Positions 1 through 64,000 are shown, counted from the first letter of the stretch. The stretch: 64,000 nt of DNA from an uncultured Pseudomonadota bacterium (GCA_963847705.1 CAWKBC010000034.1:64001-128000), one strand, 5' to 3'. Made by a program: numbers and translations. The notes: generated by a model not told the origin, from the sequence alone.

Positions 1-105
1 CTGCAGGATCCCCTCTTTGGACATCTTCTGCTTCAGGATCTTGAGCGCTTTATCTACAGAATCGCGAACTTCGACCTCGAGCGGTCGTCCGAGCAGTGTC
101 TCCAA
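1..105 (-). CDS. rpsU: 30S ribosomal protein S21 (5' part; runs off window)
   Basis: Not in the ORF track. Manual translation from TTG at 105 gives METLLGRPLEVEVRDSVDKALKILKQKMSKEGILQ, the S21 pattern V..S.DKAL..LK.K..KEGI; AAGGAG RBS upstream. Confidence 0.85.
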   Translation of the reverse strand, partial: METLLGRPLEVEVRDSVDKALKILKQKMSKEGILQ

Positions 106-295
106 GCGTGGGCTCCTTTGAGGAGGGGGCATTTGACACGCCCAAAGGGGCGCAGTCAAGGCGCTTCGGCCCTCTAAAGGAGTCTTTGCACAAGACGCAT
201 GATCGGGGTATGTAACGCTGAACTTTCGGAATATTCCGTAGGTTTTCCTCCGGGAAGACCTTTCGGGATTCCTCGACCAAAAAGGAGCGATCAGA

Positions 296-484
296 ATGGT
301 CATGGGGGCTAAGGTCTTCACCGCGACGAAGGCCAAGGACCGGGAGGAGCTCGGCGAGGTGATCACCCGTTGGATTGCGAACAACCCGCGCGCGAAGATC
401 ATCGACAAGATCGTCACCCAGAGCTCGGACAGTGAGTTCCACTGTCTGTCGATCACGATTTTCTACGAGCTGTCGCCGCAGTAG
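296..484 (+). CDS. small hypothetical protein (62 aa)
   Basis: AAAAGGAG RBS, GC3-rich codons; KVFTATKAKDREELGE..TQSSDSEFHCLSITIFY resembles a small myxobacterial protein as I recall it. Confidence 0.8.
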   Translation: MVMGAKVFTATKAKDREELGEVITRWIANNPRAKIIDKIVTQSSDSEFHCLSITIFYELSPQ

Positions 485-506
485 TCGTCGTCTCTGATTC
501 ATCTCG

Positions 507-1370
507 ATGCGTTTCGGCTTCCTGCTCAAGCGCGGTAAGCCCGAAGCACGGGAGCTGGCCGAGACCCTGGGCAAGGTCTTGCTGGGGCGCGGCGCGACAC
601 TGTTCGCTCTCGCCGAGGACGCGAGCGCGATCCCTGGCGCGACGGTGGTCGCCCCCGAGGAGTTGGCGGCGTCAATCGACGTCCTGGTCGTGCTGGGCGG
701 CGACGGGACGTTCCTCTACGGCGCCGCGCTGGCCGGCGATCGCGGGATCCCCATCTTCGGCGTCAACCTGGGCAGCCTGGGGTTCATCACCCCCTACGCC
801 CGCGGTGAAGCGGCCGCCGCCATCGACCAGGCCTGCCGCGGCGGCCTGGTGATCGAGGAGCGAATCCGGCTGGCGGTCTCCCTCCGTCGGGCGGACGACA
901 GCGCGCCCCAGCCGCCCCGTTCGGCGGTCAACGACGCCGTGCTGACCCGTCCGGCCGCCCGCCTGCTCGATCTCGAGGCGCGCCTCGACGGCGCCGAGAT
1001 CACCACCTACAAGGCCGACGGGCTGATCGTGGCGACGCCGACCGGCTCGACCGCCTACTCGCTGGCGGCGGGGGGCCCCCTGCTCACGCCCGACCTGGAG
1101 GCGATCGTGCTGACGCCGATCAGCCCGCACACGCTGACCAACCGGCCGCTGGTCTTCCGCCCCGATTCCCGCCTCTCGATCCGCAACGCCTCCGACGGCC
1201 CGGTCTCCCTGACGATCGACGGGCAGTGGACCGAGACGCTGCCCAGCGACGCCTGGATCGACGTGCGCCGCGCCGAAAAGCCGCTGCGCCTCTATCAGGC
1301 CCCCCGCGGTTTCTTCGGCATCCTGCGCGAGAAGCTCTCCTGGGGGTCGCGCAGGGTCGAAGAGAAGTAG
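507..1370 (+). CDS. nadK: NAD(+) kinase
   Basis: GGDGT, VND, DGLIVATPTGSTAYSLAAGG motifs; lies upstream of recN, the usual synteny. Confidence 0.95.
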   Translation: MRFGFLLKRGKPEARELAETLGKVLLGRGATLFALAEDASAIPGATVVAPEELAASIDVLVVLGGDGTFLYGAALAGDRGIPIFGVNLGSLGFITPYARGEAAAAIDQACRGGLVIEERIRLAVSLRRADDSAPQPPRSAVNDAVLTRPAARLLDLEARLDGAEITTYKADGLIVATPTGSTAYSLAAGGPLLTPDLEAIVLTPISPHTLTNRPLVFRPDSRLSIRNASDGPVSLTIDGQWTETLPSDAWIDVRRAEKPLRLYQAPRGFFGILREKLSWGSRRVEEK

Positions 1371-1491
1371 AGGCAGACAGAGTGCGTGAGGTCGAGACGG
1401 GCTTCGCCGGCTCGAGCTCTTCGCCTGGGGTGCGGGACCCTTTCGAGGTCCCGACTAGAAACGAAGCCACGTTCCTGGCGATAATGCCGGG

Positions 1492-3157
1492 GTGCTGACC
1501 CTGCTTCGCATCTCGGGCTTCGCGCTGATCGACGAGCTCGAGCTGCCGCTCGGACCTGGCCTCACCGCCGTGACGGGCGAGACGGGCGCCGGGAAGAGCA
1601 TCCTGGTCGACGCGCTGGGGCTGCTGCGGGGCGGGCGCGCCGGCGCCGACGTGATCCGCACCGGCCGCGACGAGGCGCGGGTGGAGGCGATCCTCGAGCT
1701 CCCCGCCGGCTCGGCGACGCGCGCGCGTCTGGTGGCGGACGGGCGGGAGGTCGAAGAGGGGCTGGTCGTGCGGCGGGTGATCGCGCGCGGGGGGCGCGGC
1801 CGCACGCACCTGGGCGGCGGGCTGGCGACGGCCGCCGACCTGGCATCGACGGTGGCGGGCCTCATCGACATCGCCTCGCAGCACGATCAACAGTCGCTGA
1901 CCGATCCGGAGAGCCAGCTGGCGATCCTGGACGCCTTCGCCGAGAACCAGCCGCTGCGCGACGAGATGACGGCGGCGTACGCGGCGCGGGCGGCGACGGC
2001 GGCGGCGCTGGCCTCGTTTTCGGCCGACGCGCGGGCGCGCAGCGAACGGGAAGATCTGTTGCGGTTTCAGCTGGCCGAGCTGGAGGCGGCGGGGCCGGCG
2101 CCTGGTGAGGACGGCGCGCTCGCCGCCGAGCGGGAGCGCCTCAAGGGGGCGGAAAAATTTCTGGCCGCGACCGCGCGCGGCGAGGAGACGCTGTACGCCG
2201 GCGACGGCGCCGTGGCGGAGCGCCTGGCCAGCGTGGCGCGGGAGCTGACGCCGCTGGCGGCGCTCGATCCCGCGCTCGGGCCGCTGGTCGAGCGGCTGGC
2301 CGACGCGCAGGCCGCGATCGAGGATGTCGCGCGCGAGCTCGGCCGCTATGTGCGGGGGATCCGCTCGGACCCGGCCCGACTCGAAGAGGTCGAAGAGCGG
2401 CTCTTCCTGCTGCAGAAGCTCTGCCGCAAGCACGGCGGGACGGTCGCCGATTCTGGCCGCCAAGCAATCGGCACTGCGCGCCGAGCTGGGCGAGCTCGGG
2501 TCCTTCGAAGAGGGGATGGCGGCGCGGCAGGCGGCGGCGAGCGCGGCCGAGGCGCGCGCCAGCGCGGCAGCGGAGGCGCTCAGCGCCTCGCGGCGGCAGG
2601 CGGCGGGCAGCCTGGAGAAGAAGGTCACCGCCGTCCTGCGCGAGCTCGGCTTTGCCTCGGCGCGTCTGCCGGTGGCCGTCGAAGCACGCGACCTCGGTCC
2701 GAACGGCGCCGACCGCGTCCGACTGCTGTTCGCCCCCAACCCCGGCGAGGAGGCGCGTCCGCTGGCCAAGATCGCCTCGGGGGGCGAGCTGTCGCGGGTC
2801 ATGCTGGCGGTCAAGCAGACGCTGGCGCGCACGGACGAGGTGCTGACCTACGTGTTCGACGAGGTCGACGCCGGGATCGGCGGCGGCACGGCCGAGATCG
2901 TCGGGCGTAAGCTGAAGCGCCTGGCGGCTGAGCGGCAGGTCATCGTCATCACGCACCTCCCCCAGGTCGCCGCCTTCGCCGACGCGCACGTGCGCGTCAC
3001 CAAGACGGCTGCGCGCGGCAAGACGCGCGTCGAGATCACCCGCCTCGACGACGCCGACCGCCCCGGGGAGATCGCGCGCATGCTGGCGGGCGCCGCCCCG
3101 TCGGCTCAGGCGACGGCCCACGCGGAAGAGATGCTCCGCAACGCTCGCGCCGACTAG
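1492..3157 (+). pseudogene. recN: DNA repair protein RecN, split by a +1 frameshift at about 2451 as assembled (possibly a sequence error)
   Basis: Walker A GETGAGKS in frame 1492; ASGGELSR, FDEVDAGIGG and ITHLPQVA in frame 2324..3157. Removing one T in GCCGATTCTGGCC restores ...VAD-LAAKQ. Confidence 0.9.
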
Positions 3158-3242
3158 GAGGGCATCGCCGAAAGGCGACGGTGAGCGAAGCGAACGATGG
3201 ACACTGGCCCGACGACGCGCCGCCCGGTAGGCGGCCTCAGGC
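3157..3242. repeat. dispersed palindromic (REP-like) element, copy 1
   Basis: Closely matches the reverse complement of 24924-25003; hairpins TCGCC-GAAA-GGCGA and GCCGCC-CGGTA-GGCGGC. Confidence 0.8.
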
Positions 3243-3393
3243 GGCCTGGCCCGCCCGAGCCCAGCCAGTGGGACCGCGAACGAGCCTTCGATCTTCCTTC
3301 GACAGCGCTTAATTGATTGGGCCGGCAGCGCGTGCTAGTTGAAGAGAAGCCGCGAGAACACGCCGGCTACGGCTCCCGCCCCCCCGAGGTCGA

Positions 3394-5121
3394 GTGGCAC
3401 GCAGACGACGCAGACGGCAATCCGGTGAAATGAAGAACTCGCTCAGGCTGAGCGTGCTCTTGGTGGGGTTGGTCGGGATCAACGTCTACGTCTTCTTTTT
3501 CAACCACAAGACGGCGCCGCGCGACGTCCTGAACCTCCAGTCGACGACCAAGACCATGGAGACGACCCGCCGGGAGGTCTTGGCGGCGGACGCCCGTGAG
3601 GCCCGAGAGGCGCTGACGGCCGAGGCTGCTGCCAGGACGACGAGCAAGCCGGCGACAAAGAACAAGCCCCCTGAATCCCGCGCGGAGACGGCCGCGACTG
3701 CAGCGACCAAATCAACCGCGCTGGTGGCCGAGCGGACCGCGCCGGCGGTCGAACCGGCTGTGCCGACGGCCGAAGCGGCCGTGCCGACGGCGGCCGAGGC
3801 CCCGCTGCCGCCACCCGCCCCCCCCAAGCTGCTCTCGCCCAAACCTGATCTCGCCGCGCGAACGTTCGCCGCCAACACCCCCCCACCCCGCGCGGCCTTT
3901 CAGGTCCCCTATGCGCCGCCGCCCGAGCCGATGACGGCCCGCGCCTCGACGCCTCCCCACGCGGCGTTTCAGATCCCCTTCGCGCCGCCGGCCGAGGACG
4001 ACGGTGACGCGCACGAGGACTCGGTCGAGAAGAAGTTCAACAACGCCGACACCCTGGGCCAGGTGCTGGCGCGCGAGGGGTTCGGCCCCGCCGGCCCGCA
4101 GGTGACGGCCGCGCTCGCCAAGCTCTGCGATCCGCGCAGCATCCGCGGCGGGCAGAAGTACGTCGTGCGGCTCGGCGAGGACGGCGCGCCCGCGTCGTTC
4201 GAGTACCAGTCGTCGGCGATCCTCCGCTACCTCGTCGAGAAGGACGAGGAGACCGGCTCGTGGAAAGGCCGCAAGCTGGAGGCGGCGGTCGAGATCAAGA
4301 CCGTCGCGGCCGGCGGCGTCGTCGATTCGTCGCTCTACGAATCAGTCCAGAAGGCGGGCGAGTCGACGGCGCTGGTGAGCCTGCTGGTCGAGCAGTTCGC
4401 CTGGGACGTGAACTTCTATACCGACACCCACCCGGGCGATCACTGGAAGGTGGTCATCGAGAAGCAGTATCTCGGGGGGCAGTTCTACAAGTACGGGCGT
4501 CTCCTGGCAGCGGAGTACGGCGGCAAGGTCGGCACCTTCCGCTCGTTCTTCTGGGCCGGCAAGGGCGCGCCGCGCGACAAGCCGGGCAAGTACTACGACG
4601 ACCACGGACTGGCGATCTCCAAGACCATGCTGAAGACGCCGCTGCGCTACGTACGCATCAGCTCGAAGTTCGACCGCAAGCGCTTCCACCCGATCCTGCA
4701 CGTCGAAAAGGCGCACCTCGGCATCGACTACGCGGCGCCGCAAGGCACGCCGGTCTGGGCCTCGGCCAGCGGGCGCGTGGTCGAGGTGGGCCTCAAGCGC
4801 GGCTCGGGCAACACCATCGTGCTGGCCCACGCCAACGGCCTCTCGACCCGCTACTACCACCTGTCACGCTACGCGCGCGGGCTGCACGTCGGGCAGCAGG
4901 TGAAACAGAAAGAGGTCATCGGCTTCGTCGGAATGACGGGCCTGGCGACGGGACCGCACTTGCACTTCAGCGTCACCAAGAACGGCGCCTTCGTCGATCC
5001 GAGCAAGCTGAACGTGAGCCGCGACGCCCCGGTGCCGGACCACGGCGCCTTCATGGACGCCATCCGCCCCCGCATCGCCGCGCTGAAGGCCATCCAGCCC
5101 GGCGCCGTCGCCGGCAACTAA
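3394..5121 (+). CDS. M23 family peptidoglycan DD-metalloendopeptidase with N-terminal membrane anchor and Pro/Ala linker
   Basis: HLGID (HxxxD) and GPHLHF zinc motifs; N-terminal TM helix; alternative start ATG at 3430. Confidence 0.9.
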   Translation: MARRRRRRQSGEMKNSLRLSVLLVGLVGINVYVFFFNHKTAPRDVLNLQSTTKTMETTRREVLAADAREAREALTAEAAARTTSKPATKNKPPESRAETAATAATKSTALVAERTAPAVEPAVPTAEAAVPTAAEAPLPPPAPPKLLSPKPDLAARTFAANTPPPRAAFQVPYAPPPEPMTARASTPPHAAFQIPFAPPAEDDGDAHEDSVEKKFNNADTLGQVLAREGFGPAGPQVTAALAKLCDPRSIRGGQKYVVRLGEDGAPASFEYQSSAILRYLVEKDEETGSWKGRKLEAAVEIKTVAAGGVVDSSLYESVQKAGESTALVSLLVEQFAWDVNFYTDTHPGDHWKVVIEKQYLGGQFYKYGRLLAAEYGGKVGTFRSFFWAGKGAPRDKPGKYYDDHGLAISKTMLKTPLRYVRISSKFDRKRFHPILHVEKAHLGIDYAAPQGTPVWASASGRVVEVGLKRGSGNTIVLAHANGLSTRYYHLSRYARGLHVGQQVKQKEVIGFVGMTGLATGPHLHFSVTKNGAFVDPSKLNVSRDAPVPDHGAFMDAIRPRIAALKAIQPGAVAGN

Positions 5122-5130
5122 CCCCCTCCT

Positions 5131-5304
5131 GCTCGCTCCGCTCCGCTCCGCTCCGCTCCGCTCAACTCTTCGGCGAGGGCGAGGGGGCCGGGAGTTCGGT
5201 CGGCCTCCGCACCCGAGGGGTTGGAATCGGCAGGCGGAACAACAGAGCCGCCTGCCTCAGCTCCGGCCGACCGAACTCCCGGCCCCCTCGCTGGCCGAAA
5301 GAGC
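5131..5304 (+). repeat. structured palindromic element, copy A, preceded by (GCTCC)n
   Basis: 27-bp perfect inverted repeat 5179-5205/5265-5291 enclosing the hairpin GGCAGGCGG-AACAACAGAG-CCGCCTGCC. Confidence 0.85.
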
Positions 5305-5314
5305 AGCGCTCCAC

Positions 5315-5470
5315 TCCGCGCGAAGTCTGACCCTGCCTCCGCGCGAAAGTCTGCACCCTGCTCCGCGCGAAGTCTGCACCCTGCTCCGCGCCGAAAGTCT
5401 GCACCCTGCTCCGCGCGAAGTCTGCACCCTGCCTCCGCGCGAAGTCTGCACCCTGCCTCGCGCGAAAGAC
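5315..5470. repeat. tandem repeat, about 6.5 copies of CTCCGCGCGAAGTCTGCACCCTG (22-25 bp units)
   Basis: Head-to-tail copies visible directly; units differ by 1-2 nt indels; no spacers. Confidence 0.95.
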
Positions 5471-5578
5471 CGGACCCCACTCCGTCCGAAGGGCCCGCGC
5501 AGGAAGCGCATCCGGTGGCGGGGAGCGGAGCTCTTTCCGGGGGGCTCGTGCGCAGCGGAGACGAGGTTGAACGCGCGT

Positions 5579-5720
5579 GCGGGTGGGGCCGGGGAGCTTC
5601 TCGGCCGGAGCTAAGGCGGGCGGCTCTGTTGTTCCGCCCGCCGCTTCCAACCCCTTGGGTGCGGAGGCCGAGGAGCTCCCCGGCCCCGCCCGCCCCCGCC
5701 GGAAACTGAGCGGAGCGGAG
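5579..5720 (-). repeat. structured palindromic element, copy B (inverted relative to copy A)
   Basis: Reverse complement shares GGCCTCCGCACCC.AGGGGTTGGAA, GGCGGAACAACAGAGCCGCC and AGCTCCGGCCGA with copy A; has its own inverted repeat 5579-5606/5666-5693. Confidence 0.85.
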
Positions 5721-5744
5721 AGCCCGGGGGGAGCTAAGGAAGAG

Positions 5745-7712
5745 CTAAGGAGAAGCCGGGGTGAGCTGGGTGTAGTCGAGGAAGTTGCCGGTCATCATGA
5801 GGAGAGACATGACCGTCCACGACGACTCGTAGTACTCACCGCCGACGAACAGGTTGTCGCCCTTGACCAGGCCGTACGCGCTGTTGAGGAAGGCCTGGTT
5901 GGAGGCGCTGTTCATGGCGCCGACCGCGGCCGGGCCGATGAAGGCCGCCGACTGTCCCTGCGAGACCGTATGCGCCCCCGAGTTCACCGTGCCGTCCATG
6001 TTGTAGCCGTCGACGATGCTGGCGGCCCCGACGCCGCTGAAGAAGCTGCTGGTCAACGCCACGTATTGCTGAGCGCGCGAGGGGTTGAGCGCCGCCGCCG
6101 CGCCCGACGCGCTGGCGCCGTTCAGGCACCAGTCGATCCCGATCCGGAACGGCGTCCGGCAAGCGTCGTACTGGTAGTAGTAGGGACCTGCGCTCGACAT
6201 GCCGCCGGTGTTGGTGGACCAGCCGGGGACCAGCCCGTTGGTGGTGTTTTTGTTGCCTGTGTTGAGCACGTTGCAGAACGTCGTGCCCGACTTGTCGCAG
6301 AGGATCGTGTCGTAGACCGTCTGGGTGACGGCGTCCCAGGTGTGCGTCGAATCGGTGTCCACCTGCTTGAACACGCGGTAGTAGGCCGGCGCAAAGTACG
6401 AGACGTTGACGTCGTTGAAGAGATTGCCCGGCCAGCTGTCGCCGGGACCGGCCAGCTTCGAGCTGTAGACCTCGTGGTTCCAGATGTTCTGGATCTGCGT
6501 CTTGGCCAGGCCGGCGTAGTTGAGTCCGCCGCTCGACCCCCACTGCTTGTCGGCCATCACCAGCGCCCAGGCCATGTCCTCGTCGGCGTCGGTGGCGGCG
6601 CCGCTCTCGGGCTGCCCGTTCACCACCGGCGCGTTCCCACTCGCGTCGACCACCCAGTTCATGAGGCCGTTCGAGTCGGTGTGGAGCTGCTCGTACTTCC
6701 AGAGGTTGTCGAACAGCGTGTGATCGCCCATGTAGACGGCGATGACCATTCCGTAGCCGATCCCCTCGGAGACGGTCGAGTTGAGCGGGGTGGCCCCGGA
6801 CGGGCTGCCGAGCCCGTCGGACGACGTCCGCTGCACGCGCTGGAAGTTGCCCGCCCCGCTGGAGGTGACCAGGTCCGCCTTCCACTTGGTGTAGGCGGCC
6901 ATGACGTCGTTGTTGTCGTAGGCCGTCGGGTAGGTGCAGCCCGACATCTGGCGGTTCTGGGGGAACGGAAAGTTCGTTCCGTTCGAGGGCGGCGTCGGTC
7001 CGCGCGAGAGGCCCCCCGTCCCGGAGACGCCACCCGTGGCCCCCCCGGCGCCGCCGGCCCCCGCGCCGCCGGCCGAACCGCCCGTGCCGGTGCTGGCGGT
7101 CGCGCAGGTTCCGTTGCTGCAGGTCTGGCCGCTGGCGCAGGCGTGACCGCAGCTGCCGCAGTTGCCTGCGTTGGAGGTGGTATCGATGCAGCTCCCGCCG
7201 CACAGCTGCTGGCCGGAGACGGTGCAGCTGCAGATCCCGCTCACGCAGGAAGAGCCGGAGCCGCAGGCGGTGCCGCACGTTCCGCAGTCGGCCGCGTTCG
7301 ACGGCCCGCTGCAGGTGCCGTCCGTGCATTTCGTCCCCGACGTGCAGGTCGACGAGCAGGTCCCCGTGCTGTCGCAGACGTCGCCGCTCGCGCACGCCGC
7401 GCAACTGGCGCCGCAGTGGTCGGGGCTCGACTGGACGCAGGTGCCGCCACAGCTCACGAAGCCGCCCGTGCAAACGCAGGAACCCGCCGAGCAGGTGCTG
7501 CCGCTCCCGCAGGCCTTGCCGCACGTCCCGCAGTTCTGGCTGTCGCCCTGCAGGTTGACGCAGGTGGTGCCGCACTGCATCTGACCGGAGCTACAGGAAG
7601 ATCCCGTTCCCCCGGACCCGCCCCGTATCGGCGGCGTGCACGACGCCAGCGACCCCGCGGCCAGGCCGCCGACCAAGAGAACAAAGAGAGTCCTGAGGGG
7701 TGTGAGCTTCAT
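5745..7712 (-). CDS. glycoside hydrolase family 8 lipoprotein with N-terminal Cys-rich repeats
   Basis: Lipobox LASC; repeated NCGxCGxAC units; GH8 motifs TVSEGIGYGM, ATDADEDMAWAL, YDACRTPFRIG. Confidence 0.9.
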   Translation of the reverse strand: MKLTPLRTLFVLLVGGLAAGSLASCTPPIRGGSGGTGSSCSSGQMQCGTTCVNLQGDSQNCGTCGKACGSGSTCSAGSCVCTGGFVSCGGTCVQSSPDHCGASCAACASGDVCDSTGTCSSTCTSGTKCTDGTCSGPSNAADCGTCGTACGSGSSCVSGICSCTVSGQQLCGGSCIDTTSNAGNCGSCGHACASGQTCSNGTCATASTGTGGSAGGAGAGGAGGATGGVSGTGGLSRGPTPPSNGTNFPFPQNRQMSGCTYPTAYDNNDVMAAYTKWKADLVTSSGAGNFQRVQRTSSDGLGSPSGATPLNSTVSEGIGYGMVIAVYMGDHTLFDNLWKYEQLHTDSNGLMNWVVDASGNAPVVNGQPESGAATDADEDMAWALVMADKQWGSSGGLNYAGLAKTQIQNIWNHEVYSSKLAGPGDSWPGNLFNDVNVSYFAPAYYRVFKQVDTDSTHTWDAVTQTVYDTILCDKSGTTFCNVLNTGNKNTTNGLVPGWSTNTGGMSSAGPYYYQYDACRTPFRIGIDWCLNGASASGAAAALNPSRAQQYVALTSSFFSGVGAASIVDGYNMDGTVNSGAHTVSQGQSAAFIGPAAVGAMNSASNQAFLNSAYGLVKGDNLFVGGEYYESSWTVMSLLMMTGNFLDYTQLTPASP

Positions 7713-7784
7713 TTTAAGCTTACCGGAGCTCCACCGCCCGCCGGTCCCCGCCCACGGCCATCTGACCGCCCCGACGCCGATCGG

Positions 7785-9059
7785 TCAAGCTCTTTCGTTT
7801 TCTGGAAATGAAATCGCTCCGAAGCTGACCACGCTGGCCTCGTCGATGTTCCACTGGTCGTAGCCGAGCAACCGTCCGCGCGCCTCGGGAAGAGCGCGCA
7901 GAAACGTGTAGATCGGCGACGTGCCGCACCACTTGAGATCGTCGTAGCCGGCGCTGTCGTCCGCTTCGTCGCCGCGTTCGGCCACCAGCTCCCAAAAACC
8001 GTCGGCGTCGCCGGCGCCGATCCGCTCGACCCGCGCCCGATCGCGCGCGGCGACCGTCACCAGCGGACCGACGTTCGCGCGCGCGGCGAGCGCGTCACCG
8101 TAGCGGCGGCCGACGTGCGCGAAGTCGACCCCCAGCACGAAGGAGAGCCGCTTCCCCTCGCGCGCCGCCAGCTCGCCGAGCGCGCCGGCGAACCGGGCCA
8201 CCTGGTCGTTCGTCTCGGGGCGCCTTCCGGTGCGCGGGCCGTCGGCGAACGCACCGCAGAGCACGGGGAGAATGCGGACGGCCGGACCGAACAGGTACTG
8301 CAGGAAGACCACCTGGAATTCGATGGCGTGCTCGACGAAGTGACACGGGTCCTCGAGGGCCACGGCCCCCGGCGCCTTCTTGGCCAGCGCGTCGACCAGG
8401 GCGACCTCGGTCCGCGCCGCGCCGAACGGTGTGGCGAACGGTTTGCGCGTGAGCCCGTAGCGATCGGGCTCGCCGTAGTGCGAGGTCCCGAGGATCACGA
8501 ACACCCTGTCGCCCCCCGCGAGGTCGACGGGGAGCGCGCCGTAGGCCCGCGCGTAGGTGGCGCTCCCGGCGAAGGGGCTGACGTGCGGTGCGGCGATCGC
8601 CCGCGTGGGCGCGGTGGCGCGCGCGGCGCCTCCCTCGGGCGGCGCCTCACCGAAGTAGCCGCGCAGCGTCTCCGTCAGCGCAGCCGGCGCGGCGGGATAG
8701 GCCCCGCCCACGTGCGCAGCGGGGCGCTCCGGCGACGCGGCGATCTCCCGGAGGCGCGCCGCGCGCAGCTCGGCGAACCGTTCGTCGTCGAGAAAGCCGG
8801 CCTCGCGCAGGGCCTTGACCAGATTCTTGGCCGCCTCCCCGACCGTCACCCGGCCCGCCAGCTTGACCAGCTTGGCGCGCAGATCGCCCTCGTCTTGGCG
8901 GCCGTCGAAGCAGCCGAGACAGCGGGCCAGCAGCGGCGGGACCACCAGCGTCGCCGTCGAATAGCGGTAGGGATCGCGGATGACCAGCCCCGGCTGCTCC
9001 GGCAGCGGCGACGGCATCACGTCGAGATCGGCGCGCAGACGCGGCAGGGGGGCTGCCAT
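7785..9059 (-). CDS. MEMO1 family (AmmeMemoRadiSam protein B) with N-terminal extension
   Basis: AAHVGGAYP, IAAPH, ILGTSH, EHAIEFQ, DFAHVG and CG motifs of the MEMO family. Confidence 0.85.
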   Translation of the reverse strand: MAAPLPRLRADLDVMPSPLPEQPGLVIRDPYRYSTATLVVPPLLARCLGCFDGRQDEGDLRAKLVKLAGRVTVGEAAKNLVKALREAGFLDDERFAELRAARLREIAASPERPAAHVGGAYPAAPAALTETLRGYFGEAPPEGGAARATAPTRAIAAPHVSPFAGSATYARAYGALPVDLAGGDRVFVILGTSHYGEPDRYGLTRKPFATPFGAARTEVALVDALAKKAPGAVALEDPCHFVEHAIEFQVVFLQYLFGPAVRILPVLCGAFADGPRTGRRPETNDQVARFAGALGELAAREGKRLSFVLGVDFAHVGRRYGDALAARANVGPLVTVAARDRARVERIGAGDADGFWELVAERGDEADDSAGYDDLKWCGTSPIYTFLRALPEARGRLLGYDQWNIDEASVVSFGAISFPENERA

Positions 9060-9121
9060 GACCCTCTTTCATCATGCCACGCAGCTGGCGTCTGGGACAC
9101 CCGCGCGCCACAATCACCCGC

Positions 9122-9766
<645 letters not shown>

Positions 9767-9780
9767 TCAGCGGATCGCGT

Positions 9781-9848
9781 GGGCGGAGCGAGGCTTCGCC
9801 TCGCGGAGCCCTTCGCGGGAGGGGGTGGGAACCCTCCCAGGGTTCCCA
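9781..9848. repeat. cluster of short palindromes between convergent genes (REP-like or bidirectional terminator)
   Basis: GCGAGGC-TTC-GCCTCGC and TGGGAACCCT-CCC-AGGGTTCCCA hairpins between the msrA and kinase stop codons. Confidence 0.6.
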
Positions 9849-9851
9849 TTA

Positions 9852-11489
9852 CTACTGACCCGCCACGTGGCCGCGGCTCCAGTCGGCGAGGCGGTGCTGG
9901 GCGCGGCGGAGCTCGTCGAGCTGCTCGCGCAGCCTGGCGACGTTCGAGCGGTAGACACGGTTCTCGGGGGCCAGCGCGGCGGCCCGCTCCCAGGCTTGCA
10001 GCGCCTCACCGTAGCGCCCCGCCAGGCGCAGCGCGATCCCCCGGTCGAACAGCTCGACCGCGCGCTGGAGCGGCGAACGGTGGCTGTCGTGCGGCGGCTG
10101 GTCCGGCGTGCGTCGCCACCCCAGCAGGCCGGGCGCCGTTCCGCTCGGACCGCCGAACACCCGCTCGAACAGCTGGCCGGGCGGGCTCCAGTGCGGCGCC
10201 GACGGATCGGCGCGGCGGGACTGCGGCGGCGGCGACGGCGGCGGCGCGATGTCGGCGCGCGCGCGGCTGGGGATCGGCGGCAGCGGCGGCGGTCCCTCCG
10301 GACGTTCGGCAAAGCCGTTTTCCGTCCGCGCGCCCGCCATCTGGATCGGCCCCGAGGCTTCGATGATCTCGACCTCGCAGAGCGCGACGTCGGCACCCGA
10401 GGAAGGATCGGCGGCGATCTCGACTGACTCCGGCACCGCCTCGACGGGCGCGAGCAGGATCGGCACCGGCTCGGGCGTCTCCATGAGTGCCGCCAGCGAC
10501 GCCGTCACGTCGTGCTCCCGGTTCGACGCACCAAATCCATCGAGGCAGCGGGTGAGCGCCTCCCGCATCTGCCGCGCCGTCGCGAACCGATCGGCCGGAG
10601 CGGCCGCCATCGCCCGCATCACCACCTCGGCCACCGGCGCCGGCAGCGACGGCAAGCGGTCGCGCGGATCGTAGAGCCGCCCCGAGGCGACCGCCTGGAT
10701 GATCACCGGGTCGGGACCGTCGTAGGGCCGGGCCCCGGTGAGGCACTCGTAGAGGATCACGCCGGCTGAATAGAGATCGCTGCGGCGATCCTCGGAGGTG
10801 CGACGGACCCGCTCGGGCGCGGCGTAGCGGTACTTGCCGACGAAGACCGACGGGACGGCGGTGCGGGTGGTGGCGCGCGCGGCGCCGAAGTCGATCAACT
10901 TCGCCGCGCCGCTGGTCGAGACGATGACGTTGTCGGGGCTGAGATCGCGGTGAATGAGGCCCAGCGCGCCGCTGCCGTCGCAGAGCTCGTGGACCTCGTG
11001 CAGGGCCTCGCAGACGTCGATCATCACGTGCAGCGTGGTCGCCACGGGGAGCAGCTCGCCGCGCGCCAGCATCCGCTTGTGCGCGAAGCGCAGCGTGACG
11101 CCCGGGACGTACTCCATGCCGATGAAGTAGCGCCCCTCGAGCTGACCGAAGTCGAACACGTGCGCGATGTTCGGGTGGCTGAAGGCCGAGGCCAGCGTCG
11201 CTTCGTTGATGAACATCTCGACGAGATCGGGGCGCCCGGCCAGCTGGGGCAACATCGTCTTGATGACGATCCGCTTCTCGAACCCGCGCACCCCTTTCAG
11301 CTTGGCCCGCCAGACCTCGGCCATCCCCCCGGTGGCCAGCTTCGAGTCGATCTCGTAGCGGCTGAAGTGGGTGCCGGCCTGCCAGTCCGACGTGACGCCG
11401 CGGGTGTCCGGAAGCCCGACGGTGGTCGAGCCGGTGACGTTGGTGGACGTCGTCATCCGGACGCCCTGGAAGCGGAGGTCATTCGCCAT
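9852..11489 (-). CDS. Ser/Thr protein kinase with C-terminal TPR-like region
   Basis: LATGGMAEVW, IHRDLSPDN, DFG, YAAPE, DLYSAG; Pro-rich linker, then a TPR-like helix pair. Start codon estimated. Confidence 0.92.
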   Translation of the reverse strand: MANDLRFQGVRMTTSTNVTGSTTVGLPDTRGVTSDWQAGTHFSRYEIDSKLATGGMAEVWRAKLKGVRGFEKRIVIKTMLPQLAGRPDLVEMFINEATLASAFSHPNIAHVFDFGQLEGRYFIGMEYVPGVTLRFAHKRMLARGELLPVATTLHVMIDVCEALHEVHELCDGSGALGLIHRDLSPDNVIVSTSGAAKLIDFGAARATTRTAVPSVFVGKYRYAAPERVRRTSEDRRSDLYSAGVILYECLTGARPYDGPDPVIIQAVASGRLYDPRDRLPSLPAPVAEVVMRAMAAAPADRFATARQMREALTRCLDGFGASNREHDVTASLAALMETPEPVPILLAPVEAVPESVEIAADPSSGADVALCEVEIIEASGPIQMAGARTENGFAERPEGPPPLPPIPSRARADIAPPPSPPPQSRRADPSAPHWSPPGQLFERVFGGPSGTAPGLLGWRRTPDQPPHDSHRSPLQRAVELFDRGIALRLAGRYGEALQAWERAAALAPENRVYRSNVARLREQLDELRRAQHRLADWSRGHVAGQ

Positions 11490-11647
11490 CACGTCGCCTC
11501 GAACTCGAAGAGAACGGATCAACGGCGCACTGCCGGAAAACTTAACTGGCGCGTCAAGAAATGCAGGCCAGCTTGCATTTCGCTCTGCCGCCGATTGGGC
11601 AAGCGCCCGTTTGCCTTGGGATAGGACAGCCGGCATTCTGTCCGACG

Positions 11648-12010
11648 GTGTCGTCGCTCCGCGCGCTCTTCTCGACCGAGATCTTCATGCCCCGCGGGCA
11701 CGACTACTTCTGGACGCCGACGCTGCTGGTGCTGGAGGGCGTCTCGAACCTGGTCCTGGCGCTCGCCAGCTTCGTGCTGGCGGCGGCGTTCCTGCGGCGA
11801 CGTGCGGGGCGAGCCGTTCTGGCCGGGCGGACCTGGGCCGTGCTGGCGCTGGGCGTCGGTCTCGCGGCCTTGACGCACCTGCTCGATGTCTGGCTGATCT
11901 GGGCGCCGCTCTACTGGCTCGATGCGCTCGTCCGATGCCTGGCCGCGCTCGTCGCCATCGTGGCCGCCGTCCTCTTGCTCAACGACCGTGGTGCACGTGG
12001 CGATCGCTGA
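11648..12010 (+). CDS. membrane protein resembling a stand-alone ethylene-receptor-type sensor domain
   Basis: FMPRGHDYFWTP..VSNLVLALA..LTHLLDVWLIWAPLYWL matches the pattern FMPHGHCYLW..SD.LIALAY..CG.TH..W.P.YWL; three TM helices. Start codon estimated. Confidence 0.7.
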   Translation: MSSLRALFSTEIFMPRGHDYFWTPTLLVLEGVSNLVLALASFVLAAAFLRRRAGRAVLAGRTWAVLALGVGLAALTHLLDVWLIWAPLYWLDALVRCLAALVAIVAAVLLLNDRGARGDR

Positions 12011-13565
12011 GTACGGCGCGCTCGACGCGCTCGGCCTGGCGGAGCTGGTCCGGCAGCGACAGGTCTCGCCCACCGAGCTGCTCGAAGAGGCGATCGGCCG
12101 CAACGAACGGGTGAACCCCAAGCTCGGCGCGGTCATCACGACGGTCTACGAGGAGGCCCGGCGCGTCGCCGGCGCGCTGGGCCAGGTTGGTGCCGCCGGC
12201 GGCTCCGTCGACCGCTCTGTCGCCGGATCGTTCGCCGGGGTGCCGTTTCTGGTGAAGGACATCTACTGCGACATGGCGGGCGTGCCGGCGACGAGCAGCA
12301 GCCGCTACCTCCTCGGACACAAGCCGGCGCGCGACGCGACCATCGTCGAGCGCTTCCGCACGGCCGGTCTCGTCATCTTCGGCCGCACCAACACGCCCGA
12401 GCTGGGCCTTCTCCCGGTCACGGAACCCGCGCTTCACGGACCGACCAGGAACCCCTGGGATCCGGCGCTCACCCCGGGCGGCTCGAGCGGGGGCGCAGCC
12501 GCTGCCGTGGCCGCCGGGATCGTCCCGCTCGCGCACGCCAACGACGGCGGCGGCTCGATCCGCATCCCCGCCTCCTGCTGCGGCCTCTTCGGCCTGAAGC
12601 CCACGCGCGCCCGCACACCGGCCGGCCCGGAGCACTCGCAGCTCTGGAACGGGTTCACCATCGCGCACGCGATCTCGCGCAGCGTCCGCGACAGCGCGGC
12701 GCTGCTCGACGCGATCGCCGGCCCCGAGCCGACCTCGCCCTACTGGGCGCCACCGCCCGCGCGTCCGTTCCTCGAGGAGGTCGGGACACCGCCGGGGCGG
12801 CTGCGGATCGCCCTCACCAAGCGGCCGCAGGTGACCTCCGCCCCGCTCCACCCCGACTGCGCCGCGGCGGCCGACGACGCCGCCCGGCTGCTGGCCGGGC
12901 TCGGCCATGAGGTCGAGGAGGCCGAGCCCGAGCTCGACGCCGAGGCGTTCGCCCGCGACTTCTTCACGCTGGTCTGCGTGGAGACCGCGGCTTTTCTGGC
13001 ACGCGCCCAGACGATCCTCGGCCGCCGGCCCCGGCGCGGCGAGCTGGAGAGCGCCACCGCCATCACCGCGCTGCTCGGCCGGCAGCGCTCGGCCCTCGAG
13101 GCGGCGCGGGCCCGCGAACGACTGGAGGCGAGCGCGCGCAAGACGCTGACCTTCTTCGAACGCCACGACCTGCTGTTGTCGCCCACGCTGGCGCTCCCCC
13201 CGCCAGCTCTCGGCGCGCTCAAGCCGCGGGGGCTGGAGGCGTTCGGACAAGAGCTGCTGCTCGGCCTGCACCTGGGGGCCTTGCTGCGCATCCCGGGTGT
13301 CATCGACGCGTCGGTCCGGCGGGTCTTCTCGTTCATCCCCTTCTCGCCGCTGGCGAACGTGACCGGCCAGCCGGCGATGAACGTCCCGCTCCACTGGAAC
13401 GCCGCCGGGCTGCCGATCGGCAGCCAGCTCGTGGCGCGCTTCGGCGACGAGGCGACGCTGTTCCGGGTCGCCGCCCAGCTCGAGTCCGCTCGCCCCTGGC
13501 GCGATCGCCGCCCGGGGATCCACGCCGATGCGGCGGCGGGCCAGCTCACCCCCGACCGACGTTGA
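11997..13565 (+). CDS. amidase-signature family amidase
   Basis: [29 protein letters not shown]. Confidence 0.93.
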
Positions 13566-13731
13566 CGGTCACGTCGCCGTCGGGCGAGACCCGCACGGTG
13601 ACCGTCCAGGGGTTGCAACAGACGGCGCAGTCCTGCACGAACACCTGATCACCCACGGCGTCGGGATCGTAGTCGTCGGCGATCTCGCCCGGCTCGCCAC
13701 AGAATGGACACTGAACCTCGTCGAGCATCAC
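13546..13731 (-). CDS. CPXCG-motif cysteine-rich small protein
   Basis: CPFCGE...QDCAVCCNPW. Confidence 0.85.
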   Translation of the reverse strand: MMLDEVQCPFCGEPGEIADDYDPDAVGDQVFVQDCAVCCNPWTVTVRVSPDGDVTVNVGRG

Positions 13732-13747
13732 GCCTCCTCGGCCCGCC

Positions 13748-13984
13748 TCACACTTCGTAGTCGGGCGCGGGCGGGACGCGGCCGTAGTTGATCTTGTCCC
13801 AGACGCGCTCGTGCAGAAAGTAGATGAGCAGCTTCACCGCGGTGTCGATGAGGCCGACCTTGGCGGCAAAGTCACCCTTGCCGGTGATCGCGAAGACGAC
13901 GCAGCTGGTGATGACGGCGGCGAAGACCCGCCAGGAGATCGACTTGACGATGCTGCGGCGGCGGAGCTCGTAGGTCTGCGCCAT
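13748..13984 (-). CDS. DUF2061 family small membrane protein
   Basis: RSIVKSISWR...LIYFLHERVW..I.YG; ATG overlaps the cysK stop (TGATG). Confidence 0.85.
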   Translation of the reverse strand: MAQTYELRRRSIVKSISWRVFAAVITSCVVFAITGKGDFAAKVGLIDTAVKLLIYFLHERVWDKINYGRVPPAPDYEV

Positions 13985-14928
13985 CAGCGCGCCTCGGTTC
14001 CCACCTTGCGCGCGATGTCGGCGAAGACGGCGTTGTTGGCGTAGCGCTCGCCCCCGTCGGGGAGGATCACGACGATCCGCTTGCCGGACATCTGGGGCCG
14101 CCTGGCCAGGACCAGCGCCGCGTGCAGCGCCGCCCCGCTCGACATCCCGGCGGCGATCCCCTCCTGACGCGCCAGCTGAAGCTGCGCGCGGACCGCCTCT
14201 TCCTCGGTCACGGCAATGACCTCGTCGATGACGGCCCGGTTGAGGATCTCCGGGACGAACCCGGCGCCCAGGCCCGGCAGGTGGTGCGTGCCAGCCGCGC
14301 GGCCCGACAGCACGGCGGCGCCCGCCGGCTCGACCGCCACCACCCGGCATCCCGGGCGACGCGCCTTCAGCACCTCGCCGACGCCGGTGATCGTCCCGCC
14401 GGTCCCCACGCCCGAAACGAAACCGTCGATCTCGCCGCCCAGATCGGCCCAGATCTCCTCGGCCGTCGTGCGGCGATGAATCTCCGGGTTGGCCGGGTTC
14501 TTGAACTGCTGCAACATCACCGCACCGGGCGTCGCCGCTACCAGCTCTTCGGCCTTGGCCACCGCCTCGCGCATCAGCGAGCCCGGCGTGAAGACGATCT
14601 CTGCGCCCAGCATCCGCAAGAGCGCCACCCGCTCCTGCGAGATGCGCTCCGGCATGACCAGCGTGAGGGGATATCCCTTGGCTGCGGCCACGAACGCCAG
14701 CGCGATGCCGGTGTTGCCGCTGGTCGGCTCGACCAGCTTGGCGCCCGACTTGATGACACCGCGGCGCTCGGCGTCCTCGATCAGCGCCACACCGACGCGA
14801 TCCTTCACGCTGCCGCACGGGTTGCGGGACTCCATCTTCACGAAGATCCGCCCGCCGCCCGTGTCGAGGTGGCCGAGCTCGACCATCGGAGTCCGCCCGA
14901 CCGACTGAACGATGTCCGCGAACAGCAT
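13984..14928 (-). CDS. cysK: cysteine synthase A
   Basis: NPCGSVKDR (PLP lysine), EPTSGNTG, GVGTGGT, PDGGERY. Confidence 0.93.
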   Translation of the reverse strand: MLFADIVQSVGRTPMVELGHLDTGGGRIFVKMESRNPCGSVKDRVGVALIEDAERRGVIKSGAKLVEPTSGNTGIALAFVAAAKGYPLTLVMPERISQERVALLRMLGAEIVFTPGSLMREAVAKAEELVAATPGAVMLQQFKNPANPEIHRRTTAEEIWADLGGEIDGFVSGVGTGGTITGVGEVLKARRPGCRVVAVEPAGAAVLSGRAAGTHHLPGLGAGFVPEILNRAVIDEVIAVTEEEAVRAQLQLARQEGIAAGMSSGAALHAALVLARRPQMSGKRIVVILPDGGERYANNAVFADIARKVGTEAR

Positions 14929-14993
14929 GCGCCTCTCATAACACGGTCCGTCGCGACCGCGCATCGGGGCGGGGTCTGGTCGAGGGGCCGTCG

Positions 14994-15572
14994 TCAGTTG
15001 CGCTTCATCTTTCCCATCAGATGATGTCGCGGCACCAACCCGCCCGACTCCGGGAGCGGCGGCTGCAGGGGCGGACGTGGGCCAATCAAGCCCATCATCC
15101 GCGACTCATCGATGTCCCACGGCAAGACCCCGGGGCGCCCGACTTTGGGCGCCAGAAGGGCGGGCGGCGGCGGCCCTCCGGCGAGGAGGCTCCGCAGCCG
15201 GCAAAGGCCCGCCCCGATCGCGATGATCTCCGTCAGCCCGACCAAAACCATCATCCCCAGGAACGGCAGGAACCCGCGGCGCCGCGCCGCGCGAAGCCGC
15301 GCCCAGCAGTCGGCCGTCACCACCGTCCCGTCGGGGCGGCGCAGGATACGCACGCAGACGCGCCCCTCGCGCGCCGTGATCAGGCGATGCGCTTCGACGC
15401 GGCTCATCGCCTCGACGTTGTAGACGTTTTGCCGACATTGTCCGCAAAACCGCACCCTTTCATCTCCCCCCGCCCCACCCGCGCCCCGCGTCTCGTCCCA
15501 GGAGACGGTGCAAGGCGAGCTGATCTCGATCCGATCGATCGTGTCGCGCGAGGCGCAATCGGGCTGGCTCAT
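14994..15572 (-). CDS. hypothetical membrane protein with a Cys-rich N-terminal domain
   Basis: SPC..SWD...RFCGQC..NVYN...CVR..RRPDGTV.T.DC followed by a TM helix. Confidence 0.7.
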   Translation of the reverse strand: MSQPDCASRDTIDRIEISSPCTVSWDETRGAGGAGGDERVRFCGQCRQNVYNVEAMSRVEAHRLITAREGRVCVRILRRPDGTVVTADCWARLRAARRRGFLPFLGMMVLVGLTEIIAIGAGLCRLRSLLAGGPPPPALLAPKVGRPGVLPWDIDESRMMGLIGPRPPLQPPLPESGGLVPRHHLMGKMKRN

Positions 15573-15634
15573 GGATCAACAGACGCACGAGCCGCCGAAA
15601 AGTTCTGGGGAACCGGCGGCGATTTCTGGTGCCG

Positions 15635-16597
15635 CTATTTCTTGTGCTTCGCTTTCGCCTTTTCCGCCCCGGCCGGCGCGGCCGGGTGCGTCTTGACGAC
15701 GGACTCGATCACGAAGTCGGCCTTGACGAAACCCTGGCCCCACTTGGCGTCGAGATCCGCGAGCGGCTTGGCGGCCTTGATCTCGTCGACCGTCTTCTTG
15801 GCCGAGAGCAGCTTGCCCGTCCGGTCGCGCACGTCGATCAACATCTGGCGGTAGGCGACCAGGTCGGCCTTGGTCATCAGCGGGCCGTGGCCGGGGATGA
15901 TCTTGGTGTTGTCGTCGCAGAGGGAGAGGATGCGATCGGCGGCGGCGATGAAGCCTTCGAACTGACCGCCGCTGTCGACGTCGACGATCGGGTAGCCGGC
16001 GGTCACGGTGTCGCCGGTGTGGATCACGTTGGCGGTCTTGAAGTGGACGATCGAATCGCCGTCGGTGTGCGCCGGCGGGACGTGGATGACGTGCACGTCG
16101 TCGCCGTTCAGGTGCAGCGTGACGTCGTCCGTGAAGGTCACCACCGGCAACGCCGCGGGGGGCTGCGCCTTGATCGCCATCTCATGCCCGCCCATGTGCA
16201 AGACGTTGTCGACGCTGAGGCGCTTGCGGACGTTCTCCTGCGCGACGATCACCGCCCCGGCCGCGGCCATCGCCGGGTTGCCGCCGGTGTGGTCCATGTG
16301 CCAGTGGGTGTTGATCACGAAGCGCACCGGCTTCTTCGAGAGCGCGCCGAGCGCGGTCTTCAGCTTGGCGGTCATCGGCTCGATCTCGTCGTCGATGATG
16401 AAGAGGCCGTCGGCGCCGACCGAAACGGCCACGTTGCCGCCGGCGAAGCCATTGGCCCCCTCGATCATCGAGATAGCGGCGGTGACCGGGGTGGTCTTCA
16501 GCGTGACCTTGGTGGGGTCTCCCATCTGCGCGCGCGCCGAAGCGGCGACCAGCGAAAGACCGAGGAGAGCGACCGTGCGGCAGAGCGTCTTCTTCAT
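15635..16597 (-). CDS. secreted metallo-beta-lactamase-fold hydrolase (cyclase-like)
   Basis: Signal peptide; THWHMDHTGGN, AHTDGD, HTGD, PGHG. Confidence 0.92.
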   Translation of the reverse strand: MKKTLCRTVALLGLSLVAASARAQMGDPTKVTLKTTPVTAAISMIEGANGFAGGNVAVSVGADGLFIIDDEIEPMTAKLKTALGALSKKPVRFVINTHWHMDHTGGNPAMAAAGAVIVAQENVRKRLSVDNVLHMGGHEMAIKAQPPAALPVVTFTDDVTLHLNGDDVHVIHVPPAHTDGDSIVHFKTANVIHTGDTVTAGYPIVDVDSGGQFEGFIAAADRILSLCDDNTKIIPGHGPLMTKADLVAYRQMLIDVRDRTGKLLSAKKTVDEIKAAKPLADLDAKWGQGFVKADFVIESVVKTHPAAPAGAEKAKAKHKK

Positions 16598-16651
16598 GCG
16601 GCGGAGCTTGCCCAACCGCCGCGAGCGCCGCAAGGGTGTCGTCGAGGAGCT

Positions 16652-17257
16652 TCACGTCGGCTGCTGCAGCCCGCCACCCGTCGGAAGCTCGTCGCTCTTG
16701 TGTGCGTGCAGGTAGCCACGCAGGCGGAACCCCAGCACCGTGATCGCGATGCCGTAGACCATGGCGTAGGCGCCCAGCCACCAGACGACGGCCAGCGCGC
16801 CGACCAGGGGGCGAAAGAGGAGCAGCGCACCGAACGCGATCGAGACCGCGCCTGCCAGCGCGAGCGTCCACTCATGCGCGATGATCTTGCGCAGACGGAT
16901 CGCGCTGGCGATCTCCATTCCGCCCGTGATGATCGCCCAGAAGGCGAGCACCCAGAGAAACGCCAGCGCGAAGGAGGCCGGCCAGAACACCGCCGCCATC
17001 CCGGCCGCGACGTAGAGCAAACCCTCCAGCAGCAGCATCCCCCAGCGCGAATCACCTTCACGCCCGCCGCGCGCCGCGCTCACCAGCGCGGCGATTCCGC
17101 TGATGAACGAATAGGCGGCGAACATCAACACGACGGTCAACCCGATCGTCCCCGGCTGCGCGATGGCGAGCACCCCGAAGAGAATCGCGACCACGCCGCG
17201 CAACACCACCCAGCCCCACCGCGACGCCAAACCCAGCTCGGCCTTTTCCGCCAACAT
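16652..17257 (-). CDS. HdeD/DUF308 family membrane protein
   Basis: WGWVVLRGVVAILFG, six hydrophobic helices, AIRLRK.I..EW.L.LAG. Confidence 0.9.
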   Translation of the reverse strand: MLAEKAELGLASRWGWVVLRGVVAILFGVLAIAQPGTIGLTVVLMFAAYSFISGIAALVSAARGGREGDSRWGMLLLEGLLYVAAGMAAVFWPASFALAFLWVLAFWAIITGGMEIASAIRLRKIIAHEWTLALAGAVSIAFGALLLFRPLVGALAVVWWLGAYAMVYGIAITVLGFRLRGYLHAHKSDELPTGGGLQQPT

Positions 17258-17356
17258 GGTTCTACCTCCCACTACCTGGAAGCTAGGGTCGGCGGAGGCG
17301 CGATGACAGGGGCGGCCCGAGTCGACAAGGGCGAACGCTCGAGTCGGCCGGCGGCT

Positions 17357-18619
17357 CTACCGGCTGACTGACTGCTGCCATGAGACGACCTCGCCGTCGC
17401 GGTTGGCGACGAAGGAGACACCGCCGTCGTGGGAGATCACGATGGCCAGCCCCCGCGGGTGCTGGCGGACGAAGCGGTAGGCGGCCCGGTGGCGGGTGCC
17501 GACGTCCTCGACGGCGTTGACCTCGCGCCGCTGCCCTTCCGGGTCCAGCGCGCGCCAGATCTGCGGCGGCGCCGGGATCTCGCTCGACACCTCGGCCCCG
17601 AAGCCGAGCAGCGCGAACCCTTTGTCCAGGACCACCGCGCCGTCGATGGCGGCCAGGCCGGCGATCACCCGGCTCATCTCGAAGATCGACTGCTCCAGCT
17701 TGTCGAGATCCATGCTGGTGTCGCCCGCGAAGTCGGACCAGTCGACCGAGGCGTTCGTCGTCCCCGCCGCCAGACGATCGAGCATCTGCAGGAGCAGCGT
17801 TCGATAGCGGCGCGACGGTTCGTTCTGATCGAAGCGGTACTTGAGGTTCAGCCCTTGCAGCCCCGCGAAGGGCGCGCCCGGGAGCACGTCGGCGACCAGG
17901 ATCAGACCGCCATGGCGGGCGCCCAGGACCAGCTGGATCGCGCGCCGGAGCAGGTCCTGCCCGACGCGACCAACCAGCGACGGCTCGGCCGCCGTCGGAA
18001 CCGGCGCCTGGGCCTGCAGCGCGGCGTGCTCGCGGCGCACCTCCTCGCGCTCGTGGTCGAACATCGCCGGCAACCACTCGGAGTCGAACACGTCCATGAG
18101 CGCGTCGACCATCGCCCCCTGCTCGAGCCCGCCGATGAGCTTGCCGGCGCAGCGCACCGCGATGTGCCCCGGGCCGGTCACGTGAACGATCGGATCGAAC
18201 GTCCAGTTCGGCACCAGGACGCGACCGCCCCAGGTCGGCGCCAGCCAGGCCGGCCCCGAGTGCGCCAGCCCCCAGATGCGCAGCTTCCCTTCGAACGGAT
18301 AGACGCCGATCAGCGTCGTCTCGAACGGCGCCGACGGGCTGAGCTGGCGAAGCTCGTCGGCCGTCGCGGCGCGCGTGCGATCGAAGGCCAGGCGAAGGAC
18401 ACCCTGGTTCGGCGCGCCGCTGACGGGGAGCGCGTCGGGCGACATGATCAGCAAACGAAACCGCGTGGGCCGCGTCTCCTCGGCGGTCATCGAGGCGTGA
18501 AAGGCGATCGAGAGGGCCTCGCAGAGGAGATCGTGGGAGATGGTGAGCGTCCGACCCTCTGGCCAGTGCTCCCGGACGTAGCGCGCGAGGTCGGGGGGGT
18601 ATCGATATCCCGGCGTCAT
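17357..18619 (-). CDS. DisA_N/DAC-like diadenylate cyclase domain protein with N-terminal putative sensor (DACNV-like)
   Basis: C-terminal AAIDGAVVLD, GTRHRAAY, IVISHDG motifs; no TM segment. Confidence 0.8.
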   Translation of the reverse strand: MTPGYRYPPDLARYVREHWPEGRTLTISHDLLCEALSIAFHASMTAEETRPTRFRLLIMSPDALPVSGAPNQGVLRLAFDRTRAATADELRQLSPSAPFETTLIGVYPFEGKLRIWGLAHSGPAWLAPTWGGRVLVPNWTFDPIVHVTGPGHIAVRCAGKLIGGLEQGAMVDALMDVFDSEWLPAMFDHEREEVRREHAALQAQAPVPTAAEPSLVGRVGQDLLRRAIQLVLGARHGGLILVADVLPGAPFAGLQGLNLKYRFDQNEPSRRYRTLLLQMLDRLAAGTTNASVDWSDFAGDTSMDLDKLEQSIFEMSRVIAGLAAIDGAVVLDKGFALLGFGAEVSSEIPAPPQIWRALDPEGQRREVNAVEDVGTRHRAAYRFVRQHPRGLAIVISHDGGVSFVANRDGEVVSWQQSVSR

Positions 18620-18681
18620 CCCCTGAGCATGCCTCGATTCCGGGATGTGGGCCGCTCCGAACCGGCGAGCCGGGATTTCGG

Positions 18682-19419
18682 CTAGATCTGCGCCAGGCCG
18701 CCGTCGACGGCGAGCTCGGCGCCGGTGACGTAGGCCGCGTCGTCCGAGGCCAGGAACAGCACCGCGCGCGCCACATCCGTCGGCGTGCCCCAGCGGCCGA
18801 GCGGGACCATCCCCTCGACGGCGGCCCGCACCTCGGCCGAGCCGTGCGCGCGCGCCGTCAGCGGCGTCTCGACCGCGCCCGGGCTGACGACGTTGACCCG
18901 GATCCGCCGGCGCAGGACCTCCTCGTCCGCAGCCAGCGAGCGGGCCAGGCTCCGCACGGCGGCCTTGCTGGCCAGGTAGAGCGGATCGCCTGGGCGCCCC
19001 CGCGCGTGGGTCGCCGTCGCGGTGAACACGACCGAGGCCCCCGGACGGAAGAGCGGCAGCGCCCGCAGAAAGGAGAAGAAGACCCCCTTGAGGTTCACCG
19101 CGACGATCCGATCGAAGAACGCACCGTCCGTCTCCGCGAGCGGCGGACAGTCCGACATCCCGGCGTTGGCGAAGAGAACGTCGATCCCACCGTAATTCCG
19201 CTCGACCTCGCTCATGAGGCGCTCGATCTCCGAAACCTCCCCCACGTCGGCCGCGATGGCGAGCGCGGTGGGGAGCTCCGCGCGGACCGACGCCAGCGCG
19301 TCGGCGCCCCGCCCCACGATCGCCAGCTTGGCCCCCTCGCGCGAAAACTCCCGGGCGGCTGCCAGGCCGATCCCGCTCGTCCCCCCGGTGATGACGACGA
19401 CCTTGTCCTGGAATCTCAC
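18682..19419 (-). CDS. SDR family oxidoreductase
   Basis: GTG start with GGAGG RBS; TGGTSGIG, ANAG, YLASK. Confidence 0.92.
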   Translation of the reverse strand: MRFQDKVVVITGGTSGIGLAAAREFSREGAKLAIVGRGADALASVRAELPTALAIAADVGEVSEIERLMSEVERNYGGIDVLFANAGMSDCPPLAETDGAFFDRIVAVNLKGVFFSFLRALPLFRPGASVVFTATATHARGRPGDPLYLASKAAVRSLARSLAADEEVLRRRIRVNVVSPGAVETPLTARAHGSAEVRAAVEGMVPLGRWGTPTDVARAVLFLASDDAAYVTGAELAVDGGLAQI

Positions 19420-19439
19420 CGGGGGCCTCCTTCCTGGCC

Positions 19440-20102
19440 CTAAGTCTCGGGCGCCGTTCGCTTGCGTCCCAGGAAGGCGCCGAAGAGCCCGCCGGTGGTC
19501 AGGATCGCCACCGAGGCCAGCAGCGTCCCGTAGGTTGCCAACACCACCGCCGTCCGAAACGGCTCCCGAAAGGGTGACGGCGGCGCCACGTGGACCGAGA
19601 GGACGCCACCCCGGACCGACGCGCGATCGCGCAGATGCTCGAGCTGCGTTTGCAACTTGTGCTCCCGGTCCTTTTGCGTCGAGAGATCGGCGAGGAGCGC
19701 CAGCGAGCCGACATACTCGCCGTTCGGATCGAACACCGGGTTGGCCGACCCGAGCACCCAGACGGTCGAACCGTCCTTGCGCAACAGCTCGACCTCCTGC
19801 CGATCTTCGATCCCCAGCGCGCGCCGTCTCAAGTTGCGCTGCGCGGCGGGCCATCGCGCGCGATCGATGAAGGAAAAGATCGAAGTCCCGAGCATCTCCC
19901 GCTCCGTGTAGCCGAGCAGATCGGCCAGCCGGCGGTTCACGAACGTGGTTCGGGCCTCGGCGTCTATCAACCAGATCCCCTCGGTGGTCGTCTCCAACAC
20001 CAGATCGGCCACCATACGGCGAACCGTCGCCGAGACGGGCGGGAGATCGCCCGTCGCACCGAGTGAACCTGGCCTGAGCCGCGAGCTGCTGTCGTCGTCC
20101 AT
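19440..20102 (-). CDS. PAS-domain protein with C-terminal TM helix and no output domain
   Basis: EGIWLID...FVNRRLADLLGYT..EMLG...RKDGSTVWV PAS/PAC pattern. Confidence 0.8.
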   Translation of the reverse strand: MDDDSSSRLRPGSLGATGDLPPVSATVRRMVADLVLETTTEGIWLIDAEARTTFVNRRLADLLGYTEREMLGTSIFSFIDRARWPAAQRNLRRRALGIEDRQEVELLRKDGSTVWVLGSANPVFDPNGEYVGSLALLADLSTQKDREHKLQTQLEHLRDRASVRGGVLSVHVAPPSPFREPFRTAVVLATYGTLLASVAILTTGGLFGAFLGRKRTAPET

Positions 20103-20169
20103 GCGCCGCCCCGATGATGACACATCGGATCAACCTGGGCGCTCCAAGGATTTCGGTGAGCGCGGTGGC

Positions 20170-21651
20170 TCAGACCTTCAATTGGATCTGGGTGACGAAG
20201 ACGGTGGCGCTCTGGGTGAACACCCCTGGCGGTGTCGTGTTGGGAGGGAGACCGGAGCTGAGCTGATCGCGCGTGAGGTCGAGCAGCAGGCGCACGTGCG
20301 CGGTGAAGTCGAGGTTGAGCGCGCCGGACAGGAGGTAGCGCTGCCCCCCCGACTGCTGGCGATCGGCGTCCAGCCATTCGAAGCGCACCGTGGGCATGGC
20401 CAGGACGTGGGCGACGGGGAACCGCACCGCGACGATCCCCCAGGCGGCCATGAACGTGCGGGCGTCACCCCGATAGGAGATGTCGGTGCGATCTCCCCAC
20501 AACCACTCCCCGCGCAGCTCGAGGAGCTCGTTGGAGTAGGTCGCGTCGGCGCTGGTGGCCCTGCCCGACGACACCTGGCTCTGCGGCGGAAGATCGACCG
20601 CCGGGGTGCCGTTGGGGCGCCAGGCGACGTCGGCGCCGAGCGAGAGGTGCTTGAGCGGCCGCGACATCAGCCGCGCGGTCAGCAGCAGCGACGGCGCCGC
20701 CAGGTCGGGGCCGGTGTTCGCGTTGCCGGTGGTCCCGGGCAACCCCTCGGCGCCCTCGCCGGCGCCGCCGAACGCGCCCAGATAGACGTGCAACCAGCGC
20801 CGCTTGGGGAGCGGGTTGACGCGCACCATCGCGCCGGCGTCGCGGCCGCCGAACTGCGTGTCCTTGATCAGATTGTCGGTGGGACCGGTGTCGGCCAGCT
20901 CGTACTCGGCGATGGGGAGCAGCTCCAGCAGCGAGTAGGTCCGCTTGAACAGGCCGAAGGTGAGCTCGAAGCGCTTGATCGGCTTGATCTCGCCGTAGGC
21001 CAGCTTCAAGGCCTGCTGCGGGTTCGAATAGGCGAACTCGGCGAAGTCGACCAGCAGCTTGGCCGAGAGCCACCTGTAGGGGTGCACCACGGCCCGCAGG
21101 AAGGCCCGGTTCAGCGCGAACCCGTCGTTGGTCTCGGCGTCCGTGACGCTGGCGTCGTCGAAGACGCGCGTGTACCGGGTCTGCAGCAGCAACCGAAAGG
21201 CGAAGCCCTTCGTCTTGGGGCCGTTCTCCGGCTCGTCGCCGAACGCGTCCCCCTTGGCGTTCGGCCGGGGCGCCAGCTCCTGGTATTCCTCTTCCTCTTC
21301 GTCCGCAGCGGCAGCGTGCTTCTTCTTGCTCTCTTTCGAGATCGCCTTGGCGCTCTCGGTGCTGCTCTCCTCGGTGCTCTCTTCGGGGGCCTCGATCACC
21401 GTGGGCGCCAGTGCCGGTGTCGCCGCAGGCGGGGAAACAGGCGGGACGGGAGGCGGGACAGGCTCCGTCGGCGGTGGGCCCGCGTCGGGCTCCGAGGCCA
21501 CGCCTCCGTCTGGCGCAGACGGCTGCAACGGAGGTGCTCCGAGGTCGGCGTCGGGGGGCGCGCTCGAATCGGCGTCGTCTCGCGCCAGCGCCGGCCCGCC
21601 GAACGCCACCATGGAAGTGAGCAGGAACACAACCTGAAGCAAGAGGCGCAC
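20170..21651 (-). CDS. outer-membrane porin (OprO/P-like beta-barrel)
   Basis: Signal peptide, Pro-rich linker, alternating beta-strands (LLQTRY, F.LNRA.L, GRDAG), C-terminal QIQLKV. Confidence 0.7.
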   Translation of the reverse strand: MRLLLQVVFLLTSMVAFGGPALARDDADSSAPPDADLGAPPLQPSAPDGGVASEPDAGPPPTEPVPPPVPPVSPPAATPALAPTVIEAPEESTEESSTESAKAISKESKKKHAAAADEEEEEYQELAPRPNAKGDAFGDEPENGPKTKGFAFRLLLQTRYTRVFDDASVTDAETNDGFALNRAFLRAVVHPYRWLSAKLLVDFAEFAYSNPQQALKLAYGEIKPIKRFELTFGLFKRTYSLLELLPIAEYELADTGPTDNLIKDTQFGGRDAGAMVRVNPLPKRRWLHVYLGAFGGAGEGAEGLPGTTGNANTGPDLAAPSLLLTARLMSRPLKHLSLGADVAWRPNGTPAVDLPPQSQVSSGRATSADATYSNELLELRGEWLWGDRTDISYRGDARTFMAAWGIVAVRFPVAHVLAMPTVRFEWLDADRQQSGGQRYLLSGALNLDFTAHVRLLLDLTRDQLSSGLPPNTTPPGVFTQSATVFVTQIQLKV

Positions 21652-21706
21652 GCATCCGAACTAAGAATCAGCGCCGCCGAAGCAAGGGGCTCCTCGCTCC
21701 GGTTGG

Positions 21707-23164
21707 TCAGAATCGAACCAAGAACTGCGCGGGCACCAGCAGGCCGGTCTGCCCGGAGCTGTAGACATAGAGCGCGCTGGTGTAGGGGCAGTTCTTGATC
21801 CCGATCGCCTCGACGCTGAGCCAGACCTGCCGGGTGGCAAAAGGGTACCAGTGGGCGCCGACCGCACCCTCGACGGCGGTGGCGAACGGACCTGCCACCA
21901 AGGAGCTCCGGAGGTACGGCTCCAATCTCTTTGGAAGGGCGAAGTATCCCAGCGAGGCGTCGAAGCCCCAGTCGAACATGCTGGTGATCGGCAGCGGCCC
22001 GTCGGCCTCGAAGTTGTCCAGCCAACGAAACGCGAACTCGGCGTTGAGCGCGAAGCCCCGATATTTGAGACCGGCGTCGACGGCGTAGAGGTAGTAGCTG
22101 GCCAGCGAGACGGTGACGTTGGGCGCCAGCGTGCCCGTTCCGAACAGCAGGGTGCCGTCCGATATGTACGTCGAGTTGTTCTCCGGGTTGGCCTCCGACA
22201 GATCGGAGAGGCGATCCTCGCGCGCGTAGGTGAAGGCGGTGCCGAGGCGCAAGGAGGGCGACTGGTGGTGCTCGTAGTCGTTCCAGGCCTTGCCGAAGCT
22301 GTTGATGTCGTACCAGAGCGAGACGGCGTAGGCGAACCGGTAGTCGATCCGCGAGGCGGCGATGTTGAGCGTGTTGAGCGAGTTGCCGATCATCGCGATG
22401 TAGTTGAGGCCGGGAAGCGGCTCGCCGGTGGCCCAGACGCCCTGGGTAAATCCGGGACGAAAGTAGTTCACCTCCATGCTGCGATCGGTGCCTGCAAAAT
22501 AGGGGTAGGTGCCGGTCATGGCGCGCAGGCTGGGCAACGAAAAGAAACCCGCCTGGAGCGCGAAGGCCTTGTGGAACCGATACCCGACAAACCCGGCCGC
22601 CGCGGCCGTCAGGTCAGCCGACGAGGTGTAGAGGATGATGTTGTACTCGAGCCGTTTGTCGAAGACGTAGCCCGAGAAGTAGAAGACGTCGCGCGTGAGC
22701 TGAAAGTCGTTGCGCTTGTTGACGTCCTTCACCTCGCCGAGGTGGGTGACGTAGGTCGGGTGCACCGCCAGCGTGTTGGTGTACTTGAACTGGGACACGT
22801 GATTGAGCTTCAGCAGATAGGGCAGCGGCGCCGAGTCCGGGCTGGAGACCAAGACGAACCCTTCGTCGTAGTGCGGTGGCTGCCAGATCCCGACCGGCTT
22901 GTTGACGTCGGCAGGCTTCTGCTCTGACGGCGCCGGCGAAGGCGCGGCCGGCAGTGCCTGCGTGGAGATGCCGGACGTCGTGGGCGAGGCGGGCGCCGCG
23001 GGCAACGGACTCGCCACCGGCGCGACGGGTCCATCCGCTGGCGCGCCAGCATCGGACGTCGCCGCCGGAGGGCTCGTCGGCCTACCTGCGTCGAGATCCC
23101 CCGGCGCTCCCGCTTGCGCCACCATCGCCGAGAGCAGCAGCGCGGCCCCCAACGCCGCGGTCAC
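21707..23164 (-). CDS. putative outer-membrane beta-barrel/porin
   Basis: GTG start overlaps the patatin stop (GTGA); signal peptide, Pro-rich linker, aromatic-rich strands, terminal Phe. Confidence 0.65.
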   Translation of the reverse strand: MTAALGAALLLSAMVAQAGAPGDLDAGRPTSPPAATSDAGAPADGPVAPVASPLPAAPASPTTSGISTQALPAAPSPAPSEQKPADVNKPVGIWQPPHYDEGFVLVSSPDSAPLPYLLKLNHVSQFKYTNTLAVHPTYVTHLGEVKDVNKRNDFQLTRDVFYFSGYVFDKRLEYNIILYTSSADLTAAAAGFVGYRFHKAFALQAGFFSLPSLRAMTGTYPYFAGTDRSMEVNYFRPGFTQGVWATGEPLPGLNYIAMIGNSLNTLNIAASRIDYRFAYAVSLWYDINSFGKAWNDYEHHQSPSLRLGTAFTYAREDRLSDLSEANPENNSTYISDGTLLFGTGTLAPNVTVSLASYYLYAVDAGLKYRGFALNAEFAFRWLDNFEADGPLPITSMFDWGFDASLGYFALPKRLEPYLRSSLVAGPFATAVEGAVGAHWYPFATRQVWLSVEAIGIKNCPYTSALYVYSSGQTGLLVPAQFLVRF

Positions 23165-24363
23165 GACGGCCGTCCCGAGCCGATCTGCGCGCCGTCGTCG
23201 GCCACCTCGTCCGCGAACGGTTGATCGAGCGGGAGCCCGACGCCGTCCATCTCCGCGAGGAAGGCGGTGGCCCGGGCCTCTCCGTCGGCGATCAACCGGT
23301 CGATGTGCGCGGGGAGGCGCGACATCTTGCTCGGGTAGTCCAGCGTCTCCTGCAGCTCCTGCGACATGCGGATGAAGCGCACGGTGATCCGCTCCGTCGT
23401 GTCGAGCCCGAAGCTGGTGCGGAAGCCAGGCGTGAGCGCGCCTTCTTTCAGCAGCATGTTCACCATGTCGATCACCTCCAGCTCGTGCTGGAGGCTCAGG
23501 TTTCCGGCCAGATCGTTGCGGCGATCGGAGATCTCGCTCGGTGCCTCGGGGACCCCCTGCCGCTTCGTGCGATTGACCTGAATGACCCAGATCTCGTCGG
23601 GGATCTTCCCCTTCCCCATCAGCGCCGCCCGCAAGAAGGAGATCACGGGTGGGTTCGAGGCGAAGATGCCGTCCCAGTAGGCGTGCCCTCCGATCTGCAC
23701 CGCCGGAAACAGGTTCGGGATCGCGGCCGAGGCGAGCACGGCCTCGACGGAGATCTCGCTCAGCGCGGAGCTGAAGATCTTGAAGCTCCCTTCGAGAATG
23801 TCCCCCGCCCCGAGCAGCAGCGTCGGGCTCTCCGAATCGACGAGCCCGGGGAGCGCCTGGAAGTCGATGTGCTTGGCCAGCAACGCGCGCAAATCTGTAA
23901 ACTCCTGACGACCGATCAGCAGCGAGGTTGCCCCCGCCCACAGCTGGAACTGCAGCGACGAGGGGCTCCTGGCGATGGTCGGCAAGAGCCCATGCTCGGC
24001 CAGCCGGACCATCTGGGTGCAGACCCCGTCGAGGAGGACCTCGCGCGGCGTCTGCGCCGACAGATCCTTCCAGCAGGCGATGATCCGATCTTCGATGGGC
24101 GTCCGATCGCCGCGCGCCCGCAGCAGAAGTCCCACCCAGGCCAGGGCCGCCGTGAGGGCGCCGCCCGAGGTTCCGCTCAGCCCGACGATCTTGAATCGAT
24201 CCTGAACTCCCCGCCCGAACAGGGTCTTGAGCGCGCCGGCGACGAAGGCGCACTGACTCCCCCCGCCCTGACAAGCGATGGCGATACGTTTGTTTCCCAC
24301 AGGTCTCCTCTGTAAGCCGTCGGATGGACCGTTCCCTTGTGGGGTCGCCACCCGCTCTGTCAA
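23161..24363 (-). CDS. patatin-like phospholipase/esterase
   Basis: CQGGGS oxyanion loop, GTSGG nucleophile, ASAAIP, WDG. Confidence 0.92.
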   Translation of the reverse strand: MTERVATPQGNGPSDGLQRRPVGNKRIAIACQGGGSQCAFVAGALKTLFGRGVQDRFKIVGLSGTSGGALTAALAWVGLLLRARGDRTPIEDRIIACWKDLSAQTPREVLLDGVCTQMVRLAEHGLLPTIARSPSSLQFQLWAGATSLLIGRQEFTDLRALLAKHIDFQALPGLVDSESPTLLLGAGDILEGSFKIFSSALSEISVEAVLASAAIPNLFPAVQIGGHAYWDGIFASNPPVISFLRAALMGKGKIPDEIWVIQVNRTKRQGVPEAPSEISDRRNDLAGNLSLQHELEVIDMVNMLLKEGALTPGFRTSFGLDTTERITVRFIRMSQELQETLDYPSKMSRLPAHIDRLIADGEARATAFLAEMDGVGLPLDQPFADEVADDGAQIGSGRPS

Positions 24364-24509
24364 CGCGGGCGGGTGACATTGCGCCGAAGGATGACGTTAG
24401 CGGTGGTTGCCCTACTGGTCGTTGGGCAGGTCCGACGCCATTGTTTGGCGGGCCAGCTGATCCACGGAAGTCGTGAGCTCCCGAGAGCCCTAATGACAAG
24501 GAGGGGTAC

Positions 24510-24929
24510 ATGAGTGACCAAATGTTCGACACGTTTCGCAAGGCGTCCGAGTCCTGGGTGAAGATGCAGCAGGACCTGTTTCAAACCGGCGCGCCGGCGT
24601 CGTTTTTCACTCCGCCCCAGGGGGCGGGCGTCGCGCCCGAATGGGCCCGCAACGCCCAGAAGAAATGCATCGATCTGGCGGCGGAGATCCTGGAACGGCA
24701 GCGTGAGTCGGTCGACGCGCTGTTCAAGTCGTCGATCAACCTGCTGCAGCAGACATCGCAGATCTCCGAAGCGAAGTCGTCGGAGGACTATCGCCGCGCG
24801 GCGGAGGATCTCTGGCGCAAGTGGTTCGAGAGCGTCAAGAGCCACTCTGAGACCCAGTTCCGGGACGTTCAGACGTTCGCGGGGAAGTCGCTGGAGATCG
24901 TTCAAAGCGCGCAGAATGCGCAGGCCTGA
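24510..24929 (+). CDS. phasin-like helical protein (paralog 1)
   Basis: AAGGAGG RBS; all-helical Q/E/K-rich sequence, EAKSSED; first gene of the pha cluster; clearly paralogous to 25103..25513. Confidence 0.65.
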   Translation: MSDQMFDTFRKASESWVKMQQDLFQTGAPASFFTPPQGAGVAPEWARNAQKKCIDLAAEILERQRESVDALFKSSINLLQQTSQISEAKSSEDYRRAAEDLWRKWFESVKSHSETQFRDVQTFAGKSLEIVQSAQNAQA

Positions 24930-25003
24930 GGCCGCCTATCGGGCGGCACCTCGTCGGGGCATGGTTCGCTTCGCTCACCGTTCGCCTTTCGGCGACGCTC
25001 TCC
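24924..25003. repeat. dispersed palindromic (REP-like) element, copy 2 (inverted)
   Basis: Reverse complement GGAGAGCGTCGCCGAAAGGCGAACGGTGAGCGAAGCGAAC...GCCGCCCGATAGGCGGCCTCAGGC matches 3157-3242. Confidence 0.8.
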
Positions 25004-25102
25004 CAGGAAATCGGTAGTTCTCCCTAATTGCGGTCCCACTTCCTGCCCTTACCATCCGAGCCGCCAACGACGATCACCCACCGCAAACGAATCGGAGAGG
25101 CC

Positions 25103-25513
25103 ATGGACGACCAACTTTTCGACAGCTTCCGCAAAGCTTCGGAGTCCTCGCTGCACATGCAGCAGGAGATCCTGAAGCACTGGACCGAGCGCTGGGCCGC
25201 CGGCGCTCTCCAGACCCCGAACGCCTCCAGCGAGGCGAGTCAACGCGCTCAGAAACGCTGGCTGGCGCTGGGGATCGAGCTGCTCAACAAGCACCGGGCG
25301 GCGCTCGATGGAACGTACGCCGCCGGCATCCAGCTCATCGAGCGCTCCTTTGCCGCGGCGGAGGCCAGATCGCCCGAGGAGTACCGGCGCCTGACCGAGG
25401 AGCTCTGGCGCAAGTTGTTCGACACCTACAAGAGCCAGGCCGAAGCGCAGTTCGACGCCTTCAAGAACTGGTCCACCAAGTCGGCCGAAGCCGTTCAAGA
25501 TGCCCGAACGTAG
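25103..25513 (+). CDS. phasin-like helical protein (paralog 2)
   Basis: MDDQLFDSFRKASES..MQQ..EARSPEEYRR..EELWRK aligns with paralog 1. Confidence 0.65.
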   Translation: MDDQLFDSFRKASESSLHMQQEILKHWTERWAAGALQTPNASSEASQRAQKRWLALGIELLNKHRAALDGTYAAGIQLIERSFAAAEARSPEEYRRLTEELWRKLFDTYKSQAEAQFDAFKNWSTKSAEAVQDART

Positions 25514-25760
25514 CCACCCCGCTGCCTACGTCGAACAGTGGTTCGACTCGTGGCGCAACGCCAGCGCACTCGGGTGGGACTACCTGGAGACGCTGTGCGG
25601 CCTTCGCCCGCCGCAACGCCTGCGAAACCGCCTGCTCGCGGAGGCCAGGCAGACGGCGGCCGAGTACCTGAGGTCCCCCGCCTTCCTCGAATTGATGCGC
25701 GTGAACTTGAGCGCAATGACCATTTCCAGCCGTTTGATCCAGCCATTCCGAATCCACTAG
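25500..25760 (+). CDS. small protein, possible minimal PhaE-like synthase subunit
   Basis: 86 aa, overlaps the upstream stop; EYLRSPAFLELMR is reminiscent of PhaE-type helices; lies between phasins and phaB. Confidence 0.5.
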   Translation: MPERSHPAAYVEQWFDSWRNASALGWDYLETLCGLRPPQRLRNRLLAEARQTAAEYLRSPAFLELMRVNLSAMTISSRLIQPFRIH

Positions 25761-25770
25761 GAGTCTTTCC

Positions 25771-26562
25771 ATGACCGTCGCGTTTCGAGAAGCCGCATCG
25801 AACCTGCTTCCGATCTTCAGTGTGTTGGGGAAGAAGGCCTTCGTCACCGGGGGCTCGCGCGGCATAGGCCGGGCCTGCGCCCTGACCCTGGCCGCCGCCG
25901 GCGCCGACGTGGCCATCGGCTCGAGCGCCGCCGGCGTCGAGTCGGCCGAGGCGGTCTGCCGCGAGATCCGCGAGCTGGGACGGCGCGCCGACGCCTACCC
26001 CTGCGACGTGGGGACCCGCGGCGCGGTGAAGACGATGTGCGCCCGCGTGACCGAGGAGTTCGAGACCATCGACATCCTGGTGAACAACGCCGGCGTCACC
26101 AGAGATGGCCTCTTTCGCAAGATGGACCGCGAGGCCTGGGACACGGTGATCAACACCAACCTCAACAGCGTCTTCGAGATCACGCAAAACTTCATCGAGC
26201 CGATGGCCGCGCGCGGATGGGGGCGGGTCATCAACATCTCCAGCATCGTCGGCCAGATCGGCAACTTCGGTCAGGCCAACTACGCCGCCGCCAAGGCCGG
26301 GCTCATCGGGCTGACCAAGACGCTGGCCCGCGAGTACGCCCGCAAGGGCGTCACCGTGAACGCCATCGCGCCCGGCTTCGTCAAGACGCGCATGCTCGAC
26401 GGCGTCCCCGACAAGGCGCTGCAGTCGGTCCTCGACATCACGCCGGTGGGGCGGCTGGGGGAGCCGATGGAGATCGGGGCCAGCGTCCTCTACCTCGCTT
26501 CGCCGTCGGCCAGCTTCGTCACCGGTCACGTGCTGGACGTCAACGGCGGCATGGCGATGTAG
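25771..26562 (+). CDS. phaB: acetoacetyl-CoA reductase (SDR)
   Basis: TGGSRGIG, NNAGVTRD, GNFGQANYAAAKAG; adjacent to phaC. Confidence 0.85.
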   Translation: MTVAFREAASNLLPIFSVLGKKAFVTGGSRGIGRACALTLAAAGADVAIGSSAAGVESAEAVCREIRELGRRADAYPCDVGTRGAVKTMCARVTEEFETIDILVNNAGVTRDGLFRKMDREAWDTVINTNLNSVFEITQNFIEPMAARGWGRVINISSIVGQIGNFGQANYAAAKAGLIGLTKTLAREYARKGVTVNAIAPGFVKTRMLDGVPDKALQSVLDITPVGRLGEPMEIGASVLYLASPSASFVTGHVLDVNGGMAM

Positions 26563-26616
26563 CGACGGAACCATCGGGACGCACTCGGGCGAGGGGAAAG
26601 CCAGCTGGCGACGACG

Positions 26617-27771
26617 ATGGCGACGACGACGGCGACGACAGAGCCGACGGCGAAGGACGACCAGGGTCCGCCTCCGCTGTTCGCCGAACAGCGGAAGATG
26701 TGGAGTCGGCTGTGGAGCGTTCCCAGCGTCTTCCGGCAGGCGCGCGAGACGCGGGTCGGCACCTCCGCCGCGGAGGTGGTGCTCAGGGAGGGGACGCACA
26801 AGCTGCTCCACTACCGGCGGGAGACGCCGGCCAGCTACGCCGAGCCGGTGCTGTTCTGTTACGCGCTGGTCAACCGCCCTTACATCCTCGACCTGCAGCC
26901 GGACAAGAGCGTCGTTCAGCAGTACTTGAAGCAGGGCTTCGAGGTCTACCTGATCGACTGGGGCGTCCCCACCGACGCCGACCGCGGCCTCGGCCTCGAG
27001 CACTACGTCTGCGGATTTCTCCAGCGCGCGGTCGAGTGGATCCGCGAGCGCCAGGCGAGCGAGCGCCTGCATCTGCTCGGCTACTGCATGGGCGGGACGA
27101 TGGCCGCGCTCTTGACGGCGCTGCGCCCCGAGCTGGTCCGGTCGCTCACCTTGCTGGCGGCCCCCATCGACTTCGTGGGGCAGGAGGCGCTTCTCAATCT
27201 CTGGACCGACCGGAGCCACTTCGACGTCGACGCCCTGGTCGACGCCTACGGCAACTGCCCCGCCTGGTTTCTCCAGGCCTGCTTTCTCTTCATGAACCCC
27301 ATCGCCAACCTGATCGAAAAGAACCTCTCGTTCTACGAGCAGATGGACGATCCGCGCAGCATGACCAACCACTTCGCGCTCGAGAGCTGGGTCAACGACG
27401 GCATCCCCGTGGCCGGCGCGGCCTTTCGCGAGTTCGTCAAGAGCCTCTACCAGCGCAACCTGCTGGTGAAAGGCGAGCTGTCGCTGGGCGGCCGGCGGGT
27501 CGATCTCGCCCGCATCACCTGCCCGCTGCTGCTCTTGACCGCCAAGAACGATCACCTGGTCAACCCGGCGTCGACGGAAGGAATTCGCCCCCACGTCGGG
27601 ACGTCCGACATCGAATCGATGGAGATCGGCGCTGGCCACGTCGGCCTGGTGGTCAGCAGCCGTGCACACAAATCCTTCTGGCCTGCGGCGACGCGCTGGC
27701 TGGGCGACCGCTCGACACCGCTGCGCGGCGGCCGCGAACGCCACACGAACGCCAGCCAGACGAACACTTAG
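26617..27771 (+). CDS. phaC: class III PHA synthase subunit
   Basis: YALVNRPYILDLQP, IDWG, GYCMGG, AKNDHLV, GHVG; 384 aa, class III size. Confidence 0.92.
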   Translation: MATTTATTEPTAKDDQGPPPLFAEQRKMWSRLWSVPSVFRQARETRVGTSAAEVVLREGTHKLLHYRRETPASYAEPVLFCYALVNRPYILDLQPDKSVVQQYLKQGFEVYLIDWGVPTDADRGLGLEHYVCGFLQRAVEWIRERQASERLHLLGYCMGGTMAALLTALRPELVRSLTLLAAPIDFVGQEALLNLWTDRSHFDVDALVDAYGNCPAWFLQACFLFMNPIANLIEKNLSFYEQMDDPRSMTNHFALESWVNDGIPVAGAAFREFVKSLYQRNLLVKGELSLGGRRVDLARITCPLLLLTAKNDHLVNPASTEGIRPHVGTSDIESMEIGAGHVGLVVSSRAHKSFWPAATRWLGDRSTPLRGGRERHTNASQTNT

Positions 27772-27782
27772 GAGCATCAGCC

Positions 27783-28772
27783 ATGAGCATTCGGATTTCG
27801 GGCATCGGGGGGTACGTGCCAAGCAAGACGGTGACGAACCACGAGCTGGCGATGCGCATCGACACCTCGCACGAGTGGATCGCCGCCAAGACCGGGATCG
27901 TCGAGCGCCGGGTCTCGGACGAAAAGGAGGCGCCCAGCGACATGGGGTGTGAGGCGGCCCGGCGCTGCCTGGCCCACGCCGGAGTCGAGAAGTCGGAGGT
28001 CGACCTCATCGTGGTCGCCTGCGCCACCCCCGACCAGTCTCAGCCCGCCGTCGCCTGCATGGTCCAGGAGAAGCTGGGCGTGGCCGACCGCCAGTGTCCC
28101 GCGTTCGACGTGAACTCCGTCTGCGCCGGCTTCGTCTTTTCCCTCAACGTCGCGCAGAGCATGATGCTGACGGCGCCCACCAAGTATCGCCACGCGCTGG
28201 TGATCGGCACCGACGCCTTCTCCAAGATCATGAACTGGCACGATCGGCGGACCTGCGTCTTCTTCGGCGACGGCGCCGGGGCGGTGCTGCTGTCGCAGTC
28301 CGACGCGGGGCACGCCCGCATCCGGTTCCACCTGGGGAGCGACGGGCGCGGCAGCCGCCACATCGAGGTGCCGGGCGGCGGCACCCGGATGCCGATCAGC
28401 CCGGAGGTGCTGGAGAAGCGCCTCAACACCTTCGTCATGAACGGCCCCAAGGTCTGGGACTTCGCCGTCGACACAGTCCCGCGCGTCGTTCGTTCACTGC
28501 TGGCCGAGCACGACCTGACGCCCTCCGATCTCGACCTCATCGTCCTGCACCAGAGCAACCTCCGCATGCTGGAGGCGATCATGCGCTCGCTGGAGATCCC
28601 CATGGACCGGACGGTCACCACCGTCGAGACCTACGGCAACACCGCGGCGGCCAGCATCCCGTTGACGCTGCAGAAGGCTTCCCAGGCCGGGAAGCTGGTG
28701 CCGGGGTCGAAGGTCATGCTGTGCGGGTTCGGCGGCGGTCTCTCCTGGGGCGCGGCGCTGCTCGACTGGTGA
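27783..28772 (+). CDS. KAS III family condensing enzyme (FabH-like; candidate acetoacetyl-CoA synthase)
   Basis: Cys-His-Asn triad: FDVNSVCAG, LHQSN, YGNTAAAS; FGDGAG, FGGG. Confidence 0.9.
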   Translation: MSIRISGIGGYVPSKTVTNHELAMRIDTSHEWIAAKTGIVERRVSDEKEAPSDMGCEAARRCLAHAGVEKSEVDLIVVACATPDQSQPAVACMVQEKLGVADRQCPAFDVNSVCAGFVFSLNVAQSMMLTAPTKYRHALVIGTDAFSKIMNWHDRRTCVFFGDGAGAVLLSQSDAGHARIRFHLGSDGRGSRHIEVPGGGTRMPISPEVLEKRLNTFVMNGPKVWDFAVDTVPRVVRSLLAEHDLTPSDLDLIVLHQSNLRMLEAIMRSLEIPMDRTVTTVETYGNTAAASIPLTLQKASQAGKLVPGSKVMLCGFGGGLSWGAALLDW

Positions 28773-28783
28773 AGGAGGCCACC

Positions 28784-29542
28784 GTGCACAGCGTTCTCAT
28801 CACGGGCGCCGGCAGCGGGATCGGCGCCGGGCTGGCCACGGAGCTGGCCCGTGCCGGCCACCACCTCCTGGTGAGCGACCTCAACCTCGATGGCGCCGAA
28901 GCGGTGGCCGGTCGCATCCGCGCCGCCGGCGGTTCGGCCCAGGCGGTGCCGCTCGACGTGACCTCCGAGAAGAACGTCACCAGCGCGGTGGCCTCGTTTG
29001 CGCGGCCGGTCGACGTCCTCATCAACAACGCCGGCCTGCAGTTCGTCGCCCCGCTGGAAGAGTTTCCGCTCCCCCAGTGGGAGCACCTGATCCACGTCAT
29101 GTTGACCGGGGCCGTGGCGCTCACCCGCGCCGTGCTGCCGGGGATGCGCGCGCGCGGCTTCGGTCGCATCATCAACATGGGGAGCATTCACGCTCTGGTG
29201 GCCAGCCCCTTCAAGAGCGCCTACGTCGCCGCCAAGCACGCGCTGGTCGGGTTCTCCAAGGTCATCGCGCTCGAGACCGCCAACACGGACATCACGGTCA
29301 ACACGCTCTGTCCGAGCTACGTCAAGACGCCCCTGGTCGACAAGCAGATCGCCGATCAGGCGCGCATCCGGGGGATGCCGGAGTCGGAGGTGATCTCGCA
29401 GATCATGCTCAAACCGATGCCGAAGGGGGTCTTCATCGGCATCGACGAGCTGGCCGGCGCCACCAGCTTTCTCGTCTCACCGGCCGCGCGGAACATCACC
29501 GGACAGACGATTGTCATCGACGGAGGTTGGACCGTTCAATGA
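28784..29542 (+). CDS. bdhA: 3-hydroxybutyrate dehydrogenase
   Basis: GTG start with AAGGAGG RBS; NNAGLQFVAP, SIH.LVASPFKSAYVAAKH, CPSYVKTPLVDKQI. Confidence 0.92.
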   Translation: MHSVLITGAGSGIGAGLATELARAGHHLLVSDLNLDGAEAVAGRIRAAGGSAQAVPLDVTSEKNVTSAVASFARPVDVLINNAGLQFVAPLEEFPLPQWEHLIHVMLTGAVALTRAVLPGMRARGFGRIINMGSIHALVASPFKSAYVAAKHALVGFSKVIALETANTDITVNTLCPSYVKTPLVDKQIADQARIRGMPESEVISQIMLKPMPKGVFIGIDELAGATSFLVSPAARNITGQTIVIDGGWTVQ

Positions 29543-29649
29543 ACGCGGCAGCTCGACCGCAAATGTGCAATGTGGACGACACCCGGGTGATCGTTTGTGA
29601 AACTGCACTGCTGAGCCGCAGTTCTTAGAAGTCCTTCGGGGAAATCGCC

Positions 29650-29655
29650 TATAAT
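29650..29655 (+). promoter_or_regulatory. candidate sigma70 -10 box upstream of phaZ
   Basis: Perfect TATAAT in an AT-richer intergenic stretch about 40 nt before phaZ; no good -35 seen. Confidence 0.4.
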
Positions 29656-29693
29656 CCGTTTGTCGCAATTGCGCGGCAGAACGGATTACTCGA

Positions 29694-30944
29694 GTGCTGT
29701 ACCGACTCCACGAGTACAACCGCGCGCTGTTTGCGCCCGCGGTCGAGCTGGCTGAGGCCGGCGCCCGAATGTTCTCAGAACCAGGAAGCTGGCTGGCGCG
29801 GCTCCCCGGGGCCAGCAACGTCGCTGCCGGCTACGAGCTGCTCTACCGGCTCGGCAAGAGCTACGAAAAGCCAGCCTTCGGCATTCACGAGGTCACCGTG
29901 GGCGGCGCCCGGGTGGCGGTCATGGAGCAGACGGCGCTGGCGAAGCCGTTCTGCCGCCTCATCCGCTTCAAGCGCTACAGCGATCAGGGCGACGTCGTGG
30001 CCGAGCTCAAACGGGATCCGGCGGTCCTGGTGGTGGCCCCGCTCTCGGGTCACCACTCCACGCTCCTCCGCGACACCGTCCGCACCCTCCTCGTCGACCA
30101 CAAGGTCTACGTCACCGACTGGATCGACGCGCGTGACATCCCGGCCGACCGTGGCCCGTTCACGCTCGACGACTACGTCGGCTATATCCGCGAGTTCATC
30201 CGCCACATCGGCGCCGATCGCCTGCACGTGCTGGCGGTCTGTCAGCCGGCGGTGCCGGTGCTGGCGGCCACGGCCCTGATGGCAGCGGCCGACGAACCCC
30301 AGCCGCGCAGCCTCATCATGATGGGCGGGTCGATCGACGCCCGCCGCAGCCCCACGCGGGTCAACGAATTCGCCACCGGCCACCCGATGAGCTGGTTCGA
30401 GAGCAACCTCATTCACAAGGTGCCGGATCCCTATCCGGGGCGTGGCCGCCGGGTCTATCCGGGCTTCCTGCAGCACGCGGGCTTCATGGCGATGAACCCG
30501 GTGCGCCACATCGGCTCGCACTGGGACTTCTACCAGCACCTGATCGAGGGGGACCTCGCCAGCGCCGAGGAGCATCGCCGTTTCTACGACGAGTACAACG
30601 CCGTGCTCGACATGCCGGCCGAGTACTACCTGGACTGCATCCGCATCGTCTTCCAGCAGCATCTGCTGCCGCGCGGGCTCTGGCACGTCTCCGGCGAGCG
30701 GGTGGCGCCCGAGGCGATCACGCGCTCCTCGCTCCTGACCATCGAAGGGGAGCTGGACGACATCTCGGGCATCGGTCAGACGCGGGCGGCGCACGATCTC
30801 TGCGTCGGTATTCCCCCGGAGCGCAAGCACCACCTGACCGTCATGGGGGCCGGTCACTACGGTATCTTCAGCGGACGGCGCTGGCGCGAGACCATCTATC
30901 CTCAGGTGCGCGACTTCATCGCGACGGCCGACTTGGCGGTCTGA
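29694..30944 (+). CDS. phaZ: intracellular polyhydroxyalkanoate depolymerase
   Basis: VAPLSGHH.TLLR, VCQP, GRRVYPGFLQ, EGELDDISG.GQT, GHYGIFSGRRW. Confidence 0.95.
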   Translation: MLYRLHEYNRALFAPAVELAEAGARMFSEPGSWLARLPGASNVAAGYELLYRLGKSYEKPAFGIHEVTVGGARVAVMEQTALAKPFCRLIRFKRYSDQGDVVAELKRDPAVLVVAPLSGHHSTLLRDTVRTLLVDHKVYVTDWIDARDIPADRGPFTLDDYVGYIREFIRHIGADRLHVLAVCQPAVPVLAATALMAAADEPQPRSLIMMGGSIDARRSPTRVNEFATGHPMSWFESNLIHKVPDPYPGRGRRVYPGFLQHAGFMAMNPVRHIGSHWDFYQHLIEGDLASAEEHRRFYDEYNAVLDMPAEYYLDCIRIVFQQHLLPRGLWHVSGERVAPEAITRSSLLTIEGELDDISGIGQTRAAHDLCVGIPPERKHHLTVMGAGHYGIFSGRRWRETIYPQVRDFIATADLAV

Positions 30945-31321
30945 CGCTCGGCGATCATCGTCAGCCAGACGTCGATCACGAACAGCGCCACCGCCACGTC
31001 ATTGAAGAGCGTCGCCCGGGGAGAGTCGGGCCAAAATTGATTGGCCGCCCAAAACAGAAACGCCGCCGCCAGCACGAGCGCGCGCCCGAGCTCGGCGCGC
31101 GTCGCCCGCTCGGCCAGGCGATGCGCCAGCCAGGCGACCGCGATCAGCGCCAGCGGCAGCGCCGCCAGCGTGTCGTGCGCCTTGGGCGGAAATCGCTGGG
31201 GAGAAAGATCCCAGACCAGCAGCAGCGCGACGGTCGCCAGCGTGATGACCCCCAGCGCGGCGGGAATGAAAGCGGCGGCGGCAGAGCGGCGTGAGGCTCC
31301 GGTGGAGCGAGCGGAGAACAT
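30902..31321 (-). CDS. small integral membrane protein
   Basis: Four hydrophobic segments (AAAFLFWAANQF, DVAVALFVID); 3' end overlaps phaZ. Confidence 0.65.
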   Translation of the reverse strand: MFSARSTGASRRSAAAAFIPAALGVITLATVALLLVWDLSPQRFPPKAHDTLAALPLALIAVAWLAHRLAERATRAELGRALVLAAAFLFWAANQFWPDSPRATLFNDVAVALFVIDVWLTMIAERQTAKSAVAMKSRT

Positions 31322-31598
31322 CCGCCGAAGCTACGCGGGGCGATTGGACTCCGCAACGCCGACGGCCCGCAGGCGCTCACGATGCAAGCCGACCGTGCAG
31401 TTCGCAACCTGGCAGCGCGCACCTGATCGTTTTTCGGGAGCCTCGGCCGCCGGTCGGCGCCACCGACGGCGTGGTCGCCTCCGGCAGCGCCTGCGGACGC
31501 GACGGCTGGGACATCGACGGGATCCGCTGGAGTCGCCAGCCACCACCCGCCGGCCACGACGACGCCGCGGGCGCCAGGGAGGCAGAACCTCTGAGCGG

Positions 31599-32768
31599 CT
31601 AATCGCGGCTGTGACCGGCGCCGGCGATCTCGGCGGCCACCGCCTGGGCGCGGAGGGCGATCTCGCGCAAGTGGCCGGTCGGGACGATCTCGTAGCCGAC
31701 GAAGAACAGGTTGGGGCAGGCGCCGCCGGCGCGCCAGTCGCGCGGAGAGCCGCGTTCGTCGAGGACGCCTGGGACGGCCACGAGCTCCTCCAGCGCCGCC
31801 CGGAAGCCGGTGGCCAGCACGACGGCGTCGAGCTCGGCCACGCTGTCGTCGGCGAACACGGCGCCCGTCTCGGTGAGGCGCGCGACGCCCGGCTTCACCG
31901 CGATCTCGCCCCGCTTGATCGCGGCGATGGTGCCGACGTCGATGAGCGGGATCCGCTGCCGTTGTTTGATGGCCGAGATCGGCCCCATCGCCGGCCGCGG
32001 AAAGCCGAGCGGCGCCAGGTTCCCGAACGCCAGGCGTGAGGCCAGCCGTCCGATCCCGTCGGCCAGCTTGAGCGGCGCGTTGCGCAGCCGGATGCTGGTG
32101 AGCTGGATCGGCATGCCGAGCAGATCGCGCGGCACGACGTTCACCGGGGCGCGCACCGCCAGGGTGGGCCTGGCGCCGCGCTCGGCGAGATCGAGCGCGA
32201 TCTCCGCCCCCGTGTTCCCTGCACCGACCACCAGGACCCGCTGCCCGGCAAACGAATCGGCGTTGCGGTAGCTGGACGAATGCACGACCGGGCCGCCAAA
32301 CCGGTCCTGCCCGGGGAGCCGCTCCGGATTCGGAACGCGGTTGTATCCGGTGGCAACGACCACCGCGCGGGCGCGATGGCGGGCACGGGCGCTCTCGACG
32401 ATGAAGCCGCCCTCGGCGGCGCCGATCCGCCGCACCGGCTCGCCTGTGCGCGGGGCAATCGAAAACCGCGCCGCATACGACTCGAGGTAGGCGACGAAGT
32501 CGGCGCGCGACACGTAGCGCGGCAGCTCCTCGCCGAACGGGAGCCCGGGGAGCTGCGACTGCTGCTTGACCGTGTGCAGGTGCAATCGGTCGTAATGGTT
32601 CCGCCACGAGTTGGCCAGCGATGGCCCAGCTTCGAGCACCAGCGCCTCGACGTTCCGTTGTTTGAGGCAGCCCGCGGTGGCCAGACCGGCCGGACCGGCG
32701 CCCACGATCACCACCGGGAGCGGCACGGTCGAGCCTTGAGCTGGAGGCCCCGCGGCGGTCATCGCCAT
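31599..32768 (-). CDS. flavin-containing monooxygenase (YUCCA/FMO-like)
   Basis: GAGPAG, WRNHYDRL.LH, F.G.V.HSSSY, GAGNTG, ATG motifs. Confidence 0.92.
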   Translation of the reverse strand: MAMTAAGPPAQGSTVPLPVVIVGAGPAGLATAGCLKQRNVEALVLEAGPSLANSWRNHYDRLHLHTVKQQSQLPGLPFGEELPRYVSRADFVAYLESYAARFSIAPRTGEPVRRIGAAEGGFIVESARARHRARAVVVATGYNRVPNPERLPGQDRFGGPVVHSSSYRNADSFAGQRVLVVGAGNTGAEIALDLAERGARPTLAVRAPVNVVPRDLLGMPIQLTSIRLRNAPLKLADGIGRLASRLAFGNLAPLGFPRPAMGPISAIKQRQRIPLIDVGTIAAIKRGEIAVKPGVARLTETGAVFADDSVAELDAVVLATGFRAALEELVAVPGVLDERGSPRDWRAGGACPNLFFVGYEIVPTGHLREIALRAQAVAAEIAGAGHSRD

Positions 32769-32907
32769 AGGATAGCGAGCAACGCCTCCCCGCGTCACGC
32801 CGACCGCCGATCAGCTCGAGCAATAAAGACCGAGGCTTCCCGGGCACCGTCTGCTACTCTCCCGCGTCCGATCGACACTCGTCGACGATTCGAGAAGCCA
32901 AGGAGCA

Positions 32908-33157
32908 ATGCCCGCCACGCGACATTACCTACACGGTGACTACCTCGAGGCGAGCGATCGACGGCCCGGAAGCGTCGTCTACTGCGCCTTCTGCGACGGC
33001 TTCTGTCTCCCCGAGCACCTCTACGACGAGCACGAGCTGGAGCAGAACATCGCTCGGCTCAACGCGAGCAAGAAGTCGCTCGACCGGGCCCGGCAGAAGA
33101 ATCGAACGCCCCGTCGACGCCCCCAACTACCTCGACGGCACACCGGATCCCCTCTAG
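32908..33157 (+). CDS. small Cys/His-rich hypothetical protein, probably frameshifted near 33105
   Basis: AAGGAG RBS; YCAFCDGFC..EH. GC3 codon pattern switches frame to RPVDAPNYLDGTPDPL* (ends at 33210 if unshifted). Confidence 0.55.
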
Positions 33158-33226
33158 GGCCTCCTCATTTGCGGCCGAGAGACGATACTTCTCGCGCATC
33201 GCCAACTTGAGAGTAGCCTGACAGGC

Positions 33227-33439
33227 ATGTCGCTCGCCCACCTCCGCGCTCTGAAAACGGCGCGCATCCGCCCACCGGCGGGCGCACCCGCCGCCGCGAG
33301 AACCGCCACCCCCGCCGCCTCTCTGTGCGGCGCGAGCCGCGAGCCGATCTACCGCACCATGGACGAGGCCAACGAATCGGGCCTCGAGCTTTGCGGCAGC
33401 TGCCTGGCCGACTTCCGCCGGCAGCAGAAGACCCACTGA
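33227..33439 (+). CDS. small hypothetical protein (possible Zn-binding)
   Basis: H..., LCG..., LCGSC pattern; GC3-rich codons. Confidence 0.55.
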   Translation: MSLAHLRALKTARIRPPAGAPAAARTATPAASLCGASREPIYRTMDEANESGLELCGSCLADFRRQQKTH

Positions 33440-33487
33440 GCCGTCGCGCCGCTCAGGTCTGACCCACTGAGCCGTCGCGCCGCTCAG
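33430..33487. repeat. 27-bp direct duplication, each copy a hairpin
   Basis: GACCCACTGAGCCGTCGCGCCGCTCAG at 33430-33456 and 33461-33487. Confidence 0.9.
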
Positions 33488-33695
33488 CTCGTCGCCCTCT
33501 CGACGGCCGCGGGCTCTGGGGTGGGGCGCGTCCGCGTTCCAGGCGGGCCGCCCAGAATCGTGCAAATCACGACCGCCTCCGTTTCCCGGGACGCCGCATC
33601 ATCGTAACTATTTGAAGTTACTATGTTCACGCGCAATTGGAAACAATTGCGAAATGCAATGCCGGCAAGATGCTCTTGGGAGCGGCTTGCGAGCG

Positions 33696-34463
33696 ATGCA
33701 CGAAACGATGCCCAAGGCGACCGCCGACCAGAGCGCCACCCACATCCTTCAGAGCACCGAGGCGGCGGCGCCAGGTGCCGCGAAGTCGCTCTTCGGCGTC
33801 GTCGCCTGTGAGGTCATCGCGAGTCTCCTGGTGGGGCTCTACCGCAGCCCCGCGCTGGGACTCCTCTCCGCCGGCATCGGCCTGGTCATCGCCTTCGCGT
33901 GGCTGCGAAGGTACCGGCGGCACTCCGACGCGATCGCGGGCGATCAGATCCAGAAGGCCAGCAGGCTGCTCGCCGAGGGGAGTCACGCCGAAGCCTGGGA
34001 CGCCGCGGACGCCGCCGCCCGCGCGGCCGCCGGAACGCCGCTGCGCGACGCCGCGCTGACCGTCATGGTGCAGGTGGCGATCGCCGAGAAGCGCTGCGAG
34101 ACGGCGCGCGAGGTCCTGGAACGGATGCGCCATCGCGGCCTCGTCGACCCCTGTCTGGAGGCCGCGATCGAGCGGGCCGGCGGCCGCGCCGACCACGCCA
34201 CGGCGGCCCTCGAGCGCGCCCGCGGTCTGCCGACCTTCGGCGGAGCGGCGGCCCGTCTGCTGGTCGAGCTCTACGCCGAGGCGGAGCGCCTCGATCGGGC
34301 GGTGCAGATCGCCCTCGAGCACCTGGACCTCCTCGAGGTGCACGACGTCCGCAACATGATCGCTTCGCTGCAGGCCTGGGACGAACCCCAGCACGCCGCC
34401 GCGCTGGTCGTGGCGTTGACGATCCGCAGCTCCCGCACCGAGCGTCAGATTCGCATTCCGTAG
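33696..34463 (+). CDS. membrane-anchored TPR-like hypothetical protein
   Basis: Two TM helices, then Ala/Leu-rich helical repeats; start codon uncertain. Confidence 0.65.
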   Translation: MHETMPKATADQSATHILQSTEAAAPGAAKSLFGVVACEVIASLLVGLYRSPALGLLSAGIGLVIAFAWLRRYRRHSDAIAGDQIQKASRLLAEGSHAEAWDAADAAARAAAGTPLRDAALTVMVQVAIAEKRCETAREVLERMRHRGLVDPCLEAAIERAGGRADHATAALERARGLPTFGGAAARLLVELYAEAERLDRAVQIALEHLDLLEVHDVRNMIASLQAWDEPQHAAALVVALTIRSSRTERQIRIP

Positions 34464-34525
34464 CGGTCGGTGATTGCCAGTCGACCCCGCCGCGTGCCAC
34501 GGTGGCGGCAGGAGCAGAACCGACG

Positions 34526-35266
34526 ATGACCCTGAAAGTGATCGGGGCGGGCTACGGCCGCACCGGGACCCTGTCGACCTACACGGCCCTCAACGAGCTG
34601 GGCTTCCCCTGCTACCACATGTTCGAGGTGCTCGAGAACAAGGCCAACAAGAGCCACCTCGACTTCTGGCGCGGCGTGGCCAACACGCCGGCCGGAACCC
34701 GTCACGACTGGAACAGCGTCCTCTCCCACTACACGGCGGCGGTCGACAACCCGACCTGCTGCGTCTGGCGCGAGCTGAAGGAGGCCAATCCCGAAGCCAA
34801 GGTGCTGCTGACGCTGCATCCGCGCGGGCCGGAGGCCTGGTACGAGAGCACCATCGACACGATCTACTTCACCGAGAACCGCTGGCAGTTCAAGCTCCTC
34901 AAGCTGGTGGCGCCCTTCGCCCGGAAGATGGGCGACATGTCGCGCAAGCTGATCTGGCAGCGCAATCACAAGGGGACGATGAACGATCGTGCCCGGGCGA
35001 TCGCCCAGTACAGCCAGCACATCGAGGACGTCAAGGCCGCGGTCCCCCCGGAGCAACTCCTGATCTTCACCGTCGATCAGGGCTGGGAGCCGCTCTGCAA
35101 GTTTCTCGGGGTGCCGGTCCCGGTGGGGCCGTTCCCCAACGTCAACGACCGCGAGCAGATCAAGAAGGTGATCGCCGGAATGACGGTCGGCGCCTACGTG
35201 GTGCTGGCCGCGGGCGCCGTCCTCGTCGCCGGGTTGATCTACGGCGCGACCCGGCTCTTCGGGTGA
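34526..35266 (+). CDS. sulfotransferase-family P-loop protein
   Basis: LKVIGAGYGRTGT.S, CYHM, W.ES, GWEPLCKFLG.P.P..PFP.VN; C-terminal TM helix. Confidence 0.88.
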   Translation: MTLKVIGAGYGRTGTLSTYTALNELGFPCYHMFEVLENKANKSHLDFWRGVANTPAGTRHDWNSVLSHYTAAVDNPTCCVWRELKEANPEAKVLLTLHPRGPEAWYESTIDTIYFTENRWQFKLLKLVAPFARKMGDMSRKLIWQRNHKGTMNDRARAIAQYSQHIEDVKAAVPPEQLLIFTVDQGWEPLCKFLGVPVPVGPFPNVNDREQIKKVIAGMTVGAYVVLAAGAVLVAGLIYGATRLFG

Positions 35267-35284
35267 GGGATCGACCGACGGCGA

Positions 35285-36289
35285 TCAGCGTGGCCGCGAC
35301 TTGAACACCCGAAACAGCAGCCGCAACGAGGGAAACAGCACCAGCGCTCCGGCTCCCAGCGTGGCGAGCAGCAACGTCTGCGTCGCCCGCGGCGCCGACG
35401 CCGCTGCGAAGGTCAGGTCTGGCACGACGACGAAGGGGTACTGCGAGGCGCCCCAGCCCAGGACCACCAGGGCCACCTGCACCGCCGCGAATAGGCGCGC
35501 CAACCGGAAGCGCCGCCGACCGACGGCGACCAGCGCCGACACGGCAGCGAGCCCGGTCGCAGCATGCAGCGGCCAGGACCACCGGCGAAGCGACAGGCCC
35601 TGATAGACACGGGGGGCGCTCCCCTCCGACAGGAGAAACGTCGCCAGCGCCAGCGCCCCGCAGGCGATCCCGGAGGCCAGCGCCCGACGGCGAAAGTCCT
35701 CCTGCAGCTCGACCTCACCCTCGGCCTCGACGGTGAGGTAGACGGCCGCCAGGAACCCGCAGAGCGCCAGGGTGAACAGCCCCGCCGCCAGGGCGAACGG
35801 CGTCAACCAGGGACCGCTCCACCCGAGGCGCGCCGGCGAGAGATCCTGCGCGGTCGGGCCCGCGACCATTGCCGCAGCGATCATCCCCAGCAGCATGGGC
35901 GACGCCAGGCTGCCCGCGACGAAGACGCCGCTCCACCCACGCCGTTCGCGCGCACGGTCACCGGAGGCCGACCGGAACACGAACGCCGAGCCGCGGGCGA
36001 CGATGGCCAGCAACAGCGCCAGCAGCGGCCCGTGAAACCGGATGCTGATCGCTGCGAAGGCGGGCGGGAAGGCGGTGAAGAGGACCACCACCACCAGAAT
36101 CAGCCAGACGTGGTTGGCCTCCCAGATCGGCGCGATGGCCTCGGCGATGAGCGCCCGCTGGCGGGTCGCGCGCGGCCCCCTCGCCAGGAGGTGCCACACG
36201 CCCCCGCCGAAGTCGGCGCCGCCGAACAGAATGTAGAGGATGAGCGCGGCGAGAATGACCGCGCCGAGCAGCGCCGGCTCATCCCACAT
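35285..36289 (-). CDS. cydB: cytochrome bd ubiquinol oxidase subunit II
   Basis: GADFGGG, PIWEANHVWL, multi-TM. Confidence 0.93.
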   Translation of the reverse strand: MWDEPALLGAVILAALILYILFGGADFGGGVWHLLARGPRATRQRALIAEAIAPIWEANHVWLILVVVVLFTAFPPAFAAISIRFHGPLLALLLAIVARGSAFVFRSASGDRARERRGWSGVFVAGSLASPMLLGMIAAAMVAGPTAQDLSPARLGWSGPWLTPFALAAGLFTLALCGFLAAVYLTVEAEGEVELQEDFRRRALASGIACGALALATFLLSEGSAPRVYQGLSLRRWSWPLHAATGLAAVSALVAVGRRRFRLARLFAAVQVALVVLGWGASQYPFVVVPDLTFAAASAPRATQTLLLATLGAGALVLFPSLRLLFRVFKSRPR

Positions 36290-37619
36290 GCGCCGGCCCC
36301 GTCTTGAGGAACAGTCGGCCCAGCAGGATCGCCACCACGGTGCCCAGGCCAAGGTAGACCAGGCCGACCAAGGCGAACGGCGTCGCCAGACCGGCCACCG
36401 GTGTCACCGCGGCGCCGGTGCGGATGATGCCGTACACGATCCAGGGCTGGCGGCCGACCTCGGTGACCGTCCACCCCGCCTCCAGCGCCAGAAAGCCGAG
36501 CGGGCCCGTGAGCGCCACGGCCCAGAGCAGCGTTCGGTCCTCATTGGGGTAAGGCATCGAGCGGCCCGCGCTGCGGCGGCGCCACCAGGCGCCGCCCCAC
36601 CAGAGAGCCACCAGCGCCAGCACCGAACCGGCCCCGACCATCACCTGGAAGGCGACGTGCACCACGCGCGTCTCCGGCCAGTCGTCGACCGGAAACGAAT
36701 CGAGCCCCCGCACCTCCGCGTCGAGCTGGTGAAACGCCAGGAACGACAGCCCGTGCGGGATCTCCAGCGCGTAACGTGTCTTCCGCGCCGCCGGATCCGG
36801 CCAGCCGCCCAGGCGCAGGGGCGCGCCGCGCTCGGTCTGGAACTGCCCCTCGAGCGCCGCCAGCTTGGCCGGCTGGCGGACCGCCACCGAGCGGGCGCTG
36901 AAGTCGCCCGAGACCGGCTGCAGCAGCGCCGCCGGCACCGCGAACATCATCGCGATCCCCAGCGCCGCGCGGTGAAAGCGGCTGTGCGGCGCGCGCAGGA
37001 GGAGCGCCGCATGGACGGCCGCCATGGCCACCGCGGTGGCGAGATAGCTGGAGAGCAGCACGTGCACCACCTCGACCGCCCACCCCGGGCTGAACATCGC
37101 GGCCAGGGGGTCGACGTCGATCGGCAGGCCGCCCCGCACCTTGAACCCCGAAGGCGCGTTCATCCAGGCGTTGGCCAGCACCACGAACAGCGCCGAGAAG
37201 GCGCCGCTCACGGTGACCGCCACCCCCGACAGGAGGTGCAGGCGCGGCGACACCCGCTCCCAGCCGTAGAGATAGATGCCCAGGAAGATCGCCTCGGTGA
37301 AGAAGGCGAAGCCCTCCAGCGAAAACGGCATGCCGATGATCGCGCCGGCGAAGGCCATGAACCTCGGCCAGAGCAGACCGAGCTCGAAGGAGAGGACGGT
37401 CCCCGAGACGGCGCCGACCGCGAACAGGATGGCCGTCCCCTTGGCCCAGCGCCGGGCCAGCTCCAGGTAGATCTCGTCGCCGGTGCGGCGATAGCGGACC
37501 TCCGCCACCACCATCAACGCCGGCAGCGCCACCCCCACCGCCGCGAACACGATGTGAAAGGCCAACGACAGGGCCATCTGTCCGCGCGCAAAGATCAGAT
37601 CCGCTGTCGGCGCCTGCAC
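36279..37619 (-). CDS. cydA: cytochrome bd ubiquinol oxidase subunit I
   Basis: AFHIVF, EGFAFFTEA, ANAWM, QPAKLAALEG, EVGRQPW. Confidence 0.95.
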   Translation of the reverse strand: MQAPTADLIFARGQMALSLAFHIVFAAVGVALPALMVVAEVRYRRTGDEIYLELARRWAKGTAILFAVGAVSGTVLSFELGLLWPRFMAFAGAIIGMPFSLEGFAFFTEAIFLGIYLYGWERVSPRLHLLSGVAVTVSGAFSALFVVLANAWMNAPSGFKVRGGLPIDVDPLAAMFSPGWAVEVVHVLLSSYLATAVAMAAVHAALLLRAPHSRFHRAALGIAMMFAVPAALLQPVSGDFSARSVAVRQPAKLAALEGQFQTERGAPLRLGGWPDPAARKTRYALEIPHGLSFLAFHQLDAEVRGLDSFPVDDWPETRVVHVAFQVMVGAGSVLALVALWWGGAWWRRRSAGRSMPYPNEDRTLLWAVALTGPLGFLALEAGWTVTEVGRQPWIVYGIIRTGAAVTPVAGLATPFALVGLVYLGLGTVVAILLGRLFLKTGPAHVG

Positions 37620-37786
37620 GTTCGAATGCTCCGTGGCGTCAGCATAGCCGCGCCGGGGCCGGGCAGCCGCTCATTCGTCGGCGGACGGGCGAATCACCTG
37701 CGGAGCGCTCCAGCCGAGCTGTGCTCCAGCCCGCGAAACGCCGGGGGCGTTCCGAGCCCGGCGATCTGCCCGCGGGCGCGCTCGCC

Positions 37787-39685
37787 TCAACCGAGGCTGA
37801 TGTCGCCCGTGCACTGGCCAGCGACGCAGGACTCGCCGGCGTTGCAGCAACCGCACCCGCACGGAACGACGTCCGGATCGCACAGGATCGCGGCGCACTG
37901 ACCGTTGTTGCAGATCTGCCCGCAGCCGCAGGTCGGGGTGCAGGTCTTGCCCGGACAGAGGCCGTTGGTGCAGGTCCCGCCACCGGTGCAGCCGCAGGTG
38001 CCACCGCAGCCGTCGGACCCGCCGCAGGTGCCATTGTTCGGGCAGGTCGGCTGGCAGCAGCCACCGGCGGCAGGCACCAGTCCGGCCGGACAGACGCAGG
38101 TCTTCCCGCAGCCGTCGGCCATCCCGCCGCGGCTCCCGTCGCCCGGGCAGGCCGGCGTGCAGCAAGCGCCATTGTAGAGCGTGCTCCCCTTCGCGCAGGC
38201 GCAGGTCTTCCCGCAGCCGTCGGCCATCCCGCCGCGGCTGCCGTCGCCCGGACAGTTCGGCGCGCAGCAGCTTCCGCCGTAGACGACGTCGCCGCTCGGG
38301 CAGGCGCAGGTCTTGCCGCAGCCGTCGCTCATGTTGCCGCGGCTGCCGTCGGTGGGACAGTTCGGCTTGCAGCAGGCGCCCATGTAGAGCGCGCTCCCCG
38401 TGGCGCAGGCGCAGGTGCCGCCGCAGCTGTCCGATTTTCCGGCGTTGCTGCCGTCGGTGGGGCAGACGGGCTTGCAGCAGCTGCCGCCGTAGACGACGTC
38501 GCCGCTCGGGCAGGCGCAGGTCTTGCCGCAGCCGTCGCTCATGTTGCCGCGGCTGCCGTCGCCCGGGCAGTTCGGCGTGCAGCAGGCGCCCATGTAGAGC
38601 GTGCTCCCGGTGGCGCAGCTGCAGGTCCCGCCACAGCCGTTCGACTTGCCGCCGTTGCTGCCGTTGGCGGGGCAGTTCGGCGTGCAGCAGGCGCCGTTGT
38701 AGAGCGCGCTCCCCGCGGCGCAGGCGCAGGTCTTGCCGCAGCCGTCGCTCATGCCGCCACGGCTGCCGTCGGCGGGGCAGTTGGGCATGCAGCATCCGTT
38801 GGTGACCTGCGTGCTGCCGGTCGGGCAGGGGCAGAGGCCGGCGCAACCGTCGTCGAGCCCGGCGCGGCTTCCGTCGCTGGGGCAGGTGGGCGTACAGACG
38901 CAGGCGCCCTGGATGCAATGACCGGCCGAGCCGCAGCTCTTCGGGCAGCTGCAGGTGTCCATGCAGGTGCCGTTGCTGCAGATGCTCCCCGCGGCGCACT
39001 TCACGCCCGCGCAGAGATTCGCCACGCAGGTGCCGCCGCTGCAGAGCTGATTGGCGGCGCAGTGGACCGTGGCGCAGGGATTGGGCGACGCGCAGGTGAG
39101 GTTGCAGGCCTTCCCCGGGCCGCAGGCGGCGTCGCAGGCATCGAGCATCACGCAGGCGCCGGTGCCGGGATTGCAGTACTGCCCGGAGGGACAGGTCACA
39201 CCGTTGCACGGTTCGAGGAAACAGCCCGCCTGGCAGGCGCCGGAGACGCAGGTCTGACCGTCGGGACAGCTCTTGCCGGCGCAAGGATCGGTGACGGCCA
39301 CGCAGCTCGCGCGGCAGGTGGTGCCCGTCGCGCAGCTGGAGGCCGCGGCCAGGCAGGGATCAGGCTGGCAGGTTCCGCCCAGGCAAACCTGTCCGCTTGG
39401 ACACTGCGCGGGACAGGTCGGCGCGCCGCCCGTGCCGCCGCCGGCGCCAGCGGCACCGCCCGCTCCGCCCGGCGCGCCGCCGTCGCGCGCTCCCGAGCCG
39501 AGCTTGCCATTCGTGCTGCCGTTTCCACCGCCGCCCATGAGCTTGAGCGCGGTCCCGCCGTCTTCGGAGATGGACGTCGACTGCGCCGCGGGATGGAAGT
39601 CGCACCCGGCGAGCCACAACAGCGCCAGCAGCGACATCCCGGATGAAATGAGCAGCGACGAACGGAGAGAGCGCGCGGTCCCCAT
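37787..39685 (-). CDS. Cys-rich repeat lipoprotein
   Basis: Lipobox LAGC, Gly linker, then only Cys-rich repeats; start could be the second Met (MSLLALL). Confidence 0.85.
   Translation of the reverse strand: MGTARSLRSSLLISSGMSLLALLWLAGCDFHPAAQSTSISEDGGTALKLMGGGGNGSTNGKLGSGARDGGAPGGAGGAAGAGGGTGGAPTCPAQCPSGQVCLGGTCQPDPCLAAASSCATGTTCRASCVAVTDPCAGKSCPDGQTCVSGACQAGCFLEPCNGVTCPSGQYCNPGTGACVMLDACDAACGPGKACNLTCASPNPCATVHCAANQLCSGGTCVANLCAGVKCAAGSICSNGTCMDTCSCPKSCGSAGHCIQGACVCTPTCPSDGSRAGLDDGCAGLCPCPTGSTQVTNGCCMPNCPADGSRGGMSDGCGKTCACAAGSALYNGACCTPNCPANGSNGGKSNGCGGTCSCATGSTLYMGACCTPNCPGDGSRGNMSDGCGKTCACPSGDVVYGGSCCKPVCPTDGSNAGKSDSCGGTCACATGSALYMGACCKPNCPTDGSRGNMSDGCGKTCACPSGDVVYGGSCCAPNCPGDGSRGGMADGCGKTCACAKGSTLYNGACCTPACPGDGSRGGMADGCGKTCVCPAGLVPAAGGCCQPTCPNNGTCGGSDGCGGTCGCTGGGTCTNGLCPGKTCTPTCGCGQICNNGQCAAILCDPDVVPCGCGCCNAGESCVAGQCTGDISLG
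37985..38900 (-). repeat. intragenic tandem repeat, 8-9 copies of 105 bp (35 aa, six Cys)
   Basis: Unit CCxPxCPxDGSRGxMxDGCGKTCxCxxGxxxYxGx; 105-nt period checked at 38581/38686. Confidence 0.9.
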
Positions 39686-39882
39686 GTGATCTGCATCGGC
39701 GACGGCGCGCTGCGAAGTGAGGAGAATCGTGTGGCGCCCAACGACGACCTCGACTCACGCCAGCGACGAGGTGGTTCGTCGCGCACGTCGTCGCCTGCGC
39801 GCCTGCACGCCGCCCGACAGGTTCGTGGCGAGCCAGGTCGCTGACGTGTAGATCAGGGGTCGAGCCTCAAGGAGGGCGACTG

Positions 39883-40244
39883 ATGCCAGACCCGAAGCGA
39901 TACCTCGAAGACTGGAGCGCGATCACCCCGACCGATTTCGGCCTGCATGCCGCGTACTGGACCGGGAAGCCCGAAGAGCCCGTGATGTTCCGGCCGATCT
40001 TGGGTGGATCACCTACAACGCCAAGGAGGTCGGAAGCCCTCCCGACACCCTGCTGAAGAACGGATTTGGCGCGGTGGTCCTGAGTGACGCCTGGTGGCCG
40101 CTGCTGGCCTTCCAGATCAACGACTACGGCGGCGTCTTTCCGAAGACGCTCGATCTCGAGACGGTCAAGACCAAGATCGCCGAGTGGCGCACCTCGGGCG
40201 CCGAGCAGTTTCGCATCAACGTTCGGGAGGTCGGCAGGGCCTGA
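39883..40244 (+). pseudogene. hypothetical protein (about 120 aa) with a frameshift at about 40003; missed by the ORF track
   Basis: AAGGAGG RBS and ATG give MPDPKRYLEDWSAITP...FRPIL; adding one G at TTGGGTGG continues GWITYNAKEVG...INVREVGRA* with GC3-rich codons. Confidence 0.65.
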
Positions 40245-40376
40245 CGGCTTGACGCTGGAGGGCACCGCGCCAGAAATGCGGCACCACGCGCGCCCGCGCG
40301 AGGAAGAGATCCCCTGATTTGCTCGCTCGGCGGCTGGTCGGGGTCCCGGGAGCCACCAAGGTCTTGGGGGCGACGC

Positions 40377-40721
40377 ATGTTGCGACGGACCGTCGAGCTG
40401 GTGGCCCTGCTGTTCGAGGCAGGGGGAACGTTCGCGATGGCCATTGGCGCCGTCGTCGCGCTCGGCCTAGCCCTGCGAGACAGGGCCGGCGGGGGGCGGA
40501 TGGTCTACCGCAGCTTCCGAAACCGGTTGGGGCGGGCCATCATCCTCGGCCTCGAGCTGCTGGTCGCCGCCGACATCCTGCGCACGATCAGCACCGAGCC
40601 CACGCTGGAGCAGGTCGTCGTGCTCGGCATCGTCGTCCTCATCCGGACGTTCCTGAGCTTCTCTCTGGAGATCGAGCTCGAGGGACGCTGGCCCTGGCAG
40701 AGTCGAGGCGAGGCGCGGTGA
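40377..40721 (+). CDS. DUF1622 family membrane protein
   Basis: LGRAIILGLELLVAADI.RT..., IRTFLSFSLEIELEGRWPW. Confidence 0.9.
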   Translation: MLRRTVELVALLFEAGGTFAMAIGAVVALGLALRDRAGGGRMVYRSFRNRLGRAIILGLELLVAADILRTISTEPTLEQVVVLGIVVLIRTFLSFSLEIELEGRWPWQSRGEAR

Positions 40722-41125
40722 GCAGCGCCGCCCCACCATCGACCTCCGACCAGCTGGCTCACCAGCGGACCGAGCTGGCCGGTGACCGCACGGTGATGGC
40801 GGCCGACCGCACCTTGATGGCCTGGATCCGGACCGCGCTCTCGATGATCGGCTTCGGATTCACCATCTACAAGTTCCTGCACGCCTTCGCGGAGTCGGGT
40901 TCGGTCCATCTCCGCCGCCCCAACAGCCCACGCAACCTCGGGATCTTCCTGGCGGCGCTGGGGACTGGATCGCTGGTGGCCGGTCTCATCCAATACGTGC
41001 AGATGCTCCGGCAGGTCCACATCTCGGCGCTTCGTACGAGCGTGACGTTCTACGTGGCGTGCGGCGTCGTGATCCTGGGGCTCACGATCCTGCTGGGGAT
41101 CGTGGCCAACATGGGACCCTTTTGA
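40718..41125 (+). CDS. DUF202/YidH family membrane protein
   Basis: AADRTLMAWIRTALSMIGFGF; GTGA overlap with the upstream gene. Confidence 0.9.
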   Translation: MSSAAPPSTSDQLAHQRTELAGDRTVMAADRTLMAWIRTALSMIGFGFTIYKFLHAFAESGSVHLRRPNSPRNLGIFLAALGTGSLVAGLIQYVQMLRQVHISALRTSVTFYVACGVVILGLTILLGIVANMGPF

Positions 41126-41191
41126 GGCCTCTGCGTCTGGGCGTGCTCCACACGTCGAGGAGACGCCCGACACGCTGAGGAGAGGCCCGAC

Positions 41192-42229
41192 TCAGCGAAA
41201 AATCCGCTTCCAGTCGCTCTTCATGCTGATGACCGACCAGCCGTCCTTCTTCGCCTGGTCCATCAGCGATGGCGGAAAGGTCCCCACCTTCGTGTCGGGG
41301 AGCCCGCCGGCGGGGCCGTAGGCGTACTCGCGCCCGGCGTCATCGTGGAGGACGAGCATCATCAGGTGCGGCCCTTTGCCGGCGCCGGTCCACTGCAACA
41401 TCTCGGTGTCGCCGCTGGAGTTTCCGAACGCCACCAGAGGGCGCTTGCCGATGAAGAGGTTGATCCCGACCGCCTTGCCGCCGTTGTTGTCGATGAAGAA
41501 GGGCTTGGTCTCACGACGCAAAACCGGCGTGCCTCCGTTCGCGTCATATCTGGTCAGGAGGCTCGACCCGATCACCTGCTCGGTGGGAACTCCGTAGACC
41601 GCCCGGCTGTAGACACGGACGAACTCCTGCCCGCCGCCGGTGACGATGTACGTCTTGAATCCGTTGGCTCGCAGGAATTGCATCACCTCCAGCATGGGCT
41701 GGTAGACGAGCTCGGTGTAGTGGCGGTGAAAGCGCGGATGCTGCGCGGTGGCCAGCCAGTGCGAAACCTCGGCGAGGAATTCCTCGAGGGTCGTGTCGCC
41801 GTGGGTGGCGGCGACGAGCTTCTCCCAGTCCGACTCCGCCAGCTTGCCGAGCGCCTCCGTGTCGTCGGCCAGGACCGACCTGAACCGCTCGTCCTTCTTC
41901 CATTCCGGGTGCACCGCCACCAGCTCGTGAAGCCGGTCGAGCGCGAACACCGCCTGGGTGTAGAGCGGATGCTCGACCCAGAGGGTCCCGTCCTGATCGA
42001 AGGTCGCGATCCGATCCTCCACCGGCACGAAGTGCGCACCTTTCTTGTCGGTCGCCGTCTTGACCAGATCCAGAATCGCGCGCTTGGCGGGCCCGTCGTT
42101 CCACGAGGGGAGAGGCTCGGCCGCGCCGGAGGCTCGTCTCGCCCAGGCCGCGCCGATGATCCCGAGCAGAAGCAGACAGAGGAGGAGCGACCGCCCGCCC
42201 GAGCGGACAAAGAGCGTTGCCCTGGTCAT
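41192..42229 (-). CDS. secreted HAD-family phosphatase
   Basis: Signal peptide; LPSWNDG, FDQDGTLW.E.P, VTGGG, GNSSGD. Confidence 0.9.
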   Translation of the reverse strand: MTRATLFVRSGGRSLLLCLLLLGIIGAAWARRASGAAEPLPSWNDGPAKRAILDLVKTATDKKGAHFVPVEDRIATFDQDGTLWVEHPLYTQAVFALDRLHELVAVHPEWKKDERFRSVLADDTEALGKLAESDWEKLVAATHGDTTLEEFLAEVSHWLATAQHPRFHRHYTELVYQPMLEVMQFLRANGFKTYIVTGGGQEFVRVYSRAVYGVPTEQVIGSSLLTRYDANGGTPVLRRETKPFFIDNNGGKAVGINLFIGKRPLVAFGNSSGDTEMLQWTGAGKGPHLMMLVLHDDAGREYAYGPAGGLPDTKVGTFPPSLMDQAKKDGWSVISMKSDWKRIFR

Positions 42230-42372
42230 AGGTGGCCAATGGCCATCCCAGGACCGACCGACAACCGCAACAATGCCCCATTCGATGCGGGGCGGAAGCG
42301 CCGCTTCGTTCGTCTCCTCGTTCGCCGATTTGGCGACGGCTTCGGTGATGGTGCAGGGGCTTCAGGCCGTCT

Positions 42373-43398
42373 TCAAGCCGTCTTGCGGACGATATCCGGC
42401 GCCGGCGCCGGCGTGTAACGCCGCTCGGGCGGCGGGAAACCGCACGACGAGCCGTCGACGTGGACGACCTCGTCCTCCCACGGAAGCCGGTAGCGGCCCG
42501 CCACCAGATCCTGCATGTACGTGTAGGGGCAGTCGCCCGCGCCGCCTTTCACGGCGACGTAGCCCCGATGCGCCAGCTGGTAAATGTTGTTCTCGACGCC
42601 CCAGCCGCGGCGCGCCTCCCGCACCAGATCGGGCCGCACCTCGGCGGTGATGATCTCGTCGGGGCGACCGCCGCCGGTCACCAGCGGTACGCCGTCGAAG
42701 TTCACGATCATCCCCTCGCCCATCGAGTCGAAGCTCCCGTCCGAGCCGCACAGGCAGACGGAGGCGGTCACGGCGAGGTTGGAGAACGCGTTCGCCTGGT
42801 TGGTGATCTGCCAGGTGTGTCGGATCGGCGCGGTGTAGCCCGCCGTGCGCAGGATGATCTCCGCCCCCTTGTAGGCGCACTCGCGCGCCATCTCCGGGAA
42901 CATGCCGTCGTGGCAGATGATGAGCCCGAGACGGCTGCCGTTGGGCCCGTCGCACACGGGGATGCCGAGATCGCCCGGCTCCCACGGCTCGACCGGCACC
43001 CAGGGATGCAGCTTGCGGTAGTAAAGGCGCAGCTCCCCTTGGTCGTCGAGGATGATGCCGGTGTTGAACGGATTGCCGGCCGGGTTGGCCTCCATCAGGG
43101 AGAAGCAGCCCCAGATCCGGTTGGCCCGACAGGCCGCCCGAAACGCGCTCACCTCCGGACCATCCATCCGGCACATGAGCGCCGGCTCGGTGCTCATCGA
43201 GAGCCCGTGCAGCGAATATTCGGGGAAGACCACCAGGTCCATCCCGGGGAGGTTGCGCCGCGCCTTGCCCACCATCTCGACGATCCGGCCGGTCTGCGCC
43301 GCCAGCTCCGACGGGGTGGTCACCGTGGGGAGCTGCAGCTGGACCATGCCGATCACCACCCCCGCGGGGGATTTGTTGAGCCCGCCGAGTCCGCTCAT
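42373..43398 (-). CDS. amiF: formamidase (nitrilase superfamily)
   Basis: MSGLGGLNKS N-terminus; catalytic FPEY, YRKLHPW, ICHDG. Confidence 0.88.
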   Translation of the reverse strand: MSGLGGLNKSPAGVVIGMVQLQLPTVTTPSELAAQTGRIVEMVGKARRNLPGMDLVVFPEYSLHGLSMSTEPALMCRMDGPEVSAFRAACRANRIWGCFSLMEANPAGNPFNTGIILDDQGELRLYYRKLHPWVPVEPWEPGDLGIPVCDGPNGSRLGLIICHDGMFPEMARECAYKGAEIILRTAGYTAPIRHTWQITNQANAFSNLAVTASVCLCGSDGSFDSMGEGMIVNFDGVPLVTGGGRPDEIITAEVRPDLVREARRGWGVENNIYQLAHRGYVAVKGGAGDCPYTYMQDLVAGRYRLPWEDEVVHVDGSSCGFPPPERRYTPAPAPDIVRKTA

Positions 43399-43588
43399 CT
43401 GAACCTCCTGTGGTTGACGGCGCTGGAGAACGCCACGCGCTGCCCTGAAATCCTGCCGAATCTTGGCCGCGGCGCTCATCCGGGCGGGTTTCGGAACGAA
43501 CGGTTCTTCGTAACATTCCGCCCGCCGCAGGCCCCGAAATGGTTTCCCGCAGGGACCGCGTGGCCTAAGGTACGCCCGCCCCAACACC

Positions 43589-45547
<1,959 letters not shown>

Positions 45548-45586
45548 CAACCTTCGGCGTCCATTCCACCCTGGAGCATTCTCACG

Positions 45587-45645
45587 ATGGCGGTGGAGTC
45601 CGCCGATAACCGCTGGCCCTCACGGCAGCCAATGACTCCTACGAT
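45587..45645 (+). promoter_or_regulatory. fluoride riboswitch (crcB motif)
   Basis: GGCGGTGGAGTCCGCC-GATAACCGCTG...CAGC-CAATGACTCCTAC fits the GGCGAUGGAGUUCGCC..AACCGC..AUGACUCCUAC consensus; directly upstream of CLC-F. Confidence 0.92.
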
Positions 45646-45717
45646 TGCACCACACATGGTGCCGTAGGACTTCGCCCCTCGAATCCCTCCGGCGCCGAAA
45701 CAGGAGGTCGATTCAGG

Positions 45718-46977
45718 ATGATTCCGACGCAGCAGCTGCGCACATTCGGGCAATGGACGGCGCTGGGCACCTTCGTCGGTGTCGCGTGCGGACTGGCCTC
45801 GGCCGCGTTCCTCGCTCTGCTCGAGCTGGTCACGAACTTCCGCGGCACCCACGAATGGATCGTCTATGCCCTACCCCTGGCGGGGCTCGGCATCGGCGCG
45901 ATCTACGAGCGCTGGGGGAGCGCGATCAAGGGGGGGAACAACCTGATCATCGACACGCTCCACGACGACGCCCCCCAGATCCCTCTGCGGATGGCGCCGA
46001 TGGTGCTCATCGGGACCGTGCTCACCCACCTCTTTGGCGGCAGCGCGGGCCGGGAAGGGACCGCGGTGCAGATGGGCGCCAGCATCGCGGACGCGATCGC
46101 CCACGATTTTCGGGTCGGGCGCGATCTGCGACGGATCGTGATCGCCGCCGGCATCGCGGGCGGCTTCGCCTCGGTGTTCGGGACCCCGATCGCCGGTCTC
46201 ATCTTCGGCCTGGAGGTGGTCTGCATCGGGCGCATCGAGTACGACGCGCTCATTCCCGCGCTCGTCGCCGCCGTCGTGGGCGATCGGGTGACGCGCGCGC
46301 TCGGCATCGTGCACACCGCCTACCCGACCGCGCGGGCGATCCCCTTTTCTGTCGGGCTCGGCGGCAAGCTGGTGGTCATCGGCGGCGCGATGGCGCTGGC
46401 GACGATCGCCTTCATCGAGTTGACCCACTTCATCAAGGCGCACATGGAGCGCCAGGTGCCGCGGCTGCCTTTCCGGATGTTCCTCGGTGGGGCCGCCATC
46501 GTGGCTCTGTGGCGGCTCGTCGGCAGCAGCGACTACCTGGGACTGGGCGTCCCCACGATCCTGCGCGCTTTCAGCGATCCGCACCTTCCGGTCTATTCGT
46601 TCGCCGCCAAGATCGTCTTCACGGCGGTGACGCTGGGCTGCGGCTTTCTCGGCGGTGAGGTCACGCCCCTCTTCTTCATCGGCGCCACGCTCGGCAACGT
46701 CCTGGCCCGTCTGGTGGGGATTCCGATCGAGCTCGGTGCGGCGGTCGGCCTGGCGGCGGTCTTCGGCGCCGCCGCCAACACCCCCCTGGCGCTCTCCATC
46801 ATGATCGTCGAGCTCATGGGGGGCGCGTTCCTGCCCTACGTCGTCATCGTGACGGTCGTGGCGTATCTGCTCTCCGGCCACCGGGGGATCTATCCGGCGC
46901 AGCGGCTGCTCCGGAAGAAACATGGACCGGCCCTGGAAAAGGCGATCCCGTTGCGCGACTACCGCGGTCGTCCTTGA
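45718..46977 (+). CDS. CLC-F (EriC-type) fluoride/proton antiporter
   Basis: CLC-F signature motifs GNNLI, GREGT, GEVTP; fluoride riboswitch upstream. Confidence 0.93.
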   Translation: MIPTQQLRTFGQWTALGTFVGVACGLASAAFLALLELVTNFRGTHEWIVYALPLAGLGIGAIYERWGSAIKGGNNLIIDTLHDDAPQIPLRMAPMVLIGTVLTHLFGGSAGREGTAVQMGASIADAIAHDFRVGRDLRRIVIAAGIAGGFASVFGTPIAGLIFGLEVVCIGRIEYDALIPALVAAVVGDRVTRALGIVHTAYPTARAIPFSVGLGGKLVVIGGAMALATIAFIELTHFIKAHMERQVPRLPFRMFLGGAAIVALWRLVGSSDYLGLGVPTILRAFSDPHLPVYSFAAKIVFTAVTLGCGFLGGEVTPLFFIGATLGNVLARLVGIPIELGAAVGLAAVFGAAANTPLALSIMIVELMGGAFLPYVVIVTVVAYLLSGHRGIYPAQRLLRKKHGPALEKAIPLRDYRGRP

Positions 46978-46987
46978 GCAACCCGGT

Positions 46988-48067
46988 TCAATTCCCGGCC
47001 AGCGCGGCGGCGATTCCGGCCGCCATCGGCTTGGCGGCGTACGCCTCGTCGAACGGGAGCGGACGATGCGGCCCTCGCCCGAACAGCCGGGCCCAGCGCG
47101 GCGCGTTCAGCCACGAATAGCGATCGGTGAAGCCCCAGAACGTGACGCCGGAGCAGCCGGAGACCGCCACGCAGGCCGCCACGATGTCGTGGGTGAGACG
47201 CTCCTGCTGCGCGAGCTTCTGGGCCAGCTCACCGTGCATCTCGCCGACGGGGACGTCCATCTCCGTGATCTCGACGGCCAGACCGAGCGCCGCGAACCGT
47301 TCCATGGTCCGCCGGATGACGTCAGCGGCCGGCCAGTGCCTCGCGTCGACGTGCATCTGAAACCCGACGCCACCGAGCGGGACGCCCGCCCCCCTCAGAC
47401 GCCGCGCCATCTGGTAGACCGCCTCCGTCTTGGCCGTCCCGAGGTCCTCCAGCTCGTAGTCGTTGTAGAAGAGCTGGGCGGCCGGATCGGCTTCGTGCGC
47501 CGCCCGAAAGGCGTCATCGAGGAACGTCGGGCCGAGCGCCGTGAACGGTGAATCTCTGCGAAGCCCGCCGCCCGGTCCGTCGGCGAAGGCTTCGTTCACC
47601 ACGTCCCACTGACTGATCCTTCCTCTCCAGTGCGACACCTCGCCGGTGACGTGCCGGAGCATCGCGGCGCGCAGCGCCTCGCCGGAGAGACCGGCGACCC
47701 AGGGCGCGAGCTGCTGATGCCAGACCAGCGTGTGGCCCCGAACCCGCATCCCGTTCTGCTCGGCGAACGCGACCAGCGCGTCGCCGGCGCCAAAAGCGAA
47801 CTGTCCGGGGCTCGGCTCCACGTTCACCCACTTCATGTCGTTTTCGGGAGTCACCGAGTTGAAGTTCGCGGCCAAGACCTGGGCGAACGCCGGCTCTCGA
47901 AGACGCCGTGCCTCCACGGCCGCGCCGACGTGGCGCGCACCAGCGACGCTGCGAAGCGGAGGGACGGCCACCGCGGGCGCCTCGTCTGTTGAAGGTTGCG
48001 CCTGACCGGAAGGCCCCCGGGCGGGGAGAACGCAACTGGCGGCGCCGAGACAGAGGAACGGGATCAT
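46988..48067 (-). CDS. endo-1,4-beta-xylanase, GH10
   Basis: TPENDMKW, RGHTLVWH, WDVVNE, YNDY, GFQMH, ITEMD; lipobox-like AASC. Confidence 0.93.
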   Translation of the reverse strand: MIPFLCLGAASCVLPARGPSGQAQPSTDEAPAVAVPPLRSVAGARHVGAAVEARRLREPAFAQVLAANFNSVTPENDMKWVNVEPSPGQFAFGAGDALVAFAEQNGMRVRGHTLVWHQQLAPWVAGLSGEALRAAMLRHVTGEVSHWRGRISQWDVVNEAFADGPGGGLRRDSPFTALGPTFLDDAFRAAHEADPAAQLFYNDYELEDLGTAKTEAVYQMARRLRGAGVPLGGVGFQMHVDARHWPAADVIRRTMERFAALGLAVEITEMDVPVGEMHGELAQKLAQQERLTHDIVAACVAVSGCSGVTFWGFTDRYSWLNAPRWARLFGRGPHRPLPFDEAYAAKPMAAGIAAALAGN

Positions 48068-48126
48068 GCTCCGGCCGGTGCGCCCAGCGCGTGAAGCGCG
48101 CGCGCCCGCACCCTGGGCCGCTCCCC

Positions 48127-49011
48127 TCACGGTCCCCCGTCGGGATGGAACGCCCCCGAGGGGAGCAGCGCCCCGCACGCGAGCTGAGCGATCTCGTCCG
48201 CGCTGAGCGCCCGTCGGTACAGCATGACCTCGTCGAGCTGGCCAGGGACGAACTCCGAGATGACAGGAGGGCCACCGTTGCCGTTGCCGGACAGAATGAC
48301 CGGGTTGGTTTCGCTGGCGAAGGGCCCGGTGACCGCTTGGTTGTTCACCTCGACCCCGTTGACGTAAAGGCGGATCTGGCTGCCGTCGTAGGTCCCAGCG
48401 AGATGGACCCAGGTTTGCTGCGGGAAGGTCGGCGGTCCGCCGATGACCTGCTGCCCGGCCGTGGTGGTGGTGATGAACAGGATCGCTTGTTGCTGGTCGT
48501 TGACCGACAGGTGGTAGTGCTGCCCGTAGCCAGTTCCGATCTGGCGGGAGATCGCCGTCGCGTAGGTGTTGGGCATGACCGGGGCTGTCAGAAACATCCA
48601 GGCCGCAACCGTGACCTGGTCGGTGACCGAATCGATCGAGGTGGAGTCCGGGACGTTGACGTACCCGTTGTCCTGCACCGACAGCGAGCCACCTTCCGGT
48701 CCGTCCGCGACCCACACCGTGGCCGCATCGAGCCCGACGAGCGTGCCGTTGTTGCCATGTCCGGAAGAGTCGCGGGCGGTGGCGCTGCCCGGGGCATCGT
48801 TGAGATGCCAGTCGCCGATCAGATCGTCCGACAGTCCCGTCGTGCTGGCGGTCGCACCGCCCTCCCCGCAGGATGGGTCGACGGCGACGATGGTCCGCCC
48901 CGAACAACCAGCACCGACCAGCGTCGAGGCCGAGAGGGCCAGGACGGCGATCGTGGCGGCCAGCTGGCCGTGTCCCGGAAGAGAGCTAGAACCTCGCAAG
49001 CAGCCCTCCAT
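48127..49011 (-). CDS. LamG-like jellyroll domain lipoprotein
   Basis: GAGC lipobox; DSSG.GNNGT, W.HLAGTYDG..IRLYVNG, G.LDEV.LY.RALS. Confidence 0.88.
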   Translation of the reverse strand: MEGCLRGSSSLPGHGQLAATIAVLALSASTLVGAGCSGRTIVAVDPSCGEGGATASTTGLSDDLIGDWHLNDAPGSATARDSSGHGNNGTLVGLDAATVWVADGPEGGSLSVQDNGYVNVPDSTSIDSVTDQVTVAAWMFLTAPVMPNTYATAISRQIGTGYGQHYHLSVNDQQQAILFITTTTAGQQVIGGPPTFPQQTWVHLAGTYDGSQIRLYVNGVEVNNQAVTGPFASETNPVILSGNGNGGPPVISEFVPGQLDEVMLYRRALSADEIAQLACGALLPSGAFHPDGGP

Positions 49012-50068
49012 GCGCGAAGACGGCCGCGCCGTCGAGGTGGGCTGCCTGCGCGGATCCGACCTCGACCGTCACCGACGGCCAGAACAGGAGCGCCTCGACC
49101 TCGACGACCACCGAGAGCTGTGGGGCCAGCGCGACCGCCAACCCACCGCTCGCCGTGACCAGCCCTGAAAACACCCGCCCTTGGTGGTCCTTGGCCGCGT
49201 CTGCGCTGCTCCCTTTCGCCCCCACATCCTGCCAGCCGGCACCGACAGCCACCACCGGTTGGAGCGTCCGAGCGGACCGAAAGAAGCGGACCAGCTCCAA
49301 GGTCATCAGGAAGCGATCGATCTGGGCGGAGCCATCCGCACGGGTGACATCGGCAGCAGGCCCAAGGCCGTCCAGGGCGAGACGCACGCCGATCGCCGAC
49401 GGTCGCCCCAGCGAGAGCGCGACGCGCGGGACCACGAACAGCGGAGCGTCACCGAAATCTTGCAGCGCGCCCACCCCGACCTCGACGGCGATGCGGGGCG
49501 CTCTCGGTGCCGGCGCGGGCGCGGGCACCTCGGCCACCATCGGCGGCGCCGGAGGAGCGACCGTGGGTTTGGTTTCGACGACCCTCGGGACCACCGGCTT
49601 GGCCTCGACCGGTGGCCTCTCGGGCGGGGCCTGCTCCGGGATGGCCAGCAGGTCGATCTGGATGGCCGTTGCCAGCGCCATCGCACGGGCCATGTCGGCG
49701 CAGCTCTCGTTTCGCGAGGAGAACGTCCGCTCCCCTTCCCACTGATCGCTCGCGTCGCGCCATTCGACGCGCCCCCCCATCCTCGCGCCCGTGGGATAGA
49801 GGCGAACCAGCATCCGGCGCGGGGCGTTGTCCCGAAATGGATCGTGTCCGAGCTGGCGCACGATCGCCTTGCGAAAGTCGGCGGCGCTGGGACAGCCAGG
49901 GAGCGCCGGGTCGGTCTGGTAGTCGAGCGACACGAGCAATTCGGCACGGGCGCTCCTGGGGCTCGCGACAAGGACGATGGCGAGGGCCAGGGCAGCCGCG
50001 TACGCGCGCAGTCGAAGCGGCGTCGCTTCCACGGTGGTCTCAGGATACGATGACTCGGCGCGAAACAT
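48986..50068 (-). CDS. secreted/outer-membrane hypothetical protein
   Basis: Signal peptide, CP...C N-domain, Pro-rich linker, beta-strand C-terminus ending in Phe; start may be GTG at 50032. Confidence 0.75.
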   Translation of the reverse strand: MFRAESSYPETTVEATPLRLRAYAAALALAIVLVASPRSARAELLVSLDYQTDPALPGCPSAADFRKAIVRQLGHDPFRDNAPRRMLVRLYPTGARMGGRVEWRDASDQWEGERTFSSRNESCADMARAMALATAIQIDLLAIPEQAPPERPPVEAKPVVPRVVETKPTVAPPAPPMVAEVPAPAPAPRAPRIAVEVGVGALQDFGDAPLFVVPRVALSLGRPSAIGVRLALDGLGPAADVTRADGSAQIDRFLMTLELVRFFRSARTLQPVVAVGAGWQDVGAKGSSADAAKDHQGRVFSGLVTASGGLAVALAPQLSVVVEVEALLFWPSVTVEVGSAQAAHLDGAAVFAHGGLLARF

Positions 50069-50270
50069 CCATCGTCACCGGCTGCGCCCGGCGAAAAGCG
50101 ATCTCGGCCATGCTTTTTTCCTGACAAGAATGGCCCTGCCGCAACAAGCCGCGCGCCGGGCGACCGCCGACCATCGTGAGGGCCGTGACGGCGGCATTTT
50201 GATCGCAAATGTGCTCCCCACGCTGAAGGTCCCGTCCAGCGCCCCCCATTTCTCTCCTGCGAGGCCCCGC

Positions 50271-51407
50271 ATGAAAACAACCCACCGATCCACCCGTCTC
50301 CTAGGTGTCCTTCTCACGTCGGCCGTTCTGGCGTCGGCGTGCGCCAACTCCGAGACCGGCGGGGACGACGGCACCGGCGGCGCCCCGGCGACCGGCGGCA
50401 GCGGCACCGGCGGCCAGAGCGCAACCGGTGGGGTGACGGGCACCGGCGGCGTGCACAGCACCGGTGGGAACACGGGCACTGGCGGGACGGCGACGGGCGG
50501 GGTCGTGGGGACCGGCGGCAACGGCACCGGCGGCAGCGCGACTGGCGGCAACGGCACTGGCGGCGCGGGGACTGGCGGCAACGGCACCGGTGGCATGGCG
50601 GGCGCCGGGGCCAGCGGTGCGGGCGGCCTGGCCGGTGGCAAGGGGACTGGCGGCAGCGGCAGCGGCACCGGCGGCGCGGCGGGCGCCAAGGGCACGGCCG
50701 GCTCGGCCGGCGGCAGCTCGGGGAGCTACGACCCCTGTCCGACGAACGGCGATCCCTGCAAGGTCCTGCCGCTCGGCGACTCGATCACCTATGGGCTCAT
50801 CACCGTGGCGGCCGACCAGGCGTCGTCCGATCCCAGCGTGAACGGCAAGGACTCGCACGGGGGTTACCGGGTCAAGCTGTTCAGCGACGCGGTGGGCGCC
50901 AGCCACAAGATGACGTTCGTCGGGTCCCAGATGAACGGGCCCACCATGGACGCAGGCATGCCGTTCCCCATGAGTCACGAGGGCTGGAGCGGCTACACCA
51001 TCGCCCAGATCCAGGGGAAGGCGGCCAACGACCTGACGTCCGGAGCCAACATCATCCTGGTGCACGCGGGCACCAACGACACTTACGGGAGCGATCCCTC
51101 CGGCGCGCCGGCGCGCCTCTCGACGCTGGTCGACTACCTGACCACCAATTACCCGAATGCGCTGATCGTCGTCGCCAAGATCATTCCCTATCCCTCGCAG
51201 GCGGCCAACACGAACCTGATCAACAACAGCGTCGCGGCCATGGTGGCGTCGAAGGTCACCGCCGGCAAGCACGTCATCGTGGCCGACCTGAACACCGGCT
51301 TCACCACGTCGACCATGCTGGCCGGGGACGGCGTCCACCCGAACCAGAAGGGCTACGACTGGATGGGCGACACCTGGTACGCCGCGATCAGCGGCTACCT
51401 CCCCTGA
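50271..51407 (+). CDS. SGNH/GDSL hydrolase lipoprotein with (GTGG)n linker
   Basis: LASAC lipobox; PLGDSIT, HEGWSG, GTND, DGVHPN. Confidence 0.92.
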   Translation: MKTTHRSTRLLGVLLTSAVLASACANSETGGDDGTGGAPATGGSGTGGQSATGGVTGTGGVHSTGGNTGTGGTATGGVVGTGGNGTGGSATGGNGTGGAGTGGNGTGGMAGAGASGAGGLAGGKGTGGSGSGTGGAAGAKGTAGSAGGSSGSYDPCPTNGDPCKVLPLGDSITYGLITVAADQASSDPSVNGKDSHGGYRVKLFSDAVGASHKMTFVGSQMNGPTMDAGMPFPMSHEGWSGYTIAQIQGKAANDLTSGANIILVHAGTNDTYGSDPSGAPARLSTLVDYLTTNYPNALIVVAKIIPYPSQAANTNLINNSVAAMVASKVTAGKHVIVADLNTGFTTSTMLAGDGVHPNQKGYDWMGDTWYAAISGYLP

Positions 51408-51434
51408 TCGCCAATCGGTCGACGCGACCAACCC

Positions 51435-52442
51435 TCAACGGCCGAGCACGGCCTTGATGCGATCGATCGACCAGAACGCGGCGAGGCTGCCCATCGCGTA
51501 GATGAGGCCGGGGCGCATCCAGCGGCGCGCCACCCGGAGGCGCCTCGCCAGCCAGCGGAGGCCGACCACGACGGCGATGATGGCCAGCTGGCCCAGCTCG
51601 ACGCCGAGGTTGAAGCAGAGGAGCGCCGTCGGGACGTGTTGCTCGGGCACGCCGAGCTCGAGCAGCGCGGACGCGAAGCCGAGCCCGTGCAAGAGGCCGA
51701 AGGCGAAGGCGACCGCCCAGGGTGCCCGCCGGGTGAGCGAGTCCGCCGGGCGCAGGCACTCGCCGCAGACGAGGACGATGGAGAGAGCGATCGACGCCTC
51801 GACGGGCGGCGACGGGACGCGCACCAGGCCGAGCACCGTGAGCGCCAGGCTGACGCTGTGGGCGAGCGTGAACGCGGTGATGGTGGCCAGGAGCTGCCGC
51901 CCGCGCCGCACCAGCAGCGTGAGCGCGACGACGAAGAGGAGGTGATCGAACCCGGTCAGGATGTGCTCGATGCCGAGGCTGGTGTAGTCGACAATGATTG
52001 GAGCCAGAGCCCACAGGCCGGTCGCCGGAACGCCATAGACCCGCACGCTCGGGGAGCCGGGGCTGGCGACGCGCAGCAGGCGCGTCCCGTTCAGCCATTC
52101 GACGTCGACCATCACGCGGGTCGTGGTCCCCTCGATCCAGGGAAACGCCAGGGTCCCCACCAGGCCCGACGGTCCGCACGCCAGGCGCTCCCCCTCGAGC
52201 CGACAGGGGTCGGGAAAGACCGCGGCGCTCCGGAGATCGTTCTGCATCGTGGGGGAGCTCGCCTGCCAGCGCACGAAAAAGCTCCCGCCGCCGATCTCCT
52301 TCAAAGACAGCGACGCGGAATCGAGCTGGTGGCCGCGCGCGACGCCCGGGGCCAGCGCCCAACCCGCGCACAGGACGATGGCCAGGAGCCGTGCCGGCGC
52401 CGGGCGCACGGGCGTCCGCGTTCCTGTCATCGTCCTCGTCAT
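51435..52442 (-). CDS. HupE/UreJ family membrane protein
   Basis: GIEHILTGFDHLLF, TAFTLAHS, FGLLHGLGFA, FNLGVELGQ. Confidence 0.92.
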   Translation of the reverse strand: MTRTMTGTRTPVRPAPARLLAIVLCAGWALAPGVARGHQLDSASLSLKEIGGGSFFVRWQASSPTMQNDLRSAAVFPDPCRLEGERLACGPSGLVGTLAFPWIEGTTTRVMVDVEWLNGTRLLRVASPGSPSVRVYGVPATGLWALAPIIVDYTSLGIEHILTGFDHLLFVVALTLLVRRGRQLLATITAFTLAHSVSLALTVLGLVRVPSPPVEASIALSIVLVCGECLRPADSLTRRAPWAVAFAFGLLHGLGFASALLELGVPEQHVPTALLCFNLGVELGQLAIIAVVVGLRWLARRLRVARRWMRPGLIYAMGSLAAFWSIDRIKAVLGR

Positions 52443-53269
52443 CGGGCTTCCGGGCGCTCCTCGACGCGGTAGCGATCGACGATCGCCTGCACCGCCTGAT
52501 CGGTCGCCTGCTTGCGCTCGGCGTACAGCCAATCGGCGAGCAGGCGTTTGTGCAGCTCGTCCGCGCTCGGCAAGCCCCCCTCGACCGCATTCACCCAGAC
52601 GAGCAGCAGATCCTTCTCGGTCTGGAATTCTTGCCGCTGTCCGAGGGGGAGGCTCTGAATCCGCGTTGCCAGGTCCGGCCCCAGGCGCTCGGCCAGCTCC
52701 CCGGCGGTCAGGTTGCCGCCCACGATGGGGCGCCCCAGCGTCCGCGGATCGGCGCCCGCCTTCAACGCCTGCTCGTACTTTTCGCGCTCGGCCGAGGCGG
52801 CGCGGTCCGTCTTGGCGAAGGCGACGGTGCCGTAGTCGTAGCGGCGCGGCGTCTCGTACAGGTTCCGGTGGGTGGCGAACCAGGCCTCGAGCTCCGCCTC
52901 CGTCGGTTGGCGCCTGGGGATCGCTTGCGCTTCCCGCGTCCTCACGCTGTCGGCGAGGTACTTGCGAATCGTCGCATCGTTTCGATCCAGGTGGTCGCGC
53001 AGGGCCTCCCGGTAGAGCGCCTCGTCGCGTTCCCACCCGCTCAGCTCTCCCTCGAGCTCGGAGGGGCTGGGTGGGCGTCCGTGGCCGTCGCGAAAGCGCC
53101 GCTCGACCTCCGCCTTCACCCCGGGTGTGACGACGATGACCCGCGGATCTCCCACGATCAGCCGGTGGGCCACGAACAGCAGCGCACCCACCAGGAAGAA
53201 ATGCCCGATCGGCTCGCTCAGGAGGCGCGTCGCCTGCCGTTTCCAGGCGCTCGGAGGGGGACTCACCAT
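52439..53269 (-). CDS. PpiC-like peptidyl-prolyl isomerase-related protein
   Basis: EP..HFF.VGALLF, DEALYREAL...LDRND..IR; the usual partner of HupE/UreJ genes; ATGA overlap. Confidence 0.75.
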   Translation of the reverse strand: MVSPPPSAWKRQATRLLSEPIGHFFLVGALLFVAHRLIVGDPRVIVVTPGVKAEVERRFRDGHGRPPSPSELEGELSGWERDEALYREALRDHLDRNDATIRKYLADSVRTREAQAIPRRQPTEAELEAWFATHRNLYETPRRYDYGTVAFAKTDRAASAEREKYEQALKAGADPRTLGRPIVGGNLTAGELAERLGPDLATRIQSLPLGQRQEFQTEKDLLLVWVNAVEGGLPSADELHKRLLADWLYAERKQATDQAVQAIVDRYRVEERPEAR

Positions 53270-53383
53270 CGTCTCGCCGGTCAACGCCGACGGCGCATTG
53301 TATGCCCCGGACGTTGCGGCGTGTCGGCCGAGATGGTCAACCGGGACCGCGTCGAGGCGGGCGCGCCCGCTTCACCCGCGGGG

Positions 53384-54847
53384 TCAAGGCCCGAGCGTGA
53401 CCGAGCCGGCGTCGAGCGCGATCTCGTAGAACCCATGGTCGTTCCAGGGCAACGCCTGCCCGCCCTGGGTGAGCGTGCCGCCGGCGACGGTCACGCGCAG
53501 GTACTTGCCGGGAGCGAAGTGGCTCGGCTTCGTCCAGGTCCAGGTCTTGCTGGTGCCGGACGTCGTCGTCGTCGCCGCCGAGAAGGCCTTCTGCCCGAGC
53601 CAGTAGGCCGCCACGTCGACGACCTTCCCGATCCACATGTTGCCGAGCCCCTTGGCGTGCGTGATCCCGGCGGTGTAGTCGGAGAGGTTCACGGGCTGGT
53701 ATTCGCCGTCGTCATTGCTGGAGCCGATGAAGCCGTGGACCAGGATGATGCGCCACCCGCCCGCGCTCTGCGCGGTGTCCACCTCCGAGTTGAAGTCGCT
53801 CGCCGGGGCGCCCATCGGCGGGATGTAGCAAGGGAGCGTGAACCGGTCGGTGTTGTCGTTGGGCATCACGATGGCGTCGGACACCCCGCGGTTGGTCATG
53901 AAGAGGCCGCTGGCATAGCCCGTGGGGCCCGCGTAGTCCGAAGCGCCGTTCGGGGCGGCCATCGTGTAGGGCGTGACGCCGTACTTCTGCATGATGAACG
54001 TCGTGTCCTGGGTGATGTCCGAGGCGCCTCCGGGCGGCGTGCTCTGGTGGCTCCAGGTGTGGTTGCCGATCTCGTGCCCGTCCTTGACGGCTTGCGTCCA
54101 CACGGCGTTCGACGCCTCGGTCCTGTTGCCCCACATGTAGAAGGTGTACGGGATGCCCTGCGCTTGCAGGGTGCTGTAGTCCGCGATCTGCGAGTCGTTG
54201 TCGTCGTCCAGGCTGTACGAGACGGCGCCCTTGAACCCGGCCCAGTTCAGGACGGTGATGTTGCCCGGCGTTCCCGAGGGCTTCGCCATGCCGCCCGCGC
54301 CGGGAGGCAGTGGCAGCCCGGACGCCGGAGGGGCGGAGGTGCCGCCGGTCCCCGTCGTGCCACCCGTGCTCGCTGTGCCACCGGTGCCGGTCGTGCCGCC
54401 CGTGGTTGTCGTGCCGCCGGTGCCCGGTTTGCCCGCGGCGCCGCCGGTCCCCGTCGCGCCACCCGTGCTCGTCGTGCCGCCGGTCCCGGTCGTGCCGCCC
54501 GTTCCGACCGTGCCGCCGGTCCCCTTGGTGCCGCCCGTACCGCCGGTCCCCGTGGTGCCACCGGTTGCGACCGCGCCGCCGGTGCCGATCGTGCCGCCGG
54601 TGCCCTTCGTGCCACCGGTGCTCGTCGTCTGGCCGCCGGTGCCGGTCGTGCCGCCCGTGCTCGTCGTCTGGCCGCCGGTGCCGGTCGTGCCGCCGGTGCC
54701 GGTCGTCCCCCCCGAGCCGCTTCCGCCGGTGCCGCCCGTATCCACGGTGCCGGGATCCGCGCAGGCGAGCGCGCCGCACAGGAGCGCGGTCAGAACGGTG
54801 AAACGCGCAGACTTTGCCAAACGTGGTCGGGGCATGCTGGGGGGCAT
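53384..54847 (-). CDS. polysaccharide deacetylase (NodB-like) lipoprotein with long (TGGT/TGTGG)n linker
   Basis: ALAC lipobox; SYSLDD, GHEIGNHTWSH, ILVHG; start at 54847 or 54835. Confidence 0.88.
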   Translation of the reverse strand: MPPSMPRPRLAKSARFTVLTALLCGALACADPGTVDTGGTGGSGSGGTTGTGGTTGTGGQTTSTGGTTGTGGQTTSTGGTKGTGGTIGTGGAVATGGTTGTGGTGGTKGTGGTVGTGGTTGTGGTTSTGGATGTGGAAGKPGTGGTTTTGGTTGTGGTASTGGTTGTGGTSAPPASGLPLPPGAGGMAKPSGTPGNITVLNWAGFKGAVSYSLDDDNDSQIADYSTLQAQGIPYTFYMWGNRTEASNAVWTQAVKDGHEIGNHTWSHQSTPPGGASDITQDTTFIMQKYGVTPYTMAAPNGASDYAGPTGYASGLFMTNRGVSDAIVMPNDNTDRFTLPCYIPPMGAPASDFNSEVDTAQSAGGWRIILVHGFIGSSNDDGEYQPVNLSDYTAGITHAKGLGNMWIGKVVDVAAYWLGQKAFSAATTTTSGTSKTWTWTKPSHFAPGKYLRVTVAGGTLTQGGQALPWNDHGFYEIALDAGSVTLGP

Positions 54848-54993
54848 GGTGACAGGCTCACACGGAGCGACGCCTGCGTCTTTGCATCCCTGGCGCGCAG
54901 CTCTCATTTGTGGCGCTCCCCGATGGGACCCCATCGGCATCTTGGTCCCCCGAATGAAGCGCGCGGTCAGCCGTCGGTCGCGGCGCCGCCTGC

Positions 54994-56511
54994 TCAACCG
55001 GGCGCGGCGCTGCGCGTCGGCCCGGGGCGCAGCACGTAGAGATCGCGCGGGCGGCGCGCCGTGTCGGGCTTGGGAGGCGGCGGCAGCCGCATCTGGTAGC
55101 GCACCGGTCGCCGGTGGTCGGCGATCTGCCGTTGCGGGTTGAACACGCTGTTGAACCGCCAGAGCATGCGCACGAAGTTCGTCTGTCCGCGGGCGAGCAG
55201 CTTGGCGGCCAGCACCGCCGTGTCCTTGAGCGCCGACAGCCCCAGGTGCTTCATGTTCAGCACCTGCTGCGTCTTGACCAGCTCGGCGTAGAAGCGTTCG
55301 AGCGGCAGCCGCGTCGGCATGACCGCGTGCTGGATGTCGAACAGCCGGTAGTCGCGCGTCGCCAGCAGGTGTCCCTGCTCGAGAAACGTCTCGGTGCCCG
55401 GATAGGGCGTGTTGACGCTGATGTTCACGATCTCGGGGATCGACAGCGCCCACTCGCGGATGACCCGGAAGCGATTTTCGTCCCAGTCGGTGTCGGCGAT
55501 GATGTTGATCGCCACCGTGACGCCGAGCGAGCGCGCCAGCTCCAGGGCCTCGAAGTTCTCCGACAGCTTGACCCGCTTGCGGTGCGCCTTCAGCCCCTCC
55601 TCGTCGACCGCCTCGACGCCCAGGAACATGTACTCGAGCCCGAGCCGCTTCCAGTACCGGAACACCTCCTGGTTGCGCACCAGCACGTCCCCGCGCGTCT
55701 CCAGGTAGTACTTCTTGCGGATCTTGCGCCGCTCGATCTCGCGCCCGATGGCGTACCCGTGCTCCTCGTGAATGAAGGCCACGTCGTCGACGATGAACAC
55801 GCCGGGCTCGGCGATCCGTTCCAGCTCGGCCCCGATGCGCTCGGGATCGCGCTGCCGGTGGCTGCGGCCGTAGAACGTCCAGGCGCTGCAGAACGAGCAG
55901 TCCCAGGGACAGCCGCGCGAGAACTCGATCGACGCCGCCGGGTCGAGCACGCCGATGAAATACTTCCGCCGTTGCGGCAGCAGATCGCGCGCCGGCATCA
56001 GCGTGTTCAGATCCTTCACCATCTGGGGCGGCGGCCCCTCGCCGGCCACGGTCAGAAGGCCAGGGAGCGCGATCAGCGCGGCAGGATCGCGCCCCGCCTC
56101 CAGCACGCGCGGGAAGATCTCCTCGCCCTCTCCGCGGATGACGCAATCGATCGCCCCTTCGGCGTGCGCCAGGATCTCCGCCGCCGTGAACGAGGCGCTG
56201 TGCCCGCCCACCACGAAAAGCACCTCGGGCAGCCGCCGGCGCGTCTCCTTGGCGAGATCGATCACCTCCGGAATGTTCGCCAGATAGTTGACCCCGAACG
56301 CCACCGCGTCGGGGGCCCAGTCCTTGAGCGTCCTGAAGTAGTCGGCGTGCGAGAAGACCTGCAGGTCCAGGATGCGAACCTGGTGCCCGGCCTGCCGGGC
56401 CGCGGCTGCCACCAGCTCCACCCCCAGCGGCTCGAGCCGGAGATAGATCTCCGTGTACATGAGCCCGGTCGGGTGACAACAAAGAACCTTCAGGGACCGC
56501 TTCGAGCGCAC
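54994..56511 (-). CDS. hpnR: hopanoid C-3 methylase (B12-dependent radical SAM)
   Basis: HP..LMY.EI.LRLEPLG.E N-terminus, RGCPWDCSFC, FDIQHAV.PT.LPL..FY.ELV.TQ. Confidence 0.88.
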   Translation of the reverse strand: MRSKRSLKVLCCHPTGLMYTEIYLRLEPLGVELVAAAARQAGHQVRILDLQVFSHADYFRTLKDWAPDAVAFGVNYLANIPEVIDLAKETRRRLPEVLFVVGGHSASFTAAEILAHAEGAIDCVIRGEGEEIFPRVLEAGRDPAALIALPGLLTVAGEGPPPQMVKDLNTLMPARDLLPQRRKYFIGVLDPAASIEFSRGCPWDCSFCSAWTFYGRSHRQRDPERIGAELERIAEPGVFIVDDVAFIHEEHGYAIGREIERRKIRKKYYLETRGDVLVRNQEVFRYWKRLGLEYMFLGVEAVDEEGLKAHRKRVKLSENFEALELARSLGVTVAINIIADTDWDENRFRVIREWALSIPEIVNISVNTPYPGTETFLEQGHLLATRDYRLFDIQHAVMPTRLPLERFYAELVKTQQVLNMKHLGLSALKDTAVLAAKLLARGQTNFVRMLWRFNSVFNPQRQIADHRRPVRYQMRLPPPPKPDTARRPRDLYVLRPGPTRSAAPG

Positions 56512-56778
56512 GGGTAGCAGTTAGGTTCTGCCCGAGGCTGCGCAACCCCAGATCGATGATTCTGGGACGTCGCCCGCCCGCGACCTACAGAGAGCTCCTC
56601 AGGGGCGGACGTTCCATCGAGGGACCAGGCCTACTCCGCCCCATGCAGGAAGTTCGATTCTTGGGGTCACCGGCAGCAACGGGCCTCACGGCGGTCGGAC
56701 GGTGCAACTCGTTCTACAGCTGCGACCAGAGCGGCGTCCCGGTGACGGAGTGAGGGGCGCCGCGAAAGATGCGAAGGC

Positions 56779-57978
56779 CTAGGTGCCGGGGCAGTTGTCG
56801 ATGCAGATGGTCACGCCCGCGCAGGCGTAGATGAACTGAAAGCTGGTGTAGGTGCCGTTCTGCAGCTCGTCGCAGGCCGTGCCGTTGAGGACGATGTTGG
56901 CCTTGGTCGCGTCGAAGGACCAACCGTTGGTGGGATCCTGCATGATCTCGACGCGGGCGCCGGTGGGGTCCTGGGCCGACACCGCCACGTTGTCCAGGTT
57001 CGACGGCGCCCCGGCCAGCGAGACCTTGCAGGAGGCCACGATTCCCAGGATGGAGTCGAGGGCGGTCACCAGGCTGGCCGAGTCCGTCACCGCATAGTAC
57101 TGCGTCGCCGCGTTCGCCTGCGGCTCGCCCCCGGCGACCGCCATCGCGTTGAGCGCGTTGGTGGCGCCCACATCGGTCGTCGTCGCGATGCCGACGACGA
57201 AGGTGGGAAAGCCGGCCGTGAACGCGTTGGCCACCGCCATCTCGGCGCCGGTGTCGTCGTTGTTGTTGAGGGTCGCGGCGCCGTTGGGACAGTTCGGCTC
57301 GCCGTCTGTCGCCAGCAGGAGGTATTTCGGGTTGGGGTCGGTGAGCGTCTTCATGTAAGCGACGGCGCTCTTCATGACGGCCGCCGTCGGGGTCCCGGGC
57401 TGGCCGGTGAAGGTGTTGGCGGCGAACGCCCCCGAGATGTCGTTGTAGCCGGACGGCTCGATCATCACGGCGGGATTGGCGCTGACACCGCACGCAGCGG
57501 TCTCGTCCCCCAGCCAGTAGAGCCCCCAGTTGACCGAGGAATCGGTCTGCCCGAGGACGGTGTTGAGCGCGCTGGTCGTCTGGGACCACTTCGACGCCGC
57601 TCCACAGTTCCCGTCTCCCGAGGCGCTGCCGCCCGGGCAGGCCATGTCGTTGGTGTTGTCGGTCATCGAGAGCGAGCGGTCCTGGACGATCAGGATGTCG
57701 GGCGGAAGCGGCATGATGTCGATGTTGGTCTGGCCGCAGCTGGTTCCGCCCGAGCCCGTGAGGCCGACGTCGCCGCCGCTGCCGGAAAGGTCGCCACCCG
57801 CGCCGCCGCCGCTCGAGAGGCCGACGCCGCCCGCGCCGCTGCCGGTGAGGCCGGCGCCGCCGCTGCCCGTTTCGCTCCCTCCGGCGCCCGTGAGCTGGCC
57901 CGCAGGCCCGGGGCTGAACCCGCAACCGGCTGCCGACGCAGCCAAAACCAAACCTAAGACAATGCCCAGCCGAACCAT
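56779..57978 (-). CDS. VWA-domain lipoprotein
   Basis: AAGC lipobox, Gly/Ser linker, MIDAS elements DRSLS, TPT, ATDG. Confidence 0.88.
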   Translation of the reverse strand: MVRLGIVLGLVLAASAAGCGFSPGPAGQLTGAGGSETGSGGAGLTGSGAGGVGLSSGGGAGGDLSGSGGDVGLTGSGGTSCGQTNIDIMPLPPDILIVQDRSLSMTDNTNDMACPGGSASGDGNCGAASKWSQTTSALNTVLGQTDSSVNWGLYWLGDETAACGVSANPAVMIEPSGYNDISGAFAANTFTGQPGTPTAAVMKSAVAYMKTLTDPNPKYLLLATDGEPNCPNGAATLNNNDDTGAEMAVANAFTAGFPTFVVGIATTTDVGATNALNAMAVAGGEPQANAATQYYAVTDSASLVTALDSILGIVASCKVSLAGAPSNLDNVAVSAQDPTGARVEIMQDPTNGWSFDATKANIVLNGTACDELQNGTYTSFQFIYACAGVTICIDNCPGT

Positions 57979-58088
57979 TTCACGACCTCCAATAACGGAA
58001 AAGCACACCGCCCACCACAGATGCACCCATGTAGGCAGTGACGCCTGCAAGGAGTTCAGCTCAAACAATCGACGGGCGGACAGGCGGC

Positions 58089-59018
58089 CTACGGGCGGGT
58101 CTGCGCGAAGGTGTCGCAGTCGGCCGGATCGCCCGAGCGCATCCCGGCGGTGAACCAGTGCTGGCGCGCGGCCGCGGAGCCGTGGGTGAAGGTCTCGGGC
58201 GTGACATAGCCGCGCGTCTGCTTCTGGATCCGGTCGTCGCCGATCGCCGCCGCCGCGTCGAGCGCGTCGGCGATCTCCTGCTCGGCCACCTTCCCGTTGG
58301 CGTAAGCGGCGTGACCCCAGACGCCCGCGTAACAGTCGGCCTGCAGCTCGAGGCGCACCGACAGGGGGCGCCGCTGGCTGGGATTCTGCTCCTGCAGCTC
58401 CCGCACGCGCCGCTCGGTGCCGTCCAGATCCTGGATGTGATGGCCGTACTCGTGCGCCACCACGTAGGCCTGGGCGAAGTCTCCGCCGCGGGCGCCGAAC
58501 CGCTGCGTCAGCTCGCGAAAGAAGCCGAGGTCGAGATAGACGCGCTTGTCGAGCGGACAGTAGAACGGGCCAGTGTCGGCGCTGGCCACGCCGCACCCGC
58601 TCCGGGTCGCCTCGGTGAACAGCACCAGCTTGGCCGGCTCATAGCTCGGCGCGCCGCCCGAGGCCGACAGCTTGTGCCGCCAGAACGACTGCACGTTGCT
58701 CTCGACGCAGACGATGAACTTGGCGGGATCAGTCCGCGCGTCGACGCCGCGGCAGCTCCCCGAAAGGTTGGAGGGCTGGTCTGCGACGCCCGGCTCGGTT
58801 TGCGCGCCGGGATCCTGCTGCGCTTGTTCGATCGCGCGCGTCAGCTGCCCCGCCGTGGGGCTCCCGTTGTCGGCCATGACCCGCAGCACGAGATAGATGA
58901 CGCCGCCGACGAGGCCGAGGCCGCCCACGCCGGCGCCGGCCCGCCCGCCCGGAAAGCGCGAGCTGCGACGGTCTTCGACTTCCGACGGATCCGCCCTGTC
59001 CGAGTCGTCGAATTTCAC
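58089..59018 (-). CDS. neutral zinc metallopeptidase (YpfJ-like)
   Basis: VEDRR, GPFYCP.D, AHEYGHHIQ, ELQADC, FTHGS. Confidence 0.93.
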   Translation of the reverse strand: MKFDDSDRADPSEVEDRRSSRFPGGRAGAGVGGLGLVGGVIYLVLRVMADNGSPTAGQLTRAIEQAQQDPGAQTEPGVADQPSNLSGSCRGVDARTDPAKFIVCVESNVQSFWRHKLSASGGAPSYEPAKLVLFTEATRSGCGVASADTGPFYCPLDKRVYLDLGFFRELTQRFGARGGDFAQAYVVAHEYGHHIQDLDGTERRVRELQEQNPSQRRPLSVRLELQADCYAGVWGHAAYANGKVAEQEIADALDAAAAIGDDRIQKQTRGYVTPETFTHGSAAARQHWFTAGMRSGDPADCDTFAQTRP

Positions 59019-59305
59019 CGCCTCAGCATGTGCCGCCGGGCGGCAGACCGCCACGTGTCGGGGGATGAAAATACGCGACGACCACTTGCCCCGGGGCAGT
59101 CGGTCGGCGGCGAGGCGCTGGCAAGTCTTGGTAAGCTCGCCGCCGGTGTCGGAGTCCGGGCTTCAGCGTTCGCGTTTGCGCCGGTCATGACGGCGAGCGG
59201 GGACCGCTCGGCGGGCGCGAACGGGAGATCGGCGAGGCCACCGGCGCGCTGGAGGGGCCGCCGGCGGACGCGGCCGGCTGCCCCCGCCTTTTTTGCGTGT
59301 CTCGC

Positions 59306-59863
59306 TCAAAGCCCCATGGGCACGCTCTCGGCGGGGGTCACTCGTTGTAACCGGCGCTCGAGAGTCTCCAGTCGCGCGCGCAGCGCTGGCTCCACTTCGG
59401 CCCGGATCACCACCGCGGGCCGGGACGACTCGAACATCGTGACCATGGCGTCACAGGTCTCGTCATTGGCGATCAAGACCAGCGCAGAGCTGTCGCGGGG
59501 CAAGGCCTTCTTGACGTCGTCCAGGTGAAACAGCCGTTGCTCGGCCTCGCTCCCCAACGACTTGTTCGCCGTCTCCCCCTCGGCCGCCGCGAACATCGCG
59601 CCGAAGGGGCCGGCCAGGGCCGAGACGTAGTAACCGGTCAGCCCACCGAGCTCCGAGGCGGCCTCGGCGAGCTCCCCCTCGTGAAACGTCGCCGCCTCCC
59701 CGTCGGGGAACGTGACCCCCACCCTCACGCGTCCCAGGCGCGGCCGCGCGATCGCTCCGACCTCGAGCAGCCAGCGATTCTTCTCGCCTTCCAGCTCGAG
59801 CACCTCGGCGTAAGCGTCATCGGCGGCCTGACTTCCCTTGAACCCAAGAATGCAGATCTCCAT
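59306..59863 (-). CDS. hypothetical protein (DUF1269-like)
   Basis: GGAGG RBS; Gly-zipper-like middle and L...SSALV segment. Confidence 0.6.
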   Translation of the reverse strand: MEICILGFKGSQAADDAYAEVLELEGEKNRWLLEVGAIARPRLGRVRVGVTFPDGEAATFHEGELAEAASELGGLTGYYVSALAGPFGAMFAAAEGETANKSLGSEAEQRLFHLDDVKKALPRDSSALVLIANDETCDAMVTMFESSRPAVVIRAEVEPALRARLETLERRLQRVTPAESVPMGL

Positions 59864-59908
59864 GGAGCCTCCTCCGTGCTTGCGCCGGCAATTCCTACCC
59901 GCCTGTCG

Positions 59909-60340
59909 TCAACGGGGCTGCGCCGCGGCGGACACGGCCGATTCAGCCTCCAGCCGCGCCGCCACCGCCTCGTAGACAGCCTGTTCCGCCTCCTCGAAGT
60001 CGTCCACGACCGCGCTCACCATGTCGAGCGCATAGTCCTTGGCACGTTCAGCGCGCACCTCGAGCTTGTCGAGCTCGCGCCGCTCCTTCCAGGAAGCGAT
60101 CGCCTCTCGCGTGTGCGCCACCTTCTCCGATTGCCAGCGCGCGATGTCGAACCGGCGTTGCCGCGCGCGCTCCTTCTGCTCAGCGATCCGGGCCCGGATG
60201 TCGTTCCGGTGCTCCTCAAGCGCGGCCATGTCCTCCTCGTGGATGCTCGACAGGTCACTCTTGAGCGCCTCGAGCTTCGCGCGCGCCGCATCGATCTGCT
60301 GCGAGATCTCCTGCTTCAGATTGGCTGTTTCAGGTGCCAT
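59909..60340 (-). CDS. coiled-coil hypothetical protein
   Basis: GGAG RBS; helical E/A/R-rich sequence, AERAKDYA...A..D.EEAE.AV.EA. Confidence 0.7.
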   Translation of the reverse strand: MAPETANLKQEISQQIDAARAKLEALKSDLSSIHEEDMAALEEHRNDIRARIAEQKERARQRRFDIARWQSEKVAHTREAIASWKERRELDKLEVRAERAKDYALDMVSAVVDDFEEAEQAVYEAVAARLEAESAVSAAAQPR

Positions 60341-60488
60341 GTGGAGTCTCCTCCCTCTGTCTGACTTCGAAGATGGGACTCTCCGGAACGGTGGGCAACC
60401 CGTCGCCGATCGGACCCGACCGACGAGCTCGTCGATCACGGCGAGACCTCGTGCAGGCCTCGGCGGCGTGGTAGACGCACAGCTCTGA

Positions 60489-61616
60489 ATGCGGCCACGC
60501 GTCCTGACGCTGTTTCCGAGCGCCGTTGGTGGCGGCGCCGAACGGCTGGTGTTCGAACAGATGCGGTTCCACGACGGCGGCCGCTACGACTACGCCGCGA
60601 TCGCGCTGCGCAAGGGGAAGCTTCATCCGCAGTTCGCCGCGTTTCCCTGCTACTCCACCACGAACGCGGGTCTCAAGCTCAGCCCGTTGGTGCTTCACAA
60701 GCTCCACCGCATCATTCAGTCGCGGGGGATCGACCTGCTTCACACCCACCTGCAGGAGGCCGACTTCTACGGATTTTGGTTGAAGAAGCTCAACCCGCGG
60801 CTTCACTGGATCTCGACCCGGCACAACACCGACGCCTTCCGCACGAGGGCGTTCTGGCGCGCGGTCAATGCGTCGATGTCGCACCGCACGGAGCGGGTGA
60901 TCGCGGTGTCGGACGCCGTGCGGGACTTCGTGGCGTCGTACGAGCGCATTCCGCTGGAGAAGCTGGTGGTGGTTCGCAACGGCATCGATCTGAGCCGGTT
61001 CGCCGATCGTCCGCCGCGCGCGGAGGCGCGGGCGTCCTTGAATCTGCCGGCGGGTGACTTCGTCGTCGGGATCGTTGGCCGGCTCTCCCCGCAAAAGGGG
61101 CACCACTTCCTGTTCGAGGCCGCGGCCAGATTGATTGCCGAGATCCCCAACCTTCGTCTGCTGGTCGTCGGCGAAGGTCAGCTGAAGGGGCGCCTGCAAC
61201 GTCTGGCGCGCGCCCTGGGGATCACGGAGAGGGTCTCCTTCGTCGGCTTTCGCCCCGACATGGGGAGCCTCTATGCGACCATGGATCTGCTGGCCATGCC
61301 GTCGCTGTTCGAGGGGCTGCCGCTGGTGCTGGTCGAGGCCCTCGTCTGCGAGAGGGTGGCCGTCGGCGCGCGCGCCCCCGGCATCACCGACGTGCTCGAG
61401 GATGGCAAGAACGGCCTCCTGGTGAAGGTCGGCGACGTCGAGGCGCTGGCGGCAGCCATCGCGCGCGTCTTCCGGGGCGAGTACGATCGCGACATGCCGA
61501 GACGGGCCCGCGAGGCGGCCATGGCCGAGTACGACATCAAGACCTACCTCGCGCGGTTGGAGGCGATCTATCTCGAGCAGTGTCGCCGGGGTACTCTGCC
61601 TTCCACCAGCGCATGA
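60489..61616 (+). CDS. glycosyltransferase family 4
   Basis: [21 protein letters not shown]. Confidence 0.93.
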
Positions 61617-62551
61617 AGATCAGGCAGATCTTGCACGGTTTGGCGACGCTCATTCCTGGCGTCGTCCCGATCTTCGGTCGCGGCGGGGGCGGCACCAAAT
61701 CGGCCCGCTATTGCTATTCGGTCTGGCTGCGCCACCTGGTGGCGACGTTCGAGAGCGGTCTTTGGAACAACCCCCAATCGGTGGCCGAGCTCGGCCCGGG
61801 CGACTCGCTGGGCGTGGGGCTGGCCGCGCTCGTTTCGGGCGTCGAGACGTACGACGCCTTCGACGTGGTCAAGCACGCGCAGGTCAAACGGAACGAAGCG
61901 ACGCTCGACGAGATCATCGTGCTCTTTCGCCAGCGGGCGGGGATCCCCGGCGAGGAGGAGCTCCCCGAGGTGAAGCCCCGGCTGGCCAGCTACGCCTTCC
62001 CCGGTCACATCCTGACGGAGGTGCACCTCGCCGCCGCCCTCGACCAGGCGCGCCTCGACCGGATTCGCGAGTCGGTCAGACACCCCAACGTCCCCGGCTC
62101 GATGATCGCCTACCGCACCTGCTACTTCGACGAGAGCGCCATCGAGCGCGACTCGATCGATCTGCTGTTCTCGCAGGCGGTGCTCGAGCACGTGGACGAC
62201 TTGCTCGGCGCCTACCGTGCCATGCGCCTCTGGCTCAAACCGGGCGGCGTGATCTCGCACGAGATCGATTTCCGCTGTCACAAGACCGCGCACGACTGGA
62301 ACGGCCACTGGGGTTACTCCGACCGGATCTGGGCGCTGATTCGCGGAAAACGCTCCTACCTCCTCAATCGCGAGCCCTGCTCCCGTCACCTGCAGCTGAT
62401 GGCGGACAATGGGTTCGAGGTCGCCGGCTCTGACAGGGAGAAGATCGCGTCATGCCTGGCGAAGGCCGCCCTGGCGCCGCGCTTTCGACAGCTCAGCGAA
62501 GATGACCTGACCACCTGCACGGCGCACCTCCTGGGCGTCAAGCGCAGCTAG
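61613..62551 (+). CDS. SAM-dependent methyltransferase-domain protein
   Basis: ELGPG motif I, SQAVLEHV, LKPGG; ATGA overlap with the GT4 gene. Confidence 0.85.
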   Translation: MKIRQILHGLATLIPGVVPIFGRGGGGTKSARYCYSVWLRHLVATFESGLWNNPQSVAELGPGDSLGVGLAALVSGVETYDAFDVVKHAQVKRNEATLDEIIVLFRQRAGIPGEEELPEVKPRLASYAFPGHILTEVHLAAALDQARLDRIRESVRHPNVPGSMIAYRTCYFDESAIERDSIDLLFSQAVLEHVDDLLGAYRAMRLWLKPGGVISHEIDFRCHKTAHDWNGHWGYSDRIWALIRGKRSYLLNREPCSRHLQLMADNGFEVAGSDREKIASCLAKAALAPRFRQLSEDDLTTCTAHLLGVKRS

Positions 62552-62588
62552 GAGGCGTTGCCTCGCCGGTGAGGCTGCTTGGGCTCCT

Positions 62589-63035
62589 TCAACGGCTTTG
62601 GCGCGCCTGAAATCGCTCGGACAGAACTCCGACGAGCTGACTCCAACCCTCCTCGTGAAGCCGGCCGAAGTCGTCGTCCGGGAGGTTGGCGTGGCGCAGT
62701 TGCAGGAGTGTGTTGTCCCCCTTCTTCTGGAGCTCGACCGTCACGATCGATTCGAGCCCGCGGGTGAAGGTCGACATCCAGCTGTATTGAATCTTGACGC
62801 CACGTTCGAGGCTGGTGAATCGCCCGAAATGCGCCCAGTTCTCTCCCGCCTTGCTGATCTTGTTGAAATAGAACATCCCGTCGACCTTGGGTTTGGGGTC
62901 GAAGATCAGCTTGCTGGAGTTGTGCCAGGGCGTGCCCGGGTTTTCGGTGTCGAGCCAGGCGTCGTAGACCTCGGCAGGCGAGGCCGGGATGGTGCGGTTG
63001 AGGGTGATGTCCATGGTCTTGGTCTTCGCGGTCAT
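62589..63035 (-). CDS. SRPBCC/AHSA1 domain protein
   Basis: RTIPASPAEVYDAW, T.L.L.H, HEEGW; ATGA overlap with the ArsR gene. Confidence 0.9.
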   Translation of the reverse strand: MTAKTKTMDITLNRTIPASPAEVYDAWLDTENPGTPWHNSSKLIFDPKPKVDGMFYFNKISKAGENWAHFGRFTSLERGVKIQYSWMSTFTRGLESIVTVELQKKGDNTLLQLRHANLPDDDFGRLHEEGWSQLVGVLSERFQARQSR

Positions 63036-63364
63036 GACTTTCTCCTTTTCTGTTTGAAGAATTCCTCGAGCTTGTCGAGGTGTTCGCTCCAGAAGCGCTC
63101 GTATTCGTGGACCCAGACCGACACCTTCCGCAGCGGCGCGGCGCGAAACGCGATGATGTGATCGCGCCCGATCTTCTCGCGCCGGACCAGGCCTGCCTCC
63201 TCCAGCACCTTGAGGTGCTTGGAGACGGCGTTGAGCGACACGTCGAACGGCGCGGCAATCTCGGTCACCCGCGCCGAACCGCCCGACAGCCGGGAGAGAA
63301 TCGCCCGGCGCACCGGATGCGAGATGGCCCCCAGAACATTGCTCAGGTCGTCCACGGATTTCAT
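63032..63364 (-). CDS. ArsR/SmtB family transcriptional regulator
   Basis: A.SHPVRR.IL, AVSKHLKVLEEAGLV. Confidence 0.93.
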   Translation of the reverse strand: MKSVDDLSNVLGAISHPVRRAILSRLSGGSARVTEIAAPFDVSLNAVSKHLKVLEEAGLVRREKIGRDHIIAFRAAPLRKVSVWVHEYERFWSEHLDKLEEFFKQKRRKS

Positions 63365-63386
63365 TCAACCAAACGGTTGAATGAAA
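63359..63386. promoter_or_regulatory. palindromic operator over the ArsR start codon
   Basis: Perfect 12-bp inverted repeat TTTCATTCAACC-AAAC-GGTTGAATGAAA. Confidence 0.8.
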
Positions 63387-63421
63387 CGCAAGGATTTTCT
63401 GGCAGCGCGCGTTCGACGACT

Positions 63422-64000
63422 TCAGAACAGCACGCCCAGCCCGAGCGACGCGGCCGGGACCCACTGGTCGATGACGCCGTGGTCGGGATCGTGGCTGACA
63501 AAGGTCGGGAGCTCGAGGTCGAGAAAACAGAGGAGGCGCACGTCGGAGGTCCGAAGCGCCTCCACCCCGACCCGCGCGGTGACGGCCAGGCCGCTGCCGG
63601 TCGCCACACCGACCGCCCCCGCGCCGTCGAGGAGGGCCGGCCCCTGGAAGCGCTGGTAGTCGAGGCCCACCAGCGCGCTCGCGAACAGCGAGAGAGACTC
63701 CACCGGACGGAAGTAGAAGGTCGCCGTGACCTGGGCATCGAACTGGACGGCCAGGTGCAGCGTGGCCGCCTCTGCCCCGGGGCTGAAGGCGCCCGCCAGC
63801 CGCACGCCGATCGCCACCTGGTCGATCTCGCGCCGCAACGTCAGGGCGACGCCGGGCAGCGTCGCCAGCGTGCCGCCGACCGGCGCCGCCAGCTCGTACG
63901 CCTCGAGGCCGTAGTGGGTGGTGCTGTGGAGCGCGAGCGCCCGCTCCTGCCGCACCAGCCAGCCCTGTGATTCCGGCCCGCGCAGGACCAGCGGATCGTT
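63422..64000 (-). CDS. hypothetical outer-membrane-type protein (3' part; runs off window)
   Basis: Frame is open to the window edge; amphipathic beta-strands ending LGVLF. Confidence 0.65.
   Translation of the reverse strand, partial: NDPLVLRGPESQGWLVRQERALALHSTTHYGLEAYELAAPVGGTLATLPGVALTLRREIDQVAIGVRLAGAFSPGAEAATLHLAVQFDAQVTATFYFRPVESLSLFASALVGLDYQRFQGPALLDGAGAVGVATGSGLAVTARVGVEALRTSDVRLLCFLDLELPTFVSHDPDHGVIDQWVPAASLGLGVLF

Follow-up and report, generated by a model that had tools for sequence, protein, structure and literature searches.

Gene organization of the locus

The window analysed here is a 64,000-nucleotide stretch of DNA from an uncultured Pseudomonadota bacterium. It contains a co-oriented run of eight genes encoding, in this order, two phasin-like proteins, an 86-aa ORF, a PhaB-like reductase, a class III PhaC, a KAS III protein, BdhA and PhaZ (Table 1). 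A sequence-only reading had described these genes as a thiolase-free pha run, and all eight lie where that reading placed them. No thiolase gene was found in the run, where the sole Thiolase_N signal is KAS III itself, and no carboxylase gene is present in the cassette of the window. KAS III starts 11 nt after the phaC stop, as had also been claimed, and another 11 nt separates it from bdhA; both gaps contain a purine-rich, ribosome-binding-like site. GC3 of the eight genes is 0.84-0.94. A promoter scan returned 0 promoters, and a terminator scan returned 7 terminator-like sites against 3.4 expected, none of them informative.

Table 1. Genes of the PHA cassette and of the adjoining minus strand, with positions counted from the first nucleotide of the window
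Feature	Coordinates	Strand	Supporting match or remark
Porin-like outer-membrane protein, start approximate	21707..23050	-	Without Pfam match; travels with cassette
Patatin-like hydrolase, divergent from operon; candidate PHA depolymerase	23161..24363	-	PF01734 E 8.5e-16
Phasin-like protein 1, 139 aa	24510..24929	+	Phasin_2 E 0.0015, under cut-off
Phasin-like protein 2, 136 aa	25103..25513	+	Phasin_2 E 7.4e-4, under cut-off
Conserved 86-aa ORF, no known family	25500..25760	+	Homologues aligned in 20 rows
PhaB/FabG-type 3-ketoacyl reductase, likely acetoacetyl-CoA reductase	25771..26562	+	NF009464 272.6>269
Class III-type PHA synthase PhaC, 384 aa	26617..27771	+	TIGR01836 E 2.7e-103
PHA-cluster KAS III, 329 aa, triad C114-H256-N286; likely acetoacetyl-CoA-forming	27783..28772	+	
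3-Hydroxybutyrate dehydrogenase BdhA, GTG start	28784..29542	+	TIGR01963 348.7>307.05 (passes NCBIfam cut-off)
Intracellular PHB depolymerase PhaZ	29694..30944	+	TIGR01849 584>300.75 (passes NCBIfam cut-off); PF06850

Among the 88 informative family loci defined below, a patatin gene is present at 46 and the porin-like gene at 16. A patatin-type PhaZh1 has been described in Haloferax (PMC7137286). The porin-like protein gave porin matches with a low-confidence model (pLDDT 43.6; best E 1.5e-4). Only 6% of the sequence words were present in two soil RNA runs. Short contigs from relatives cover parts of several genes, KAS III among them; of those listed, none spans the phaC-KAS III junction, and they are not counted as evidence.

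Reductase, PHA synthase and small proteins

The reductase scored below the cut-offs of both the FabG (TIGR01830, 291.2<297.75) and the PhaB (TIGR01829, 281.8<302.1) models of NCBIfam. Its identity is 47.5% with E. coli FabG and 45.9% with a thiolase-linked PhaB. Because it scores alike as FabG and PhaB, the label phaB rests on gene context; a housekeeping fabG is located elsewhere in the genome. PhaC scored 345.7 with TIGR01836, just below the cut-off of 365.3. It carries the lipase box GYCMGG and a triad (C157/D312/H341) that is invariant among 33 homologues, and its best PDB matches are PHA synthases.

The two phasin-like proteins are 37.5% identical to each other, and 23 of 32 members of their family match Phasin_2 at E<=0.1 (best 2.6e-5), all under the cut-off. 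For phasin-like protein 1, the ESM Atlas pointed, at 0.92, to a PhaE-domain cluster; comparison of the family's profile with PhaE gave a probability of 3% and did not confirm the lead. Searches of the 84.7%-complete genome with PF09712 and a short-PhaE profile found no PhaE. The 86-aa ORF has zero matches in Pfam, NCBIfam, PDB and Atlas. It weakly resembles one segment of PhaE (profile comparison probability 4-9%), and its profile beats shuffles (<=2 of 100) in only 3 of 8 PhaE proteins. It is possible that this ORF is a cut-down PhaE-like partner of PhaC, which we put forward as a lead only.

KAS III belongs to a family of its own

Members of the KAS III family come from Polyangia- and Acidobacteria-labelled genomes and show 64-100% identity, whereas the remaining full-length relatives reach at most 47%. 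The reference for a CoA-dependent enzyme of this fold is NphT7, the acetoacetyl-CoA synthase of Streptomyces sp. CL190 (EC 2.3.1.194). It was represented here by 120 homologues whose mevalonate-cluster context was checked at one locus (L054), the CL190 sequence being found neither among them nor in 10 clusters; KAS III is 39-45% identical to these NphT7-type enzymes. Two other top plasmid matches lie in a PKS and an aminotransferase cluster, respectively. In a careful tree of 34 rows, a branch supported at 91/88 (88-91 in other trees) puts housekeeping FabH opposite the KAS III family. A single clade of the family with E. coli and own-class FabH was rejected by the AU test (p=0.012; 0.0116), and the grouping with ACP-dependent FabH that would have spoken against the earlier reading was not seen. 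With groups named after viewing the trees, a clade with mevalonate-cluster KAS III was also rejected (p=0.0002; 0.000239), and one with the wider NphT7-containing clade was not (p=0.44; 0.443). Profile scores of KAS III were 422 bits for the wider clade, 391 for FabH and 304 for NphT7-type enzymes only. At 21 columns separating NphT7-type enzymes from FabH, the family is FabH-like at 11, NphT7-type at 5 and neither at 5.

The Cys-His-Asn triad of KAS III (C114/H256/N286) is invariant in 122 family members. KAS III passes the TIGR00747 fabH model (332.1 vs 292.1), which covers a broad subfamily, and its best solved-structure matches are ordinary FabH; its own structure model was mediocre (pLDDT 64.9) and was left out of the argument. 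All four motifs that had been quoted as NphT7-like rather than FabH-like are present in KAS III, and for three of them the claim held: W..KT[GA]I (94/122 family, 100/120 NphT7-type), TPD..QP..A..[VI]Q (109/122 and 118/120) and AFDVN.VC (119/122 and 100/120) occur in 0/33 FabH. TVETYGNT, on the other hand, is family-specific, being found in 103/122 family members, 0/120 NphT7-type enzymes and 0/33 FabH.

It has been proposed that the use of CoA by NphT7 is explained by the missing ACP-binding arginine (PMC5432608), and the equivalents of F213/K214 are described as conserved ACP-binding residues (PMC8036411). The arginine (R249 of E. coli, R261 here) is kept in 122/122 family members and in 0/120 NphT7-type enzymes. 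At the K214 position 122/122 family members have D/E, whereas 31/33 FabH are basic; at the K257 position 2/122 are basic vs 31/33 FabH. Thus, the family has lost two of the three basic ACP-docking residues and kept R249, and the mean net charge over 10 docking-patch positions is 0.08 vs 2.91 in FabH. The acidic residue at 214 is shared by 10/14 members of the wider clade and is therefore inherited rather than a PHB-specific change. The exact AGGSR motif occurs in 0/122 family members, which have GGGTR or AGGTR instead; the looser [AG]GG[ST]R is found in 114/122 and also in 6/33 FabH. In the acyl pocket, Q87 and V113 agree with NphT7-type enzymes, and Gln87 is invariant across all 120 of them.

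Like housekeeping FabH, KAS III retains the triad, W32, R151 and R249. Unlike it, KAS III has Q for F87 and V for A111 besides the changes at K214 and K257, and it lies outside the fab operon in a genome that has its own fabH. As judged from these comparisons, KAS III forms its own lineage close to the NphT7-containing clade and is no NphT7 orthologue. The earlier description as NphT7-like is partly borne out by the three shared motifs; orthology is ruled out by the 39-45% identity, p=0.0002, the retained ACP arginine and the missing AGGSR.

Linkage of KAS III to pha genes

The survey covered 100 family loci: GTDB genomes supplied 20, and the other 80 were the best among 216 metagenome hits. 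At least 1 kb of flank is available at 88 of the 100, which are the informative loci. The linkage to pha genes in related genomes expected by the sequence-only reading was found in both directions: a pha-type gene is present at 86/88 informative loci (phaB, phaC, phaZ or bdhA at 80/88), and in a reverse search 18/18 loci with a PhaC 59-90% identical have a family KAS III within 1.5 kb. When 20 genomes were searched with KAS III and with PhaC, 7 proved to carry the two together and 13 neither of them. The gene immediately 5' of KAS III is phaC at 50/100 loci and patatin at 31/100, and bdhA follows directly at 62/100. The arrangement recurs in dozens of loci, more than chance. The loci fall into 67 clusters at 90% and 32 at 80%; they are kin of one mobile cassette, not independent events.

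The position of KAS III is kept through rearrangements in which patatin is inserted or moved or phaZ/bdhA inverted, and its mean identity over 24 full loci (80.5%) is similar to that of its neighbours (phaB 86, bdhA 78, phaZ 78, phaC 72). Two loci, L113 and L156, have no pha neighbours, and one phaB-phaC locus (L282) has no adjacent KAS III. Copies without phaB and phaC occur as phasin-patatin-KAS III (contig C20 of this genome, L026, L130, L147) and as phasin-KAS III-bdhA-phaZ (L017, L121), and three Acidobacteriaceae loci have lost phaC and retained phaB and KAS III. Another PhaC is encoded in the genome in 4/5 of the phaC-free cases checked.

Thiolase, acpP, fabD, fabF and plsX were found at 0/100 family loci by queries that succeed in control loci. 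However, thiolase was likewise found in 0/11 class III pha regions that are distant from these; little can therefore be concluded from its absence alone, and we rejected "no thiolase in operon" as stand-alone evidence; thiolase-free pha loci are common in the host phylum.

Other relevant genes of the genome

A separate housekeeping fabH, 39% identical to KAS III, lies in a plsX-fabH-fabD-fabG-acpP-fabF cluster on contig C32, and the second copy of the KAS III family, on C20, stands behind a phasin-like gene and patatin. Three thiolases are encoded elsewhere, one of them, an enzyme of the acetyl-CoA acetyltransferase type, next to 3-hydroxyacyl-CoA dehydrogenase/crotonase genes, and 5/5 other family-bearing genomes also have thiolases; a thiolase route is therefore open. 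The genome encodes CoA-transferases, and no acetoacetate-CoA ligase was found in it above the cut-off.

Discussion

Textbook PHB synthesis begins with thiolase, an uphill step that needs high acetyl-CoA. Considering the directly observed anatomy of the run, the intact triad, the two-way linkage, the separation from housekeeping FabH and the two lost docking residues, we favour the view that this is a thiolase-free PHB cassette whose dedicated KAS III probably uses acetyl-CoA together with malonyl-CoA to make acetoacetyl-CoA. KAS III would catalyse the decarboxylative condensation, the PhaB-like reductase would convert acetoacetyl-CoA to 3-hydroxybutyryl-CoA, and class III PhaC would polymerise the latter; the phasin-like proteins would form the granule coat, and PhaZ, patatin and BdhA would mobilise PHB. 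We infer these substrates and this direction of flux, and also that PhaC can work with no PhaE recognisable as such. One ATP, used by acetyl-CoA carboxylase, would be spent on avoiding the uphill thiolase step, for which +26 kJ/mol has been given (bioRxiv 2023.03.14.532570).

Although KAS III is not NphT7, its sequence features make it a likely functional counterpart. Both have the KAS III fold and triad (C114/H256/N286 here, C115/H256/N286 in PMC5432608), share KT[GA]I, TPDxxQP and AFDVNxVC, fall on the same side of the tree (91/88), and stand in a thiolase-free pathway starting from acetoacetyl-CoA. The two differ, with homologues standing in for NphT7, in the low identity, the lack of a sister-group relation, the kept ACP arginine, and GGGTR/AGGTR for AGGSR. 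Furthermore, NphT7 belongs to Actinomycetota and is the last gene of a mevalonate cluster (PMC5509993), a context seen at the contrast locus L054, whereas KAS III is found in Polyangia/Acidobacteria among pha genes. The proposed three-step logic is identical to that of the engineered "malonyl-CoA shunt", in which NphT7-PhaB-PhaC yields PHB in P. putida (PMC11539682); that system is synthetic and uses the class I PhaC of C. necator, whereas the present one is natural, has a class III PhaC and includes degradation genes in its run. Known class III loci (phaE-phaC, with phaA/phaB or phaJ) likewise have a short PhaC that carries a lipase box and the triad, and phasins, PhaB, PhaZ, BdhA and patatin close by; here, however, PhaE is undetected, an 86-aa ORF is in the run, and KAS III takes the place of thiolase. 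Unlike canonical PhaA-PhaB-PhaC systems, none of the 100 family loci has a cluster thiolase, and two Acidobacteriaceae genomes carry canonical PhaE-phaC and phaB-thiolase clusters alongside the KAS III cassette.

The most serious alternative, albeit an unlikely one, is that KAS III feeds PHA from fatty-acid synthesis by using malonyl-ACP, giving acetoacetyl-ACP for a FabG-like reductase, and/or by transacylation, moving 3-ketoacyl or 3-hydroxyacyl groups off ACP and onto CoA. Such a route would also be thiolase-independent and malonyl-derived, yet ACP-dependent. The universal retention of R249, the pass with the fabH model and the slightly better fit of the reductase to FabG than to PhaB agree with it, and monomer supply by over-expressed FabH has been reported in engineered E. 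coli (PMC8231600, PMC8357295, PMC11539682). Against this stand the charge reversal at K214, the loss of K257, the grouping apart from housekeeping FabH, and the outcome of the gene queries at the 100 loci, a set without phaG itself, which revealed no acpP, fabD or phaG-like partner. In addition, PhaC requires CoA esters.

It is improbable, in our estimate, that KAS III serves the re-use of PHB. In that role it would act once PhaZ/patatin and BdhA have released acetoacetate, cleaving acetoacetyl groups or transferring them to CoA or ACP, with synthesis running through a thiolase encoded elsewhere. The frequent bdhA directly after and patatin before KAS III, the copies without phaB/phaC, the three loci that lost phaC and kept phaB and KAS III, and the thiolases and CoA-transferases of the genome fit this role. 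However, KAS III is present at every close phaC locus, most phaC-free copies checked have another PhaC in the genome, the triad suits decarboxylative condensation, and NphT7 is described as lacking thiolysis (PMC5509993). There is similarly little chance that KAS III condenses at the CoA level mainly with another primer (propionyl, butyryl or branched), yielding 3-hydroxyvalerate or longer units for a copolymer, while 3-hydroxybutyrate comes from thiolase. Chain length in E. coli FabH is limited by position 87 (PMC8231600), which is Gln rather than Phe here, and a relative with the TPDxxQP/AFDVNxVC motifs has a type I PKS as well as a 3-hydroxyacyl-CoA dehydrogenase beside it; yet Gln87 is likewise invariant in the mevalonate-type enzymes, and BdhA and the TIGR01849 PhaZ are of the PHB type. 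Least probable is a spare fabH travelling as a passenger with no PHA role. Cassette spread among kin can yield high linkage without function and 2/88 loci stand alone, but the place of KAS III survives rearrangements, its degree of conservation is similar to that of the genes around it, and its triad is kept.

Returning to condensation of acetyl-CoA with malonyl-CoA, the literature searched contained no description of a natural KAS III PHB cassette of this kind and placed the malonyl-CoA route to PHB in engineered strains only. More speculatively, and with less than even confidence, the cassette may represent a widespread natural malonyl-CoA PHB pathway in uncultured soil Polyangia/Acidobacteria, with a second acetoacetyl-CoA synthase family that keeps the "ACP arginine" and has reached CoA specificity unlike NphT7, and with PhaE shrunk to the 86-aa protein or replaced by phasin-like proteins.

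NphT7 of Streptomyces has served engineers as a bypass of thiolase; in yeast it limited flux (PMC5432608). If our reading is true, bacteria themselves use this ATP-driven bypass by means of a natural KAS III family beside PhaB and PhaC, and the family would provide more than 100 new candidate acetoacetyl-CoA synthases and a test of whether, as the rule has it, the ACP arginine must be lost for CoA to be used. Such soil genomes would be misread by surveys in which phaA/phaE stand for PHB capacity or every KAS III is named "fabH".

Results

We found all eight genes that the sequence-only reading had placed in one co-oriented run, and an 11-nt gap flanks KAS III on either side. The two small proteins encoded upstream show no more than a weak match to Phasin_2. 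A patatin gene and a porin-like gene lie upstream in divergent orientation, and in 16 of 88 loci the porin-like gene accompanies the cassette together with the patatin; a role of its product in import or export of 3-hydroxybutyrate oligomers would be a guess.

Features of the window and of related loci (L, mapped locus; G, genome, G000 being that of the window; C, contig)
Feature	Location	Observation
Eight-gene cassette	window 24510-30944 (+)	
phaC		class III-type; TIGR01836 345.7, cut-off 365.3
KAS III	window 27783-28772 (+)	TIGR00747 332.1, above cut-off
bdhA, phaZ		each above family cut-off
Reductase (phaB-like)		FabG and PhaB models score about equally
Porin-like protein	window 21707-23050 (-)	conserved; without Pfam match
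DACNV protein	window 17357-18619 (-)	DACNV sensor domain and weak diadenylate cyclase (DAC) domain
recN-like gene	window 1492-3157 (+)	recognised by eye; frames 1492-2910 and 2324-3157, probably split by an assembly frameshift
Second family KAS III	G000:C20:6436-8952 (L007)	72% identical
Second phaZ	G000:C21:172234-173471 (L291)	72% identical; apart from cluster; apparent frameshift near 3' end
Second whole-cassette copy	G251:C3:244000-256000 (L042/L215)	heavily frameshifted (decay or long-read error); intact copy in same genome
Different KAS III-like gene	L199:5257-7276 (G210:C12)	35% to query; directly after distant class III phaC, itself after acyl-CoA-synthetase-like gene; possibly independent recruitment to a pha locus
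Very short PhaE genes	L203:7938-8219; L204:13240-13527; L205:7059-7352; L202:10938-11321	match PF09712 positions 230-306 only; three precede an acyl-CoA-synthetase-like gene with class III phaC; two phaC genes in several of the genomes

The genome of the window (6.1 Mb, 84.7% complete) carries a housekeeping fabH on contig C32, within plsX-fabH-fabD-fabG-acpP-fabF, whose product is 39% identical to the KAS III of the window; the latter is therefore a spare. The second family KAS III stands in the order phasin-like - patatin - KAS III without phaB or phaC, a run found again in four mapped loci (L026, L130, L147 and L285). Three thiolases are encoded elsewhere in the genome, two of them adjoining beta-oxidation genes. 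Single matches to motifs that we take to be those of acetyl-CoA carboxylase suggest four subunits, scattered in the genome.

Neighbourhoods were mapped at 100 family loci (19 from a GTDB scan, 1 from a phylum-sample genome and the top 80 of 216 metagenome matches), the degraded L042 being excluded; these loci are kin, forming 67 clusters at 90% identity. A pha-type gene was present in 86 of the 88 loci with at least 1 kb of flank and a core gene in 80. Where 4 kb or more of upstream sequence was available (38 loci), a phasin-like gene stood in 37, phaB in 34 and phaC in 33. Conversely, a family KAS III lay within 1.5 kb in 18/18 loci with a PhaC 59-90% identical, from genomes partly overlapping the forward survey, so that the proposed linkage with pha genes holds in both directions. 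When 20 genomes were searched with both KAS III and PhaC, 7 contained both and 13 neither. Gene order varies, with a patatin between phaC and KAS III in some loci and phaZ/bdhA inverted in some. Two family genes (L113 and L156) have no pha neighbours, and in one genome with a split cassette (L282 and L017) phaB-phaC stands without adjacent KAS III.

Queries for thiolase, acpP, fabD, fabF and plsX matched none of the 100 family loci, and did match control loci. Likewise, no thiolase lies in 11 regions surrounding distant class III phaC genes (33-42%); what sets the cassette apart is thus its KAS III rather than its lack of phaA. Those regions contain full or short PhaE genes, in several cases apparent acyl-CoA synthetases, and in one a MaoC hydratase.

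The best 120 homologues of the window's KAS III are 72-94% identical, the closest named ones carrying Polyangia labels. In a set of 1.84 billion 50%-cluster representatives, the family amounts to a single full-length cluster and some fragments, and the nearest full-length protein outside it is 47% identical. The family is patchily distributed: 1 genome among 250 others in the phylum sample carries it, as do 12 of 60 genomes of the taxonomic family, and the record titles are those of Polyangia/Polyangiaceae, Acidobacteriaceae/Acidobacteriota and unclassified soil bins. Such a distribution would fit a horizontally moved cassette.

The NphT7 of strain CL190 is represented here by a KAS III from a Streptomyces plasmid, together with the top 119 homologues of that protein (76-87% identical). 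The gene of the plasmid KAS III ends a mvk-mvaD-pmk-fni-hmgR-hmgS cluster, a context established for that one stand-in; such a position defines nphT7 (PMC5509993). Across 122 family, 120 NphT7-type and 33 FabH proteins (FabH being defined by fab-gene neighbours), the catalytic triad is invariant. Three of the motifs held to resemble NphT7 are indeed shared, namely W..KT[GA]I (94/122, 100/120 and 0/33, respectively), TPD..QP..A..[VI]Q (109/122, 118/120, 0/33) and AFDVN.VC (119/122, 100/120, 0/33), whereas TVETYGNT-like motifs are confined to the family (103/122, 0/120, 0/33); AGGSR occurs in 0/122, 101/120 and 2/33. At the ACP patch (E. coli numbering), position 214 is acidic in 122/122 family proteins and basic in 31/33 FabH, position 257 is basic in 2/122 versus 31/33, and position 249 is Arg in 122/122 family and 33/33 FabH but 0/120 NphT7-type proteins. 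The lack of KAS III activity in NphT7 is tied to the missing arginine (PMC5432608), one KAS III that binds ACP has Asn at 249, and the 213/214 equivalents are conserved ACP contacts (PMC8036411); thus no single residue decides between CoA and ACP. Overall, the family residue is that of FabH at 11 diagnostic columns and that of NphT7-type proteins at 5, as expected if NphT7-type enzymes are derived.

In a FastTree of 205 rows, from whose outgroups one short locus and 11 listed representatives that were fragmentary or split had been dropped, the family (support 100) joins an actinobacterial clade containing the NphT7-type enzymes (97) with support 88; the 21 FabH defined by context all fall on a separate branch (91). 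With 34 rows picked from this set, IQ-TREE grouped the family, the actinobacterial clade and six unlabelled proteins at 91/88, short of the tool's star. In AU tests of groups named after the trees were seen, grouping with E. coli/own-class FabH was rejected (p=0.012), as was grouping with the mevalonate enzymes alone (p=0.0002), whereas the wider clade was compatible (p=0.44). The family thus stands apart from FabH, as proposed, but not in an exclusive clade with NphT7-type enzymes, and its long branch (0.76) makes its exact position uncertain. The wider clade includes enzymes adjoining PKS and aminotransferase genes, so that nearness to it suggests a role outside fatty acid synthesis and leaves the substrate unfixed. 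Two of its KAS III genes, L029 (Lentzea) and L055 (Rhodococcus plasmid), lie beside aminotransferase and acyl-CoA dehydrogenase genes, and the former has a MNGPKVWDFA stretch in common with the family.

Discussion

The most likely reading, which we favour with some reserve, is that KAS III makes acetoacetyl-CoA from malonyl-CoA for the PhaB-like enzyme and PhaC. The acetyl group would be transferred onto Cys114, malonyl-CoA decarboxylated via His256/Asn286, and the released acetoacetyl-CoA reduced by the PhaB-like enzyme and polymerised by PhaC. This triad chemistry is established for KAS III (PMC10054515). CoA as acceptor is suggested by the family's place in the tree, by a basic patch that is weakened, by the dependence of PhaC on CoA esters and by the lack of ACP genes at the loci. 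A variant that works through ACP is unlikely and would also be a thiolase-independent route; one with another primer is improbable.

That KAS III serves PHB re-use is similarly doubtful and ranks below monomer supply, albeit compatible with three Acidobacteriaceae loci (L018, L019 and L021) in which phaC is missing or reduced to a remnant, the small ORF is broken, and phaB, patatin and KAS III are kept. KAS III and PhaB feeding another synthase fits these loci equally: in two of the three genomes, a cluster with a thiolase contains or adjoins a gene for another class III PhaC. These separate phaC genes (L245 and L283) lie next to phaB and thiolase, and L245 also holds phaR, a phasin and a short PhaE. 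That KAS III is a mere passenger is very unlikely, again ranking below monomer supply.

Class III synthases require PhaE (PMC7137286), and profile search of the 84.7%-complete genome found none. Distant relatives encode proteins of 93-127 aa matching the PhaE C-terminus only. The conserved 86-aa ORF of the cassette aligns weakly, by its best segment, to the same stretch in two comparisons and lacks the LPTR motif that follows it in the compared proteins; a PhaE-like partner is a lead only.

In the literature searched, NphT7 appears only in mevalonate clusters (PMC5509993) and engineered PHB routes (PMC11539682), while monomer supply by FabH is either engineered or a proposal (PMC8231600, PMC8357295, PMC11539682). 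We found no description there of a KAS III that belongs naturally to a pha operon; subscription journals lay mostly outside this scope, and a prior description is possible.

The NphT7-like interpretation is upheld in part: the window's KAS III differs from NphT7 in three membership features, but it likely works like NphT7. Taking the CoA, ACP-linked and other-primer variants together, it is highly probable that KAS III supplies PHA monomer precursors.
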